Shown piece by piece: positions 1 through 64,000 of a stretch of DNA of 64,000 bases (its first letter is position 1; each line of letters begins with the position of its first letter). A model generated the notes under the pieces. That model searched no databases, was not told the origin of the DNA, and saw only the letters and a list, made by a program, of their open reading frames with translations. The position numbers and the translations under genes were made by a program. The stretch covers positions 64,001 to 128,000 of IMG/VR virus record IMGVR_UViG_3300028549_001461; one strand, written 5' to 3'. The DNA comes from a virus.

Positions 1-669
1 TTAGGAAGAGATTCTTTTGGTAATATACATTCAGCCACACTATTCACATTAAGTAGTAATAATAACGATATGATGTCTTTACGGATAAAGCCAGGAAATT
101 GGTTTGAAATATTTGCCGGTAATATAAGAAAACAAAGCTTATTTAATATTGAAAATTTACCCGCTAAAGCATATGTAAAGCGTGGGAGTTTAATACATAT
201 AGGTATTGTTTGGAGTAATGATGGTGCTGGTAACCCTTATGGTAGGACTATACAATTGTTTATAAACGGTCTTGCTACGATGGTAAGTACAACTCAGTGG
301 CAGGTTTCAGATACTAAATTATCTTTCTTTAAATTAGGTGGAGGTGTAACACAAACCTCACAAATATTTGATACACAAAGCAATTTTGTTTTTGAGAATA
401 TAAAAATATATAATTATTGCAAAGAAAGTTTTTCTATAAATACACAAAATATAGATGAAGAGTACCTACTCACACCGGAGCATTTTATAGAGTTATCTAA
501 AGATGGTCTTTCTTTTGTTGGTGTAGGCTCTACTGAATTACCTTTTATATATGAACAAGTTCCTAGTAAGGACTCTATAACGCTGCATGTTAGAACAAAT
601 AAATATGGTAAATTTAAATCTAGTGCAAGCAACGCACAAGTATTAGTAAATTGGTTAATAACAGTATAG
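1..669 (+). CDS. C-terminal part of a large virion-like protein (LamG-like beta-sandwich), 5' truncated by the window edge
   Basis: Frame is open from base 1 to TAG at 667-669. HIGIVWS..IQLFING..FENIKIYN is a LamG-type pattern. Its C-terminal module resembles that of the next gene. Confidence 0.55.
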   Translation, partial: LGRDSFGNIHSATLFTLSSNNNDMMSLRIKPGNWFEIFAGNIRKQSLFNIENLPAKAYVKRGSLIHIGIVWSNDGAGNPYGRTIQLFINGLATMVSTTQWQVSDTKLSFFKLGGGVTQTSQIFDTQSNFVFENIKIYNYCKESFSINTQNIDEEYLLTPEHFIELSKDGLSFVGVGSTELPFIYEQVPSKDSITLHVRTNKYGKFKSSASNAQVLVNWLITV

Positions 670-678
670 GGGATATTA

Positions 679-3600
679 ATGGCTACATATAATATGATTA
701 AAAATAGTTTCTTAACTTCTACAATTGTATCTGGTACTGGAAATTTATTTTTAACATCTGAAGAACTTAATTCTTTAATAAACAATAATATTACATCTTC
801 TATGATTTCTTTAGAAGATACTGATGTTTTGTTTTTAGACGTAGATTTAGGTTACAGATTAAAGATTGACACCATATTTTTATATACTTCGGATTTAACT
901 AAATTAGCTAATGTTAATTTTTATTTTAAGAATAATTCAGAGGAAGTTTACACTATATGTTCAAAGGATACTTCATCCACAGCTTACTTGGGAATTTTGC
1001 CCAGCCCTAAAGCACCAAGATACATAAGATGTACTGTTAGCGGTGTTGCTATGGATCTATATGAATTTCAAATATTAAACAATGATAATATAGTAGGTTT
1101 TGGGGAAGATGGTAATAGTACAGAAACTTTATTAAACGACGCTCCTCAAGGGTTTTTAGGAGAAATACAAGCTATAGATATATTTAATAATACTTTAGAA
1201 GACGAACCAGCAAATGCTTATGTGTGTGTGGATTACACAGCCACAGATGATGATACATATATAGATATTGCTGCTTCTTCTTCAGGCCCTTTTGTAAATA
1301 TATTAGATGGTACTATTACTAATTTTACTACAAAAGGTGTACATAATAATACAAAATCAGTTATTTTTAATGCGAAAGAATCTATTCAGATAGATTTAAA
1401 AACACCTATAGACAATACACATCCTTATTACATAGGACAACTTCCACTAACTACTTGTGATTATCCTTCTACTCCTCTTGGTTTTAGACACGCTACAACA
1501 TATGACCATATAAATAAACGTATTTATACTGCCTTTTGGCTTGGAGATAGTGATACTGGTGCCGCTATTAATTTATGGTATTACAATATACTTCTTAATA
1601 CATGGGTGTTTAGAGGTAGCTTGGCTAGTGCAAGTTGGCATGCCTCTTTTACAAAAATTTGTTGTGATGCTTCTAAAGTTTACTTTGTTAGCGGCCTCGA
1701 ATACACCTCTTTAGCTGTTTATTATCATGAATTGTCTGGAGAATTGAATAATTTAACAAAACTTGTTGATCTACCAGATCTTTTTAATACTTCTACAGCA
1801 ACAGCTGTGTCTGATTTTAATAATAATTTATATGTACTATTCAATAGTAATCCTTACTATAACCAACGGAAATTTATAAAAATTGATGCTACTACTGGTG
1901 CTATAACAGATTTAAGCACCAGTTATATAGCTCCTCAATATGACGCTACTGCGTCTTTAATAACATATGATTATGTAAGTAATAAAATTTACGTATTAAT
2001 AGCTTATTTTATGGGTGGTGATTCTGTAACTAATAATTACTATATACAAGAATACACTGTAGCCAGTAATACGTGGATAACCCAGTTTTTTAATTATGGT
2101 GACAGAATTTACAGAGATCATGAACTCATTTATTTTTTCTGTCATAATAGAAGCCTATATTTTTATTCACATAAATACAACGGTAAAGTATATAAATATA
2201 ATATGTTAACTGATATTGTTACATATATAAATACCGAGATTGTTTTGTCCTCGTCATCGAGTAATTGTGCTGGTTTTGTAGTTACAGAAGCGCAAGATTC
2301 TTTGTCCGACGTGTCTTTTTATATTTTGGGCGGCACAGTTACAATGCCCTTTTCATTATACGGTTATAATACTACATTCTCACTTTTAGGTTCTAACGCT
2401 TTCTATGTAAACAGGTCTGGTATTTACACATCTGATATTATATCTTTGGCTGATAAAAATTTAGCAAGTTATTTTTGTATTAGAAACACCTCTTTATTAG
2501 GTAAAACTAGTGTTAGTACAGACGTTAACTTACATGATGGTTTGATAGAGATTAGAAGTAGTGACATACCCCCAACGCCCAAAAATATTGTTATGTGGCT
2601 TGTTAGACAGCCAAGTTCACATAGCGCTTTTAAAGTGCTTATATATGACACAAATACAAATCAGACAAGTGTTACTTCCGCGACTTTATCTATGTCTGGT
2701 TGGAGTGATGATACCGGTAAATTATGTGTAAATCAAAGTACAGGAAATTTTGTATTTGTCCAATCCTACTCCACTACAATTAATGTTAGGTTTTTGGATC
2801 GCACGGGCTCTTATTTCAGATCTTTTAATTTCGAGACAACAAGTTCTTCCCCTGATGTTGACTATGATATTGATCCATTGGATGGTGTATGGGTATTTCA
2901 AAAAACTAATTTTTCATTTTATCACTACACTACTTGGGGCTCATCAATAGGTTCTAAAGTTATTGCTGGTTTGTACCATTTTTCTGCATGTAAAATTTCT
3001 GACGGTATTTGGTTTGTTGATAGTGTAGCTAAAGCGCTGGTAAAAGCAGATAGATATCTTAATGCTATATACACTATAAATTTGTTGGGCTTGGGGAGAG
3101 TGTGCACTAATTATGATGATAGTTGTTGGGTTATAGATAACGCTGATGTTGTTTATAAAAATACTGTAAAACATTATAGCGCTGAAGGTGAGTTACAACA
3201 TACTATTTCTACAGATGTTGCTTTTTCTTTAATATCTACAGATTTTGATGGAGGTTTTTATGCTTTAAGTACGAGTAGCACACCTCCTGTTTTAAAACAC
3301 TATGATGGCAATGGTAATCTACTTATGACGGTTTCTGGATTAACTTATGATACCAGTATATGTGGAGGTCGTTATGGTGTTGTACTTCATTCTTCTAGTT
3401 TACTTAGAATTAGATATATTTCAAATGCTACTAAATCTATAATATGGACTAAATGGTATTCAGAATTATACACAGGTAGTGACTCTTACACCTTGAGTTA
3501 TGTTCCAGCTATTCTTTCTTTTGCGTTAGAAGACCAGAATAATTTTTTAGACGCTCCTAAAATTATACCGCAAAGTACCGAAGTTTACTGGGGTAATAGT

Positions 3601-3870
3601 GAGGACTCATTAGATTGGCAAATAGTACCTAAAGATGGCTATTTTTTACCTAAGGTTAGATACCATCAGCTTAGACTTACTTTAAGAAATTTTGATGGTA
3701 TCAGTACACCTATTGTACACAGTATAGTTTTAGCACCAGCTGTATTGATTTCAGATATTCCACCACAACAGAGTAAGCCTTTATTTATTAGATCCAATAT
3801 TCCAGCTGGTCAGCCAATTTCTCAACTAAACACAAGGATTAAAGTTTGGTGGGATGTGAAAGAAAATTAA
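679..3870 (+). CDS. Large virion/tail-associated protein with beta-propeller repeats (1063 aa)
   Basis: S/T/N/Y-rich. Kelch-like blades (YDHINKRIY, YNILLNTW, YTVASNTW) and NHL/YWTD-like blades (DGVWV, DGIWF, DSCWV, DGGFY). Confidence 0.55.
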   Translation: MATYNMIKNSFLTSTIVSGTGNLFLTSEELNSLINNNITSSMISLEDTDVLFLDVDLGYRLKIDTIFLYTSDLTKLANVNFYFKNNSEEVYTICSKDTSSTAYLGILPSPKAPRYIRCTVSGVAMDLYEFQILNNDNIVGFGEDGNSTETLLNDAPQGFLGEIQAIDIFNNTLEDEPANAYVCVDYTATDDDTYIDIAASSSGPFVNILDGTITNFTTKGVHNNTKSVIFNAKESIQIDLKTPIDNTHPYYIGQLPLTTCDYPSTPLGFRHATTYDHINKRIYTAFWLGDSDTGAAINLWYYNILLNTWVFRGSLASASWHASFTKICCDASKVYFVSGLEYTSLAVYYHELSGELNNLTKLVDLPDLFNTSTATAVSDFNNNLYVLFNSNPYYNQRKFIKIDATTGAITDLSTSYIAPQYDATASLITYDYVSNKIYVLIAYFMGGDSVTNNYYIQEYTVASNTWITQFFNYGDRIYRDHELIYFFCHNRSLYFYSHKYNGKVYKYNMLTDIVTYINTEIVLSSSSSNCAGFVVTEAQDSLSDVSFYILGGTVTMPFSLYGYNTTFSLLGSNAFYVNRSGIYTSDIISLADKNLASYFCIRNTSLLGKTSVSTDVNLHDGLIEIRSSDIPPTPKNIVMWLVRQPSSHSAFKVLIYDTNTNQTSVTSATLSMSGWSDDTGKLCVNQSTGNFVFVQSYSTTINVRFLDRTGSYFRSFNFETTSSSPDVDYDIDPLDGVWVFQKTNFSFYHYTTWGSSIGSKVIAGLYHFSACKISDGIWFVDSVAKALVKADRYLNAIYTINLLGLGRVCTNYDDSCWVIDNADVVYKNTVKHYSAEGELQHTISTDVAFSLISTDFDGGFYALSTSSTPPVLKHYDGNGNLLMTVSGLTYDTSICGGRYGVVLHSSSLLRIRYISNATKSIIWTKWYSELYTGSDSYTLSYVPAILSFALEDQNNFLDAPKIIPQSTEVYWGNSEDSLDWQIVPKDGYFLPKVRYHQLRLTLRNFDGISTPIVHSIVLAPAVLISDIPPQQSKPLFIRSNIPAGQPISQLNTRIKVWWDVKEN

Positions 3871-3904
3871 TATGAGTATATTTAAAATTATACGTATATA
3901 AACT

Positions 3905-6781
3905 ATGACATCATATAGACCACCCACTGGTAGTTTATTTTTTAATTTTACAGATTCTGGTTATACACCACCGGACTTTTTAAATATTAATTTTACGTAT
4001 ATATCTGAAAAGACTTCAGATTTACAGGCAGCTATAACAGTATCACAGCTTTATAATGATTCTACTCACACATATGTTAAATCATGTAGAAAAATAGTTG
4101 TTGGTTATTCAAATGCTGGTGTACAGACTATAACACTGCCTTGTTTATTTGGTGGTATAAGAGACTTAGCTTCATACATCCAGGTATCAGGAGACATATA
4201 TTCTGGTTCTTTAGATTTGAATATAGATATTTTCGCAAAAGTGTTTTACACATTTGATTTAGAAGCTAATATTTTTAGTAAGCCTTTTTACACATTTGAT
4301 TTAAGCTCTATAATTAAACCACAAAAAAGAAGTTCTTTTTCTTTGGAATCTATTTTAAATATTATAGAACTGAGAGATCTACCAACCAGCATTAGATCAC
4401 AGAGACAAAGTTTATATGACTTGATAGCGAGTGTTGCACCACAAAAAAGAGATTACTATGATTTAACTTCCAGTTTGAACATAATAGAAATAAAAAATCT
4501 ACCTGTAAGTGTCAGGGCACTAAGAAAATCTCACTATAATTTACTTGCAGGTATTAGATCACAAAAACAAGGCTTACATGATTTACTTTCAAGTATTAAA
4601 CCACAGAAGAGAAGCTACTATGACTTAAATTCTGATTTAAATATTATAGAGTTAAGGAATTTACCAGCAAGTGTCAGGGCACTTAGAAAAAGTGTGTTCA
4701 ACTTACTAGCTGGTATTAGAACTCAGAAACAAGATTTGTATGATTTGAGTGCACTTGTTGACACACAAAAGAGAAGTTTCCATGATTTAACTTCCGCTTT
4801 AAATATTATAGAGTTAAGGAATTTACCTGCGAGTATAAGAGCTCGTATTAAAGCTTTGTTTGATTTACAAGCAAATGTAGCACCAGCGTATCCTTATGAT
4901 TTAAATGCTATTTTAAATGTAATAGAACTACGTGATTTACCAACAAGTATTAGAGTGCAAAAAAGAGGTTTATTTAATTTACTTGCTGGTATTAGGCCAC
5001 AAAAACAAGCCTTATATGATTTAATTGCAGGTATTAGAGTACAGAAAAAAGGCGCCTACGACTTATTAACATATACTAGTATAACACAACCTGTAGATTT
5101 ACTATCTTTTTTAAATATTATAGAATTAAGAGATTTGCAAAGTAGTATTATTGGTATTTTATTTAAAGGCACTTCTGATTTAACTGCAGGTTTTGGTAGA
5201 ATAACGTTTAAAAATAGGTCTAATTTATTAGCCAATGTGAGAGGTTGGTCTATAAATGACTTGCCTTCTTTTATAGGTTCAGTACATGCAGATGATTTAG
5301 AAACTCATATTTTTGGTTTTTATAGAGTTTTTAAAAATTTACCTAGTTATGTTGTAAGCATACCTCCTGCAAATTTAAGAGTTGATTTGCATAGTTACGA
5401 CTTAGCTAATTTGAATGCTTTTACTATTGTAGGTTATCAACCAAATGATTTACCTGCAAATATTACAACAGTAAAACCTAAAGAATTAATAGCCTACATT
5501 TACGGCTTAGCCGCTTCAAGTGTTTCTGTAGATCTACAGGCAACTATACATGGATTTTTTATTAGGGATTTAACAACATATATAGGCGCTATTTCTGCAG
5601 CTAATCTATATGCTGATATAAATGCTGTTGGTAAATACCTAGACTTAATAGCTTACATAGTTCCTAAAACTATTAACATAAAAAAAATACTAAGTATTTC
5701 TTTGTATGAACATTATGATTTGAAAGCCAGTATAAATTATAATTGTTTAAAATCTAGTTTTTCTGATTTCTCTGTTTCTTTATATCCTATTAATAGGTTA
5801 GATTTAAAAGCTTATATTATAGGTTGGTTTGGTGATAAGGCCGATAATTTGTTGGATTTGAGAGCTTATATAAATTTTTCAGATTACCAGGAAACTAACT
5901 ATATAAACATACATGCAGATATATATGAAAAAAATGCTTTATTCATAAACCACTCTATTAAGATAAAAGATCAAACTAAATTTTATAAAGTTACTGACAC
6001 ACATTCTATAAACTTATTAAACTCTTCTCATATTTTATCTGCTTATATTAAGGGTATACTAGAAAGTAAAGATTTGTTAGGGTATATTACAGCCCTTCCT
6101 ATAGCTAATTTCACCACACTCCCTAGTTGGGTAAATCCTCAAACCTATGAAGTATTAATTAATCTAAATAGATTTGAAGAACGTTGGTACAGATTTGTTG
6201 AAATGATGTTTTTTACAAATTCTGAAAATGAATATCATTTCTTCTATGTACCAGAAGAAGATAAGGTTTATAAACTTGATAGAAATAGAACTTGGAAAAT
6301 ACAGCTTTTAGGTTTTTCTGAAGATACTGAGAATATTTACTTTAGAAATAAGACTATTAAAAAATTTCTTTTTAAATTAGACAACTATGCTACTTTTGAT
6401 GAAGCTTTAAGTGATTTAATTGACAGAGTATCCGTGAATAAGTACACTGATTTAACAGCTTATTTACAAACGTATACATACCCATCCTCAGATTTAAGTA
6501 CCACCATAAATGTTAAAAAAATACGTTCTTGGTCATTGTCGTGCAAGGCAGTTGTTAAATGTAATCAACGTTCACATACTGTTTTGTTTTCACAAATTAC
6601 ACCTGAACTAAACCACGGGTTAAATAATCTAACTGCTTCTATAGTAGGTAAAGCTTACGAACCACCAGCAGACCCAACAAATATAAAATTTATTTTTGAT
6701 GATGATACTTTTGTTGCTCCTGGATCGTATAATAATATGAATTGGACTTATAAACAAGCAGAAGATTTTTGGAAGGAATAG
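3905..6781 (+). CDS. Repetitive fibre/linker-like structural protein (958 aa)
   Basis: Dozens of DL.A.I units, six LNIIELRDLP.SIR repeats, and related YxPP motifs at both termini. Confidence 0.5.
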   Translation: MTSYRPPTGSLFFNFTDSGYTPPDFLNINFTYISEKTSDLQAAITVSQLYNDSTHTYVKSCRKIVVGYSNAGVQTITLPCLFGGIRDLASYIQVSGDIYSGSLDLNIDIFAKVFYTFDLEANIFSKPFYTFDLSSIIKPQKRSSFSLESILNIIELRDLPTSIRSQRQSLYDLIASVAPQKRDYYDLTSSLNIIEIKNLPVSVRALRKSHYNLLAGIRSQKQGLHDLLSSIKPQKRSYYDLNSDLNIIELRNLPASVRALRKSVFNLLAGIRTQKQDLYDLSALVDTQKRSFHDLTSALNIIELRNLPASIRARIKALFDLQANVAPAYPYDLNAILNVIELRDLPTSIRVQKRGLFNLLAGIRPQKQALYDLIAGIRVQKKGAYDLLTYTSITQPVDLLSFLNIIELRDLQSSIIGILFKGTSDLTAGFGRITFKNRSNLLANVRGWSINDLPSFIGSVHADDLETHIFGFYRVFKNLPSYVVSIPPANLRVDLHSYDLANLNAFTIVGYQPNDLPANITTVKPKELIAYIYGLAASSVSVDLQATIHGFFIRDLTTYIGAISAANLYADINAVGKYLDLIAYIVPKTINIKKILSISLYEHYDLKASINYNCLKSSFSDFSVSLYPINRLDLKAYIIGWFGDKADNLLDLRAYINFSDYQETNYINIHADIYEKNALFINHSIKIKDQTKFYKVTDTHSINLLNSSHILSAYIKGILESKDLLGYITALPIANFTTLPSWVNPQTYEVLINLNRFEERWYRFVEMMFFTNSENEYHFFYVPEEDKVYKLDRNRTWKIQLLGFSEDTENIYFRNKTIKKFLFKLDNYATFDEALSDLIDRVSVNKYTDLTAYLQTYTYPSSDLSTTINVKKIRSWSLSCKAVVKCNQRSHTVLFSQITPELNHGLNNLTASIVGKAYEPPADPTNIKFIFDDDTFVAPGSYNNMNWTYKQAEDFWKE
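4350..5150 (+). repeat. Intragenic degenerate tandem repeats (LNIIELR[DN]LP.S[IV]R x6 interleaved with Q[KR]...YDL.A.I units)
   Basis: Visible in the protein and in the DNA (ttaaatattatagagttaaggaatttacc occurs near 4637 and 4799). Confidence 0.85.
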
Positions 6782-6788
6782 GGGACAT

Positions 6789-8447
6789 ATGAGTTTACTT
6801 TTTTTTGATAGTTTTAAAAATTATACTTTCTTACCCTTGAAATGGGATGACACAACTACTTTTTGTCAATTCTCCATAAAAAACTCTATGGGTAGAAAAG
6901 GTGGCCAAGCTTTAGCCTTAACTCGCGGCTATACTGAAATATTACGAGATTACTTAGGTAAGATTTTAGACACTAATCATCAAGAACTTATTGTTGGTTT
7001 TGCTTTTAAAAGATTCGATAATGTTGGTGATTTTTTGGAAGTGTCTTTTTGTGAAGATGGTACGTATCAAGAAGTAGTGTATATACACAGCAATGGTGTG
7101 AGTTGCTCAACTAATTTTTATTCTAAAGCTTCAGGTGTTTTTTACGGTTTTAAAGCTAATGTTTGGTATTATATAGAAATTAAAATTAAATGTCATCCTA
7201 CAGCTGGAGAAGTTGTTGTTAAAGTAAATGAGCATACAGTATTACATTATATGGATTTAAACACAGCTTCTTCTACTAATGCATATTGCAATGAAGTAAG
7301 GCTTAGTGTTAATATACAGACTATAACTAATTTAGATTTTGCATGCATTGAAGACATATACATAGCTAACACAGCTGGTTCAGTGAACAATGATTTTCTG
7401 GGTAACTGCGAAATTAAAGTTTCTTATCCTATTGGCCAAGGAAGTTTTTATGACTTTCTTCCCTCACCTTCTTTTTCAGGTTCGGCGAATTATGCCATAG
7501 TTAATAATGCCGTTCATACAAGCGACCTTACTAAATACTCCAGTATTTTTTATGAGTACGATAGTTTAGATGATGGTAGTTATATGTGGCAACAACCAGA
7601 CCATACATTCAATAACACTTCTACCATGGTTCCTAGTACTACTTGTTATATAAATAGTGGTTATATAAGTACTTCTTATCAATGGTTTAGGTTTTCTAAT
7701 ATTAATATACCGAAAAATGCTAAGATAAGTCAAGCTTACTTAATTTTGAATTTAGTAAATGACCCTTTTGGTAGCGGTTCAGCTTTAACACAGAATATTT
7801 ATTTACATAAAAGTGGTTTACCTGCTTCTCAGATTTTATCTCATACTGACCTTTTTAATAGACCATACACATACATAAAATATACTGCAAATACAACGTT
7901 TTCTATATCAAATAAAGACATAAGTAGTTCTTTACAAGAGCTGGTAGACTTACCAGATTGGCAACAAAACGATAATAGTATATTAGTTGTAGCAGATATT
8001 AGATACTATACTAATAACTTGGGTAATTATACTAAACAATTTACTTCTTATGACGCTAATAATAACCCATATCATAGTAATTCTCCTAAGTTTTTTGTAG
8101 AGTGGTACATTCCTGGTGAAGACAGTGGTAAATATTTGTATACAGGTGATTTTAACATCACAGATACGTACACAATGTCAACATGTTCTGGTGTGACTGA
8201 TATTAAGGCTATTGGTCTTAATACACTAACCAGAAGAGATTTTGATTTAGATACATTTAATGATAAGTATTTAAGGTCTACCGTAATTTCAGGTTCAAAT
8301 ACTTATCTTGGTTCAAACAAGTTACCTTCTAATATCTCATATAAATTTTCTCAAAATGTTTTAGAAGAAGACCCTGTAGTTTATGCACCCTGGCAGGATA
8401 ATTTTTTAGAAGATAAAGAATTTGGTTTTACAACTGTATCAGGTTAA
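6789..8447 (+). CDS. Putative virion structural protein (beta-sandwich domains)
   Basis: LamG-like N-terminal half (WYYIEIKI..GEVVVKVN..IEDIYI). F.NINIPKNAKISQAYL module is typical of surface/virion proteins. Confidence 0.5.
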   Translation: MSLLFFDSFKNYTFLPLKWDDTTTFCQFSIKNSMGRKGGQALALTRGYTEILRDYLGKILDTNHQELIVGFAFKRFDNVGDFLEVSFCEDGTYQEVVYIHSNGVSCSTNFYSKASGVFYGFKANVWYYIEIKIKCHPTAGEVVVKVNEHTVLHYMDLNTASSTNAYCNEVRLSVNIQTITNLDFACIEDIYIANTAGSVNNDFLGNCEIKVSYPIGQGSFYDFLPSPSFSGSANYAIVNNAVHTSDLTKYSSIFYEYDSLDDGSYMWQQPDHTFNNTSTMVPSTTCYINSGYISTSYQWFRFSNINIPKNAKISQAYLILNLVNDPFGSGSALTQNIYLHKSGLPASQILSHTDLFNRPYTYIKYTANTTFSISNKDISSSLQELVDLPDWQQNDNSILVVADIRYYTNNLGNYTKQFTSYDANNNPYHSNSPKFFVEWYIPGEDSGKYLYTGDFNITDTYTMSTCSGVTDIKAIGLNTLTRRDFDLDTFNDKYLRSTVISGSNTYLGSNKLPSNISYKFSQNVLEEDPVVYAPWQDNFLEDKEFGFTTVSG

Positions 8448-8450
8448 TAA

Positions 8451-8888
8451 ATGGAAAATATAAAAATTTCTAAATCTGATTTAGAGATACTACATGATAA
8501 TAAAGATTTAGTTGATAGTTCTACATATATTTCTGATTTTAACTTAGAGATTTTAAATGACTCAACTGAATTATATGCAACTTCAGTTTACACTTCTAAT
8601 TTTAGTATAGAAATTTTACATAAAGGGGAATACATAGAATATGAGGAGACTGATAATACATTAGGCTTCTTTGCTGGCATTGTTTTCGACAAAGAATTAC
8701 CTGTTAGAAGAAAACTTTTTGCTTTTGATAGTATTACTAAGTTACTTGTAGGTTCTTGTATTTCTAATAACGATGGTAATTTTTTATTACACACTACAAT
8801 TAGTGGTTCTTGTTATATAGTGTGCGCTTCAGAAGATTTGGTGTACAACCATTTGGTGGCTGCTTCAGTTATTCCAGCTCTGATTTAA
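8451..8888 (+). CDS. Small virion accessory protein with shared C-terminal beta-sandwich module
   Basis: Three [SD]FxLEIL repeats, then F.G......PV.RK..AFD..T..L.G...S...G.F module shared with three other genes. Confidence 0.45.
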   Translation: MENIKISKSDLEILHDNKDLVDSSTYISDFNLEILNDSTELYATSVYTSNFSIEILHKGEYIEYEETDNTLGFFAGIVFDKELPVRRKLFAFDSITKLLVGSCISNNDGNFLLHTTISGSCYIVCASEDLVYNHLVAASVIPALI

Positions 8889-8910
8889 TTTATAATAAGG
8901 GAAATAAAGT

Positions 8911-11694
8911 ATGAAATTACCTGGCTGGGAAAATTCAAATAGACTTCAATTCTCAATAGATAAAAGTGATGTTATAGAGGATATTAATCTATTACCATTT
9001 ATTTTTAGATTAGGTACTGATTCAGGTAATAATTTAGTAGATACTACTTTTATATTTGATTTTTTAACTGTCGGTGGAAGTAGTTTTGGTAGTAGGAAGA
9101 AGGTGGCATTTTCTCAGTTAGTAGGCGGCGAAGAAGTGCAACTGTTTGCTGAGTTAGATTTCTGGGACTCAGTTTTAAAAAAAGCTATATTTTGGATAAA
9201 ACCTATAGAGTTATCTTACAAGCATATCAATGTTTTTTATTTTTATTACGACAGTTCTAAACTTCCTAATGAGAATTATATATCAGACGCAGGGCAGAGC
9301 GCTATGCGTCTTATGATGCCTCTAAGTTCTCAGGGAACTTATGATAAAACACAAGTTTTTCCTTTTAGTCTAGTAAAGATCGATAATTTATATAAAATAT
9401 GGTATTTAGGTAAAGACGCCACAGTATCTCAAACAAGACGTATATTATATTGTGAGTCCACTGACTTAATAAACTTCTCTAATTACCACGTGGCGATCAG
9501 TCTTACACATACATTCGACACAGGTACACATGGTAAAGGTACTGTTTTATTTATAAGTGGTATATATAAAATGTGGTTTTGTGGTAATACTAATGCCACA
9601 AGTACTGTAGGTTATAAAATAGGTTACTGCACATCTTCTGATGGTTTAAATTGGGGTAGTTTTACCCAATGTACAGGTTTAAATATTTCAGGGGTAACTG
9701 ATGCAACACAAGAAGATTGTTCTGTAATATACGATGGTACTAAATATAAAATCTGGTTTAAAACTGGTATAGCTGGCCATGGTATTTACAAAATTTACTA
9801 TGCAGAATCTGTAAATGGTATTGCTTGGACAAATGTTACTAAAGTACTGGAGGCCTCTATGTTGACTTTTACTGATGTCGCCAGTGTATTTTTTTGTAAT
9901 ACTTTCTATAAGAATAATAAGTATGTTATGTGGTTTACTTTAAGTGACACTGGTAATAGTGGTATGTTTGTTTGTGACTCTTTAGATGGTATTTCATTTA
10001 GTAACTTTTCAAGTTTTTTAGATACGGGCGTAGAAGGTGAGTATGACTTAGATGGTTATCAAGGGTTAGCTTTATTGGACGACTTAGATAAGTACATATT
10101 TATTTATGGCGCTCCTAAAAACAGTAATTACAATTATAATCTTTTAATAGCTGACTCTACAAATTATTACAGACCACTAACACCTTCTCAGTATGTATGG
10201 GAAGATTTATTTACATCAGTAAATCATTTTAATCCTAACTACGGTTTTAAAAATTCCGTAAGTATGACAAATTCTTCAGTTACTATCAGCGAAACTGTTT
10301 CTTCCACAAAGAGCACTATAGGTGCGTATGCCTTAAATTTTAATAGTAACACTAGTTTTGCTAACTTAGGCGGTAGTTATAGAAATACTTTACCTAATTT
10401 TAGCCAATGTATAATTAATGCTAGACTTATTTCAGGTAATAGCATAATATATAAAGGTACCTACTCCTATATGAGTTATTTTTTGTACTATCAACAGCAA
10501 GCACCTGTTTTTAGATCTAATTATAATGATAATTTTGATGGAGTTGATGACTCTTTGCCTGATACGTACTTATGGCAAATTACCGCTGGTAATTCCAGAA
10601 TTTATAATAATAGTTTGAAATATTCATCTGGACTAATAGAGGAAATTACTTCTAACTTTTACATAGGTTCTAATTTTGATATCAGTTTTTCTTTTACAAT
10701 AGATGATTGTTCTCTTACTTCTTCTTGGTCTTTTGGAGTTAAATTAGTATCTGAGTCACATCTAACACTTGATTACGTTGTTCGCATATATAAAAATCCA
10801 TCTAATTCTATTTGTTATATAGAATGCACTAGGATGAACAAAAACACATATACTGTTTATGGCACAACTACTTATACAGTTTATGAAGAAGATATTTACA
10901 ATGGATCTTTTAGAATTTATAAATTAACTAATGATTTAAAGGTTACTTGTACCATAAATAATAATTTTTCTTATTCGTTTCCTCAGCTTTTTAATACACT
11001 TACCGAAGATGCCATATACCGAGTTTTATTTTTTAAACAAGATACTATAGTTAGAGACACTACTAAATTTTATATTACAGATTTTACAACATTAACTAAT
11101 AATACATTTATTAACTTAAGAAACTCCGACAAAAATAATTCCTTGGCTCTTGATTACAGATGCGGTGATATAACTTATTCACATGCTCCTATTACTTACA
11201 CATTAAATACTGATTGGGAAGTTTATGGCTTTGGTTTAAGTAATAATAACTATTTAAATGTTTTTTTAGGAGATATGTTTAATGGTTTTGTTTATTCCGA
11301 CAATGTAGATGTACTTAAAGCTAGTTCAAAAAGTACTATTTTAGGTGGAGAGACTAACAGTATGTTAGGTACTTACTCTGAGATTTTTTTTACAAAGAAC
11401 TTTTTTTCACCTTCTATGTTATCTTTTTTAAATCTTAGTTTGAAGGATTCACTTATAAAGATAGGTACTAATTATGTTAGAGGATACACTACTATCTATG
11501 GAGTTCCTTTTCAAACAAAGCTATTGGTCTATGATGAAGATACTGGAGATTTAATAGGTGGCGCTACCTCAAGTCATAGTAATGGTTTTTATTATACCGA
11601 AGTACCATTTGTTGAAAATTGCTTTATTATTGGTATTGGTAATGACTCCTATAATCATTTTATTTTAGATAAAGTTACTTTACAAGCTGTATAA
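8911..11694 (+). CDS. DUF2341/LamG-type tail fibre-like protein with inserted five-bladed glycosidase-like propeller
   Basis: DUF2341-like N-terminus (QLFAELDFWD..A.FWIK..FYFYYD). Repeated YK[IM]W[YF] and S.DG..W Asp-box blades. Confidence 0.6.
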   Translation: MKLPGWENSNRLQFSIDKSDVIEDINLLPFIFRLGTDSGNNLVDTTFIFDFLTVGGSSFGSRKKVAFSQLVGGEEVQLFAELDFWDSVLKKAIFWIKPIELSYKHINVFYFYYDSSKLPNENYISDAGQSAMRLMMPLSSQGTYDKTQVFPFSLVKIDNLYKIWYLGKDATVSQTRRILYCESTDLINFSNYHVAISLTHTFDTGTHGKGTVLFISGIYKMWFCGNTNATSTVGYKIGYCTSSDGLNWGSFTQCTGLNISGVTDATQEDCSVIYDGTKYKIWFKTGIAGHGIYKIYYAESVNGIAWTNVTKVLEASMLTFTDVASVFFCNTFYKNNKYVMWFTLSDTGNSGMFVCDSLDGISFSNFSSFLDTGVEGEYDLDGYQGLALLDDLDKYIFIYGAPKNSNYNYNLLIADSTNYYRPLTPSQYVWEDLFTSVNHFNPNYGFKNSVSMTNSSVTISETVSSTKSTIGAYALNFNSNTSFANLGGSYRNTLPNFSQCIINARLISGNSIIYKGTYSYMSYFLYYQQQAPVFRSNYNDNFDGVDDSLPDTYLWQITAGNSRIYNNSLKYSSGLIEEITSNFYIGSNFDISFSFTIDDCSLTSSWSFGVKLVSESHLTLDYVVRIYKNPSNSICYIECTRMNKNTYTVYGTTTYTVYEEDIYNGSFRIYKLTNDLKVTCTINNNFSYSFPQLFNTLTEDAIYRVLFFKQDTIVRDTTKFYITDFTTLTNNTFINLRNSDKNNSLALDYRCGDITYSHAPITYTLNTDWEVYGFGLSNNNYLNVFLGDMFNGFVYSDNVDVLKASSKSTILGGETNSMLGTYSEIFFTKNFFSPSMLSFLNLSLKDSLIKIGTNYVRGYTTIYGVPFQTKLLVYDEDTGDLIGGATSSHSNGFYYTEVPFVENCFIIGIGNDSYNHFILDKVTLQAV

Positions 11695-11697
11695 GTA

Positions 11698-11726
11698 TTG
11701 ACATGCGTGAATGTATGTGGTATAGT
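11698..11726 (+). promoter_or_regulatory. Sigma70-type promoter for the replication operon
   Basis: TTGACA-17 nt-TATAGT with extended TG, followed by a GGAG RBS before 11774. Confidence 0.8.
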
Positions 11727-11773
11727 ATGTGAAATAATTTTTTATCACTTTAAAATTTAAGGAAGGAGTTACT

Positions 11774-12907
11774 ATGGAATTTACAGTAGACCTGCTCGAT
11801 TTACAAAAAGCTTTTAAGTTTATAAGTACCGTAGCAAAACAGAACGATGAAGACGCTGAAGGACATATTCTACTAAATGCAAGATCTTCAGGAGAATTGG
11901 TGTTACTATCTAGTAGTGGTAATCTATCAATAACCCATACAGTACCAAATTGTCAAGTTGTAACAGAGGGTATTTTAGCAGTATCTTTTAAGAAACTAAG
12001 CTCTTTTATTGTTGCTTTTACCTATCTAAAGGAAGGTGTTGGTTCAAGTGTTGTTAAATTTAAAGGTTTAAAGAATGACCTATCTTTGTCTATTGATAGC
12101 TTTACTTTAAATGGTAAAAAATCAACACATAAACTTAAGTTACGTCAAGAAGTAGCACAAAAAGTAGCAATACCTTCACCCTTTAATGTAACGACTTTCG
12201 AAATTAACGCAGCTACTTTACGCTTAGCTATTTCAAAAGTAATATACGCGGTGAATCCTTCCTCTATAAGAGATTTTTTACAAGGAGTTAACATTAATTT
12301 TGATAAAGATTTCATATATTTTGTAGGTACAGACGCGCAAAAATTATCAGAGTATAAAACCCCAAATACCAGTAAATTACAAGAAGGCACTTTTACAGTT
12401 AACTACTCTTTTATTAATGCTTTAAAAAGAGTTATAGACGATGAGAGTTTAGTAAGTTTTAGTATTGATTCTCATAAAATTAAAGCACGTATAAATAATA
12501 CTGTCCTTCATGGAACTATTTTAATAGGTGATACTTACCCAGATTATAGAAAAGCTCTACAAGATTTTAAACATTCATTGGTTATAAATAAAGATGAATT
12601 TTTAGGAAGTTTAGCCCCTTTGTTACCTACCTTAGATAAGGAAGATCATAATAGACTAACTATTAAAATTGAAGATAATAAATTATCGCTAAATAATGAT
12701 TATGCAGATGCTGAATACGGTGGAGAAATTTCTTTTGATGGCACATTTATTATGGATTTAAACGGTATTTATCTATTAAGTACACTAACTGCAATAATGG
12801 ATGATTTAATTTGTTTTAAATTTTCTACTGAAACTAGTCCATTAATTTTTGATTCTTTTAGATTTTCTAATCAAAAGGCACTTATCACACCGGTAAGAAG
12901 ACATTAA
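11774..12907 (+). CDS. dnaN: DNA polymerase III beta sliding clamp
   Basis: 377 aa. L..AI.KV.YA....R..LQGV, VGTD..KL, G.YPDY, N..YL...L and ALI.PVR motifs. Confidence 0.9.
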   Translation: MEFTVDLLDLQKAFKFISTVAKQNDEDAEGHILLNARSSGELVLLSSSGNLSITHTVPNCQVVTEGILAVSFKKLSSFIVAFTYLKEGVGSSVVKFKGLKNDLSLSIDSFTLNGKKSTHKLKLRQEVAQKVAIPSPFNVTTFEINAATLRLAISKVIYAVNPSSIRDFLQGVNINFDKDFIYFVGTDAQKLSEYKTPNTSKLQEGTFTVNYSFINALKRVIDDESLVSFSIDSHKIKARINNTVLHGTILIGDTYPDYRKALQDFKHSLVINKDEFLGSLAPLLPTLDKEDHNRLTIKIEDNKLSLNNDYADAEYGGEISFDGTFIMDLNGIYLLSTLTAIMDDLICFKFSTETSPLIFDSFRFSNQKALITPVRRH

Positions 12908-13482
12908 TGAACACTCTTGATACTTTAATTGGTTGCATAAAAAATCTTGAAAATCCTGGGTTTTTAAAGGACCATTTACTACTAGATGCTGTGGAAGAAG
13001 CATGTGCTTCTTACCTTAAATCTATTGGTTACAAAGTTTCTAAAAATACGGACTATTATAAAATAAATACAATTGATGAACTTGTAGATTTTTTTTATAA
13101 TTGTTTAGATTACTACCATAGTGAGGTTTGTTCTTTAGTATCCAATAGACAGAAAGACAGAGCACTGTTTTCTAAGTTTATATCTAATAGACAAAGTGAG
13201 TTAGGGTGTTCCTTTAAAGATGGTTTACAGGACTGCGCTAATATAGTGAAGGCCTTATTTATTTACGAAGATGAATTAGCTCTTACACTTCCTATTGGCA
13301 CTTGGGTTTTTGGAAGTGAAAAATGTAAATGGCTAACAGATAAAGTAATAAATATACTTAATAATAATTTAGAAAGTGTAAATGAGCAAAAAGTAGTTAA
13401 GATGATAGAAGACAATGAACGTAACTCGGATGATTACATTGGATTCGATTTTGAAAAATTAAGGAGGATGTATGGTGAGTAA
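12907..13482 (+). CDS. Hypothetical protein
   Basis: 191 aa ORF translationally coupled between dnaN and recA. Confidence 0.6.
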   Translation: MNTLDTLIGCIKNLENPGFLKDHLLLDAVEEACASYLKSIGYKVSKNTDYYKINTIDELVDFFYNCLDYYHSEVCSLVSNRQKDRALFSKFISNRQSELGCSFKDGLQDCANIVKALFIYEDELALTLPIGTWVFGSEKCKWLTDKVINILNNNLESVNEQKVVKMIEDNERNSDDYIGFDFEKLRRMYGE

Positions 13483-14551
13483 GAAAGCAGATGATGTTCA
13501 GGAAAAGGAAAGCAAAGTTACTTCTTTTGATATTGCTTTAAAGTCCATAAATAAAAAGTTTGGTGAGGCTGTAAAACCTATGAGTGAAAAACCACTCATA
13601 ATCAATACTATATCTACAAGAAGTTTAGGATTAGACGCAGCTTTAGGAAGAGGTGGTGTAGCTAAAGGTAGATTATACGAAATATATGGTCCACCAAGCG
13701 CAGGAAAAACCACATTAGCTATGTCTATAATTGCTGAAGGTCAGCGTAGAGGTATGAACTGTGTTTTTGTTGACGCAGAACATAGTGCTGATCCTAAACT
13801 ATTTAGTAGTATGGGTGTAGATGTATCAAGACTTCATGTGGTAGAGTTATACACAGGTGAAGATAATTTAGCAGCCGCTGAAACGTTAATGAAAACAAAA
13901 GCAGTTGACCTATTAGTTATTGACTCTGTTACTTCTCTTATACCTAAAGTAGCTGCAGACTCAGAGTTAGAAGACAACAACATTGCTTTACTTGCTCGAC
14001 TAATGAGTAAAACTACTCTTAGGTTTGTTCCTATAGCTGCAGAGACTGACACTTGTGTTATTTTTATTAATCAAACTAGAAACAAGATTGGCGGTTATGG
14101 TAATCCTGAAACTACTACCGGTGGAGATGCATTACCTTTTTATGCTACAGGGAGGATTAGAGTTTCTGGCGTTGGCGCTAAAGCAAATCGTATTGTAGAT
14201 GGTAAAGGTAAAGTTATAGGTCATAGAACAGAATTTGAAACTATAAAAAATAAACTTGCTTGTCCATTTGTTAAATCAGAAACAGATCTTATCTACGGTG
14301 TTGGTTATGATATGGTTGGCGAAGTTGTAAAAATAGCTACAGATTTAGGTGTATTGAGTAAAGCTGGCAGTTGGTACAAGTATAGTGGTGAAAATGTTGG
14401 CCAAGGAGAAATGGGTGTAAGAAAGTTTTTCGAAGATCAGCCTGATGTAGCTTTAGTAATAAAAGAAGAAATTACAAGATTAATGGGTGTAGATGTTTAC
14501 TATAGGGCCCAGGAAGAATATGATAAAGTTAGAAAAGGTCTTGTTAGTTAA
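13472..14551 (+). CDS. recA: RecA recombinase
   Basis: LD.ALG.GG, Walker A GPPSAGKTT, VDAEH, IDSV, FINQ.R.KIG..GNPETTTGG.AL.FYA, KNK.A.PF. Confidence 0.97.
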   Translation: MVSKKADDVQEKESKVTSFDIALKSINKKFGEAVKPMSEKPLIINTISTRSLGLDAALGRGGVAKGRLYEIYGPPSAGKTTLAMSIIAEGQRRGMNCVFVDAEHSADPKLFSSMGVDVSRLHVVELYTGEDNLAAAETLMKTKAVDLLVIDSVTSLIPKVAADSELEDNNIALLARLMSKTTLRFVPIAAETDTCVIFINQTRNKIGGYGNPETTTGGDALPFYATGRIRVSGVGAKANRIVDGKGKVIGHRTEFETIKNKLACPFVKSETDLIYGVGYDMVGEVVKIATDLGVLSKAGSWYKYSGENVGQGEMGVRKFFEDQPDVALVIKEEITRLMGVDVYYRAQEEYDKVRKGLVS

Positions 14552-14896
14552 ATGAGTAAAATAGCCGATAGTGTTTATGAGATATTAAAGGAAGAATTCA
14601 TTTTTACTACTATCGAAAAAGAGTACTATATAAATTATAGAAATACAAGATTACTTTTTGATTTCTATGTTAAATCTTTAGGTATTTTAATTGAGTGTCA
14701 AGGGAGACAGCATACTGAATTTGTTAAGCATTTCCATGGACAAGTAGAAAATTTCTACGCTCAAAAGAGACGAGATAATTTAAAAGTAGAATATTGTGAA
14801 GAAAATAATTTGACTTTAGTATATTTTTATGATACTATAGATGTTATAACAAATAAATTAATTTTAGATAGGATATATGAGGCAATGAATGATTAA
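14552..14896 (+). CDS. Small PD-(D/E)xK / Vsr-DUF559-like endonuclease
   Basis: FDFYV....ILIE.QG.QH...RD..K..YC pattern. Confidence 0.7.
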   Translation: MSKIADSVYEILKEEFIFTTIEKEYYINYRNTRLLFDFYVKSLGILIECQGRQHTEFVKHFHGQVENFYAQKRRDNLKVEYCEENNLTLVYFYDTIDVITNKLILDRIYEAMND

Positions 14897-15140
14897 TTTG
14901 ATTAATGTTAATAATAAAAAATATTGTAAAGATTGTGCTGATTGGACACCTCTCAAGGACGGTACTAAGACAGGGGATCCAAAGTACTGCGACTTAAGCC
15001 AACTTTGTAAACAGATTGGCATGAAAACTGATTGGTATAATTTTTTTAATTACGAAACTATGGAATACGACTTTGACTATTTTTGCACAGGATTTTATTG
15101 TACAGAAGAAAATAAAAGAGATGATGATGAGGTATCTTAA
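14889..15140 (+). CDS. Small Cys-rich hypothetical protein
   Basis: CxxC plus further Cys residues; coupled in the operon. Confidence 0.5.
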   Translation: MINLINVNNKKYCKDCADWTPLKDGTKTGDPKYCDLSQLCKQIGMKTDWYNFFNYETMEYDFDYFCTGFYCTEENKRDDDEVS

Positions 15141-15595
15141 TGGATTTAAATTTATTATTGTATCAGAAATGCAAACCAGAAAGTTCTTTAGTAGAACAAA
15201 TATTTTCCTACGATGTACGTGATTTAGAACAGACTGATGATACTTTTATTAGCAAAGCTGTTATAGCGTTATCTCAGTATTTAGTTTATTTTAAATCCCA
15301 ACTAAATACTACACAAGCCTCTCTCACCATGAAAGAACGTGTATTGGAAGGTGTTCTATTTGATTTAATAACACCAGATATTATTAAAAAATATAAAACT
15401 AAAAAAGATGCAAGGTTTGGTCTTGTGTATTCTAACGAAACACTAAATAACTTACAATTAGAAATTGATTCTCTGGGTGATGAGCTATTACTACTAGACG
15501 GTGTTGATAAAACTATAATGGAATTAATAGCTGCTTTTAAACGTGAATTAACAAGGAGAGAAAATGAATTATACCAGAGGAAACATTATAAGTAA
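15140..15595 (+). CDS. Helical hypothetical protein (possible recombination mediator or helicase loader)
   Basis: Coiled-coil character; lies between recA and dnaB. Function inferred from context only. Confidence 0.45.
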   Translation: MDLNLLLYQKCKPESSLVEQIFSYDVRDLEQTDDTFISKAVIALSQYLVYFKSQLNTTQASLTMKERVLEGVLFDLITPDIIKKYKTKKDARFGLVYSNETLNNLQLEIDSLGDELLLLDGVDKTIMELIAAFKRELTRRENELYQRKHYK

Positions 15596-17033
15596 CACAG
15601 CATCTTCTAATAGTTATAATTTTTGCGATGCTTCAAATGAACGTAGTATATTAGCTATTATATCGCACAATGAAGATGCTTTTTTTAGTGTTTTATCCAG
15701 AGTAACAGAAAATGATTTTTTAGCTCCAGAATCTAAAGCTTACTTTTCTATACTTTGTTTGTTGAATTCTTCTGGGTACAGTAAATTTACAAAAATGTTG
15801 TTAATAAAAACTTCTGCAGATTTAGGTTATACTGACTTATGCAGTGAATCTTTTGTAGATGCTATTTTAAATGTACCACCGGCTTTTGATAATTTGAATA
15901 ACTTTATAAATAAACTAGTTGATGATAGTACTAAGTATCAATTATTTATGAATTTAACAACACATACAGATGCGGTCTTAACAAACGCTTGTGCTATTGG
16001 TACTAAATCTAGTGATGATTTAATTAATACATTACAATCAGACCTTATATCTTTATCTATACATAGTGAAGCTATATCAGAGCCTAAACATATATCTGAA
16101 GGTTTAACAGAATATTTAGAAAGTATTATGGACGTACATACACCTGTTATAGGTCTATCAACAGGATTTCCAATATTAGATAAAGTTATAGATGGACTTA
16201 TTCCAGGAACACTAATGATTGTAGCTGCAAGAAAAAAGATGGGTAAGTCTACTGTACTAACCAATATAGCTGCCAATGTCGCTGTAAACGATGGTTTACC
16301 CACCTTATATGTCGATACCGAGATGACATTTAAAGAGTGGCGTGATAGGGTTTTGGGCATTATAAGTGGTGTTCAAGAACGTACTATAAAACACGGTGGT
16401 TTTAAGAATGATAAGGAGGTTTTAAAAAGAATATTTGACGCCGCTAAGTATTTAGAGAAAAGTAAACTTTTTCATCATTACTTACCTGGTTATAATTTAG
16501 AGAAAATAACCTCTTTATATAAAAAGTACAAGTTTAAAGAGGATATTAAACTAGGTGTTTTTGATTATATTAAAGAACCTGAATCTTCAAGTATAGAAGC
16601 TGGTAGAAAGGAATACCAGATTTTAGGTGACGTAACCACAAGACTTAAAGATCTTTCAGGTCAGCTTAATATACCTTTTATAGCTGCTGTACAAGTAAAT
16701 AGATCTGGCGATGTTGCCGACTCCGATAGAGTAGCAAGGTATGGAGATATTGTTGCCTTTTGGGGTTTACGAGATTTAAAAAGAGCCGAAGAAGAAGCGA
16801 TAGATTTAGATTTAGCTGGTCATTACAGCCTATGCATAAGAGATACTCGTAGAGGAGGTACGACAGGTGAGTGGGGTATAGGCTTTAAATTTAAGAAAAC
16901 CAAACTTAAAATACTTGAAGTAAGCCAAGAAAACCAGATTGAGACTTTTGATTATCTTTCAGATATGAAGATAGATTTAGGAAGTAGTTTAAATAATAAT
17001 GAGGATTTATACGCAGATGGCTCACTCCTTTAA
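15564..17033 (+). CDS. dnaB: Replicative DnaB-family helicase
   Basis: GLSTGF..LD....GL.PG.L.IVAAR..MGKS, DTEM, FDYI, LK.L...LNIP.I...Q.NR. Confidence 0.93.
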   Translation: MNYTRGNIISNTASSNSYNFCDASNERSILAIISHNEDAFFSVLSRVTENDFLAPESKAYFSILCLLNSSGYSKFTKMLLIKTSADLGYTDLCSESFVDAILNVPPAFDNLNNFINKLVDDSTKYQLFMNLTTHTDAVLTNACAIGTKSSDDLINTLQSDLISLSIHSEAISEPKHISEGLTEYLESIMDVHTPVIGLSTGFPILDKVIDGLIPGTLMIVAARKKMGKSTVLTNIAANVAVNDGLPTLYVDTEMTFKEWRDRVLGIISGVQERTIKHGGFKNDKEVLKRIFDAAKYLEKSKLFHHYLPGYNLEKITSLYKKYKFKEDIKLGVFDYIKEPESSSIEAGRKEYQILGDVTTRLKDLSGQLNIPFIAAVQVNRSGDVADSDRVARYGDIVAFWGLRDLKRAEEEAIDLDLAGHYSLCIRDTRRGGTTGEWGIGFKFKKTKLKILEVSQENQIETFDYLSDMKIDLGSSLNNNEDLYADGSLL

Positions 17034-18045
17034 TAGTACTGATATACAAATACTCAAAGAAAGTGTAGACTTGGTTATGTTGGTCAGTTCTCTAGGTTTC
17101 AATATAACACATGAAAATACCAGAGAAATAAGAGCAGCATGTGTTATTCATGGCGGGGACAATAAGAGCGCCTTTAGGCTGAATAAGGATACACGTACTT
17201 GGCAGTGTTTTACTAATAAGTGTCATATAGAACATGGTTATGACTTAATAGGTCTTATAAAAGCTGTACTAAAGATAGATTTTATAGCAGCAGTTAATTA
17301 CTTGAGGGACCTTGTAGGTGATATATCATTTAATGCCAAGTTTGCGTCTGACCGTCTTTTTTCTAGAGATAAGGATGCTTTTATACGTAGTTATTCTAAA
17401 CCCAAGATGCCAGAGTATGTTTCTGAGGGTCATTTAATATCCTATAGACCTTTAAGATCTACTCTGTTTAATAAAAAAGGTAATTTTTCTAACGCTACTT
17501 TAAATTACTTTGAAGTTTCTGGTGGATTTACTGATAATTTTGGTATACTGCGTGATATAATTCCTATAAGGGACGCTGAAGGTAGTTTAAAAGCCTACTC
17601 TTTACGTGATACTAGGTTGAATCCTCCTGATGAACATCATAAATATATAATAACTTCTGGGTTTTTAAAAGACACTGTGTTATATAACTTGCATAATGCT
17701 AAAATATATGGTAATATACTTCCATTAATAGTTGTAGAGGGTTTTAAATCTGTTTGGCGACTTTATGACTACGGTATTTATAATGTAGTTTGTGTTATGG
17801 GGTCTTTTTTAAGTCCTGGTCAACTACAACTTCTAAAAACATACGCTTTAAAAGGTGTTTTACTAATGTTTGATGCAGATAAAGCAGGTAGAGGGGGCGC
17901 AAAACTTGCTTATGATAGTTTGGATGAAGAGCATATACCTGTAGTTGATCTTGATATCAGCGACAAAGTTATGAAAACAACAGATGGCCCCGCTGAACTA
18001 TCATCAGAGGATATATATAGTTATGTATACCAGTATATTAGGTGA
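16999..18045 (+). CDS. dnaG: DnaG-like primase (Zn finger + TOPRIM)
   Basis: C..H.......C....C zinc finger, IIPIRD..G, VVEG, FDAD.AG. Likely start ATG 17017. Confidence 0.9.
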   Translation: MRIYTQMAHSFNSTDIQILKESVDLVMLVSSLGFNITHENTREIRAACVIHGGDNKSAFRLNKDTRTWQCFTNKCHIEHGYDLIGLIKAVLKIDFIAAVNYLRDLVGDISFNAKFASDRLFSRDKDAFIRSYSKPKMPEYVSEGHLISYRPLRSTLFNKKGNFSNATLNYFEVSGGFTDNFGILRDIIPIRDAEGSLKAYSLRDTRLNPPDEHHKYIITSGFLKDTVLYNLHNAKIYGNILPLIVVEGFKSVWRLYDYGIYNVVCVMGSFLSPGQLQLLKTYALKGVLLMFDADKAGRGGAKLAYDSLDEEHIPVVDLDISDKVMKTTDGPAELSSEDIYSYVYQYIR

Positions 18046-18343
18046 AAATATAGTTAAACTCATAGGTAAGATAAGCTACAAAGAAGTTAATACCTATGGG
18101 GATAGAATAAATTTTAGATGTAAATTAGCTGTACCTATTGAAGAAGCTTTTCAATATATAAAAATATCTGCTTGGGGTAAAATGGCAGAGGCTTTAGGTG
18201 AATTACCTAATGGTACTTATATAAAGTTGTTTGGTCATATAGAAGAATCTTCTTTTACTACAAATTGTAAGTATTGTAAAGGTCCTTCTACAACGTATTG
18301 GACTTCTGTTAGTGTTGATAATTTTGTTGTTGTTTCTTATTAA
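18023..18343 (+). CDS. SSB-like OB-fold protein
   Basis: N.V.LIG.I...F..KLAV....I.ISAWG..AE....L..G..I...G.I with a CxxC insertion. Start uncertain. Confidence 0.7.
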   Translation: MYTSILGENIVKLIGKISYKEVNTYGDRINFRCKLAVPIEEAFQYIKISAWGKMAEALGELPNGTYIKLFGHIEESSFTTNCKYCKGPSTTYWTSVSVDNFVVVSY

Positions 18344-18374
18344 TTTTTAAAACATAAATGAGTGAGGTAAAAGA

Positions 18375-18722
18375 ATGAGTGAAACTCCTGAAGAAAAAGA
18401 TGTAGTTTATGCAATGCCCACATTGGCAATGCTTCCCGCTAATAATTTTAAAATACATATTGACGGTAATAAACATATAATAGAATTGCCATGTTCTGGT
18501 TCTTATAAAGAAATAGATCCAGAATTCTTTTCTGATGATGATGGTACTTTTATCTTATTCGAAAATGATACATTGTTTGTGTCTTCTATAACAAAAGTAC
18601 TTTTTGCTGTTTCTAAATACCCACGTTTAGCAGACAATCAACTTTTTTGTCCTATAACTATCACTAAAAAAGATGATAAGCTTGTAATATGTGGTCAAGT
18701 GGTAACTATGATAGGAGAATAA
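18375..18722 (+). CDS. Hypothetical protein
   Basis: 115 aa ORF with GAGG RBS. Confidence 0.6.
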   Translation: MSETPEEKDVVYAMPTLAMLPANNFKIHIDGNKHIIELPCSGSYKEIDPEFFSDDDGTFILFENDTLFVSSITKVLFAVSKYPRLADNQLFCPITITKKDDKLVICGQVVTMIGE

Positions 18723-18725
18723 AAA

Positions 18726-19508
18726 ATGAGCAATTACTATGACGTTCTAGGTGTAAGTAGAACAGCTACTGAAGAAGAAATTAAAAAGGCTTTTAGAAAA
18801 TTAGCTTTAGAACATCATCCTGATAAGAATAATGGTGATGATAGTAAGTTTAAAGAAATAAATGAAGCCTACCAAGTTTTATCTGATAGTAAAAAAAGAA
18901 GAGACTATGATAATCCTGGCTTTTCTTCAGGTTCTTTTGGTAGATCTCCCTTCGACGTACACGACTTTTTTAGAGAACATTTTAATATGAACATGGGTGG
19001 GGCCGGTTCCAGAAATTTCCCACAAAAAGGACAAGACGTTAGTTTAGTTTTACCAGTATCTTTATATGAAGCCGTAGTAGGTATTGATAAACCTATAAAA
19101 TTTAATTTAGAAGACACTTGTATTAAGTGTGATGGTACAGGATTTTTAGATAGGATTACTTGTAAAGTTTGTAATGGTGCTGGGGTAAGAGCTCAAACAG
19201 TTCAACACCATAATATGCACATGATGTCACACGTTCCGTGTGATGCATGTGCCGGTAAAGGTTTTACATCTAATTCAAAATGCACTGTTTGTACATTAGG
19301 TAAAGTGGTAACAAATAAAGATTTTATAGCTACTGTACCTAAAGGTATCACCCATGGTACTACATTACAATTTCCTGGTAAGGGTGGTGTGGGTAAATTC
19401 GGAGGTCCAAATGGTGGTGTGTTTATTAGGGTGCATATTAATTTACCTAATGCGGATGCGTTAACTCCTGAACAATTAAATGTTTTAAGAGATATAAGTG
19501 CTAAATAG
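18726..19508 (+). CDS. dnaJ: DnaJ co-chaperone
   Basis: J-domain with HPD, G/F region, CxxCxGxG zinc-finger repeats; short C-terminus. Confidence 0.93.
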
Positions 19509-20025
19509 TATACTAAGTTTAGATATATCAGCATCATCTACAGGGTGGTGCTACACAGACACGGGTGCTTCTTTTATTTCTGGTACTATAAAAAGTAATC
19601 CTAAGGATTCAAGAGGTACCCGATTAGTTAACTTTGGATCGGAGCTGGAGAATTTGTTATTGAAATTGACTCCTACTTACATAGTACAAGAGGATACTTT
19701 TTCAGGTAAAAATGTTAGAACTTTAAAAATTTTATCAGAATTCTCAGGCGTGTCTAAATATATTTGCATGAAAACCCTTAATATAGACCCCTTTATTGTG
19801 GCTAATACTTCTGTTAAATCTTACTTTAAGAGTGCTACTAAAGATATTCTATTTGATTTTATCTGTGAGCTGTTCGATTTAGTTGACACATCTTTTGCTT
19901 TAAACAATGATGCTGTTGACGCTCAAGCACAATTATTGTATTATGCTGACGAGATTTTAAATTTGTATAAATATAGATATGATAAAGATTATGGATATCT
20001 TTATTTGGAGGATACAAGTGAGTAA
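19498..20025 (+). CDS. ruvC: RuvC-like Holliday junction resolvase
   Basis: ILSLDIS..STGW, IVQE, VKSY...A.K and D..DA acidic motifs. Confidence 0.8.
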
Positions 20026-21196
20026 ACAAATTAAATTAAGTGCTACAAGAGTAAATACTTTTCTTCAATGTAAGCAACGTTATTGGTTTTCTTATGAAGA
20101 GCGCGTAGAAAAATTATCTAACCCTGTTTTCAAATTAGGTTTGGCTTGCCATGACACGTTAGAGAAAGCAGGTAGAGTTTGGAAAAAGAATGATCTTCAA
20201 AAGTTCTCTCAAGAACAGATTGAAGAATTATTAGTTTACTACGACGAGGCTTCTGTAAATCATGGTATAGAAGATTACGCAGACCATTTGGTAGGTAAAG
20301 ATATTGTAAAAAGCAAATTATCTAAATTTAAAATAGGCGAACGTATTGTTGGTATAGAGGATAAATTTGGTTTCGAAGGTGCCCAGGTTATAACTACTGA
20401 AAAAGGTGTTGAGCTTATAGGCGCAATAGATAAAACAGTAGAAATTGACGCTAATACAATTGCTATTGTTGATTATAAAACATCTAAAACTATACCAGAT
20501 GCTGATAAATTGCGTACTGATATACAACTTTCCATGTATGATTTGGTTGCTAGAAAGTTATATCCACAGTATAGCAAAGTTATATTGTGCCTGGACATGT
20601 TAAGAACTGGTGACTTGGTCTATACGTATAGAACAGATAGTGAGCGTGTGGATTTTGAAGACTATTTATTTGAAGTACATACTCAAATGTCTAATCTTAC
20701 TAAAGAGGACGCCAAACCATCAATTAACTTTTTGTGCGCTTGGTGTGACCATACTAATGTTTGCTCAAAATACCAAGAATTGTGTCTAAAAAAGGACTAC
20801 GCTTTTTTGAATGTTAATTCTTTATCCGATGATGCTTTAGTTGAAGAGTGGGATAATGTTAGGACAGTGCAAAAGATATTAGAACTACGTGAAAGAGAAA
20901 TAGCTGATGTAATTATAAATAAATTAAAGATACAAGAACAACCTGTAATCTCTGGTGACAAGGAACTAGTTTTAAGACAAAAAGCTACTACATCTTTTAA
21001 TGCCGTCAAGTTAAGTAGTTATATACCTAATGAGGATTTTGTGTCTCTAGTTTCTGTTTCTTCATCTAAATTAAAAAAATATCTAGAAAAAAATCCTAGT
21101 ATATTGCCTATTATGCCTGAAATTAGTGAGACAAATTTTTCAAGTTCTTATTTGGCTGCCAAAAAGAATAAACCTATAAAACAAAAAAAGGATTAA
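20018..21196 (+). CDS. PD-(D/E)xK exonuclease (Cas4/AddB-like, Fe-S cysteines)
   Basis: LSATR...F.QC, G.IDK, IVDYKT, Q...Y, C.WC.....C. GTG start with GGAGG RBS. Confidence 0.85.
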   Translation: MSKQIKLSATRVNTFLQCKQRYWFSYEERVEKLSNPVFKLGLACHDTLEKAGRVWKKNDLQKFSQEQIEELLVYYDEASVNHGIEDYADHLVGKDIVKSKLSKFKIGERIVGIEDKFGFEGAQVITTEKGVELIGAIDKTVEIDANTIAIVDYKTSKTIPDADKLRTDIQLSMYDLVARKLYPQYSKVILCLDMLRTGDLVYTYRTDSERVDFEDYLFEVHTQMSNLTKEDAKPSINFLCAWCDHTNVCSKYQELCLKKDYAFLNVNSLSDDALVEEWDNVRTVQKILELREREIADVIINKLKIQEQPVISGDKELVLRQKATTSFNAVKLSSYIPNEDFVSLVSVSSSKLKKYLEKNPSILPIMPEISETNFSSSYLAAKKNKPIKQKKD

Positions 21197-21198
21197 TT

Positions 21199-22482
21199 AT
21201 GAAGAAAAAAATATTATGCTACTGTGATAGCCCTACATGTGCTACTGGTTTTGGTACTGTTAGTCGTAATGTATTGGAGCACTTGTATAGAAGTGGTGAT
21301 TATGAAATAGATATCTTTGGTATAAATTATCATGGTTTACCTCATAATTTTCCTTACAGAATTTGGCCAGCTATGGATTATCAGGCTGGTGATCCCTACG
21401 GTAGAAGAAAATTCTGTTACTTTGCTTTGGAACATGACTTTGATATTCTATGGGTATTACAAGATACTTTCATAGTAGATTTTCTTCCTGAACTTATACA
21501 TCATTTGAAAGCAAATAGAACAAAACCTTTTAGAACAATTATGTATTACCCCATAGATAGTACTTTGAAAAAAGACTGGTATAATAATATAAATGTTGTT
21601 GACAGATTAGTAGCTTATACTGATTTTGGTAGACAAGCTTTTTTAAAACAGGCAGCAGAGAATGGGCCCTCAGATGCTAAAGACAGAACAATAGATGTTA
21701 TATACCATGGTGTAGATACCAATATATTTAAAGTTTTACCAGAGACTGCTGTAACTGACTTTAAAGCAAACTATTTTTCTAAAGCTAATAAAGATAAATT
21801 TGTTTTTACAAACATTAATAGGAACCAACAAAGAAAGGACATACCAAGAACTTTACAAGCTTTTAAAGCATTTAATAAGCTTGTCCCAGAATCTATATTA
21901 TATCTGCACATGTGCCCAATAGATCAGGGTTGGGATATACCACAACTACTACCAGAAATGGGGTTAACTTTAGGTAAAGAAGTTGTTTTACCGGAGAAAA
22001 TGGAACCAAATCAAGGGTACCCTTTAGATGTTGTTAACTATCTTTACAATATTAGTGACTGTGTTATAAGCACAACTTTAGGTGAGGGTTTTGGTATTAG
22101 TTGGTTGGAAGCTATGGCTTGTAAAGTACCCGTTATAATGCCTGACAATACAGCTATGTCAGAATTGATATCTGAAGATCGCGGATATCTTACAAAAAGT
22201 GGTAGTAATCTAAGTCTATGGACAGTAATACCTAATGATAATAATCTACCCAGACCGTTAGTAGATGTTGATGACATGTTAAATCAGATGTTGCATGTTT
22301 ATAATAATCGTAGTGAAGTTACGTTAAAAGTGGAAGCTGCTTACAAATGGGTAAATTCAGAAATGCGGTGGGGAGCTAAAATAGCTAAACAGTGGCTGCG
22401 TGTTTTTGAGGAAGAGTGTAAATTGATAGGTACTAAGTCATCTGTGAGTGGTACTAAAGTTATATCAGCAGAACAAATTTAA
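21199..22482 (+). CDS. GT4 (GT-B) glycosyltransferase
   Basis: TGFG.V, HGVD..IF, NRNQ.RK, EGFGI..LEAMAC..PVI. Confidence 0.9.
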   Translation: MKKKILCYCDSPTCATGFGTVSRNVLEHLYRSGDYEIDIFGINYHGLPHNFPYRIWPAMDYQAGDPYGRRKFCYFALEHDFDILWVLQDTFIVDFLPELIHHLKANRTKPFRTIMYYPIDSTLKKDWYNNINVVDRLVAYTDFGRQAFLKQAAENGPSDAKDRTIDVIYHGVDTNIFKVLPETAVTDFKANYFSKANKDKFVFTNINRNQQRKDIPRTLQAFKAFNKLVPESILYLHMCPIDQGWDIPQLLPEMGLTLGKEVVLPEKMEPNQGYPLDVVNYLYNISDCVISTTLGEGFGISWLEAMACKVPVIMPDNTAMSELISEDRGYLTKSGSNLSLWTVIPNDNNLPRPLVDVDDMLNQMLHVYNNRSEVTLKVEAAYKWVNSEMRWGAKIAKQWLRVFEEECKLIGTKSSVSGTKVISAEQI

Positions 22483-22490
22483 AATAACTA

Positions 22491-22519
22491 TTGCAATAAA
22501 AAGTTTAATTGTGTATACT
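22491..22519 (+). promoter_or_regulatory. Sigma70-type promoter upstream of thyX, overlapped by a 16-bp inverted repeat
   Basis: TTGCAA-17 nt-TGTATACT; AGGAGG RBS downstream. Confidence 0.65.
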
Positions 22520-22563
22520 TTTATGTACACAATTAAACTTTATTAATTTTAGGAGGATTAAGT

Positions 22564-23319
22564 ATGAAAGTAAAGTTATTATCCGTAACACCTAATGCCA
22601 AAGAATTAATTTTTGCTGCCGGGAGACAATGTTACACTGAAGGTTGGGTAGGAGACTCCTGGGAAATACAAGATAACAATATCGTTATTAAAGATCTAAA
22701 CGATGGTCATACTTGTTCTGATAAAGAGATAGAAAGATTAGTTAATTATTTAAAAGAGTCTGGACATACCAGTGTCTTAGAACATGCTAAATTTACATTT
22801 GCTATCGATGGTGTTTCCAGAGCACTAACTCACCAACTTGTTAGACATAGACTTGCTTCATACTCTCAACAAAGTCAAAGATATGTAGATTTAAATGTAC
22901 AATTTTCTATTGATAATTTTGTTGTACCTCCTAAGATTCTCAAAAATGAAAAAGCTTATTTAGAATATGTTGATCTTCTTTCTAAAATACAAGATGTTTA
23001 TAATGCCTTAATTAATTTAGATATTCCTGCCGAAGATGCTAGATATGTTTTGCCTAATGCTGCTAAAACAAGAATTGTTGTGACTATGAATTGTGTGGCT
23101 CTTCTACATTTTTTTGGTTTAAGGTCTTGTACTTTAGCTCAATGGGAAATTAGAAATTTATCTAACAAACTATTGGCTATATGTAAGGAAAATTTACCTT
23201 GTGTTTTTAATAATGCAGGAAGTAGATGTGAAAATTTAGGTTATTGCCCAGAAAGTTCAAAACGATCTTGTGGTAAATATCCTACTAAAGATCAAGTTCT
23301 AGCAGAGGGACTCCATTGA
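22564..23319 (+). CDS. thyX: Flavin-dependent thymidylate synthase
   Basis: GH.SVLEH, SRALTHQLVRHRLASYSQQSQRY (RHRxxSxxxxSxR), AQWEIR. Confidence 0.96.
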   Translation: MKVKLLSVTPNAKELIFAAGRQCYTEGWVGDSWEIQDNNIVIKDLNDGHTCSDKEIERLVNYLKESGHTSVLEHAKFTFAIDGVSRALTHQLVRHRLASYSQQSQRYVDLNVQFSIDNFVVPPKILKNEKAYLEYVDLLSKIQDVYNALINLDIPAEDARYVLPNAAKTRIVVTMNCVALLHFFGLRSCTLAQWEIRNLSNKLLAICKENLPCVFNNAGSRCENLGYCPESSKRSCGKYPTKDQVLAEGLH

Positions 23320-23699
23320 AACAATATGTAATAGGTATCATTTTTAATAACACTGTTGAAAAAGTACTGCTTATAAGGAAAAATAGACCTAAATGGCAGT
23401 CCGGTAGATTAAATGGTGTAGGTGGAAAGGTAGAAGAAGTTGAATCTTCTTATGAAGCTATGATAAGAGAATGTCAAGAAGAGTGTGGTCTTTTACTACA
23501 TAATTGGTTACTAGTAGACACCTATACGGATGGGGTAAATTTTACAATTGACTATTTTATAATTAAAACACCATCCATAGAAAAAGCCGAAACATTAACA
23601 GATGAATTAATAGAAATTTGGTCTATCAATAATTTGCAATTTACTGATGTAGTTGAGCCTACTCTGGATTTTATACATAGAGTTAAATATAAAATATAG
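23316..23699 (+). CDS. NUDIX hydrolase
   Basis: Nudix box GGKVEEVESSYEAMIRECQEECGL. Confidence 0.9.
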   Translation: MKQYVIGIIFNNTVEKVLLIRKNRPKWQSGRLNGVGGKVEEVESSYEAMIRECQEECGLLLHNWLLVDTYTDGVNFTIDYFIIKTPSIEKAETLTDELIEIWSINNLQFTDVVEPTLDFIHRVKYKI

Positions 23700-23712
23700 T
23701 GGAGTTTATAGC

Positions 23713-24837
23713 ATGAAGATAACAGGGATTAAATATATAGGCCCGGTTCTAGACAATTCGGGATACGCAAAAGCTAGTAGAAATGATATATTAGCTTTGT
23801 TAACACAGGATGTGCCTTTAACATTACAACCAGTATCTTTTGAAAAATCTAATCCAGATTTAGGAGAAACTGGTGAAATACTTAAAGAACTAATAAACAA
23901 GGATATACCATATAATGTAGTTATGATAAGAACTACACCTGAATTTTGGGAAAAGTTTAAAGAACCAGGAAAGCTGATGATTAATCATACTATATGGGAA
24001 ACTACAAAACTTCATCCTGATTGGGTGCCTTATATAAATGATAATGCAGATAAACTTTTAGTAGCCACAGATTGGAATGCAGAAGTTTTTAGAGATAGTG
24101 GTATTACAATACCTATTGGTGTTGTACCTCACTGTTTAGATATAGACATCGATAAAAAAAATATTACCCCCTATAAGGTCGCAGATATAGAAAGTGACAC
24201 ATTTACATTTGGCTTTGTAGGACAGTGGGTAGAGAGAAAAGACCCTCTGTCTCTCCTTAAATCTTATTTTTATGCTTTTAGAAACAAAGAGAATGTAGCT
24301 TTAATTTTAAAAACATACAGGTCCAATTACTCGGAGCAAGAAAAACAAATCATTAGAACTACAATAAAACATTTAAAAAATGGTATGGTTTTTGATAATT
24401 TTCCAAAAATATATTTTGTTTCAGATATGTTAACTGATGCTGAGATAGATGGTTTTTACAAAGGAATTGATTGTTATGTGTCTTTGGATAGAGGTGAGGG
24501 TTGGGGATTAGGCCCGTTTCAGGCAGGAGCCGCTGGTAAACCTGTTATTGCCACAGGTTTTGGAGGAGTAAACGCTTTTTTGAAACCTGATAATAGTTAT
24601 TTAGTAAATTATACTTTAGCACCTACCCACGGCATGCCTTATTCACCGTGGTACAAATCAGAGCAACTTTGGGCCCAAGCAGATATAAAACATGGTGCTG
24701 ATCTTATGCAAGAAGTTTTTAACGATAGAGCCGGAGCAAAAGAAAAGGGACTTAAATTAAAAGAATATATAAAAGATACTTTTTCTTATACAAAAGTTGG
24801 CGCCATGATGGTTAAAGAAATTGAGGATATGCTATGA
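23713..24837 (+). CDS. GT4 (GT-B) glycosyltransferase
   Basis: SGYAKASR, WETT, ERK, RGEGWGL...A...GKPVIAT. Start placed at ATG after GGAG. Confidence 0.88.
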   Translation: MKITGIKYIGPVLDNSGYAKASRNDILALLTQDVPLTLQPVSFEKSNPDLGETGEILKELINKDIPYNVVMIRTTPEFWEKFKEPGKLMINHTIWETTKLHPDWVPYINDNADKLLVATDWNAEVFRDSGITIPIGVVPHCLDIDIDKKNITPYKVADIESDTFTFGFVGQWVERKDPLSLLKSYFYAFRNKENVALILKTYRSNYSEQEKQIIRTTIKHLKNGMVFDNFPKIYFVSDMLTDAEIDGFYKGIDCYVSLDRGEGWGLGPFQAGAAGKPVIATGFGGVNAFLKPDNSYLVNYTLAPTHGMPYSPWYKSEQLWAQADIKHGADLMQEVFNDRAGAKEKGLKLKEYIKDTFSYTKVGAMMVKEIEDML

Positions 24838-25313
24838 GAAGAACATTGAATGTAGGCTGCGGTGAAAGGGTGTATAAAATTTACCCAGAAGGATATGTGT
24901 GTGTAAATTTTGATGAACGTTCTTTGGATGGTGTTGATGTAGTAGGAGATGTCAAGGATTTATCTCAATTTTGCGATGGATATTTTTCTTATATACTCGC
25001 TTCTGACATTTTAGAGCACTTTCCTATAGACAAAAGCTTGGGTATTTTACGTGAGTGGCAGCGTGTTTTAGAAAAAGGAGGACGTATTGAATTTAGAGTA
25101 CCTAATTTAAAAACTATCTGTGCACAGTACGATGGAAAAAATGCCAAATTCATTAGTTGGCTACTCTACGGAGCTCAAAACTACTCAGGAAATTTCCATT
25201 ATGTTTGTTTTGACAGAATGCTATTAGAAGAATATTGTACTTTAGTAGGTTTGAGACCTATTGAATACAGAGAAGAGGGCAACAACTTTATATTGCTAGC
25301 CATTAAAGATTGA
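24834..25313 (+). CDS. Class I SAM-dependent methyltransferase (Methyltransf_11-like)
   Basis: LNVGCG, ILEH, W.RVL..GG....VP. Confidence 0.85.
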   Translation: MRRTLNVGCGERVYKIYPEGYVCVNFDERSLDGVDVVGDVKDLSQFCDGYFSYILASDILEHFPIDKSLGILREWQRVLEKGGRIEFRVPNLKTICAQYDGKNAKFISWLLYGAQNYSGNFHYVCFDRMLLEEYCTLVGLRPIEYREEGNNFILLAIKD

Positions 25314-25458
25314 TACCTATTTAAATTGCTTATTTTACCTTCTGTGAGTACTTACTAATTGTTGGTAGCTTTCCATATCTATACATATAAAAAGTTACTG
25401 TAGAGCATTCTGAGACTTTTTACGCGTATTAAATATCTAATAGAGTAGCGGAGGATTA

Positions 25459-26025
25459 ATGTCTGATTTTAAAAAAAAGTTCGTGCATAATTTACTAGAA
25501 AATGTTATAATTTCTGAAATGCTAAAAGAATTCGGTGAAGATTTATATGATAAATGCATTATGGACGTGAGCTTTGGTTGTAATTTGCATGATTTTTATC
25601 TTAATCATCTTCAGGCATCTTTAGTTACAAGCACCTCTTTACCTGATTCGGAGGTTGATACTTTGTTAGACTACCGTTTGGACGTACTTAATCTTGACCT
25701 ACATGATCGTGTAGGTGCTTTTAGTAGCCAATACGATATTGTTGTCGCCTATGATACTTTTAATGTGTACCTATCTGATATAAACTGGCAAGCTACTCTT
25801 GAGAATTTACTTTTTTATATAAAACCAGGGGGTCTTTGTATAGTAAACGGTACTTTTCCTACTATTACTTTAGATGATTCTATTCGTTCCAGATCTAAAG
25901 GTGTTTGGCGAGCTTTAATTAAAAAATGTAATTGTTCAATAATTACTTTACTTGATAATAGCTCTAACTACTTTTTTGTAAACGACAAAATAATGGTAAT
26001 TCAAAAATGCAAGAAATTAAATTAA
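25459..26025 (+). CDS. Degenerate class I methyltransferase-like protein
   Basis: MDVSFGC, YDIVV, IKPGG motifs; glycine loop divergent. Confidence 0.6.
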   Translation: MSDFKKKFVHNLLENVIISEMLKEFGEDLYDKCIMDVSFGCNLHDFYLNHLQASLVTSTSLPDSEVDTLLDYRLDVLNLDLHDRVGAFSSQYDIVVAYDTFNVYLSDINWQATLENLLFYIKPGGLCIVNGTFPTITLDDSIRSRSKGVWRALIKKCNCSIITLLDNSSNYFFVNDKIMVIQKCKKLN

Positions 26026-26453
26026 TCGTATCTGAGATAGATGGTGTTATAACTACAGGTGTAGATCCTGTAGATGAGCTTGGTAATGTTTTATTTAAAA
26101 ACTTTTTTATCCCTGATTTTGAAGCTATTAATAAATTAAAGGCTATATGTCCTTTTGTATTTCTATCTTCCGATAATTCAGTTAGTTACAATCTAACTAG
26201 GAGAAAAAATATCCCTTTTTATTGGACAAATAAATCAGATAAGTTAAGTATTTTACAACAAATACTAATGCGCTATAATGTTACATCTGACGAGACTCTT
26301 TATGTGGGTAGTAAATTATCTGACATACCATGTATGCAGATGGTTCCTGCTTCATTTTGTACTAACACTACTCTCGGTTTTCCTACATTTTCTTGCAAAG
26401 CTGGTGAAGGTATTTTAACTGAATTGTATATTAAATATTTTAAAAAGAATTAA
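26007..26453 (+). CDS. KdsC/YrbI-like HAD phosphatase homolog
   Basis: IKLIVSEIDGVIT.G, K.F...D, YVG....DIP. The nucleophile position reads E instead of D. Confidence 0.75.
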   Translation: MQEIKLIVSEIDGVITTGVDPVDELGNVLFKNFFIPDFEAINKLKAICPFVFLSSDNSVSYNLTRRKNIPFYWTNKSDKLSILQQILMRYNVTSDETLYVGSKLSDIPCMQMVPASFCTNTTLGFPTFSCKAGEGILTELYIKYFKKN

Positions 26454-26467
26454 TAGGGGTAGATTGT

Positions 26468-27532
26468 ATGCTTATAAGAAGAGAAACTAACAATGGTGCT
26501 AATAGTTTTTTAACTGTATATCGACCTTGTACAGTAGATGAATTTTTAGGAAGTGCAGCTGTTAAAAATCTAGTGAGTAGTTATTTGGCAAAAAATACTT
26601 TACCCCATGTACTTTTAATAACTGGGGATGCCGGTTTAGGCAAAACTACTTTAGCCAGGGTGATAGCCTTAAAATTAAATTGTGAAAATCCAGATGGAGA
26701 GAAGCCATGTTTAAAATGTAGTTCGTGTGTATCCATACTGAATGCTAATAGTATAGACGTTCATGAAATTAATGTAGGTAGTAGTAGTGGAAAGGACGCA
26801 GTGGATGGTCTTATTCATAACTTATCGTCTGCACCATTTAGTTCAAAGTATAAGATCCTTATATTTGACGAGGCTCATAGATTATCTTCAGCAGCACAAG
26901 CACTTTTGTTGAAACCATTAGAAGATTGTTATTCACATGTGTTTCTTATTTTTTGTACTAACGAGCCTGAAAAATTAGTAAATAAACTTTCGGATGACCA
27001 ACCTTTTTTAGATAGATGTAAAATATTGCATTTAACTTCTTTATCGGATGAAGAAGTATTTCAAATGCTAGAAAACGTATCTCAGTTTGAAGGGGTTAAT
27101 TATAATACAGATGTATTAAAGTACATATGCGATCTTTCTTTTGGTGTACCTAGAAAAGCTTTAAATTTCTTAGACTCTGTTATAACCGAAGGATCTTGGA
27201 ACATTGAAAATATTAAACCTCTTTTAAGTGGTATTATTCTTGACGAGGATGATGTGGGGGTATTAGAATTAAGTAAAGCACTTATAAAACGTGATTTTGG
27301 TAGTGCTTGTATTTTATTTGAACAACTTAGTAAGAAATTTCCTGTTGAAAGTATACGCGTGGCTGTATGTGGATTTTTTGTAGGTTGTTTAAAAAGAAGT
27401 AGTTTAAAGTCCGGTAAGGGTATATCTAATGCTTTAACACAGTTGACAACTCCGATATACTTAACAGGTAAACCAGCTGAACATCTTTTTTACAATATAA
27501 TGTTTAAAGTAACATCTTTAATTGAGGGTTAA
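26468..27532 (+). CDS. dnaX: DNA polymerase III gamma/tau-like clamp loader ATPase
   Basis: YRP, G..G.GKTT.AR..A..LNC, PC..C..C, DEAH.LS..AQ.ALLK.LE. Confidence 0.92.
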   Translation: MLIRRETNNGANSFLTVYRPCTVDEFLGSAAVKNLVSSYLAKNTLPHVLLITGDAGLGKTTLARVIALKLNCENPDGEKPCLKCSSCVSILNANSIDVHEINVGSSSGKDAVDGLIHNLSSAPFSSKYKILIFDEAHRLSSAAQALLLKPLEDCYSHVFLIFCTNEPEKLVNKLSDDQPFLDRCKILHLTSLSDEEVFQMLENVSQFEGVNYNTDVLKYICDLSFGVPRKALNFLDSVITEGSWNIENIKPLLSGIILDEDDVGVLELSKALIKRDFGSACILFEQLSKKFPVESIRVAVCGFFVGCLKRSSLKSGKGISNALTQLTTPIYLTGKPAEHLFYNIMFKVTSLIEG

Positions 27533-27534
27533 TA

Positions 27535-29472
27535 ATGGCTAATTTAGTGTCTTTCGTTGATTTACCTGAGTTGCCAATTCCTACATACGAATATGTTAAG
27601 GATGAATTTAGAGCAAGAGAAATTCTTTCTATACTTGATAATTACCCCGTACTTGAGGTCGATACTGAAGGTACCTCTTTAGACCCATTTGGTTGTAGAA
27701 CCACATTAATACAGATAGGCATACCTAATATGGCTTATGTTTTTGATGTGCGTAGTGACTTACCTGATATAACAATACACGGAAGCTTATTTAAAGGTAT
27801 ACTCACAGATAAAAGAATATTGAAACTTTTACAGAACGCCAATTACGATATGAAGGTACTTAAAGTTCAGTATGGTTTTTATATAGAGAATGTCTACGAT
27901 ACTATGTTAACTGAAATATTACTTTATCTTGGTATACAGGAATCAGGTTTTAGTTTAGCTAAGTTAGTAGAAAAATATTTAGGTATGGTTATGAATAAAG
28001 AGCCGAGGGGAACTTTTGAAGCTTATGACCAAGAGTTTTCAGACAAACAGATAGCTTATGCAGCTAATGACGTTTGTGTTCTTGATTTTATAAGAAACAT
28101 GCAGAAGCCACGTCTTGAAAAGTACAATCTACAGGAAGTACATAAGTTAGAAATGTCCTTTATAAAACCTCTTGTAGAGATGGAACTGAATGGTGTTAAG
28201 TTAGATGTTGTTAAATGGCGTATTATGATGTCGGAGTTTGCAAAAGAGCTAGAGGTATTTAAATCCTTCATAGAAGATAGTTTACAAGTTACACAAGATC
28301 AACTATCCTTATTTGATGTACCTACTGTTAATATAGCAAGTCCAGTACAATTAAAAACAGCTTTAAATAGATTGGGTATAAAGGTTGAATCTACGTCTAA
28401 TGACGTACTAAAGAAATACTCACATCATAAAGTTATTGAAAATTTATTATCATATAGAAAAAATTCTAAATTGGTTAATACTTATGGTGAAGCTTTAATA
28501 GATAGAATACATCCAAAAACAGGTCGTTTACATACTGAGTTTAAGCAGATGGTTTCAACTGGTAGACTATCTTCCAATAACCCAAATTTACAGAATATTC
28601 CAGGGAAACAAAAGTTTAGATCCTGTTTTATAGCTGACTATAAAATGTGTTTAATAACAGTGGATCAGAATTCTGCTGAGTTAGTAATAATGGGGGCAAT
28701 GTCGGGAGAACCTAACTTCATAGATACTTATGAAAAGGGACTAGATTTACACACAGTGAATGCTTCCCGTATTTATGGTGTGCCGTATGATAAAGTTACT
28801 CCAGAACAAAGAAAGGCTTCAAAAGCAATATCGTTCGGTTTAGCTTATGGTATATCAGCAGTTGGTTTAGGCAAGCGTTTAGGTATTCCTAAAGAAGCTG
28901 CACAAAAACTTATTGATGCCTATTTTAAAGCAAATAATGTATTGTGTTCTTGGTTGAATAAAGCAGCTAAAGATGCTGTAAGAACACATAGTAGTGTTAC
29001 TATTACTGGTAGACATCGTTTTTATAATATACCATCGATGAGTGACCCAGCTAGAAAAGCCATCATTGGTTCAGTAGAACGGGCTTCTAAGAATCACAAA
29101 ATTCAAGGTTCAGACAGTGACACAATTAAATTAGCTATGATTTTATGTGTCGATAGATTGGAAGAACTGAATGTTGGCGCAAGATTACTTTTATCTGTGC
29201 ACGATGAAATTGTTGTTGAGTCTCCTATAGAGCATGCAGAAGAAGTAGCTAAGGTCGTAGTTAGTGCTGTGGATGATGCCTTTAACTACTACTTTCCTAT
29301 AATGCCTATGAAAACATCTCCAGTAATTGGACCATGTTGGATTAAAGGTGAGTGCGAGGCGAAAAATACAGAAACAGGTAAGAAGTGTGAACATAATGTT
29401 ATGCAATTTATTGAAGATACACACTATGGTTCTAAGCTAGTTTGTGCTAAATGTGGTGCTCCACAAGAATAA
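27535..29472 (+). CDS. polA: Family A DNA polymerase with 3'-5' exonuclease, no 5' nuclease, C-terminal Zn ribbon
   Basis: Exo I DTE, Exo II N..YD, Exo III YA..D; TGRLSS..PNLQNIP, motif B R...K...FG..YG, motif C VHDE. Confidence 0.95.
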   Translation: MANLVSFVDLPELPIPTYEYVKDEFRAREILSILDNYPVLEVDTEGTSLDPFGCRTTLIQIGIPNMAYVFDVRSDLPDITIHGSLFKGILTDKRILKLLQNANYDMKVLKVQYGFYIENVYDTMLTEILLYLGIQESGFSLAKLVEKYLGMVMNKEPRGTFEAYDQEFSDKQIAYAANDVCVLDFIRNMQKPRLEKYNLQEVHKLEMSFIKPLVEMELNGVKLDVVKWRIMMSEFAKELEVFKSFIEDSLQVTQDQLSLFDVPTVNIASPVQLKTALNRLGIKVESTSNDVLKKYSHHKVIENLLSYRKNSKLVNTYGEALIDRIHPKTGRLHTEFKQMVSTGRLSSNNPNLQNIPGKQKFRSCFIADYKMCLITVDQNSAELVIMGAMSGEPNFIDTYEKGLDLHTVNASRIYGVPYDKVTPEQRKASKAISFGLAYGISAVGLGKRLGIPKEAAQKLIDAYFKANNVLCSWLNKAAKDAVRTHSSVTITGRHRFYNIPSMSDPARKAIIGSVERASKNHKIQGSDSDTIKLAMILCVDRLEELNVGARLLLSVHDEIVVESPIEHAEEVAKVVVSAVDDAFNYYFPIMPMKTSPVIGPCWIKGECEAKNTETGKKCEHNVMQFIEDTHYGSKLVCAKCGAPQE

Positions 29473-29486
29473 TAAGAGAGGTTGTA

Positions 29487-29867
29487 ATGGTTGAAGTTGG
29501 TAATAATATAAAAATTATATTTACAAGATTTAATAAGCATGTTATAATAGATGACATTGGTGGTGAATTACTTTTATATAATCACTCCTATATTTGCGAT
29601 TTTGAAGATGCCTATTCTATTGATATGCTGAAAAAATACATTTTCACAGGAGTAAAATTAGAAAAGCTCCATGATACAGTGGTCATGCGCCTTCAAGATT
29701 TATATGGTGACCCTGTAGAATATATAATATACAATGGTTTTATATTCGTAAAGCGTACTAGTACAACAGATACTGATGAGCCAGTGTGTGTAGTTAGTTT
29801 TGTTAGTAAGAATACTACATTATTTAATAAGCAGTTTTATGCAATTTTTATTGAAAAAGTAAATTAA
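29487..29867 (+). CDS. Hypothetical protein
   Basis: ORF with GAGG RBS before ATG 29487. Confidence 0.5.
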   Translation: MVEVGNNIKIIFTRFNKHVIIDDIGGELLLYNHSYICDFEDAYSIDMLKKYIFTGVKLEKLHDTVVMRLQDLYGDPVEYIIYNGFIFVKRTSTTDTDEPVCVVSFVSKNTTLFNKQFYAIFIEKVN

Positions 29868-29881
29868 AAAGAGAGGTTTAT

Positions 29882-30121
29882 ATGAAAATATTTAAAACTG
29901 AACAACTTGCTTTACAGTCTCTTGTAGAAAAAGAAATGTACTATTTAAATGGCTTTTGCCCCTATACTGAGTGTGGTAAAGTTGTTGATAGATTGTGTGG
30001 AAATTGGTGTGCTTTATTTTATTATGACAAAGGTAATGAGAATACTAGTCCCTATGTTATTTTAGGTTGTAAAGCAGGTGAAAAATATCTTTATGTTGAA
30101 AAATTAGTGGAGGAAGTATGA
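29882..30121 (+). CDS. Small Cys-containing hypothetical protein
   Basis: 79 aa; CP...C....C..WC pattern; RBS present. Confidence 0.55.
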   Translation: MKIFKTEQLALQSLVEKEMYYLNGFCPYTECGKVVDRLCGNWCALFYYDKGNENTSPYVILGCKAGEKYLYVEKLVEEV

Positions 30122-30582
30122 TAGCAAATGTGTGTGGTTGTTCTAATGACGCTTTAGATATTAAAATTAAATATCATAGTAAAGACATTAATGATGTAGC
30201 TAAGATTAGAGTCGGTGACTGGATTGATCTTAGATCTGCTGAATATGTTGAAATGAAAATGTTTGATTTTAAATTTATATCCTTAGGTATTTCTATGGAG
30301 ATACCAGAAGGTTACGAAATGCTACTCGCTCCAAGAGGTAGTACTTTTAAAAATTTTGGAATTATACAACCCAATAGCCCAGGTGTTATTGATAATTCTT
30401 ACTGTGGTGATGACGATATTATAAAAATGCCAGCACTTGCTATGCGTGATACTATAATAAATATTAATGACCGGATTTGTCAGTTTAGATTACTACCTAA
30501 TCAAAAAACACTAAATTTTATAGTAGTGGATTCTTTGAGTAATAGTAATCGCGGAGGATTTGGTTCTTCTGGCAAAAATTAA
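30118..30582 (+). CDS. dut: Trimeric dUTPase
   Basis: GDWIDL, APRGS, GVID.SY.G, RICQ, RGGFGSSG. Confidence 0.93.
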   Translation: MIANVCGCSNDALDIKIKYHSKDINDVAKIRVGDWIDLRSAEYVEMKMFDFKFISLGISMEIPEGYEMLLAPRGSTFKNFGIIQPNSPGVIDNSYCGDDDIIKMPALAMRDTIININDRICQFRLLPNQKTLNFIVVDSLSNSNRGGFGSSGKN

Positions 30583-30593
30583 TAGGAGACCTT

Positions 30594-33161
30594 ATGTTAT
30601 CAATTGATACACTAAATTTAATTAAATATGAAAATGTGAAAAATATATCTAGTAAGGAATATTTTTCTAAAGATGAATATGCTCATAGCATGTTTGATAC
30701 AAAATACTGTATTAGATGGGATGAATTTGGAAAAGTAATTTCTGATACTAAACTACCTTATGCTGTTATAGAAACACCAGCAGATGTTTTTTGGCGTGTA
30801 GCTTCTGGTTTAGCTTCTGTAGAATCTTCGGATTATAATAGAGATTTATACAGTAGACATTGGTTTGCTCTTATGTGGTTGGGTTGGTTTCGTCCAGGTG
30901 GAAGTGTTATGGCTGGTGTAGGGGCACCTTCACTTAAATCCCTTCTAAATTGTACTACATTACCTTTATCGGAAGATTCCTTGGAGGGCATTAATAAAAT
31001 CGATTACGATATAATGAAATGTGCCGCTTTTAGACAGGGTTTAGGTTTTGATGGATCTACACTAAGACCCAGAGGTGCTAAAGTAAATAATGCTGCTGAA
31101 GAGAGTACTGGTAGTGTACCATGGATTGAAAAGCTGGTAGATAATGGTGAATGGGTTGGACAGAAGGGACGAAAACCAGCTATTTTGGTTAGTTTAAAAG
31201 ATCATCATCCTGATATATTTGAATTTGTTTGTTCTAAGACTGAGAAAGGCAAGCTTGAGAATGCCAATATATCTGTTCAGATCTCAAATAAATTTATAGA
31301 AGCAGTAAAAAATAATTCTACTTGGGAACTATTTTTTGAATTTTCAGGTGATAGCTCATATGAACGTATTTCAAAAACTGTACTTGCCCAAGATTTATTT
31401 AATTTAATTGCAGAGAAAGCTTTTAAGCATGGTGAGCCAGGAGTACAGTTTATAGATCTATTGCGTGAAGGATCTATGGTACATCAGATTTACTTAGATA
31501 CTGCTGATGGTAGATTTAAAATTATTTCTACAAATGCATGTAGTGAGAAGAGTTTGCCACCTTATGGTGTATGTAACTTACTTTCTCCAAACCATGCTAT
31601 GTTTTCATCTCTACCAGAGATTTATAAACAAGAATTGGCTTTTATTGTACCCTATATGGTACGTATGTCCGACAATGTTGTAAGCTACGAATTAGTAAAT
31701 AAGTTATCGCCTTTAAAAGAACAGGCTTGGATTTTAGAGCAGACTCGTGAGGTAGGTTTAGGTATAACAAATATTCACGGCTGGTTATTAGCCCAAGATC
31801 TGGCTTATGACTCTGACGAAGCTATACAAGCCGTAGGTGATTTCTTTAAGAACTACTCTTGTGCTGTTTTTAAAGCCTCAATTGAGTTGGGTAATGAGAA
31901 AGGAAGTGCCCCGTCTTTTGATATAGTTTCAGATGTAAAGGTTTTTATGGGGTCTTCTTATTTTAATAATGTAGTTAATGAGCTTTTCAACGGTGATTAT
32001 ACACAAGTTACTCATATGCGTAATATGGCTCATATGTCGGTAGCACCTACTGGTTCATTATCAAATACATTTCCTGTGCCTTGTTTTTCTTATGGCACAG
32101 AACCTTTTACAGGTCCTTATCACTGGAGAAGAACACGCGCAATTGATAAAGGAAAATACATACACTACTTTATAGTACCTGAAAAAATAAAAGAGTATGT
32201 GCTTAGTAAATTAGATGTTACAAGTGAAGAATATAGAACACTTTATGATTTCCCTGGGTCTGCCTTAGATGATGATGGTGTTATTGGCATGCACATTGCT
32301 GGTATTATAAATAATACTTTACCGGAAGGATTTTTTAAACATGCCCATCTAATTGACCCCATACAGAAAGTTAAACTTATGAGCGCTATGTATAAATGGG
32401 TAGATGCTGCTATCAGTTGTACATATAACTTACCTTCTACTGCAAAAGTAGAAGATGTAGCAAATATTTATTTACGTGCTCATGAATATGGTGTAAGAGC
32501 TGTGGCTGTTTATGTAGACGGTTCAAGAGATGGTATTTTAATTTTTGAAGATCCTAAAACAAATGAAGCCAGACATGCAAAAAAAGATGCTCTACAGTTT
32601 TTAGAAGACCGTCCTTTACATATAGTACCTAATTGTGCTCCTAAAAGACCTAAAGAATTATCATGTGATATCTTCTTTACTTCTATAAAAGGTGAAATGT
32701 GGACTGTTTTAGTAGGACTGCTAGACAATAAACCGTATGAGATTTTTTGTGGTAGCTCAGAAGATTTGTACTTGCCAAAGGCTTGTAAAGATGGTATAAT
32801 AAGGAAACAAGGTAATGGTAAATACGAATTAGAAGTAATGATAAGAAAGTCGCCTGTTTTGTATAAAGATTTAGCTACAATACTTATGACTGATGGACAA
32901 AAAGGATTAACCAGAATGATTAGTTTATCTTTACGTCATGGGGCACTACCAAGATATATTGTAGATCAGTTGAAAAAGACTAATGGTTCTATATCAGATT
33001 TTAGCACTGCTATCTCTAGAGTACTAAGTAAGTATGTAGAAACATATACATTATCTGGTGATAAAAGTGTTTGTCCTAAATGTGGTGAAGCTTCCCTAGT
33101 TAATGCTGAGGGATGCATCAAATGTATTAACGAGGGTTGTACTTATTCTCGTTGTAGTTAA
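30594..33161 (+). CDS. nrdJ: Class II (adenosylcobalamin-dependent) ribonucleotide reductase with C-terminal TSCPD and Zn ribbon
   Basis: NC, GEPG, TNACSE catalytic motif, CNL, APTG, AISCT.N, RPK.L...PYEIF, CPKCG...EGC..C. No beta subunit nearby. Confidence 0.88.
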   Translation: MLSIDTLNLIKYENVKNISSKEYFSKDEYAHSMFDTKYCIRWDEFGKVISDTKLPYAVIETPADVFWRVASGLASVESSDYNRDLYSRHWFALMWLGWFRPGGSVMAGVGAPSLKSLLNCTTLPLSEDSLEGINKIDYDIMKCAAFRQGLGFDGSTLRPRGAKVNNAAEESTGSVPWIEKLVDNGEWVGQKGRKPAILVSLKDHHPDIFEFVCSKTEKGKLENANISVQISNKFIEAVKNNSTWELFFEFSGDSSYERISKTVLAQDLFNLIAEKAFKHGEPGVQFIDLLREGSMVHQIYLDTADGRFKIISTNACSEKSLPPYGVCNLLSPNHAMFSSLPEIYKQELAFIVPYMVRMSDNVVSYELVNKLSPLKEQAWILEQTREVGLGITNIHGWLLAQDLAYDSDEAIQAVGDFFKNYSCAVFKASIELGNEKGSAPSFDIVSDVKVFMGSSYFNNVVNELFNGDYTQVTHMRNMAHMSVAPTGSLSNTFPVPCFSYGTEPFTGPYHWRRTRAIDKGKYIHYFIVPEKIKEYVLSKLDVTSEEYRTLYDFPGSALDDDGVIGMHIAGIINNTLPEGFFKHAHLIDPIQKVKLMSAMYKWVDAAISCTYNLPSTAKVEDVANIYLRAHEYGVRAVAVYVDGSRDGILIFEDPKTNEARHAKKDALQFLEDRPLHIVPNCAPKRPKELSCDIFFTSIKGEMWTVLVGLLDNKPYEIFCGSSEDLYLPKACKDGIIRKQGNGKYELEVMIRKSPVLYKDLATILMTDGQKGLTRMISLSLRHGALPRYIVDQLKKTNGSISDFSTAISRVLSKYVETYTLSGDKSVCPKCGEASLVNAEGCIKCINEGCTYSRCS

Positions 33162-33240
33162 TTATACATTTAAGGTTTAATTACACTACCTTATTGTATA
33201 TAATGCTAAAGTGTAAAAATAAAAATAATGAGGTAAAATA

Positions 33241-33420
33241 ATGGATAGAACATCGAAGACAGTTTTAACAGAAATGCAGGAACTTTTTAATGCTATGATG
33301 GAAGATGGAGAGAAGTGGATTGAAAAAGATAATAACTCCGCTGCGGCACGAGTTAGAAAATCTACATTGGCTCTTGAAAAACTTGGAAAAGAGTTTAGAA
33401 AGCTATCAGTTAAAGAGTAA
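33241..33420 (+). CDS. Hc1-like histone H1-type small DNA-binding protein (59 aa, missing from the ORF track)
   Basis: MDRTSK..EDGEKWIEKDNNSAAARVRKSTLALEKLGKEFRKLSVKE matches the EKGNKAA..R.RK....L....KEFRK.S pattern; GAGG RBS. Confidence 0.8.
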   Translation: MDRTSKTVLTEMQELFNAMMEDGEKWIEKDNNSAAARVRKSTLALEKLGKEFRKLSVKE

Positions 33421-33433
33421 TTGTTTATTTGAG

Positions 33434-33461
33434 ACGGGTAAGTTTAGAAGCTTACCCGTTT
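33434..33461 (+). terminator. Hairpin terminator after the Hc1-like gene
   Basis: acgggtaagt/gcttacccgt stem followed by a short T run. Confidence 0.6.
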
Positions 33462-33476
33462 AATTAGGAGGAAAGT

Positions 33477-33626
33477 ATGTCTAAAGAAAAGGCTAAGAAG
33501 AATAAAAAAGTTGATTTATCTGGGTATAACTTTGAAATTTTGTGCCCGCCTAAAATAGACCCTACTTTAGAAAGAATGCGTTTAGTAAAATACTATAATA
33601 GTAAACACTGTTGGCTAACAAGATAA
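33477..33626 (+). CDS. Small basic hypothetical protein (49 aa)
   Basis: AGGAGG RBS; MSKEKAKKNKK... Confidence 0.5.
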   Translation: MSKEKAKKNKKVDLSGYNFEILCPPKIDPTLERMRLVKYYNSKHCWLTR

Positions 33627-33641
33627 AGGAAAAGAATTATC

Positions 33642-34481
33642 ATGGCAAAACCATTATTGAAATGGATAGGTGGTAAAAATAAATTACTTAAAAATTTATC
33701 TTTATATGTTCCAACTGGTTACAGTAATTATATAGAGCCTTTTGTAGGTGGAGGTGCTCTATTATTCTACTTAAATCCTTCAATAGGAACTATAAACGAC
33801 TCTAATAGAGAATTGATTAATTTTTATACACAGGTTAGAGATAACCCAATAGAATTATTGGAGTTAACTAAGCTATATAAACTATCAGAAGAATCATATT
33901 ATTTGATTAGAGATGATGACAAGGAAATGGATTGGAGAGACTACAAATCATGTTTACAAAGAGCAGCAAGATTTTTATTTTTAAATAAAACTGCTTTTAA
34001 TGGAATTTGGCGGGTTAATGGTAAAGGTCGTATGAACACACCATACGGAAAATATGACAAAGTTTTATGGCCTGACAAGGGTCATATGTTAAACGTATCA
34101 AGAATTTTGAAAAAGATTACTATTTTAAATGGTGATTTTTATAACACTGAACTATATATTAATAATAAAACTTTTGTTTATTTAGATCCACCATATATAC
34201 CTTATTCAGATACAGCTAATTTTACAAACTACTCTTCAAAAGGTTTTGGAATACAAGATCATATTAGACTTGTAGATTACTGTAATTTTGTAAATGCTTG
34301 TGGAGCTAAATTCTTATTATCAAATTCAGACACACCCTTAACAAGAGAGTTGTTTAAGAGTTTTGAGATAAATTCTGTAGATGTGTATCATAGTGTAGGG
34401 GCTTCTGCTAAATCCAGAAAGGACAAAGGAGAGGTTATAATAAGGAATTACGAGGGAAGTTGTACAGGACTTTTTTTATAA
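33642..34481 (+). CDS. dam: Dam/DpnM-family N6-adenine DNA methyltransferase
   Basis: LKWIGGK, YIEPFVGGG, LNK..FNG..R.N..G..N.P.G, YLDPPY, LSNS. Confidence 0.92.
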   Translation: MAKPLLKWIGGKNKLLKNLSLYVPTGYSNYIEPFVGGGALLFYLNPSIGTINDSNRELINFYTQVRDNPIELLELTKLYKLSEESYYLIRDDDKEMDWRDYKSCLQRAARFLFLNKTAFNGIWRVNGKGRMNTPYGKYDKVLWPDKGHMLNVSRILKKITILNGDFYNTELYINNKTFVYLDPPYIPYSDTANFTNYSSKGFGIQDHIRLVDYCNFVNACGAKFLLSNSDTPLTRELFKSFEINSVDVYHSVGASAKSRKDKGEVIIRNYEGSCTGLFL

Positions 34482-34497
34482 AAAGGAGAATTTAATT

Positions 34498-35247
34498 ATG
34501 AGTAAATTTCAGTCGGCGTGGTCTGGCGTGTTTAAAGAGCTAGATGTTGTAAATCATGTAAATGCTTATGGTTTTTTAGATGTTACTTCTGATAAGCTAA
34601 AAGAGATTACTGGAGAAGAGTCAAGATTATTGGCTAAAATGGATAATAGAAAGAAACAACCAGCAGTTATGCGAGAAAATAATATATCTTTACTTGCAGT
34701 TAAAAATGGTAGATATAGGTTTACTAAAGAAAACCCATTTATTGCTATACCAGACATTTCAAATATGCGTGTTTATCCTATTAAGAAAATGGAAGGTTTG
34801 CTGACTTTAGATAAGTTTAGTAAAGATACTAAAACTGAAACTATGGCTTTAGACTTAGCACATTACAATAGTATATTAGACGATTGTTTTGGTGAAAAAG
34901 TGTCTTTAACACTTCGTAATAAGCGTAGAGCTTCTTTTAAATTTAAATTGGGAAGAACTGATTTTGATGTAGATAAAGTACAAATAGAAGTTGATGGTTG
35001 TTATGAAGGTGCTAAAGGAATACATATTGTAGAAGCTAAAAATTCGGATGAAAAAGATGCTACAATTCGTCAACTACTTTATGCTAAAAAGATGATTACT
35101 GAAGTAATTAGAGGGGAGAAACCTGTTTATGCTTGGCTAATGGTGTATGATAGAAAAACAGGTGTATATAATTTTCATAAATTTTTAGAAGGTAGTAATA
35201 GATACTACTTTGATGTTGCACAGAGCAAGAGATATGTTTTAAAATAA
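34498..35247 (+). CDS. Putative type II restriction endonuclease (DUF6996/DUF6997-like)
   Basis: W..VF...E.RLLAKMD....P...G.Y N-terminus and QIEVD..YE......VEAK....IRQL.Y nuclease motif; adjacent to dam. Confidence 0.7.
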   Translation: MSKFQSAWSGVFKELDVVNHVNAYGFLDVTSDKLKEITGEESRLLAKMDNRKKQPAVMRENNISLLAVKNGRYRFTKENPFIAIPDISNMRVYPIKKMEGLLTLDKFSKDTKTETMALDLAHYNSILDDCFGEKVSLTLRNKRRASFKFKLGRTDFDVDKVQIEVDGCYEGAKGIHIVEAKNSDEKDATIRQLLYAKKMITEVIRGEKPVYAWLMVYDRKTGVYNFHKFLEGSNRYYFDVAQSKRYVLK

Positions 35248-35270
35248 GTCTATTTACAGGGGGTATTAAA

Positions 35271-35693
35271 ATGCTTTTACACGAGAAACTAAAAGAGGAT
35301 TTAAAAGTAGCTATGAAAAATAAAGCTACTTCTGCTAATGACCTGAAATATATTTTAGGTGAGTTCTCCAGATTAAAGGGTACTAAGGATGGTAAGGAAT
35401 ATATAGGTAGTGTTTTAACGGATAAACAAGTTATTAGAATTTTTAAACTTATAATAGCCGGAGAAAATAAGCTTAAAGAACTTGTACCTAGTTCAGTTAG
35501 TACATTAATCCCCCTGATTGATAATTATCTACCAAAGCAGATTTCAAGAGAAGACTTATTGTGTTTTATAGCCACTATAAATTTTTCAGAACTTGCAAAC
35601 AAAATGCAAGCAGTAAAAATAATTAAAGCTCATTTTGGAGACTCAGTTGATGGTAAGGTAGTTTCAGATATTATACAAGGATTAGATTTATGA
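35271..35693 (+). CDS. GatB/YqeY domain protein
   Basis: L.E.LKEDLK.AMK, YLPKQ.S.E.L, DGK.VS..I. Confidence 0.85.
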   Translation: MLLHEKLKEDLKVAMKNKATSANDLKYILGEFSRLKGTKDGKEYIGSVLTDKQVIRIFKLIIAGENKLKELVPSSVSTLIPLIDNYLPKQISREDLLCFIATINFSELANKMQAVKIIKAHFGDSVDGKVVSDIIQGLDL

Positions 35694-36724
35694 TTAAATT
35701 GATAAAAGGTAAAATAAACATACTTATTGATGGACAATTTGGTTCTACTGGTAAGGGTTTATTTGCAGAGTACTTATCTGATTTGGACATACAGATTGCC
35801 ATTACTAACGCTGGCCCTAATTCTGGTCATACCTTCTCTTTTAAAGGTGCCAAACAGGTAACAAAACAGTTACCTGTTACTGGCATACTTAATACAGATA
35901 GTATAATTTACATAACTCATGGATCCATAATTGAGCCATCAACCTTTTTTAAGGAACTTGAGTTATTTAATATAGCTGCCGAAAGAGTAATTATAGATCC
36001 AAGAGCTACTGTTGTTCATGATAAAGATATATTCGCAGAGGAAGCAAGCAACTCTTCTTTTACTAATATATCTTCTACCCAGAGTGGTGCTGGTAATGCT
36101 TTATCCAGAAAAATTCGTAGAGAAGGAAACATAGCTGGTAATTACAACGCTTTTTCTGTATTTACGAAACCCTTTAATTTGGAACATAATCTGAATTCAG
36201 GTAAACTAGCTTTGATGGAAGTTCCACAAGGTTTAGGCTTATCTTTAAATTCTAAATTTTATCCCTACTGTACAAGCAGAGATATTACAATAGCAAACTC
36301 TCTAAATGATTGTGGTGTGCACCCATATTATCTTGGTAAGGTCTTAGTATGTCTACGTACTTTTCCTATACGAGTTGGTAATCTAATTTCCAATTGTTCT
36401 GAAAATTCTTACAAAGACACAGGCACCACATGTGCAACTATTAATTATTCTGGGGATTTTTATAGAGACAGTGTGGAAACCACATGGGATGCCATAGGAG
36501 TTCCTAAAGAATATACTACTAATACTAAACGTGTAAGAAGAGTGGCTACTTTTTCATATGAGCAATATAAAGATATGCTAGTTAAATTAAGGCCTGATTA
36601 TGTATTTTTAAATTTTTGTAATTACCTAAGTGAGGAAGAGTTATCTAGGTTATTAGACAATTTACCACTAGTAACCCACCTTGGTTTTGGAGATACTGTG
36701 GATAAAATTGTTTCAATAAATTGA
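35690..36724 (+). CDS. purZ: PurZ-like N6-succino-2-amino-dAMP synthetase (adenylosuccinate synthetase paralog)
   Basis: Q[FY]GSTGKG instead of PurA GDEGKG, PN.GHT, YPYCTSRD, R..PIRVG, TT.TK.VRRV..FS, and LNFCNY instead of PurA TKLD. Confidence 0.85.
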   Translation: MIKLIKGKINILIDGQFGSTGKGLFAEYLSDLDIQIAITNAGPNSGHTFSFKGAKQVTKQLPVTGILNTDSIIYITHGSIIEPSTFFKELELFNIAAERVIIDPRATVVHDKDIFAEEASNSSFTNISSTQSGAGNALSRKIRREGNIAGNYNAFSVFTKPFNLEHNLNSGKLALMEVPQGLGLSLNSKFYPYCTSRDITIANSLNDCGVHPYYLGKVLVCLRTFPIRVGNLISNCSENSYKDTGTTCATINYSGDFYRDSVETTWDAIGVPKEYTTNTKRVRRVATFSYEQYKDMLVKLRPDYVFLNFCNYLSEEELSRLLDNLPLVTHLGFGDTVDKIVSIN

Positions 36725-36766
36725 AAAAATTTAATATAATTATATATTTATAGTTATAAGCGAGGG

Positions 36767-37723
36767 TTGAATATGGAAGTATATAGAACAATAAATGGTC
36801 ATGTAGCCAAGTATGTCCATGATGACGGCTCAGAAACAGCTATAAAAACTATACCACCTGGAGAAGTTGGTTGTGGTGGTTATGGTAGTATAGGTAATAA
36901 GTACAATATTTTTATAAGTACTTCTGTTGGATGCCCTGTATCATGTAAGTTTTGTTATTTGACAGTTAAAAAGTGCCCCTATCATAAATTAACTGCACGA
37001 GATGTAGTTTTAAATGTTTTAGACGCTTTAACTGCTGAGTTAAAAGAAAGACCAGAACTTAGATACATGTACACTAAAATTTCTTGGATGGGTATGGGAG
37101 ATGGTTTTTTCGACACTTCATTAGTCTTTGAAGCTACCGAAGACCTTATGGAGTACATACAAAGTTTTGAAATGTCTTTAGGTATAGATGGTGTAGATAT
37201 AGCAACAACTTTACCAAAAATACCTGATGGTCCAGTTGATTACATAAAAAAGATATCCGAAAGTGTTTGGGAAACTTATTTAAATCCAAAACGGGAGTAT
37301 AAGAGAGGTAGCAGCCAACAACCTTTTAGGGTTTTTTATTCTTTACAAAGCGCAAATGAATTGACAAGAAAAAGTCTAATACCTAATAGTGTAAATATTT
37401 CAGATGCTATTGATTATTTAAAAAATTTAAATAACAACAACATACCTATTATATTTCATTATATGTTTTTTGAAGGTAAAAATGACTCTGAGGAAGAAGT
37501 TACAGCTCTTCTTAAACTTTTGAATAACTTTAATAATTCTGAACTTCGTTTACTACGTTTTAATAAATGCCCAGGCACTGATTTTTCAGAGTCACCAAAA
37601 TTTAACGAACTGGTAGATACGATATATACCAAGCATAAAAATTTAAAAGTACAAATTTCCCCAGGGTCCGAGATCCAGGCAGCTTGCGGTATGTTTTTAT
37701 TATCTAAGATTTTAACTAAGTGA
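36767..37723 (+). CDS. RlmN/Cfr-like radical SAM methyltransferase homolog
   Basis: S.SVGCxxxCxFC, MGMGD, SL.S.....R..LIP, ND..E, I.AACG. Confidence 0.85.
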   Translation: MNMEVYRTINGHVAKYVHDDGSETAIKTIPPGEVGCGGYGSIGNKYNIFISTSVGCPVSCKFCYLTVKKCPYHKLTARDVVLNVLDALTAELKERPELRYMYTKISWMGMGDGFFDTSLVFEATEDLMEYIQSFEMSLGIDGVDIATTLPKIPDGPVDYIKKISESVWETYLNPKREYKRGSSQQPFRVFYSLQSANELTRKSLIPNSVNISDAIDYLKNLNNNNIPIIFHYMFFEGKNDSEEEVTALLKLLNNFNNSELRLLRFNKCPGTDFSESPKFNELVDTIYTKHKNLKVQISPGSEIQAACGMFLLSKILTK

Positions 37724-37731
37724 GGTTACTT

Positions 37732-38127
37732 ATGGATGCACAGAAGGCTAAAGCTCTTACTAAAAGTACCTTAGATACCAGACGTAAAAAAGAGTTATCT
37801 GAAAAAAAAGCTAAGGCTGCCGCTAGAGAAAAGAGACAACAGCGAGAAGCCATTGAGGTTACAGAGTATATCAAGAAGCATTTAGATGTTGACGTAACTT
37901 CTGCTGCTAAAAAAGGTAAATCTGATATTTGGTATCATAAGGATGATTTTAAAAACTACTTAGATGAGTATACTTTGCATAGTCAATATATACAGCCTTT
38001 AACAAAGTACTTAAAAGATAAAGGCTTTAAAGTAGAATATTTTTCTGATGACTCAAAATCAGAAACATCTGACATTGACTATCAAGGTTATATTGAAGTT
38101 ACCAGAAGTATCCACATTTCTTGGTAG
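37732..38127 (+). CDS. Hypothetical protein
   Basis: Lys-rich ORF with GAGG RBS before ATG 37732. Confidence 0.55.
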   Translation: MDAQKAKALTKSTLDTRRKKELSEKKAKAAAREKRQQREAIEVTEYIKKHLDVDVTSAAKKGKSDIWYHKDDFKNYLDEYTLHSQYIQPLTKYLKDKGFKVEYFSDDSKSETSDIDYQGYIEVTRSIHISW

Positions 38128-38155
38128 TAACTTTACTTTAAAAGGTACTTAATAA

Positions 38156-38398
38156 ATGTTGAAAGATTACTGTGATTGTGGTAAAATAGCCACATGGTTA
38201 TATATGCCAAGTTATTCAGGACCACAGCATAATGACTTTTATTGTGATGAATGTGTCCCTAGGGGATGTAGCTGTAATTTAGAATGTAAAGATGGAAACT
38301 GTGACAACCAAGCACCAGATAATTGGTACCAACCCATTGATGAACAAGGAAGAAAATATCCTTGTTGTGAATATTTTTATATAGGAGAATTAACATGA
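38156..38398 (+). CDS. Small Cys-rich (Zn-binding) hypothetical protein
   Basis: CDCG..A.W.YMP...YCD.CVPRGCSCN...PCCE. Confidence 0.6.
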   Translation: MLKDYCDCGKIATWLYMPSYSGPQHNDFYCDECVPRGCSCNLECKDGNCDNQAPDNWYQPIDEQGRKYPCCEYFYIGELT

Positions 38399-38685
38399 AA
38401 GTAAGATGTAAATTTTGTTGTAATACGGATGGCACTACTTGTAATTTAAAAGGTTTTAAAGTAGGTCAAAATAAATCAAGAATTTGTGATGACTTTTTGT
38501 TGGATCAAACAACTATCAAACAGCCTTCCAAAATGGAAGCCACCTATACTCCGTATCATCTACGAAGTAAAAAAGCGTATAAAGCACACTTAAAAGAAGA
38601 GCAACAAAATAGGGTTACTACCAGTCCTACATTAACTATACCTGATTGCCTATCTAAATACCGTGCTACTGTACCGCAAGATTAA
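38395..38685 (+). CDS. Hypothetical protein with N-terminal Cys motif
   Basis: C..C.....C..........C; coupled to the upstream gene. Confidence 0.55.
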   Translation: MKVRCKFCCNTDGTTCNLKGFKVGQNKSRICDDFLLDQTTIKQPSKMEATYTPYHLRSKKAYKAHLKEEQQNRVTTSPTLTIPDCLSKYRATVPQD

Positions 38686-38760
38686 TTTATTTTTTATCTA
38701 ACTATACTAATATATGATGTACTAAATAAAAAATTAATACTAACTTTAGGAGATATTATT

Positions 38761-39156
38761 ATGAATCAAAAATCAAAAGATGCATTTGATATGCTTTTAG
38801 GCTATTTCAAAGAGTTTGAAAAGGAAGGCACTAAATGGTGTACAAGTCTTGACATTGGCGGCGCAGCAAGAGCTAGAGGCTACGCAAAAAAAATAGTTAA
38901 TGACATGCGTGTATTTGTTGATGCTACAATCACAGAAGCAGGTAAGATACCAAGTGTGCCAGTAGAAGTACCGAAAGAAGAGCCGGTTGTGGTAGCTGAA
39001 CCAGTAGTCGCGCCTAAAATTGAGCAGCCAGTGGTAGCTCCTAAAGTTACCCCTGTTGTAGAAGTTAAAGCCGCTGTTGAAGAAGTTAAAGTAGTTGAAG
39101 ATAAATCTGATAAATTACCAGGTTTTTCTTCTCCTAAAAATTCAATAAAGAAATAA
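38761..39156 (+). CDS. Hc1-like domain fused to a P/V/E/K low-complexity tail
   Basis: EGTKW......AARAR resembles the 33241 product; PVVAPK repeats. Confidence 0.55.
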   Translation: MNQKSKDAFDMLLGYFKEFEKEGTKWCTSLDIGGAARARGYAKKIVNDMRVFVDATITEAGKIPSVPVEVPKEEPVVVAEPVVAPKIEQPVVAPKVTPVVEVKAAVEEVKVVEDKSDKLPGFSSPKNSIKK

Positions 39157-39159
39157 GCA

Positions 39160-39387
39160 ATGGCTATTAAATCTAATATTATTTTAGAAGAGCAATTGGA
39201 CAATACTGAAAGAATTTTTGGTAGTGGTGTTTCATACTATCCAGTCTATGTAACAAAAGTTAACGGTGAAGAAGTTCCAGCATTATTTACTGAAGACCAG
39301 ATTAACATAGCTATTAGAAGGGCCGAAAGAAATTTAGAAGATATGCCTAAAAGAAATTCTTCTTTACTAGGCTGGTTTTTTAATTAA
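39160..39387 (+). CDS. Hypothetical protein
   Basis: 75 aa; last + strand gene before the convergent junction. Confidence 0.55.
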   Translation: MAIKSNIILEEQLDNTERIFGSGVSYYPVYVTKVNGEEVPALFTEDQINIAIRRAERNLEDMPKRNSSLLGWFFN

Positions 39388-39707
39388 AAGACAACATTAA
39401 TATCTTTTATCTCTTCCAAAGTATTAGTAAGTTGTATAAAGTTCTCTAATATAGCCTGACCGTTTTTATTATTAACAATGGTCAGGCTATGTTTGTCTGT
39501 TACGTAAAATCTACCGTTATTTAAAGAAGCATCAGGGTCACACCATATAGCTGTGTGATAGTTGCTTAGACTGCGTAGTATAGGAAACGTAAATACAAAA
39601 TCTCCAAAATTAAAGTCATATATTATATCCCCCGTATCTAGATCTTCCGCTGTAAATGTTAGGTTAATCTGTAGAGGTAGCTGGCTAAAATTAAAGTCTG
39701 TACTCAT
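39384..39707 (-). CDS. Hypothetical protein, last gene of the minus-strand structural block
   Basis: 107 aa ORF coupled to the 1353-aa gene. Confidence 0.55.
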   Translation of the reverse strand: MSTDFNFSQLPLQINLTFTAEDLDTGDIIYDFNFGDFVFTFPILRSLSNYHTAIWCDPDASLNNGRFYVTDKHSLTIVNNKNGQAILENFIQLTNTLEEIKDINVVF

Positions 39708-39708
39708 A

Positions 39709-42700
39709 TTATTTCCCGTTATGCAAAAAGTTATCTCTAATTAAAGGGCTATAAGTAGTGCCATATTCATCATCAAAAGCTACTATAAAATGTTCATCGT
39801 TGGTATAAGAGGCTAATAAGTAATACCCAGTATAAGGATCTGACATAGTGGTATCAATTAAATTTCCGGTAGCTTTATTATATAACGACACTTTTCTGGT
39901 TACAGGTTGAGATAATTCTTTAATATAGCCATGAAAAAAGTATTCTTCAGGTATAGGTTCTGTATAGGTTTCGTTAGGGTAATATAATAACAGATTATCA
40001 AAATTGCTATAATATGTAGTTTTAATCCAACTATCCGATCTGGCTATATCAGATATACGTATTTCATCTATTGTGCCGTCAAAAAATCTAGTAGAATCAT
40101 TATTAGTACTTACAGCTATTTGTATTGAATTAGTTGTATTATTCATAATAAACGCCCCTGTACTGGCTATATCAGGTGTATTATCATTGACATACATTTT
40201 TATTTCTGCTTTATCTAAAACACCTACTACATAAGAAAAAGTATTTATAGTTAGTGGGTTACTATTGTTAGCTGATAAATTATCAATTGTACCTGTTCCC
40301 ATAGCCCCCATATTAATTGCAGTTAGGTTATACTCTATTGTTGAAGCCGCTGTACTTGTACCTGCAGTATTACGTTTTGCTATGATAGTATCAGCAATAC
40401 CAAGTGTTTCTGGGTATACTATAGCTTCTAATGTTAATTCATTAGAATAGAATTTATCTCCCACATCAATAAAGTCATTGACATTATCAAAATTTATTCC
40501 TTTGCCTATTAAACTACTAACTGACGCGGAACTTGTTATAGACCCATAAGGGGTACCATTGTTACTATTACTTGTGCTATCTAAAATACAGGCTCCTCCT
40601 ATTGACGGATCTTGACTCATATGATAAACTACTTTGTAATTTTTATCCCAAACTTGTCTACCTTCAAAACTTCCCATACTTCCTATGTATCTTGTGTTAT
40701 CGTTTTTAATTGGGTCAAAATATAAGTATAGTTTTGTGTTTTCCCCAGATATAATATTAGATATCTTAGTCCATAGTTGTATAGATTTATTTTCATGATC
40801 CCAGTTTTCAATTTCTACTGGTAGCTGTGTTTCCCCATCTTCGGAGGTTATAGCTATTTTTTTTCTAAATGGATGATAGTTATTTGGCCATATAAGTGTA
40901 CCAGAGTTTATAACAAAATTATCCATAGTAACTTCAAGTGTCATATTTACAGTAGTCATGCTTCTTAAGGCCACATTTACATTGTAATTAAGCCAAGATC
41001 CTGACCATAATGTAACCCAAACGGTTGTAAAATACTGCGCTGTTACTGTGACACCTACTCTTATAAGTCTAAATTTAGTGTTAGTTATACTTGAAGTAAT
41101 CATACCTTCTCCAGTCCCAGCACTATTTATTACTTTCCACACAAAAAACTGTTCACCACTAAGGTATTTACGTGTTATAGTAAGATGGTTGCTGTCACTT
41201 TTGTACCAAAGCAATAGTTCTACTACCCAAGAGTTACTGTTAGTTTTTGTTACTATATTAACATCTACTTGTATATCGAAGTCACCTTTTAAGTGAAAAT
41301 TGGATTTGCATTGTTGATAATCTGTAGAATTACTAATAATAAAATTGACTTTACCGTTTAATAAAAATGGTTTTTGTAGGGTACCATAAGTATTCCACAA
41401 TATCGAATCAGGATAAGCATAGTCAGTTCCCGTAAAATAATCATATGTTGGTACAGCATACGCTAAAGTATCAAAAAAAGTCGTTAAATCATAATTATTT
41501 ATTCCAGAAGAATCTGTTAAATTTAGTAATACTGGAAAATCATTTAAAGGTGCTTCTATTTTTGTGTAGTCAACTTCTATAGGTATACGATTTGACCAAG
41601 GAGACAATTCACCATTTTCATAGGTTTTTAACCATTTAACTTCTTTTTCAATATCGTAAATAAGGAGTTCATCTAAATTGGATTTACTAGTTACTTTTAA
41701 CCATGCCTCTGACCTAAATGTTTTAGACACACGCACTTCACGTATTAAACCACTAAATAGATCTGAAATTACCCCTACGCCATCATATTCTTGTCCTACA
41801 GAGATTAAGTCTGTGCTACTTACCCTATTTGTAATAGAGGCGGTACTTAAAAAAGATGGTTCAGTGTTTGGTGATATGTCTTCTCCATTAACACGCATAA
41901 AAATAGAGTTAGTCAGACTGTTTAGACTTAAACTAAAAGATCTCATAGTGTTGCTGTCATGTGTACCAGTATAGTAATAATTTGTTGTTGGGTCACTATA
42001 TCCAAAAGTTAACTTATTTCCAGTGCTACTTGGGTTTTGTACAGATGTAAGGAAAGTATTATTACCTGTAGAAGAAGCATTGCCACAAATAAGGGCGTAG
42101 GATTGGCCACTTGCGGTTGTATCAGCTCTATACATTACTTCCCAAGTAAAACTACCCGTAGTATAAGAGGCAACACTATTTATTTCAAGCCAACCACTTC
42201 TTGCTAAGCTTACAAAATTTCCTATGTTAGTCGTATCAATATCTGCGTTTCCATGAAAAGTTCCGTTTAACTTAAATAATGTACTGTTTTTAACTATTGA
42301 GTTTTCTGCGGGCCTTTGCGCCATATGATAAACACCAACGAAATCACTATCCCAAACATTTCCTGCAGCTAAACTACCTGTAGCACCTGTAAGTTCAAAA
42401 TTATCTACTATATTTTTGTTGTAATGTATATACATACGTGTATCTGCTATACTTGATATCTCTGGAACACGTACCCAAATCTGCGCAGAACGTTTTAGTG
42501 GATCCCAATTTTCAACTTCGGCGCAATAACGAATTGTTTGAGTAAAGTCAGTTATAGCTATTTTACTATAATCCGATGCTAAAGATAATTCATCAAAAAT
42601 TTTAGATATATCAACTTTATTTAAACCACTTTCTGATGAGATATTAATTAACACTGGGAAGTCTGTAACAGTTTCTTCTACAGCTCCTTTTGGGATTGTT

Positions 42701-43770
42701 ATAAGTATTTTGTTTTGATATATCTCTCCGAAACTTCCTTGTGAATTATTTTCTATACCACCTTTTGTTAAAAGAGTATCAAAGTTAGAATAACGTGTTG
42801 CAGTACACCAGCTTTCTCCACGTACTATTTTTGATATTCTTAATTCAGAGTAAACACCATAACCCCACTCATCAATACCATTCCAATTTATATAAATAGG
42901 TGCTGTAGAATCAGGTACAACACTTAAGCTTTTAGTATAAACCCCAACTTCTGAGTGAAAAGTCCAAGTAGTAGATGCTACACTATCTGCAAAATAGTGA
43001 TGCTGATTGTTTGTGGCAGATAGTGATATTGTTATGAAGTGGTCTTGGTTAGAACCTGCACCAGTTTCGTGCCAAAAGTTTGCACGGTCAGTGTATACAC
43101 TAAATCTCATTATATTAGTTGCTACGGTTTCTCCTGTAGCACCTCTACAAAATGCAATAGCATTACCAGTAGCTTTTACAACTTTTTCCAAAGTAAAGGG
43201 TTGGTTTGACAACCATGTACTAATAGGAATACTAATATATTTATTGATGTTAAAAGAAAGTGTTTTGCCAATTAAACCATCTACTAAATCTGCAGAATTC
43301 ATACCTGTTGGGGTACCATGCTTAACATTACTTGTGCTATCTAAAATGCACGCCCCTCCTATTGACGGATCTTGAACCATATGATAAACAGCCGAAAAAT
43401 TACTATTCCACACTGCTTTTGCTGATGTTTCTCCAGTATTTCCAATATAAAAATGATCACTTTGTGTATTATCATAATACATATAAAATTCAGTAACACC
43501 TGTGCCAGAAGCAGCTACTGTAGGTAATTTAACCCACAGTTGCGCAGTATTTGCTGTTGCTTCCCAATAAGCTACCTCGCAGTAACAGTAATCATAAGTG
43601 TCACTGGTTATAAAACACATACGTTTACTATTGCTACCTAAGGTATTAAAAACACCTGAATAAGTTGTATCTAATTTTACTAACACAGGGAAGTCATATA
43701 AGACTGTTTGTATTTTACTATTGTCAACTGTGAACTTTATTCTGTTAGACCAATTAGGTAACCATTCCAT
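39709..43770 (-). CDS. Triple DUF2341/LamG-repeat tail fibre-like protein (1353 aa)
   Basis: Three units of DFPVL...E[VI]..W......Q[LI]W.[KR]...VW......VYHM.Q...DS....E.R[IV]S...R...W; shared C-terminal module. Confidence 0.7.
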   Translation of the reverse strand: MEWLPNWSNRIKFTVDNSKIQTVLYDFPVLVKLDTTYSGVFNTLGSNSKRMCFITSDTYDYCYCEVAYWEATANTAQLWVKLPTVAASGTGVTEFYMYYDNTQSDHFYIGNTGETSAKAVWNSNFSAVYHMVQDPSIGGACILDSTSNVKHGTPTGMNSADLVDGLIGKTLSFNINKYISIPISTWLSNQPFTLEKVVKATGNAIAFCRGATGETVATNIMRFSVYTDRANFWHETGAGSNQDHFITISLSATNNQHHYFADSVASTTWTFHSEVGVYTKSLSVVPDSTAPIYINWNGIDEWGYGVYSELRISKIVRGESWCTATRYSNFDTLLTKGGIENNSQGSFGEIYQNKILITIPKGAVEETVTDFPVLINISSESGLNKVDISKIFDELSLASDYSKIAITDFTQTIRYCAEVENWDPLKRSAQIWVRVPEISSIADTRMYIHYNKNIVDNFELTGATGSLAAGNVWDSDFVGVYHMAQRPAENSIVKNSTLFKLNGTFHGNADIDTTNIGNFVSLARSGWLEINSVASYTTGSFTWEVMYRADTTASGQSYALICGNASSTGNNTFLTSVQNPSSTGNKLTFGYSDPTTNYYYTGTHDSNTMRSFSLSLNSLTNSIFMRVNGEDISPNTEPSFLSTASITNRVSSTDLISVGQEYDGVGVISDLFSGLIREVRVSKTFRSEAWLKVTSKSNLDELLIYDIEKEVKWLKTYENGELSPWSNRIPIEVDYTKIEAPLNDFPVLLNLTDSSGINNYDLTTFFDTLAYAVPTYDYFTGTDYAYPDSILWNTYGTLQKPFLLNGKVNFIISNSTDYQQCKSNFHLKGDFDIQVDVNIVTKTNSNSWVVELLLWYKSDSNHLTITRKYLSGEQFFVWKVINSAGTGEGMITSSITNTKFRLIRVGVTVTAQYFTTVWVTLWSGSWLNYNVNVALRSMTTVNMTLEVTMDNFVINSGTLIWPNNYHPFRKKIAITSEDGETQLPVEIENWDHENKSIQLWTKISNIISGENTKLYLYFDPIKNDNTRYIGSMGSFEGRQVWDKNYKVVYHMSQDPSIGGACILDSTSNSNNGTPYGSITSSASVSSLIGKGINFDNVNDFIDVGDKFYSNELTLEAIVYPETLGIADTIIAKRNTAGTSTAASTIEYNLTAINMGAMGTGTIDNLSANNSNPLTINTFSYVVGVLDKAEIKMYVNDNTPDIASTGAFIMNNTTNSIQIAVSTNNDSTRFFDGTIDEIRISDIARSDSWIKTTYYSNFDNLLLYYPNETYTEPIPEEYFFHGYIKELSQPVTRKVSLYNKATGNLIDTTMSDPYTGYYLLASYTNDEHFIVAFDDEYGTTYSPLIRDNFLHNGK

Positions 43771-46292
43771 TATACTAACTCCGTAGGTGTTTTTTTAGAC
43801 ATAATTAAATCATTATATACAGGGTCATCTGAATCATCAAGACATATTAAATTATGCGCGCCAGAATAAGTTGTGTATAAACTATAATACCCATTTGTAT
43901 TTGACACGCATTTATCAACAAGTTCCCCTGAGTATCTTTCATAAAGATAAATTGTTCTCGATACAAATTCATCTTCTTTTTTAGTATATCCTGAAAATTG
44001 AAATAAAGGTGCTTTAGATACATAAAGTAAATCATCCGACATTGTAAGATTAGTAGTTTTCATCCAACCTTCACTTCTGGAAATTTTTGAAACAATTAAT
44101 TGTCCTATATCACCGGAATAAGAAGAGTCATTTACACCATCACCTATTCTGGGCTCTTGTGTTGTATAATGTTTCAAATTGCCTGTTACTGATGTAGTTG
44201 AACTTACTTTTTTGTTGCTATGGTAACCTGCAGTATAACCGCTTCTATACGAAGCAGAAAAAGTATGCCATGTTAAATCACCTCTGACTATTCGTGAACT
44301 ACATATTAGTTGGGCATTAACAGTAATAGTAGTACATATTTCTAGTCTAATATAACCATCAGTATCAGGATAAAAAGCATAACCATAACCTCCGCTATTT
44401 CGGAACCTATCAAAAATTCTTCCAAAGGCAATACAAGAAGAATCAACTAGGTTATACGTAGATATAGTTATTTCAGATGGTTTAAATAAATCATTAGAAG
44501 GTAAATTTATATAGTTACTTCCAGTAAAACTTATTGCTCTTCCTACTGGTGCGTCCAAATAATAAGCAGGCCCAAGACCCACAGTTGAGCCGTGTAGTGC
44601 GTTGTTTGTACTGTCATATATATATTTGCTGAGTGGGCTTTGTACCATATGGTACACAGCTAAATAGTTACTATCCCAGACTTGTCTCCCTGCAAAAGTA
44701 GCTGTGGGTCCAGTGTAATAAGTTTCACTTTGATTTTTGTCATAATACAGTAGTATATCTGTGGGCTGATCTTTTAAAATTCTAGGTACCTTCACCCAAA
44801 GCTGTATTGATTTTGTACCTTGATTCCAGTTTTCTATCTCACAAAATAATTGTTGTTGTTCTCCATGAACATATCTTTTATAAACTTCATTTTTTTCTAA
44901 ATTATTCCAATCTACCTCTCCATATTCTACTATAAATTCATTAAACAAAAACTCTACTGTAGGTTTGTTAGTCCATGATGCCACACCTATAACCACTTGT
45001 ACTTTTGGAATTGACCCATAAGTGTAAGTTGTTCCGAACCAAGTTACTACATTTTGAGCGGCGTAACCAGCACTAAAAACCGCACCAGATCTTTTTATAT
45101 ACAATTTTCCATTTAAGTCTGTTCTTATTAATGGTGTTATTATATCAGTCCACACTCCACCTATTTTTCTATTAAATAAGAAATAGCGATTAGTGGTGCT
45201 TCTGTGAGCATATACTTGGATGATATCACCAGTTTCCAACCACAGTTGTATACAGCCACCACCCTCTGATGCTGCAGCTAATTCTACTTCTTCAAATGTT
45301 AAGTATATACTAAAATTTCCTACAAACGACCAGTTGCTTTTTAAAAGAGCACTAACGTCTGATCCACTTGTTATTGCCCTGGCTCTCAGTTTATTATTCT
45401 GTATTTCTGCAATTGAGCCAGAAGACAAACTGGTTATCCATAATTTACTATTTACAGCACTTCCATTACTTCCAGTAAACTCATCACTTATTTCTTCTAC
45501 AAGATGCTCTTGTACACCAGGATAAGCAGCTGTTATTTTAAATCTATTAGGATATGTTTCTGATGGCCAAAAAATTGTACCACTATTTATTTTGAAATTT
45601 TTAAGTTTAGCTGAAAATGAAGGGTTTCCGTCCCATGGACCGTGCTCAAAAAATATTCTCATTTTACCACTGGCATTGTAACTATAGCTACCCAAATTTA
45701 CCCAAGCTGTATTATAGATATAACCATATACTAAAGCACCTTCTCGTACAAGACGTAGTTTACATAATGTACTTGTGTCAGCAAGAGTATATATTATTGT
45801 AAAAACACCAGATATATATCTGACAATTTGAAATTTTTGTTGACCTACACTATACCTTCTTGATACTAAAAAAAAATCTGAAGAACTTTCAAGCTGGGCT
45901 ATTAGACCAATAGACCATGAATTTGTATTTGGATAAATTAATAATTCTACTTCTATTTCTACGTCAAAATCTCCGTCAAAATACCAGTTCGCATATATAG
46001 CTGAGTATAGTGCCGTTGACATTGTAATTTCTTCGTTTAACAAAGATATTCCCGCTGAATTACTGAGCTGCCACATGTCAGTATTAAAGGAAGTATTATT
46101 TATACCACTAAAAATAGCACCAGGAAAAGTATAATCTAATTCCGTAAAAAGCTCAGAACAATTAAAACCATTTATTCCTGAACTTCCAGTTATATTAAGT
46201 AACACAGGAAAATCAACTAAATCTTCATCTACAAGAGTATGATCTACACTAAATTTTAAAACATTATTTTTATTCCAATTAATTAAACTCAT
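43770..46292 (-). CDS. DUF2341/LamG tail fibre-like protein with two inserted lectin-like domains (840 aa)
   Basis: DFPVLLN, CEIENW...SIQLWVKVP, VW...YLAVYHM; shared C-terminal module. Confidence 0.65.
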   Translation of the reverse strand: MSLINWNKNNVLKFSVDHTLVDEDLVDFPVLLNITGSSGINGFNCSELFTELDYTFPGAIFSGINNTSFNTDMWQLSNSAGISLLNEEITMSTALYSAIYANWYFDGDFDVEIEVELLIYPNTNSWSIGLIAQLESSSDFFLVSRRYSVGQQKFQIVRYISGVFTIIYTLADTSTLCKLRLVREGALVYGYIYNTAWVNLGSYSYNASGKMRIFFEHGPWDGNPSFSAKLKNFKINSGTIFWPSETYPNRFKITAAYPGVQEHLVEEISDEFTGSNGSAVNSKLWITSLSSGSIAEIQNNKLRARAITSGSDVSALLKSNWSFVGNFSIYLTFEEVELAAASEGGGCIQLWLETGDIIQVYAHRSTTNRYFLFNRKIGGVWTDIITPLIRTDLNGKLYIKRSGAVFSAGYAAQNVVTWFGTTYTYGSIPKVQVVIGVASWTNKPTVEFLFNEFIVEYGEVDWNNLEKNEVYKRYVHGEQQQLFCEIENWNQGTKSIQLWVKVPRILKDQPTDILLYYDKNQSETYYTGPTATFAGRQVWDSNYLAVYHMVQSPLSKYIYDSTNNALHGSTVGLGPAYYLDAPVGRAISFTGSNYINLPSNDLFKPSEITISTYNLVDSSCIAFGRIFDRFRNSGGYGYAFYPDTDGYIRLEICTTITVNAQLICSSRIVRGDLTWHTFSASYRSGYTAGYHSNKKVSSTTSVTGNLKHYTTQEPRIGDGVNDSSYSGDIGQLIVSKISRSEGWMKTTNLTMSDDLLYVSKAPLFQFSGYTKKEDEFVSRTIYLYERYSGELVDKCVSNTNGYYSLYTTYSGAHNLICLDDSDDPVYNDLIMSKKTPTELV

Positions 46293-46294
46293 CG

Positions 46295-47494
46295 CTACCT
46301 CATATAATAAACTGCATATTGCTTTGAATCCTCATCTATTACGTAAACACCACTGGAGGTAGTACAGAAAATAGTATTTCCTCCTACTAATGCTGTATTT
46401 TCTGTTATATACATGTCAGTTAAATATAATCCTCTTGCAAATATACCACTTCCTGTAGTATATACTTCTGTTGGTAAGGTCCAATCGCATAGAAGATTGT
46501 CCATTCTGTTTAGTTTATATTCTACTTCTGAAGTAATTAAATTAGTCCCTGAAACAGTATAATATAAGGAGTCACTTGTGAGAAAACATTTTTCAGCCCC
46601 GGCTATATAAGTTTTACTATGTATTGTTGGATTTGTTTTTAGTTTAAAATAATCTACACCACTGTTTGTGCACACTAATAGATCCACATCTTTTATATGA
46701 ATATACTTAATACTATTATTAGTTATGTTAGGCGCACTATAATCTTGTAGATAACTATTTAAATTTTGTGGTGAGAAATAAGTGCCGGAGATGGTTACAG
46801 AGTAATTTAAATATTTTATACCTGAGCTTGTTGTACCCATAAATACACGTTCATCATCCCCACAAACTGTTGTAAAACCATTTAAATAATCAATAAAGGC
46901 CACTAAATAATTTGTGTTACTGTTATAAACTTTTAACCCCTCATCTGTAGCCGCGTATATAAATTCATTTCTAGTAAAAACTTGAAATAGTTTATAAGTT
47001 GTTTTTACATCTACAACTGCATCAAATGAGTTTTCTTCTCTTACTGCCCGTCTTACATATGTTAGTAAATCTTTCTCTTCTTGTTTTGTTGGAACAATAT
47101 AACTCTGTAAGTTCTCTATACTTATGACATTTAAATCAGCTGATAAATACCTTGTAGCTGATTTTAATTCAGCATTTAAAATAATACCATAGGTAAAAGC
47201 TAGTTGATTGTCTAAAGAGTAAATCTGTATGTTACTGCTTATATAATTTGTATTACCAACTACAACATTATCATAGATAACAGATCTATTATTTGAGCTT
47301 GTTGTTACAATAGTTGGATTTTTTACGATTGCTTTTATTTCTTGTCCGAATCTTTTTGTTAACTCCGGATCATCCTGCGGCCCCCCTGAAAAGGTAGTGG
47401 TATTACCATGTACCAAAAAACCATGATTATTTACTATACCACTACTAGTTACATTTGGTGTAAATAATAGTGGTATTGCGCCAAATATACCCAT
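46295..47494 (-). CDS. Beta-propeller virion-like protein (399 aa)
   Basis: Repeated (A/G/C)T..G[LIV] blade motifs; eight TxSG. Confidence 0.5.
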   Translation of the reverse strand: MGIFGAIPLLFTPNVTSSGIVNNHGFLVHGNTTTFSGGPQDDPELTKRFGQEIKAIVKNPTIVTTSSNNRSVIYDNVVVGNTNYISSNIQIYSLDNQLAFTYGIILNAELKSATRYLSADLNVISIENLQSYIVPTKQEEKDLLTYVRRAVREENSFDAVVDVKTTYKLFQVFTRNEFIYAATDEGLKVYNSNTNYLVAFIDYLNGFTTVCGDDERVFMGTTSSGIKYLNYSVTISGTYFSPQNLNSYLQDYSAPNITNNSIKYIHIKDVDLLVCTNSGVDYFKLKTNPTIHSKTYIAGAEKCFLTSDSLYYTVSGTNLITSEVEYKLNRMDNLLCDWTLPTEVYTTGSGIFARGLYLTDMYITENTALVGGNTIFCTTSSGVYVIDEDSKQYAVYYMR

Positions 47495-47495
47495 G

Positions 47496-49661
47496 TTAAC
47501 TTTCTTCTACTGTTAATTTAGGATCAAAGTAAACTATTAAACCTGGTAATCTTTTGTTTAAATAAACTTTTACAGGAGCGTATTGTTCTTTTGGTATAGT
47601 TACAACACTGACTAATTTTATTATAGTCATACTTTCAGGGACTCCTGACCATGTACTGTTGTCAGAACTTAAAGTAGATGTTGTATGTTCATAAGAGTAA
47701 GCATCCATTATATCTATACCAATCTTGATATCATCCGAAGTTAATGCTCCACTTGATGCTGTATACATAAAATAAGCAGTTACAGTATAATTGGTGGCCA
47801 GCGGGAAATAAATCCATGTAGAATCTTCACCCAGATTTGGATATATAGCACTATATGAGTTATCAAGCTTTTTAATTATTTTAATAGAGTACCCAGCACC
47901 ACCAGCTCTACTTACAATAGAAGTTTCAAATAATGTCTCGTAAGTTATATATTGAGCTGTACCATTATTAAAATCATTTAATATGGCTCTGGCATTAAGC
48001 CATTGGCGGTCTGTGATTGTACCTATTCCAGAAAAACCTCTGTTTCTTACAGCCACTAAATTTAATGAATAGTCTGCGTTATTGTTAGATTTTACTAAAT
48101 CAGTACCAGCACCAACGCAGTTGTATATTGTAGCATTAACATTTTGCAAATTAGTGCTTTCTATCTGTATAGGTATTCGGGATATAGTTGAATTAGTTAG
48201 TTTTATGTCTATATTTGTTAAAGTAGTAGAACCTTGTATAAAATCACCAAGTAAATAAGCTTTTTTTACTAAAAACAAACCACCTATGTCACTATTTAGC
48301 GCTTCAAAATAAGTAACAGAACTTGTATATACTTTTTCATATTTTAGCAATGAATTCTTTAAATTAAGTATATTTACTTTTTGTGTAGCACCTCCTGTTC
48401 TTGATGCATCTAAGACATAACCCAAACCATTGGTTATGTTTGATATAGTTATACTATTACTTGTTATAACATCCCAACTTGTAAAGCCAGCAAAGAAGTT
48501 TGTGTCATTATATGAAGTGTTTTCTGCATAAGGAACTGTTCCTGTAATGTTGGACAAATTTAAAGAGTTAATTGTAGTTTTTAAAAATATAAACATGTTT
48601 GATACTACAAAGTCATTAACTGTCCAGTCTACATTATTTATAGTTGCCGAAACATTATCCATTAATTCAAACATAGTATATTTATGTTGCCTTGTTAATG
48701 TAGTTGTATTTTGTATATCTACAGATCCACCTGCAAAACGCATGAAAGATACAGGAATATCGGTACTTATAGGGTTACTATTTACAACTAATGATGTAGC
48801 ATCTATACCCATTGTACAGCCGGAAAAAGTAGTTGTACAGTTAACAAAATGGTGTTGCGAATAGAAAATTGTTTCACTGTAAGTTGAAGCTATGTTTGAA
48901 GAACTTTGCTTTACACTAAAATTACAGGTATTAAAAGTAAGAATACTATTTTCAGCGTAAGAGGATGCAGCACTGCTTAAGTAAGATACAACTGGTACTC
49001 CTGGTGATCCTGATAAAAAATTACAATTAGAAAAATTTATTAGTGAATTTTTTAATTTTAATGTAGTGTTTCTACTAAAAGACGTAGTACCTGTGCCATC
49101 AATAGTGCTATTTATGATGTTTATATAATAGGCTCCTTCACAATACAGCACGCCACCCCACCAGTTTGTGTCGTTTGTAGACGGTGGTAGCCAAGCTATA
49201 TAGGCGTAACAATTTTTTAGTGTTACATTACTAATATTTTTAATGGTTATTGCTGTTCTAATATTTGTACTATTTCCAAATTCATCTGAAATATAAAACC
49301 TATGCACGTTTATATTAGCTACAAATCCGGCTGCAGGAGTTTCAGCTATATAATTAAGTCTACGTTGATAAGCATATTGTGTACTATCGGTGTCCCAAAC
49401 TAATCTTAATGAATTTTCACGTATGTCATAATGTTCATCACCAGCGAAAGGCCAGCCAATATAATTTATTCTGTTATCTGAATCTGTGCCCGCCTTCCAG
49501 GCTATGAATTTTGTATCAGTAGGTACAATGTATCTTCTAAACCATACACTATCACCTGCATTTACACTTGCACTTTGAGTTGATGTGAAAACATTCCATG
49601 GAGAAGCTGCAGAACCAGTACCATTAGTACCTGAACTGAAGTCCACATAATAATTTGCCAT
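47496..49661 (-). CDS. Right-handed beta-helix (pectate lyase/tailspike-like) protein (721 aa)
   Basis: YYVD.....G.GS.A.PW......AGD.V N-terminus and Asn-ladder repeats (I.N..I, NC.F). Confidence 0.6.
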   Translation of the reverse strand: MANYYVDFSSGTNGTGSAASPWNVFTSTQSASVNAGDSVWFRRYIVPTDTKFIAWKAGTDSDNRINYIGWPFAGDEHYDIRENSLRLVWDTDSTQYAYQRRLNYIAETPAAGFVANINVHRFYISDEFGNSTNIRTAITIKNISNVTLKNCYAYIAWLPPSTNDTNWWGGVLYCEGAYYINIINSTIDGTGTTSFSRNTTLKLKNSLINFSNCNFLSGSPGVPVVSYLSSAASSYAENSILTFNTCNFSVKQSSSNIASTYSETIFYSQHHFVNCTTTFSGCTMGIDATSLVVNSNPISTDIPVSFMRFAGGSVDIQNTTTLTRQHKYTMFELMDNVSATINNVDWTVNDFVVSNMFIFLKTTINSLNLSNITGTVPYAENTSYNDTNFFAGFTSWDVITSNSITISNITNGLGYVLDASRTGGATQKVNILNLKNSLLKYEKVYTSSVTYFEALNSDIGGLFLVKKAYLLGDFIQGSTTLTNIDIKLTNSTISRIPIQIESTNLQNVNATIYNCVGAGTDLVKSNNNADYSLNLVAVRNRGFSGIGTITDRQWLNARAILNDFNNGTAQYITYETLFETSIVSRAGGAGYSIKIIKKLDNSYSAIYPNLGEDSTWIYFPLATNYTVTAYFMYTASSGALTSDDIKIGIDIMDAYSYEHTTSTLSSDNSTWSGVPESMTIIKLVSVVTIPKEQYAPVKVYLNKRLPGLIVYFDPKLTVEES

Positions 49662-49681
49662 AATTTATCTCCTAATTTATC

Positions 49682-49709
49682 TTGACTAATACGAAATATG
49701 TATTATAAT
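49682..49709 (+). promoter_or_regulatory. Sigma70-type promoter in the divergent intergenic region
   Basis: TTGACT-16 nt-TATAAT; AGGAG RBS before 49755. Confidence 0.6.
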
Positions 49710-49754
49710 TAAAGGCGTTCATAATATATGGTAGTTAAATAAAAAAGGAGAATT

Positions 49755-50327
49755 ATGATAGACGCAGCAAATATAACTAATTACAATTTAACAGATTTTG
49801 AGCTAGAAACGACACTTATGTTTTGGATACTAGCTGCCGGAAAAAATGGCACCCGTGCTGCAGAAATAACTAATAAACTTAGAGGATTTTGGAATACTTT
49901 TAGTAAAGATATAAGTACCTTTAATTCTTTAATGCATTACGATCTAGAAGAAACCATAGATTTATTAAAGGAGTATAAAACAGGTTGTCATAACAATAAA
50001 GCAAGAACATTATGGCAACTATGTCGAGAAGACCTAAATTTAAGAACTTGTACAGCAGAAGATCTTGAAAAAATATATGGTATAGGTATGAAAACATCCA
50101 GGTGTTTTATTATACATAGTAGGGAAAATGCGCCTTATGCCGGATTAGATACCCATATGTTGAAATATTTATCTAGTTTGGGGTATGATGTACCAAAAAA
50201 TACACCAAGCAGTAAAAAATTGTACTTGACAATTGAAAAGATAGTGCTTAATTTAGCACAAGAGTCAGGAAAAACTCCAGCAGATTTTGATTTATCTGTT
50301 TGGAACAAGTATAAAATTGTAAATTAA
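49755..50327 (+). CDS. HhH-GPD DNA glycosylase/lyase (Ogg-like)
   Basis: HhH motif L..IYGIGMKT, catalytic LDTH, Y..IE......A.....PA.FDL.VW. Confidence 0.75.
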   Translation: MIDAANITNYNLTDFELETTLMFWILAAGKNGTRAAEITNKLRGFWNTFSKDISTFNSLMHYDLEETIDLLKEYKTGCHNNKARTLWQLCREDLNLRTCTAEDLEKIYGIGMKTSRCFIIHSRENAPYAGLDTHMLKYLSSLGYDVPKNTPSSKKLYLTIEKIVLNLAQESGKTPADFDLSVWNKYKIVN

Positions 50328-50355
50328 CAAAAACAAATTAAAAGGAGAATGAGTA

Positions 50356-52212
50356 ATGGGAAGGATTATTGGAATAGATCTTGGTACAGGCTTTTCTTGT
50401 GTGTCAATTATGGAGAATGGAACTCCTAAGGTAATTGTAAACAGTGATGGTAACAGAACCACCCCTTCGGTAGTTGCATTTACTGATGAAGGTAAATTAG
50501 TTGGGGGTTCAGCAAAAAGACAAGCGGCCACAAACTCAAAGAGAACTATTTATGAGGCTAAGCGACTTATAGGAAGGAAATTTAAGGATAAAGAAGTACA
50601 AGATTTTGCAAAAATTACACCTTTCACGTTAAAGGAAGGTACTAGTGGTGAAGTACTAATTGAAGTAGATGGAAAAGAAATATCACCTGTAGAAATATCC
50701 GCAGCTGTTCTTGCAGAAATGAAAAAATTTGCGGAGGATTATTTAGGAGAAAAAGTTACAGAAGCCGTAGTGACTGTACCCGCGTATTTTACTGACGCTC
50801 AAAGGCAAGCTACTAAGGACGCTGGTGTAATAGCTGGTTTGGATGTAAAAAGAATTATTAGTGAACCAACCAGTGCAGCGTTGGCATATGGTTTAGAAGG
50901 TACAAAGGAAGAAAAAGTTTTAATAGTTGATACCGGTGCAGGAACACATGATGTGAGTTTACTTGAATTGGGTGATGGTGTAGTTGAAACAAAGGCCACT
51001 TCTGGTGACTCTTTCTTAGGTGGTACTGATTTTGATCAGGTTATTGTTAATTGGTTAGTTGCTGAGTTTAGAAAATCAGAGGGCATTGATTTATCTAAAG
51101 ATAACATGGCTCTTCAGAGACTCAAAGACGAAGCAGAAACTGCAAAAAAAGAGCTGTCTTCTGTAACAGAGGTTTCTATTAGTTTACCATTTATCACTGC
51201 AGACGCCAGTGGTCCAAAACATCTTTCTATGAAACTTACAAGAGCTAAGTTTGATGATATGACAAGACATTTAGTAGAAAGAATTTTAATACCGTGTAAG
51301 ACTGTTCTTAATGATTCAAACATCTCTATTGCTGAAATTGATGAAGTTATTTTAGTGGGAGGTTCCACCAGAATCCCAGCTATTCAAAAAGCAGTGGAAG
51401 ATTTCTTTGGTAAAAAAGCAAATAAATCAGTTAATCCTGATGAAGTTGTAGCTCAAGGCGCGGCTATTCAAGCTAGTATCATTGCTGGTGAAACCACAGA
51501 TGTATTACTTCTCGATGTAACTGCTCTTTCATTTAGTATTGAAACTTTAGGTGGTATTGCTACTAAAATTATAGAGAAAAATACTTCTATACCTGTACTT
51601 AGAACTCAAGTTTTTAGTACAGCTTCAGACAATCAAGATGCTGTTTCTATCCATGTTATACAAGGTGAAAGAGAAATGGCCAGAGATAATAAAACTTTAG
51701 GTAGATTTGACTTAATAGGCATACCTCCAGCACCACGTGGTGTTCCTCAAATTGAGGTTAGTTTTAATATTGATGCCAATGGTATTTTAACAGTTTCCGC
51801 TAAAGATTTAGGGACAGGTAAGGAACAATCTATAAAAATAGAATCTTCAAGTGGTTTGTCTAAGGAAGATATTGAACGTATGGTACGAGACGCTGAGGAA
51901 CATGCTGAAGCTGATAAGAATAAACGTGCATTAATCGAAGCTAAAAATCAAGCTGAGAGCACTGTATACCATATGGAAAAGACTTTAAAAGACAACGCTG
52001 AAAAGATCACTGAGGAAGAAAAACTCGCTGTTGAAACTAAGGTTAATGAACTACGTGAATTAGTTGGTAGTTCAGAAGATAAAGATCTAATCATGACAAA
52101 GCTTAATGAAGTTAATGAATCTTTTCATCCACTAGCTCAGAAAATATATGCACAAGCTTCTCAAGAAAGTGCACCTACTTCTGACGAGTTTACTGGCTCT
52201 GCTACCAATTAA
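50356..52212 (+). CDS. dnaK: Hsp70 chaperone DnaK
   Basis: [54 protein letters not shown]. Confidence 0.97.
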
Positions 52213-52224
52213 TATTACCTTTAC

Positions 52225-52259
52225 TAAATAAGAGTACCTATACTAGGTACTCTTATTTA
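52225..52259. terminator. Perfect 16-bp hairpin after dnaK
   Basis: taaataagagtaccta-tac-taggtactcttattta. Confidence 0.75.
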
Positions 52260-52334
52260 CCTTTTGCTCTTAATAAACTAACTATATTATTATGTAATGT
52301 ATCTTAAAAAAATTTTCATATAAGGAGCAAATTT

Positions 52335-52859
52335 ATGGGTAACTATAATTATAATTTTTTTCAAATCCCTGCTTCTGGTCCTGTTGGTGGGGGAGCAGTA
52401 GGTAATCAACAAACAAGAGATGCCGATTCCAAAGTTTCTAATTTTGGTGCATTAAATTACGGCACAAGAAGTACAGACGACTACACAACCTTTGTAAAGA
52501 GTTTTAAATCTAAGGATGAGTGGCAAAATCCTGTTGTTGAAGAGCAACGTCCTTCTGGTTTTGGTGACTGGACTGGTGCTGATAACAATCCATATTCTGC
52601 CGGATCTACTGTTAAAAAAATACGCAACGATGAACTAGTTGTTATGATGCTTAAGTCACGTGATGCAAAAAGTCCTGAATACCCAAGTTTTGATATTATG
52701 GATACTAATGTTTCCCTTGACACTACTGTTAGTGGTGTAACCTATGTTACTGCTAGTGGTATAACTGTATCTGGTACTGGTATGTCCTTGTACTATCCTA
52801 ATGAAGGTTACAAACCTTTTGGTGGAAGAACTGGTGGTCCATTAGGTTACATGGCTTAA
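52335..52859 (+). CDS. Gly/Ser/Thr-rich probable virion protein
   Basis: 174 aa with TVSGVTYVTASGITVSG; monocistronic between hairpins. Confidence 0.55.
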   Translation: MGNYNYNFFQIPASGPVGGGAVGNQQTRDADSKVSNFGALNYGTRSTDDYTTFVKSFKSKDEWQNPVVEEQRPSGFGDWTGADNNPYSAGSTVKKIRNDELVVMMLKSRDAKSPEYPSFDIMDTNVSLDTTVSGVTYVTASGITVSGTGMSLYYPNEGYKPFGGRTGGPLGYMA

Positions 52860-52902
52860 TAAATTTTATAAATAATTTAGAATTTTTATTTGTAAGGAGG
52901 CA

Positions 52903-52930
52903 AAGGGGTCTACTTTATGGTAGGCCCCTT
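52903..52930 (+). terminator. Hairpin terminator
   Basis: aaggggtctac/gtaggcccctt stem. Confidence 0.65.
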
Positions 52931-52938
52931 AAATTACT

Positions 52939-53124
52939 ATGCATTGTTGTGAAGACTTACAAAATATAATAAATGACCATCCAGAACTTTTCAAAAAACA
53001 CTCTGACTATGGCGTACTTATAACTTGGTTAGAGTTATCAGAGGAAGTGACTTTTACTAAAAAACATAATTATGGTGTTCCAATTAGATTTTGCCCTTTT
53101 TGTGGTGAGAGGTTACGCAAATGA
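52939..53124 (+). CDS. Small Zn-ribbon protein
   Basis: N-terminal CC and C-terminal I.FCPFCG. Confidence 0.6.
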   Translation: MHCCEDLQNIINDHPELFKKHSDYGVLITWLELSEEVTFTKKHNYGVPIRFCPFCGERLRK

Positions 53125-53411
53125 TTAAAAACTTACTAATACACTTGTGTATTTTATTAGTATTGCTAGTCCCTAGTTATTTATCCCCATCTTTTATAAA
53201 TTTTGATATAGCTACTGACACACATTTAGTGGATACAAGAACACGTACTATTTATAAAATAACTGACATTACAGATGCTACTATATGTATTACTAACGTT
53301 TCTTTAAATACTGTACCAGATAATTCTAATGTTACAGCCAATCCAATCTCATGCATAAGTGAAGCTTTTATGTTTGATATTATACAGAATGGTATTTTAA
53401 AAATTATATGA
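53121..53411 (+). CDS. Hypothetical protein with N-terminal hydrophobic segment
   Basis: Signal/TM-like N-terminus. Confidence 0.45.
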   Translation: MIKNLLIHLCILLVLLVPSYLSPSFINFDIATDTHLVDTRTRTIYKITDITDATICITNVSLNTVPDNSNVTANPISCISEAFMFDIIQNGILKII

Positions 53412-53462
53412 TAATGTAGATTGCTATTATAGTAAATTATACAAATAAACTAAGGAGAAGTT

Positions 53463-53759
53463 ATGCAAAGAGGTTGGGAAGTTACTTTAAGTAATGGTGA
53501 AGTATTAAATGAAACTATATGTGAATGGCGTGAAGTACCCAAACTATCTATAAAAAAATTATCTTTGCTCTTTGATAATAGACGTTGGGATCTTTCCGAC
53601 AAGGCTGCTTATTTTGTTAGAAATACTGCATCAGTTGTTCCAGGCTCTCAGTCATCCTTTAGGGTAGAAAAGCGTTGCATAGGTTACTACGAGGGAAACA
53701 AGAAGATATTTTATTCTGTCAATGAACTTACTGGAGAATTCACAATGTTTGTAGAGTGA
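53463..53759 (+). CDS. Hypothetical protein
   Basis: AGGAG RBS; 98 aa. Confidence 0.55.
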   Translation: MQRGWEVTLSNGEVLNETICEWREVPKLSIKKLSLLFDNRRWDLSDKAAYFVRNTASVVPGSQSSFRVEKRCIGYYEGNKKIFYSVNELTGEFTMFVE

Positions 53760-54025
53760 ATTTAACTTATATGATTACCATGCTTGACGACATACATAAA
53801 TTATATTTGTCATACGCCCCTTTTAATAAATGGTTGGCTGAAGAAGAGCTTGTTGTTAATGGTACATACTTATGTAAGGCACAAGATTTCCATATTGGCA
53901 CTTGGACAGGAGAATATTTCTCTTACGTGGTAATTAGTTGCGGGCAAGTTATAAGAAAGAAAGCATATCATTATGATAATAAACTAAATAAAGGTACAGT
54001 AAAACCACTAAATATTGTAGATTAA
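53756..54025 (+). CDS. Hypothetical protein
   Basis: 89 aa coupled ORF. Confidence 0.45.
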   Translation: MNLTYMITMLDDIHKLYLSYAPFNKWLAEEELVVNGTYLCKAQDFHIGTWTGEYFSYVVISCGQVIRKKAYHYDNKLNKGTVKPLNIVD

Positions 54026-54039
54026 CTATAATAAATATG

Positions 54040-54068
54040 TTGCTTTATTTGTAAATATATATTATAAT
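54040..54068 (+). promoter_or_regulatory. Sigma70-type promoter
   Basis: TTGCTT-17 nt-TATAAT upstream of 54142. Confidence 0.55.
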
Positions 54069-54141
54069 ATATTTATAAACACATTAACTAATACAGTTAA
54101 TACTCATTAAAAAGAATTAAAAAGAATTAAGGAGAATTACA

Positions 54142-54612
54142 ATGAACAGATATCTAGATGTAGACGCAGAATTAGAAAATACCTTCCAAAATATTTTGGC
54201 CAATGACTTTCCTAACCTAGCCGGAATAACTTTTAAACTTTTATTCGACACAAAAAAAAGAGTAACAAAAGGTAATATTGTTATATCTTCTGTGGAGCTA
54301 ACTAATGAAAAAGTTAGATTTCTTACAGCAGATGCACTATCCCCTGAGGGTTACGACTGCTTGCTAATTTTAGATAATCTAGCTTGGCAGTATACTCCAG
54401 AATTAGATAAGAAAAGAATCTTATCACACGAATTAAACCACGTAATGTTAGACGAGAAGGGTAAACTAAAAATTGTAGGACATGATGTAGAAGACTTTGC
54501 TAGTGAAATAGCTAAAAATGCTGATGATCCAAATTGGTCAGTTAAGTTAGCACAAATTACAAGAGCCATTTATGATCAGCAGGAAGACCAACAACAAGAA
54601 GAGGTTATGTAA
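54142..54612 (+). CDS. Putative phage metallopeptidase
   Basis: HELNH (HExxH) followed by HDVEDF. Confidence 0.75.
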   Translation: MNRYLDVDAELENTFQNILANDFPNLAGITFKLLFDTKKRVTKGNIVISSVELTNEKVRFLTADALSPEGYDCLLILDNLAWQYTPELDKKRILSHELNHVMLDEKGKLKIVGHDVEDFASEIAKNADDPNWSVKLAQITRAIYDQQEDQQQEEVM

Positions 54613-54613
54613 T

Positions 54614-54868
54614 ATGAAAGCAAAAGAAAAAAAACAACAAGAAGTATCAGTAGACACTTGGGAATCTGACGTAAGATCTGAAATTAATGCACTTTTAGAT
54701 AGGCTACTTCCTCCAAGTGTTTCTGGAAGTATTCAGTTAAAATATAGTGACTTAGTGCTTATTGAGTTAGAGACTGGTACTGAGTATGATAATACAAAAG
54801 CCGTAGGAGCACAAGTTATTATAAATTTAAATTTTGACAATCCGATAAACAAAAATTTAGTTGTTTAA
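54614..54868 (+). CDS. Hypothetical protein
   Basis: ATG 54614 after GAGG. Confidence 0.5.
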   Translation: MKAKEKKQQEVSVDTWESDVRSEINALLDRLLPPSVSGSIQLKYSDLVLIELETGTEYDNTKAVGAQVIINLNFDNPINKNLVV

Positions 54869-54898
54869 TAGCACCATGTATTGAAAGGGAGTAGTTCT

Positions 54899-55489
54899 AT
54901 GCAAACAGCCACTGGTATTTATTTTAAAGATGGTGAAATACTTAGTTCCCACGGTGAAGCTAAGGTTTACAATATGAATGATGAACTTTTTCTAGAGGTG
55001 GGCCCTGGTCATAACTTATGGGCCTTAGAAAGTGAATACAAAGACTACATGGAGCAGTTGGGTGATAGACCAAGAGGTAACTGCCTTGAAATTGGTTTAG
55101 GTTTAGGTATAGCTTCAAGGTGTATTCTTACATACCCTAAAGTAGACTACCTAACAACTGTTGAACTTAGATCTGATGTTATAAAAACTCAAAAAGATAC
55201 TATAGATTTTTTAGACAGAAAATCTAATAAGTGGTTAGCTTATAATCCTTTAAAACATTCTATTATTAATGAGGATGGTTTAAAATTTATGATACGTACA
55301 AAAGAAAAGTATGATTTTATATTTTTGGATTTTTATAAACATATAGACGAAGACACTCTGCCTGTTATACAAGACATGGTAGCAGTGGCAAAAAAGATAT
55401 GTTTAAAAAGAGAAGGAAAAATATTAGGATGGTTCGACCCTCATACAGCAAAAGAATTTACGGAACCGTTTTTTAAGTTGTTTATTTAA
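54899..55489 (+). CDS. SAM-dependent methyltransferase / spermidine synthase-like fold
   Basis: LEIGLGLG, TTVE, II..DG..F......YDFIFLD. Confidence 0.8.
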   Translation: MQTATGIYFKDGEILSSHGEAKVYNMNDELFLEVGPGHNLWALESEYKDYMEQLGDRPRGNCLEIGLGLGIASRCILTYPKVDYLTTVELRSDVIKTQKDTIDFLDRKSNKWLAYNPLKHSIINEDGLKFMIRTKEKYDFIFLDFYKHIDEDTLPVIQDMVAVAKKICLKREGKILGWFDPHTAKEFTEPFFKLFI

Positions 55490-55510
55490 ATTTAATTGGT
55501 TTTTTAAAAT

Positions 55511-55543
55511 AACCCACTATTCTTTATGATTAGTGGGTTTTTT
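55511..55543 (+). terminator. Intrinsic terminator
   Basis: aacccacta/tagtgggtt stem followed by a T run. Confidence 0.65.
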
Positions 55544-55619
55544 AATATTCCTAAATTAACTGACCCTTATTATAATATAGATATTTTTTTATAAAAAAAA
55601 ATTTACAGGAGATTACTGT

Positions 55620-56240
55620 ATGAAAACTTTTGGATATTTAACTATCACATCTTGTATACTTTGTCTTTCTTTGGCAGGTTGTGCTGGTAATTACACAGAG
55701 TATGCTAAAGCTAAAAAATCAGAAAACTTAGCTATTCAATTACAAGCCGAGAAGGAAGAAAATAAACGCGAGGCTGTACAAAAGGAGCATGAGAAAAAGG
55801 TATTGGCAATGACGGAGAAGCTTATGACTGCTGTTGCAGCCACACCTGACCCAACAGATAATGTTGTAGCGCCTCTTCTTATATTAGTTTTAGAAGATAA
55901 ATGGGCGCAGTCGAAAGAGAACTCCGCAAGAAATGTAAAGGTTGCAACTACTTCTCCTATAGAACCACCTGAAACACTTGGTGAGACTATACAAAAATCA
56001 GGTGCTGTTATTTTAGGTGCTGGTGGTATATTCTTGGGTATAAGACAGTCTGATAATTTAGCTGATGTAGCTAAAGTTGGTATAGGTAGTGCTGGTACTA
56101 AATACACTGCTTCAGAGGGGAGTGTTATAAATACTGGAAAAATAGAAGAATCTCAAATTAGTGGAGCTAAAACAGAGTCTACAATAGCAGTGGACGACAG
56201 TTATAATAGTACGTCTTCAGAAAGAAACACAAGTAATTAA
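55620..56240 (+). CDS. Putative lipoprotein
   Basis: Signal peptide with lipobox LAGC; coiled coil. Confidence 0.65.
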   Translation: MKTFGYLTITSCILCLSLAGCAGNYTEYAKAKKSENLAIQLQAEKEENKREAVQKEHEKKVLAMTEKLMTAVAATPDPTDNVVAPLLILVLEDKWAQSKENSARNVKVATTSPIEPPETLGETIQKSGAVILGAGGIFLGIRQSDNLADVAKVGIGSAGTKYTASEGSVINTGKIEESQISGAKTESTIAVDDSYNSTSSERNTSN

Positions 56241-56256
56241 AGTATAGGTATTTAAT

Positions 56257-56802
56257 ATGAAAAAATTATTTATTTATTTATTATTAAGTTCTTTTATACT
56301 TATTGGTTGTGGTAAATTACCACCTATTTATAGTTACAATGTTGCTTCATTATCTTCAACAGTCCTTTCTATTACCTCAGCTCAAGCTAAAGTTAAATAT
56401 ATATTAGAATTCAAACAAGCGGAAACTAAAATATTTAGTGACGAGGAATGGTCCGCTTTAACAGATGTAGATGCCACTATAAATTTAATTGTGTTAAAAT
56501 ATAACACTTTAATTAGAGCTGATTTGGAAGACACAGACCTTTACGAAATGGTACTACTGTGGGATGTGGTTAAACTAAGTTATTCAAAAGCTCGTCAAGT
56601 TATTCTAAATCATTATTCTCAGTTTGACACTTCTTCTAAAATGCTTCTAAAAAGTTTCGATGACGAGGCTTTGAAAGTTTCAAGTAAAATAGACTTACTC
56701 ATGGTAGATCCCACAGACGAAAATATAAAAGAATCAATTGGCTTGGTACTTGATGTTATGAATTTAGCCATTAAATTAATTAGTGTAGCTATATTGCTAT
56801 AA
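56257..56802 (+). CDS. Putative lipoprotein/membrane protein
   Basis: MKK-hydrophobic-LIGC lipobox; hydrophobic C-terminus. Confidence 0.6.
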   Translation: MKKLFIYLLLSSFILIGCGKLPPIYSYNVASLSSTVLSITSAQAKVKYILEFKQAETKIFSDEEWSALTDVDATINLIVLKYNTLIRADLEDTDLYEMVLLWDVVKLSYSKARQVILNHYSQFDTSSKMLLKSFDDEALKVSSKIDLLMVDPTDENIKESIGLVLDVMNLAIKLISVAILL

Positions 56803-56814
56803 AGGAGATGTATT

Positions 56815-57120
56815 ATGATTAAGCCCTCATATAAATCACTTGAAGGTCAATCTTTGGGTGGTGTTTTACTTGGAGGATTATTTCTTTTGTACGAAGTTTT
56901 GTCTGATGGTAATGCGAAACTTCCACCGGCAGAAGATCTTATTAACTATGCAAATTCTGCTAAAGAAATGGCGGATGCTATAAGAGCCTCTGGTACTTTA
57001 GATGTGGCATCCTTATCAAATATGGGTAAGACAGGTTTAATTTTAGTTTTTATGTATAAAATGTACGATAAATTTGTAGACGCAAGGACAGAATTAAAGA
57101 AGAAAGCGTTGGAAAAATGA
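56815..57120 (+). CDS. Small membrane protein (holin-like candidate)
   Basis: Two hydrophobic segments, charged C-terminus, AGGAG RBS. Confidence 0.45.
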   Translation: MIKPSYKSLEGQSLGGVLLGGLFLLYEVLSDGNAKLPPAEDLINYANSAKEMADAIRASGTLDVASLSNMGKTGLILVFMYKMYDKFVDARTELKKKALEK

Positions 57121-57278
57121 AAATAGTTGCTTTTTTAATTTGTTTATTTTTGGGACACATATTTTTTGTTTGTAGTTGTTCTCAAGTATCTTACAATTAT
57201 ACACCATTTAAAACAGGTTCAGAGGTTGCTCCTCCCAAGGCCTGTATAGATGGTAAAATAAATGGTGTAGATTGTTAG
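57117..57278 (+). CDS. Small lipoprotein (53 aa, missing from the ORF track)
   Basis: MKIVAFLICLFLGHIFFVCSC...TGSEVAPPKACIDGKINGVDC; ATGA overlap with the upstream gene. Confidence 0.55.
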   Translation: MKIVAFLICLFLGHIFFVCSCSQVSYNYTPFKTGSEVAPPKACIDGKINGVDC

Positions 57279-57279
57279 A

Positions 57280-57709
57280 TATGCTACCAGAAGACTTAGA
57301 TAAATTAACTAAAGAAGAACGAATAGATTTGTATGATAAATTAACAGTTATTTTTAAAAAAACCTTAAACAGATTTAAGTATGTACCAGATATAGTATTA
57401 TGGGATGTGCTGGACCACTGGGAAACTTATAAACAAATTCCAGACAGTGGTATTATAGAGGGAGATTGTGACTGTTTTGCTTTAGCTTGTAGAAAAGAAT
57501 GTCACTTTTTAAATATACCTTCTAGATTATTATTTTGTACTGTGTTTATGAATAATAGACGTTCGGGGCATTTGGTTTTAGAGTGTGCAGGTTTTATTCT
57601 TGATTGTAGACAGAAAGAAGTTGTTGTTAATAACCAACTAACTGATTATTTATGGGTCTCTATTTCTGGATATAATACTGGGGATCCTTGGTGTAGGGTT
57701 TATTTATAA
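57280..57709 (+). CDS. Transglutaminase-like cysteine proteinase (BTLCP family)
   Basis: D.W, GDCDCFA, GHLVL and ILD give a Cys-His-Asp triad. Confidence 0.8.
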
Positions 57710-57742
57710 CTTATAATTAATAAAAACTTTAGAGGTATTAAA

Positions 57743-57895
57743 ATGGATATAGAAAATATGTTATTAAGTTGTTTGAAAGCGGTTAATATAGGGTCAATTT
57801 TTTTTATATCCCTTTTGCTATTAAACAAAGTTTATCGTAGACTTTCAGGTAGTACTGATAATATAAACCACAAACGTAGGATTTACGATATTTAG
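57743..57895 (+). CDS. Small single-TM protein (50 aa)
   Basis: GAGG RBS; hydrophobic core followed by a basic tail. Confidence 0.4.
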   Translation: MDIENMLLSCLKAVNIGSIFFISLLLLNKVYRRLSGSTDNINHKRRIYDI

Positions 57896-57922
57896 TAAAT
57901 TCGTTTAAAGAGGAAAAAGTCT

Positions 57923-58444
57923 ATGTGTAGTTTATTTTTTAAAAAAGACATAACTATTTCTAATTACCCAATACGTATGCCTTCTTTTAGTCCTGTACGT
58001 ATACCTACTAAAGGTTTACCTTGGTGGCAAAAAATAAAACAAGAATTTAGTAGACGTATGTGGGTTATAGACCATGATTACTTTCTTTATATTCCTTGGC
58101 TTAATGAAACAATTTTCATACCTAAAGGATTCGTTTTTGACGGTGCGTCTGTGCCTAGAGTTTTTTGGCCTATATTAGATCCTGTAGGTATTTTACTTAT
58201 AGGTAGTATTTTTCATGATTTTAGTTATGTTTATGGCTACCTGTTGAATTGTGCTGGTGATAAAGTTTTTGTTAACAAGCCCCAATCTTTTTACGACCAA
58301 CTACTACGAGATATTACTGTATATGTCAATGATACTTATCTTTTAAATGATATAGCTTACATTGTTTTAAGACTTTTTGGGCGTTTTGCCTGGAATAGAA
58401 GTAGAAAAATACCTAGCAATGCTATAGAAGATTTACTTGTCTAA
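57923..58444 (+). CDS. DUF1353 domain protein
   Basis: IP.GF..DGAS.PR..W......HD..Y..D...LR.FG..AW. Confidence 0.85.
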   Translation: MCSLFFKKDITISNYPIRMPSFSPVRIPTKGLPWWQKIKQEFSRRMWVIDHDYFLYIPWLNETIFIPKGFVFDGASVPRVFWPILDPVGILLIGSIFHDFSYVYGYLLNCAGDKVFVNKPQSFYDQLLRDITVYVNDTYLLNDIAYIVLRLFGRFAWNRSRKIPSNAIEDLLV

Positions 58445-58465
58445 CGTGCTGGTTAAAGAGGAGTT

Positions 58466-58639
58466 ATGCAACAATTAAAACAAATAACAAATTATGTATT
58501 TACTGAAGATGATCTTGACTCTTGCTGGCCTCACTACAAAGCATATTTAGTGGAAATCCTTAACGGAGAATATACTTTGGATGCTGCTAAAGAGGACCTC
58601 ATCAGTTTGATTGGTAGTAAATACGACAGTCGCACATAA
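58466..58639 (+). CDS. Hypothetical protein (57 aa)
   Basis: GAGGAG RBS; MQQLKQ... Confidence 0.5.
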   Translation: MQQLKQITNYVFTEDDLDSCWPHYKAYLVEILNGEYTLDAAKEDLISLIGSKYDSRT

Positions 58640-58660
58640 CTATTTAATAGAGGAAAAACA

Positions 58661-59545
58661 ATGGCTAACTTTAGTGCAGTACTAGTAGGAATAAATAAGT
58701 ACAATAGTGCTCCTCTGCGTGGATGCGTTAATGACGTTATAATAATGCGTGATATCCTTGTTAAGATTTATGGTGTTCCAGCGCATCAAATACGTTTGGT
58801 CCTTGATGAAAGAGCTACAAAAGAAAACATACTTGAAAGATTAGAGTGGTTAATAACTAATGACGCAGAAAATAAATTATTTTATTACTCTGGTCATGGT
58901 GCTCAGATCCCAGTACAGAATTACTCTACAGACAATTACGAACCAGACTCTATGGATGAATTGATTTGTCCTGTAGATTTTGATTGGGATGGTACTTATA
59001 TATTAGATAACCATATTGAATTACTTGTACGTAAATTAAAGATAGGGCACCACATGTCTATGGTAATTGATGCTTGCCATAGCGGTTCAATAGACAGGGC
59101 ACACAGCGATGGGGATTTACGAATAAAAAAGATAGACACACCATTAGATTTAATGTCCCGACTTTCAGGAATATCTTTGTCTAATGATATTTTTGAGGAT
59201 AAGCTAATGTCTAATATTAAAAATGAAGATGATAGATTTTTTCTGGATAACCTTTTTCCACAAGATGATTGTATTCCGATAAATACTCCTTCATATAGTA
59301 AACATAATATATCTATTATTACTGGATGTAAGGATGACCAGACTTCTGCAGATGCTTATTTCACTAATAGATATCAAGGTGCTTTGTCTTTTGTTATGCA
59401 AAGTATTCTTCTAAAAAATCCTAAAATAGATCTGAAGTCATTAAGGGATCGGTGTGAAGAAATTTTAAAGAACCGTCGTTTTGAACAAACTCCACAGGTA
59501 ATTAGTAGCGAAGATAATATTGTAAAACCTTTTATACAACTGTAG
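58661..59545 (+). CDS. Metacaspase (peptidase C14)
   Basis: GIN.Y...L.GCVND, YYSGHG, DACHSG dyad, QTSAD, Q.PQ. Confidence 0.92.
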   Translation: MANFSAVLVGINKYNSAPLRGCVNDVIIMRDILVKIYGVPAHQIRLVLDERATKENILERLEWLITNDAENKLFYYSGHGAQIPVQNYSTDNYEPDSMDELICPVDFDWDGTYILDNHIELLVRKLKIGHHMSMVIDACHSGSIDRAHSDGDLRIKKIDTPLDLMSRLSGISLSNDIFEDKLMSNIKNEDDRFFLDNLFPQDDCIPINTPSYSKHNISIITGCKDDQTSADAYFTNRYQGALSFVMQSILLKNPKIDLKSLRDRCEEILKNRRFEQTPQVISSEDNIVKPFIQL

Positions 59546-59555
59546 CAGTATAAAG

Positions 59556-59786
59556 ATGAAATGTTTAATATACGCAATAAATAAGTTTAAATCTGACGGG
59601 GGTTACATAGTTATAAGACGTTGCAGAGTTTTTAAATATTTATGGTTGCCTCATTTTTTACATGCAGAAAGAATAGAGGGTGTTACACATATGGGAGGTA
59701 AGGTCCCTCCAGGAAAATGGTGGCAAGAGCTTTGGTGGTTAGTTACAGGTCAAAATTACGTAATGAAATATGATGATGACTTATAA
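59556..59786 (+). CDS. Hypothetical protein
   Basis: 76 aa ORF. Confidence 0.45.
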   Translation: MKCLIYAINKFKSDGGYIVIRRCRVFKYLWLPHFLHAERIEGVTHMGGKVPPGKWWQELWWLVTGQNYVMKYDDDL

Positions 59787-59795
59787 TTTATTTTG

Positions 59796-59824
59796 TTGCA
59801 TTTATAAAAAATAGTTAGTATAAT
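59796..59824 (+). promoter_or_regulatory. Sigma70-type promoter
   Basis: TTGCAT-17 nt-TATAAT. Confidence 0.55.
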
Positions 59825-59861
59825 TATATTAACAAAATAAAAATCAACCAAAGAGGTTATA

Positions 59862-60080
59862 ATGCATCTACAGATTTATAAAAATGATATATTAGCGATA
59901 CTTGGTTTTTTACTCTTACTTTTTTCTTTGCGAGGTCTGCTTACTATGGGTTATGTATATGAGTTAAACAAAGCAAAACTTCCTGTCGCAGATAAAGAAA
60001 AAATTGTTTTAAACAATACGGCGTATACTGTATTATCACTGTTTGTGTTTATTATTGCTATTAAATTTACTTTTAATTAA
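59862..60080 (+). CDS. Two-TM small membrane protein
   Basis: Two hydrophobic helices; GAGG RBS. Confidence 0.55.
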   Translation: MHLQIYKNDILAILGFLLLLFSLRGLLTMGYVYELNKAKLPVADKEKIVLNNTAYTVLSLFVFIIAIKFTFN

Positions 60081-60238
60081 CTAACCTAAAATAAGTATAT
60101 AAACATATTTTATTAAAAATAATTTAAGGATAACGACAATGAATAAGAACTACTCCAAAGGCTTTATTAGTTATAAAGAGGAAAAATCCTCAATGGGGTG
60201 GTTTATCTAGTCGTTAGAAACTAAATTTTTGTAAGTTT

Positions 60239-60274
60239 AAGGCGACTAGGGGGAAACTCTAAGTCGCCTTTTTT
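60239..60274 (+). terminator. Intrinsic terminator-like hairpin immediately before the tRNA cluster
   Basis: aaggcgactag...ctaagtcgcctt followed by a T run. Confidence 0.7.
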
Positions 60275-60276
60275 AT

Positions 60277-60349
60277 TGGTGGGTATTTCAGGTGGTAGAA
60301 AATCAGTCTCATAAGCTGAAAGTCGTCGGTTCGACTCCGTACTCACCAA
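60277..60349 (+). tRNA. tRNA-Met/Ile2 (anticodon CAT), weak T-stem
   Basis: tggtggg/ctcacca acceptor, tcagt-ctCATaa-gctga, TTCGACT T-loop. Confidence 0.8.
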
Positions 60350-60358
60350 AATAATTAA

Positions 60359-60430
60359 GGCTTTGTAACTCAGAGGTAGAGTGCTTCCCTGAAGAGGAAG
60401 AGGTCGATAACTCAAAATTATCCAAAGCCG
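60359..60430 (+). tRNA. tRNA-Phe (GAA), atypical T-loop
   Basis: ggctttg/caaagcc acceptor, cttcc-ctGAAga-ggaag, T-arm gataa-ctcaaaa-ttatc. Confidence 0.75.
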
Positions 60431-60439
60431 TATAGTTAA

Positions 60440-60512
60440 TGACCCATAGCTTAGTTGGTAGAGCAAGGAGCTTTTAACTCCGAGGTCGAGAGTTCAAATC
60501 TCTCTGGGTCAA
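60440..60512 (+). tRNA. tRNA-Lys (TTT)
   Basis: tgaccca/tgggtca acceptor, ggag-ctTTTaa-ctcc, gagag-ttcaaat-ctctc. Confidence 0.9.
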
Positions 60513-60515
60513 AAT

Positions 60516-60628
60516 ATGTAGTCGAGCCATTGCTGATAAGCGGTTTCCGCAGAGTACGAATGCAAGAAAAAGAATGTGCTTGGAGTAAACTATAGCGGGA
60601 TTAAAGAGACTGTGTCCGCCCACTACAT
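60516..60628 (+). ncRNA. Unassigned structured RNA within the tRNA array
   Basis: Closing helix atgtagt/actacat plus internal helices; GC-richer than flanks; no ORF. Confidence 0.5.
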
Positions 60629-60662
60629 TTTTATTGCTTTTTGTTTTTGTATATGTTATAAT

Positions 60663-60735
60663 GATGCCATAGTATAATGGTTAGTACACAAGACTTTCAA
60701 TCTTGTAACGGAGGGTTCAACTCCCCCTGGCACCA
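60663..60735 (+). tRNA. tRNA-Glu (TTC)
   Basis: gatgcca/tggcacc acceptor, caaga-ctTTCaa-tcttg, GGTTCAACTCC T-arm. Confidence 0.85.
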
Positions 60736-60740
60736 AATAA

Positions 60741-60826
60741 GGAGAATGTCAATAAGGTAAGCTGGGCTTACGGCGGACTGTAAATCCGCTCCCACAGGGC
60801 AAGTGGTTCGATTCCATCATTCTCCA
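60741..60826 (+). tRNA. tRNA-Tyr (GTA), non-canonical 8/4 fold
   Basis: ggagaatg/cattctcc, gcgga-ctGTAaa-tccgc, gtgg-ttcgatt-ccat. Confidence 0.8.
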
Positions 60827-60835
60827 CACTTTAAA

Positions 60836-60921
60836 GGAAAGCGTCCGGCTGGACGAGGAGCCTGTCTTGAAAACAGGTAGCGGCTTAAAAACCGTTTGGG
60901 GTTCGAGTCCCTAGCTTTCCG
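60836..60921 (+). tRNA. tRNA-Ser (TGA), long variable arm
   Basis: ggaaagc/gctttcc-G73, cctgt-ctTGAaa-acagg, tgggg-ttcgagt-cccta. Confidence 0.85.
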
Positions 60922-60924
60922 AAT

Positions 60925-61003
60925 GCGGGTAGATAAGCACTGGGTGCTAAGGGACCTTCCAAGTCTCGGTCTTTGACGTGGAGTTCGATTCTCCCTACCC
61001 GCT
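60925..61003 (+). tRNA. tRNA-Gly (TCC), non-canonical 8/4 fold with variable-arm hairpin
   Basis: gcgggtag/ctacccgc-U73, gggac-ctTCCaa-gtctc, ggag-ttcgatt-ctcc. Confidence 0.8.
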
Positions 61004-61029
61004 AATACTAAGCAAAACACGGAGGTTTA

Positions 61030-61467
61030 ATGAAGAAATTATTATTAACAACTTTTGTTTTATTTGCGTCTTACACCTCATGCATTGCCGCAGATAAAAA
61101 TTATGGTACATTTACTGGAGTTACCGTACTAAGTAACTACGATGGTGATACCCTTACAGTGAATATACCAGGAGTACCAGATATTATTGGTGATGCTATG
61201 TCTATTAGAGTAGCCGGAATTGACACTCCAGAAATGCGGGGAAAATGCGATAAAGAAAAAATGTTAGCCGAAGCCGCTAAAGAAGAGGTGCATATCATTG
61301 TAAGAGATTACCCAGTTGTAACATTAAATAATATGCGTAGAGATAAATACTTCAGAATTTTAGCTGATGTCGAAACTATTAAAGGAGACCTTGCTACTAT
61401 TTTACTTGACAAAGGTTTAGCAATAAGATATAATGGAGGCACAAAGGAACAAGAGTGGTGTGAATAA
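61030..61467 (+). CDS. Secreted thermonuclease (SNase-like)
   Basis: Signal peptide; YDGDT, IR..GIDTPE, DKY.R.LA, L...GLA. Confidence 0.9.
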   Translation: MKKLLLTTFVLFASYTSCIAADKNYGTFTGVTVLSNYDGDTLTVNIPGVPDIIGDAMSIRVAGIDTPEMRGKCDKEKMLAEAAKEEVHIIVRDYPVVTLNNMRRDKYFRILADVETIKGDLATILLDKGLAIRYNGGTKEQEWCE

Positions 61468-61577
61468 TGTTAATTATATTTTAAAGGCAATTATATTTAT
61501 TTTAATTATATTGCAAATAGTACATAGTAGTTGAAGTAGTCAATTAAGACTAGTATTTTTAATTAAAGGAGTTCACT

Positions 61578-62183
61578 ATGTTCGAACAATTGGGTATTAC
61601 ACGTAATGATGTATTCGCAGCGGCTAACACAAGAGAAGTAATTAAAACAGCTATAGTTAATAACAGAGATTCTCTACTAGGTATAGATGATGTTTCTTAC
61701 TTTTTTGCTATTTTAAAGGCATATACTCCTTCACAAATGTACGGAGTGCTAACACCTCAATATATAGCACATAAATTAGGTAATTTGAAAGCTATAACCA
61801 GTAAAGATAATCTTGATGGGGACTTTAAAATCCGCAACACTAATACAACTGTTGAAATGAAGACCACTTTTCTTAGCATTGACAACACGTATAATCTTGT
61901 ACAAGTAAGATTGTACGAAGACATTGATTTATTTTTCGTATGTGCTGTTGATAAATCTTATAATTTAAGTATGTTTGTTTTGACCAAAGCTCAGATGCAG
62001 CAAGAAGTTTCCTTATTGGGGTCTTCCGCTCATGTAAGTAGTAAATATATACTGGCTAATGTTAATATAGAATATCGTATCACATTACATACAAATAACT
62101 CTCATTGGTTACGTTGGATTAATACATACAGATTTGAAACTTTTGATTGTGTGAGGAATAAATTTGATAACTTTACAAAATAA
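61578..62183 (+). CDS. Putative restriction-endonuclease-like protein
   Basis: DGD........VEMK....N.VQ.R (PD-(D/E)xK-like); overlaps the downstream methylase. Confidence 0.5.
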   Translation: MFEQLGITRNDVFAAANTREVIKTAIVNNRDSLLGIDDVSYFFAILKAYTPSQMYGVLTPQYIAHKLGNLKAITSKDNLDGDFKIRNTNTTVEMKTTFLSIDNTYNLVQVRLYEDIDLFFVCAVDKSYNLSMFVLTKAQMQQEVSLLGSSAHVSSKYILANVNIEYRITLHTNNSHWLRWINTYRFETFDCVRNKFDNFTK

Positions 62184-62904
62184 TACAATTCAACTTATTA
62201 ATGGTGAATGTTTGGAGGAAATGTTTAGTCTTCCTAAAAATACTATAGACTTAATTTTAGTAGATTTACCCTACGGTACGACAAAAAATAAATGGGATGT
62301 TATTATACCTTTTGTTGATATGTGGCGGGCTTTTGAGCATGTCTTAAAAGCAGAGGGGCGTGTAGTATTAACCGCTGCACAACCATTCGCTAGTCAACTT
62401 ATTATGAGTAATCCTTCTTTATTTAAGTATGATTTAATATGGGAAAAAACTGTAGCATCAGGGCAATTAAACGTAAAAAAAATGCCTTTAAGGACTCATG
62501 AGTATATACTTATCTTTTATAAAAAATTTAATACTTACAATGAACAGAAAACAGAAGGCATACCATACAAGATTTCAAGAAAAGGAGACTATTCTGAAGG
62601 TTGTTATAATGGACAAAAAGCCAGCATTAAAAATAATAGTGGCTATAGGCACGCAAAAAGTGTTATCAAAATACCTAATCCAAGAATAAAGGGTGGTCAC
62701 CCCACTCAGAAACCTCTGGCACTTATGGTATACCTAGTAAACACTTTCTCAAACAAGGGTGATTTGGTTTTAGATTGTTGTATGGGTAGCGGTACTACTG
62801 GGGAAGCATGTATAGCTACTGGTAGAAGATTTGTAGGTATTGAATTAGATACTAACTATTTCAATGTTGCAAAAGATAGACTATCACAATTATACATTAT
62901 ATAA
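62164..62904 (+). CDS. N4/N6 DNA methyltransferase (beta class)
   Basis: DLILVDLPYG, HPTQKP..L, VLD..MGSGTT, GIE. Confidence 0.92.
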   Translation: MITLQNNTIQLINGECLEEMFSLPKNTIDLILVDLPYGTTKNKWDVIIPFVDMWRAFEHVLKAEGRVVLTAAQPFASQLIMSNPSLFKYDLIWEKTVASGQLNVKKMPLRTHEYILIFYKKFNTYNEQKTEGIPYKISRKGDYSEGCYNGQKASIKNNSGYRHAKSVIKIPNPRIKGGHPTQKPLALMVYLVNTFSNKGDLVLDCCMGSGTTGEACIATGRRFVGIELDTNYFNVAKDRLSQLYII

Positions 62905-62949
62905 AATATGTATGTTTAACAATTACTAATATTATATTGAGGTGGAATT

Positions 62950-63348
62950 ATGCTTGATACCTACACGTACAGTAGTCCTTCTACTAATTACGTACCTTAT
63001 GAAAAAACAGTGATAGAAAAAAAAGCTCCCACAGATGAGAGTATCCGTTTATATGGTGAATTTTTAGAAAAAGCCCGAAACTCTATATTTGATTCTTTTA
63101 GTGTGACCAGCACTACGTTAAATTTTTATATTACTATTTTTAGAGATCATCTCACTCTAAAAAATTATGCTGTTTATAAATTAAATTTAAATAACCAAGA
63201 ATTTATAAATAAAGTTGAATTATTTTCGTCATTTGATATTTCAGACCGAAGACAAGTTGTGAAAACAATTTTTAAAGCTATAGCTGAAGATATAGCTCTG
63301 CAGTTTGAAGATAAAATAGTTTATGAAATAAAAGGAAGTGGTTTATGA
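62950..63348 (+). CDS. Hypothetical protein
   Basis: 132 aa; E..APTDESIRL..E...KA motif; RBS present. Confidence 0.55.
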   Translation: MLDTYTYSSPSTNYVPYEKTVIEKKAPTDESIRLYGEFLEKARNSIFDSFSVTSTTLNFYITIFRDHLTLKNYAVYKLNLNNQEFINKVELFSSFDISDRRQVVKTIFKAIAEDIALQFEDKIVYEIKGSGL

Positions 63349-64000
63349 AAACAATTTCAATGACTGCATATAATAGACCAGATTATTTGGCGGCAACCTT
63401 GAATGACTTAACAAAAAACGACCCTTATGATTGGCATTTCTTTATAAGTGTTGACCCTTCAGATAAAACAGAACAGATTTTAAGAGTTCTTAACAAAGAA
63501 TATGGTTTCGCTTCAAAAACCATTATCGTAAATCCACAAAGAAAAGATCATCGTAGAAATCAACATGATGCTATAGCTAAGGCTTTTGATACAGGTTCAA
63601 CATTTAATCTCCATTTTGATGATGACCTCTTTATTTCTCCAGATGCTTTAGAATTAGCTAATTATTATGAAAGAACTTTTAAAGATAAACCTTTAACTTT
63701 TAATAGTTATGGTTTATTTAATTATGATAGTAATCCTAATGAACCTAGTAAGTTAATTTCTAGAGTAGGCACCTTTACAGGGTTAGGCTGGATGTGTTTT
63801 AGAGAGGGGTTCGAGAAAGTTTTTAACCCAAATTGGTTTTATGATGGGTTAGCTTTAAAAATTTTTGGTTCTTATGGTTGGGACTGGTCAGTGGCTGCTT
63901 GGTGTAAACAAAATAACTTATCTGAAATTTATCCAGCCTTTTCAAGAACAAATCATCGTGGCAGAGAGTGTGGTACTTGTTGTAGTTATGAGTGGCATGA
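63345..64000 (+). CDS. GT-A fold glycosyltransferase, 3' truncated by the window edge
   Basis: MKTISMTAYNRPDYL...ISVD...HFDDDL..SPD...GW...WD; open to the window end. Confidence 0.75.
   Translation, partial: MKTISMTAYNRPDYLAATLNDLTKNDPYDWHFFISVDPSDKTEQILRVLNKEYGFASKTIIVNPQRKDHRRNQHDAIAKAFDTGSTFNLHFDDDLFISPDALELANYYERTFKDKPLTFNSYGLFNYDSNPNEPSKLISRVGTFTGLGWMCFREGFEKVFNPNWFYDGLALKIFGSYGWDWSVAAWCKQNNLSEIYPAFSRTNHRGRECGTCCSYEWH

Follow-up and report, generated by a model that had tools for sequence, protein, structure and literature searches.

A purZ gene lies beside a gene for a distant RlmN/Cfr-like radical SAM enzyme in a large phage

The stretch of DNA analyzed here, which stems from a large uncultured phage (the window; 64,000 nucleotides, positions 64,001 to 128,000 of the 161-kb IMG/VR record IMGVR_UViG_3300028549_001461) encodes a PurZ-type synthetase that is directly followed by a distant RlmN/Cfr-like radical SAM enzyme (rSAM). 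This pair of genes travels together, yet the rSAM cannot depend on the modified base 2-aminoadenine (Z). The explanation that we favor, and to which we assign about an even chance, is that these are two separate enzymes inherited as neighbors rather than one pathway, with one enzyme serving Z synthesis and the other being an adenine C-methylase that probably acts on RNA.

Identity of the two enzymes

The features in and around the pair are the following:

33642..34481, forward strand: Dam-type (D12 class) N6-adenine DNA methyltransferase (PF02086, 182 bits)
34498..35247, forward strand: DUF6996/DUF6997 protein (PF22515, PF22518)
35271..35693, forward strand: YqeY/GatB-C-terminal-like small protein (phrog_1460, 1.5e-15; PF09424, 25.6 bits)
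35690..36724, forward strand: purZ, N6-succino-2-amino-2'-deoxyadenylate synthase homolog (344 aa; family models, P-loop Ser, PDB matches)
36725..36772, forward strand: AT-rich purZ-rSAM spacer of 48 nt, a variable slot (sequence)
36773..37723, forward strand: putative minimal class-A (RlmN/Cfr-like) radical SAM methylase (316 aa; motifs, family models, structure model)
37720..38127, forward strand: 135-aa ORF that overlaps the stop codon of the rSAM gene and has conserved downstream counterparts in relatives

PurZ makes the precursor of Z from dGMP. A first-pass annotation of the window had recognized a PurZ signature in the gene at 35690, and sequence comparison confirmed 35690-36724 as encoding a PurZ-type synthetase, with the Asp-to-Ser exchange in the P-loop and with the PurZ proteins of phiVC8 and S-2L as the closest solved structures. 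The product scored 91.6 bits with PF00709 in the Pfam search and matched phrog_1211 ('2-aminooxy adenylosuccinate synthetase') at 5e-55, while the top NCBIfam model was PurZ (NF038379), at 205 bits and thus under its 300-bit cut-off. It aligns over its full length with phiVC8 and S-2L PurZ, and its identity to these and to PurZ of other Z phages amounts to 33-39% over 92-96% of the product. In the PDB search, phiVC8 PurZ (6FM1) ranked top at 6e-41 and S-2L PurZ (7ODX) was also among the best-ranked structures, compared to 7e-30 for an archaeal PurA and 1e-12 for E. coli PurA. The P-loop reads G-S-T-G-K-G, with Ser19 at the site of PurA Asp13; this Ser was unchanged in 19/19 aligned sequences, and a Ser in place of the catalytic Asp of PurA has been reported for 100% of phage PurZ (PMC12884076). 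As a member of this family, the enzyme would condense dGMP and aspartate, host PurB and kinases would then yield dZTP, and A in the phage DNA may be partly or completely replaced by Z. The ATG of purZ overlaps the stop codon of the upstream YqeY-like gene (ATGA).

RlmN is the C2-methylase of 23S rRNA A2503 and tRNA A37, and Cfr is the C8-methylase of A2503; both are class A radical SAM enzymes. The RlmN-family motifs noticed in the first pass in the gene after purZ are present as VGCPVSCKFC, WMGMGDG, and AACGMF, and 36773-37723 was confirmed from sequence as a distant RlmN/Cfr-like radical SAM enzyme. The ORF was originally listed from a TTG at 36767; however, relatives and a GAGGG ribosome-binding site point to the ATG at 36773, so that the close spacing to purZ described in the first pass stands, with a gap of 48 nt instead of about 40 nt. 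Residues are given in P0001 numbering, which is counted from 36767: the cluster motif comprises Cys56/60/63, MGMGD spans 108-112, and the AACG loop contains Cys307, to which Cys268 has to be added.

The rSAM shares with RlmN and Cfr the CxxxCxxC motif, MGMG(D/E), the A-A-C-G methyl-carrier loop, and the fold. Its AF2 model (pLDDT 85) matched best to RlmN structures (6FZ6 and 3RFA), with TM values of 0.66-0.70 against 6FZ6, 3RFA, and 5HR7, and the structure search returned RlmN/Cfr at 1.8e-15 compared to 3.7e-08 for the next fold. Cys307 aligns to RlmN A-A-C355-G, i.e., to the methyl-carrier Cys (RlmN Cys355/Cfr Cys338). In contrast, even the best-scoring family models, those of RlmN and Cfr, stay below their curated cut-offs (72 bits for RlmN TIGR00048, cut-off 290; 47 bits for Cfr NF000424, cut-off 530), and the resolving Cys of RlmN and Cfr (Cys118/Cys105), seven residues before the cluster motif, aligns to Phe49. 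Furthermore, the N-terminal accessory domain of RlmN/Cfr is absent: the protein is ~60-70 residues shorter at the N-terminus, its profile alignment begins at query position 39 (RlmN residue 110), and the AF2 model contains only a short three-strand sheet ahead of the core. A further difference is the additional, near-invariant Cys268, which lies in an R-F/Y-N-x-C motif, aligns to RlmN Phe314, and is placed by the AF2 model on a loop after a barrel strand. Judging from its conservation and modeled position, Cys268 may be a substitute resolving Cys. The same genome encodes a second RlmN-like paralog, which is truncated and devoid of the C-terminal Cys loop.

Unlike RlmN and Cfr, the rSAM belongs to a family that is mostly viral. 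This virus-specific family comprises about 137 clusters at 50% identity, with viruses contributing 75-89% of Atlas cluster members, and most of its members are encoded on large phage contigs without purZ. Among 105 members, CxxxCxxC was kept in 104, Cys307 in 103, and Cys268 in 102, and the site of RlmN Cys118 was occupied by Phe in 100 and by Cys in none. No residues were found to track purZ presence in these 105 members beyond what phylogeny explains. Fused or longer forms of 558-2000 aa were not found, which is weak evidence, and no recognizable added domain was seen in the few members extended at the N- or C-terminus. The nearest homolog in a cultured phage is gene_104 of Klebsiella phage 05F01, annotated as 'radical SAM protein' (LC483177.1). 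It is similar in its truncated architecture and its C-terminal S-S-C-G-M-F loop (32% identity over 95% of the length), but differs in having Gly at the Cys268 site and, four residues ahead of the cluster motif, a Cys; moreover, it adjoins anaerobic RNR genes, and the 05F01 genome has no PurZ. A large and almost exclusively viral branch of RlmN/Cfr in which the N-terminal domain and the resolving Cys are gone and another near-invariant Cys has appeared offers a natural test case for the class A mechanism.

We consider it quite unlikely that the rSAM has left RlmN/Cfr chemistry for another radical reaction or a substrate other than nucleic acids, with the adjacency to purZ being historical only. 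While the scores far under the RlmN and Cfr cut-offs, the prevalence of Phe at the Cys118 site, and the reuse of the fold seen in the truncated paralog point in this direction, the protein has retained the A-A-C-G loop with the methyl-carrier Cys, MGMG(D/E), and the whole fold, and RlmN/Cfr are the top structure matches by a clear margin.

Linkage of purZ and rSAM genes

The gene-neighborhood search for purZ and RlmN-like genes suggested in the first-pass annotation revealed the pair in nine further loci, corresponding to about seven distinct phages. Wherever a contig was found to carry the two, purZ and the rSAM gene are spaced by 48 to 1,825 nt. Either gene may come first, and the pair sits in at least three different backbone contexts, with nearly all other neighbors differing. 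As the distance stays within 1.8 kb in all of these contigs, chance does not account for the adjacency. For the lineages with the pair, the rSAM tree agrees with the PurZ tree, which fits co-inheritance. Our literature search, including work on phage RlmN/Cfr and recent papers on the Z pathway, yielded no paper in which PurZ is paired with a radical SAM enzyme, in agreement with the earlier statement that no pairing of PurZ with an RlmN homolog was known. When the region was compared by blastn with 50,697 phage records, nothing matched. A complex prediction for PurZ and the rSAM scored 0.00, which is no verdict and counts as evidence neither way.

Most rSAM genes, in turn, are not accompanied by purZ. 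In the syntenic closest relatives (L004-L008, L029, L031, and L053), the order Dam-DUF6996/7-YqeY-rSAM is retained, with the rSAM gene directly after YqeY and purZ missing. PurZ was found nowhere in the closest relative, G001 (228 kb, 86% complete), which carries the rSAM; likewise, the rSAM is present in the complete genomes G003 (276 kb), where no PurZ was found, and G004 (363 kb), where the search for PurZ gave only a weak, PurA-like match of 25 bits. Five more rSAM records had no PurZ, and about 31 of the 39 informative dereplicated rSAM lineages are without purZ within 3-10 kb. The rSAM is therefore not a dedicated Z-modifying enzyme, since most of its lineages sit in genomes without PurZ. 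Viewed from the side of PurZ, an rSAM gene was found within 10 kb in none of 80 IMG/VR PurZ loci, and G009 (91% complete) and G010 (100% complete) encode a large-phage-type PurZ but lack the rSAM. Unlinked genes in related phages had been named as an argument against a common function; the closest relatives, including G001, indeed lack purZ, yet the two genes are adjacent in all contigs found to carry both.

Z-pathway partners of the large-phage PurZ clade

According to the PurZ tree and the neighborhoods, every rSAM-adjacent PurZ, including that of the window, falls into a single large-phage PurZ clade without DatZ or DpoZ neighbors. Across the 80 IMG/VR PurZ loci, DatZ was found in 62 and DpoZ in 59. 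With respect to the canonical PurZ-MazZ-DatZ (+DpoZ) cluster of phiVC8 and S-2L, the window shares a PurZ with the Asp-to-Ser signature and the identity given above, but differs in that DatZ, MazZ, and DpoZ are absent both beside purZ and from the whole 161-kb record, which is 61% complete, and in that its purZ resides in a large phage of probably more than 200 kb. In this 61% complete record, neither BLAST matches to the DatZ, MazZ, and DpoZ of S-2L/phiVC8 nor a MazG or PRA-PH domain were found. The PolA of the record reached 86 bits with the DpoZ model (cut-off 500) and, from this comparison, is not a DpoZ. Two HD proteins were evaluated as purZ-linked DatZ candidates and rejected, as both occur in the PurZ-less relative G001, which also has the NUDIX protein and the dUTPase of the record in common with the phage studied here.

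A PurZ-group enzyme without DatZ has been described for the PurZ0/DutZ/DmtZ systems of Arthrobacter and Gordonia phages (PMC12884076). The window resembles these systems in its PurZ-group gene without DatZ and in a dUTPase-family gene 5 kb upstream of purZ (30118-30582). However, purZ-less relatives carry the dUTPase gene as well, and it is therefore probably an ordinary Dut.

It is possible, albeit doubtful, that PurZ of the large-phage clade does not serve a full replacement of A by Z but rather a partial substitution or the metabolism of the purine pool. This would agree with the missing MazG, PRA-PH, DatZ, MazZ, DutZ-type partner, and DpoZ, with the low DpoZ score of PolA, with the occurrence of the HD proteins, NUDIX, and dUTPase in the PurZ-less G001, and with the Dam methylase encoded in the same phage. 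On the other hand, the record is only 61% complete, the window PurZ carries the Ser signature common to all phage PurZ (PMC12884076), and in the clade member L214 purZ is followed by an ORF that could encode a MazG-like protein. A PurZ clade without any known Z helper (DatZ, MazZ, or DpoZ) raises the question of how, and how fully, large phages make Z-DNA. The ORF in L214 is 98 aa long; it looks MazG-like by eye and is without a Pfam match.

Neighboring genes and the candidate substrate

Among 73 dereplicated loci, no universal rSAM neighbor was found. The most common neighbors were RNR (10), YqeY (9), and PurZ (8), the last count being inflated because some loci were chosen on purpose. Across clades, the neighbors belong mostly to DNA and nucleotide metabolism (RNR, dUTPase, PolA, DNA methylases, NrdD, and UDG), and some are related to RNA (YqeY, RlaP, RNA ligase, PTH2, and 2H phosphoesterase).

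The first-pass annotation had proposed that two neighbors acting on the adenine ring could make a methylated Z or another unreported DNA purine. The gene identities on which this proposal was built hold and the adjacency recurs, whereas the many rSAM genes without purZ and the blocked C2 of Z speak against it. In Z, the C2 position already bears a substituent and is therefore closed to C2 methylation of the RlmN type. We regard as unlikely also the viable form of the proposal, in which the rSAM would methylate a purine carbon either within phage DNA or in pool deoxynucleotides, the candidate positions being C2 or C8 of A for PurZ-less phages and C8 of Z or the leftover A where PurZ is present; PurZ and the methylase would then jointly shield adenine positions from host nucleases by means of minor-groove or ring substituents. 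Such an activity would be consistent with the constant proximity of the two genes in contigs that have both, irrespective of gene order and backbone position, with surroundings in which DNA methylases and genes of DNA and nucleotide metabolism predominate, with the loss of the RlmN N-terminal domain, and with the lack of DatZ/DpoZ neighbors in the rSAM-adjacent PurZ clade, where Z substitution may be partial and leave A. However, most rSAM lineages are without PurZ and most PurZ loci without the rSAM, no rSAM residue changes with purZ presence, and genome-wide methylation would be costly, as two SAM and reducing power are spent per methyl in the established RlmN mechanism. To our knowledge, no class-A radical SAM methylase acts on DNA, and a literature search for a DNA-directed one found nothing. 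That the rSAM is a DNA or deoxynucleotide purine C-methylase which, together with PurZ, generates C8-methyl-2-aminoadenine, or C2- or C8-methyladenine at non-Z positions, is distinctly unlikely in our view. If true, purZ and the rSAM gene would form a two-enzyme adenine hypermodification module for a DNA base that has not been reported to date. With both enzymes acting jointly on the adenine ring, the rSAM would, moreover, be the first class A radical SAM methylase directed at DNA.

Returning to two enzymes inherited as neighbors, the rSAM gene would belong to the backbone of many large phages, and purZ would be an accessory gene of one PurZ clade, positioned beside it. Because rSAM-bearing large phages are mostly without purZ, the substrate of the rSAM would not be Z. 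Its likeliest target, by analogy with every characterized relative, would be an adenine in host or phage RNA that resembles tRNA A37 or 23S A2503. By homology, one SAM would methylate Cys307, a second SAM would be cleaved at the [4Fe-4S] cluster bound by Cys56/60/63, and the resulting methylene radical would add to an adenine ring carbon in a nucleic acid; Cys268 would then resolve the adduct, standing in for the absent RlmN Cys118. The pair would have been co-inherited or moved as a unit, and it may have been co-selected as a nucleic-acid-modification cassette in which the methylase does not act on Z. The occurrence of most rSAM genes without purZ (including that of phage 05F01) and of most purZ genes without the rSAM, the kept catalytic kit, the lack of purZ-tracking residues, some RNA-related neighbors, and the congruent trees favor this interpretation. 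What argues against it is an adjacency too regular to dismiss, the predominance of DNA and nucleotide metabolism genes around the rSAM gene, the missing N-terminal domain that both RlmN and Cfr have, and the 05F01 homolog with its Gly at the Cys268 site and its Cys ahead of the cluster motif. A37 is present in 5/5 phage tRNAs, which does not discriminate for an RNA target. If there is no joint chemistry, the rSAM would still be a phage-encoded RNA adenine C-methylase, and a Cfr-type activity on the ribosome would be worth knowing.

The run of genes that includes the pair, a Dam-like methylase, and a nuclease had been described in the first pass as resembling a DNA self/non-self modification island. 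The Dam-like methylase was borne out by its PF02086 score. In contrast, the putative nuclease corresponds to the DUF6996/DUF6997 protein, for which no search provided nuclease evidence and sequence search of the PDB found no relative. The island as such appears weak, given that Dam, DUF6996/7, and purZ vary independently among relatives; Dam occurs without purZ in L004-L008 and purZ without Dam in L030, and Dam is therefore not tied to purZ. YqeY, located directly before the rSAM gene in L004-L008, L029, and L031, is a constant upstream partner only in the phage clade of the window and was rejected as an obligatory one, as G003 and G004 have it tens of kb from the rSAM gene.

Downstream, homologs of the 135-aa ORF, which has just weak sub-threshold Pfam matches, were found directly after the rSAM gene in L049 (73% identity) and two ORFs downstream of it in L004-L008 (32-38% identity). 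Small ORFs between rSAM and purZ genes are not conserved across lineages; in L030 and L049, the slot of the spacer holds a 95-aa or 121-aa (DUF3268) ORF. A sigma-70-like match extends into the window spacer (36721-36748), although such matches are common in AT-rich DNA here. The phage is abundant in wastewater and microbial-mat samples. Among sequencing contigs matched to the region, no joint skipping purZ was found, and the contig of a wastewater strain variant has about 303 other letters in place of 36727-36771.

Genomic setting and the PurZ gene

The window covers bases 64001-128000 of an IMG/VR virus record (161,221 bp) that is 61% complete according to CheckV; the GC content is approximately 32%. 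Near-identical DNA was found in a microbial-mat metagenome, probably the source, as well as in wastewater metagenomes of several studies. The following features are considered here:

35690-36724, + strand: purZ (344 aa)
36773-37723, + strand: RlmN/Cfr-like radical SAM gene, hereafter rSAM (316 aa)
60276-61003: tRNA genes for Met-CAT, Lys-TTT, Glu-TTC, Ser-TGA, and Gly-TCC, all five with A at position 37
G000:C1:152785-153585, - strand (locus L003:1120-1920), same record, outside the window: second RlmN/Cfr-like radical SAM protein, 266 aa (TIGR00048, 78 bits)

Both purZ and rSAM are part of an extended array of replication and nucleotide-metabolism genes, all in one orientation, in the order DnaB-like helicase, primase, exonuclease, glycosyltransferase, ThyX, NUDIX, glycosyltransferase, methyltransferases, clamp loader, PolA, dUTPase, class I/II-type ribonucleotide reductase (RNR), Dam, DUF6996/7, YqeY, purZ, and rSAM. 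A 59-aa ORF (33241-33420) separates the RNR and Dam genes; in relatives, the same slot holds a gene for a 59- to 65-aa Hc1 protein (PF07432, histone H1-like).

The first-pass annotation had recognized a PurZ signature in gene 35690-36724, which was borne out by matches to PF00709, phrog_1211, and the NCBIfam PurZ model (205 bits, below the 300-bit cut-off), as well as by 33% to 39% identity to PurZ of phiVC8, S-2L, and other Z phages. The closest solved structures are the PurZ proteins of phiVC8 and S-2L, and the catalytic Asp13 of PurA is replaced by Ser, a substitution reported for 100% of phage PurZ in a 2026 survey (PMC12884076).

The usual helpers of PurZ, DatZ, MazZ, and DpoZ, are absent from the available 61% of the genome, and it is uncertain whether the window PurZ supports full replacement of A by Z (2-aminoadenine). 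The HD, NUDIX, and dUTPase genes of the record are shared with the relative G001, which lacks PurZ, and the phage also encodes a Dam methylase. Its family A DNA polymerase (27535-29472) shows no sign of being a DpoZ: it scores 86 bits against a DpoZ_1 cut-off of 500, gives no tblastn match to phiVC8 DpoZ, and is nearest to bifunctional exonuclease/PolA models (394 bits). In another locus (L214:12969-13265), PurZ is directly followed by a 98-aa ORF without Pfam or NCBIfam match, the E-E-x-x-E-L and E-x-x-D-type motifs of which recall MazG-like pyrophosphohydrolases; possibly, this is a MazZ analogue of the large-phage PurZ clade.

The radical SAM enzyme and its family

The rSAM gene starts with the ATG at 36773, behind a GAGGG site. 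Its product contains CxxxCxxC, MGMGD, and AACG motifs, its top family models are RlmN and Cfr (with scores far under the cut-offs), and its AF2 model (pLDDT 85) matches the RlmN/Cfr fold best (TM 0.66-0.70). The earlier claim of an RlmN-like radical SAM gene about 40 nt behind purZ is therefore upheld, with an actual gap of 48 nt.

The enzyme belongs to a distinct family with members of approximately 300 to 350 residues. The 90% database contains 206 cluster representatives of this family, and at 50% identity there are 137 clusters (E <= 1e-30); beyond this set, match scores drop toward ordinary RlmN. Members lie on contigs of large-phage size, and their Atlas clusters are 75% to 89% viral. 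Two metagenome contigs with family members (L072 and L074; 1.46 and 1.12 Mb) are far bigger than the other hosts and could represent cellular genomes with prophages or misassemblies. Neither fused forms nor informative extra domains were found in the family.

The first element of the rSAM protein is the beta-hairpin that immediately precedes the core, and the N-terminal domain of RlmN is missing. With residues counted from 36767, the cluster cysteines (Cys56, Cys60, and Cys63) are kept in 104 of 105 members and the methyl-carrying Cys307 (RlmN Cys355) in 103. The position of the resolving Cys118 of RlmN is occupied by Phe in 100 members and by Cys in none, while 102 share a new cysteine, Cys268, within an R-F/Y-N-x-C motif. 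The latter aligns with RlmN Phe314, on a loop after a barrel strand, and judging from its conservation and position, we infer that Cys268 may be a relocated resolving cysteine. The homologue of Klebsiella phage 05F01 has Gly at this position and a Cys four residues ahead of the cluster motif, which fits a second cysteine that changes place.

The 266-aa RlmN-like protein ends after the core, without the C-terminal methyl-carrier Cys loop and without a Cys118 equivalent. It shows 69% to 76% identity across distant phages, and its gene directly follows rSAM in locus L014 and PurZ in L052. The 228-kb closest relative (G001) has this protein as well.

A facultative link between rSAM and purZ

The first-pass annotation proposed that the two neighbours form a system producing methylated Z or another new DNA purine. 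Both genes are real and recurrently adjacent; however, the proposal is not supported as stated, since rSAM mostly occurs without PurZ. The gene-neighbourhood comparison it had called for gave a similarly divided result, with adjacency recurring in both orders but rSAM present in 0 of 80 IMG/VR PurZ loci (DatZ being next door in 62 and DpoZ in 59) and purZ missing from the closest relatives. In these (L004-L008; 70% to 85% amino-acid identity, full synteny with the window), Dam, DUF6996/7, and YqeY are followed by rSAM approximately 10 nt on; two other loci have the order RNR, Hc1, YqeY, rSAM (L029, L031). G001 shares 121 of 164 ORFs (median identity 64%) and lacks purZ. Its RNR large-subunit gene (L008:3568-7626) matches that of the window in two pieces about 1.5 kb apart, which points to an inserted intein or mobile intron/endonuclease. 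Of two complete rSAM-bearing genomes, G003 has no PurZ and G004 only a weak 25-bit PurA-like match; PurZ was not found in five further rSAM-bearing records. Across unbiased samples (20 IMG/VR and 80 metagenome loci), PurZ lies within 10 kb of rSAM only in L064 and L069, and two essentially complete genomes encode large-phage-type PurZ and no rSAM.

Within the clade of the window, L030 and L049 have the order YqeY, PurZ, small ORF, rSAM. Distant lineages (rSAM 42% to 44% identical) show the reverse: rSAM, two to four unrelated small ORFs, and PurZ, with a spacing of 393 to 1,825 nt (L050/L051, L052, L064, L069/L214, and L213). No contig was found carrying the two genes far apart. By our own arithmetic, the chance of a distance below 2 kb is approximately 2.5% to 3% per contig for 3 independent long contigs (161, 157, and 123 kb), assuming random placement, which overstates the case because phage genes are not randomly placed. 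The L050 pair occupies another backbone position than in the window genome, between homologues of window genes at 52-55 kb and 58-63 kb.

On the rSAM tree, lineages with an adjacent PurZ occupy three positions, requiring at least six gains or losses. In the PurZ tree, all rSAM-adjacent PurZ and four solo PurZ form one clade (SH-aLRT 94) without DatZ or DpoZ neighbours, the branching of which agrees with the rSAM tree where resolved. These patterns are explained most simply by an ancient neighbouring pair that frequently lost one of its genes and underwent a single inversion. That the pair persisted while the genes around it were replaced suggests that its linkage is selected for or that it moves as a cassette. 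Among wastewater strains (PurZ 97% identical), one contig has approximately 303 other letters in place of the 48-nt spacer, starting with a ribosome-binding site and ATG, and none shows YqeY and rSAM directly joined; thus, the spacer is a slot of variable content, and within this phage species purZ is stably present. The positional association is genuine, but facultative.

A GIY-YIG/NUMOD3 homing-endonuclease-like gene lies directly 3' of rSAM in L030 (4001-4708) and L031 (5431-6132) and is absent there in the window; the sequences flanking rSAM resemble a hot spot of mobile-element insertion. Furthermore, a BTLCP-type cysteine protease (PF06035; 57272-57709) and a caspase-like Peptidase_C14 (58661-59545) of the window are both missing in G001. 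In L050/L051, both families are represented immediately downstream of the pair, and in L017 rSAM has a C14 gene as its neighbour.

Substrate and function

Since the methylase mostly works in genomes unable to make Z, Z is not a required substrate, and RlmN-type C2 chemistry on Z is impossible. Both points weigh against joint action of PurZ and rSAM on DNA purines, which we consider unlikely, although, given the loss of the N-terminal domain and the steady adjacency to purZ, DNA or deoxynucleotides remain conceivable as the target. Homology suggests that an RNA adenine is C-methylated. RNA-related genes occur among rSAM neighbours (YqeY, RlaP, RNA ligase, PTH2, and 2H phosphoesterase) but are outnumbered by DNA- and nucleotide-metabolism genes. 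We give roughly even chances to independent functions of PurZ and rSAM with co-inheritance; a departure of rSAM from RlmN chemistry seems quite improbable.

Our literature search returned no paper linking PurZ with a radical SAM enzyme and none on phage RlmN-like enzymes. The Z-pathway partners named in two recent association studies are HD_3/DatZ, MazZ-type, DpoZ, NDT, UDG, and dUTPase-like proteins, RlmN-like radical SAM enzymes not being among them. Firmly new are the rSAM variant of the enzyme family and, among large phages, a PurZ clade without the known helpers.

Lastly, the replication module includes a run (21199-26453) of glycosyltransferase, ThyX (PF02511; 22564-23319), NUDIX, glycosyltransferase, a small SAM-methyltransferase, a methyltransferase-like ORF, and a weak HAD-like ORF, possibly a cluster for modifying pyrimidines or sugars; like purZ, thyX is missing in G001.
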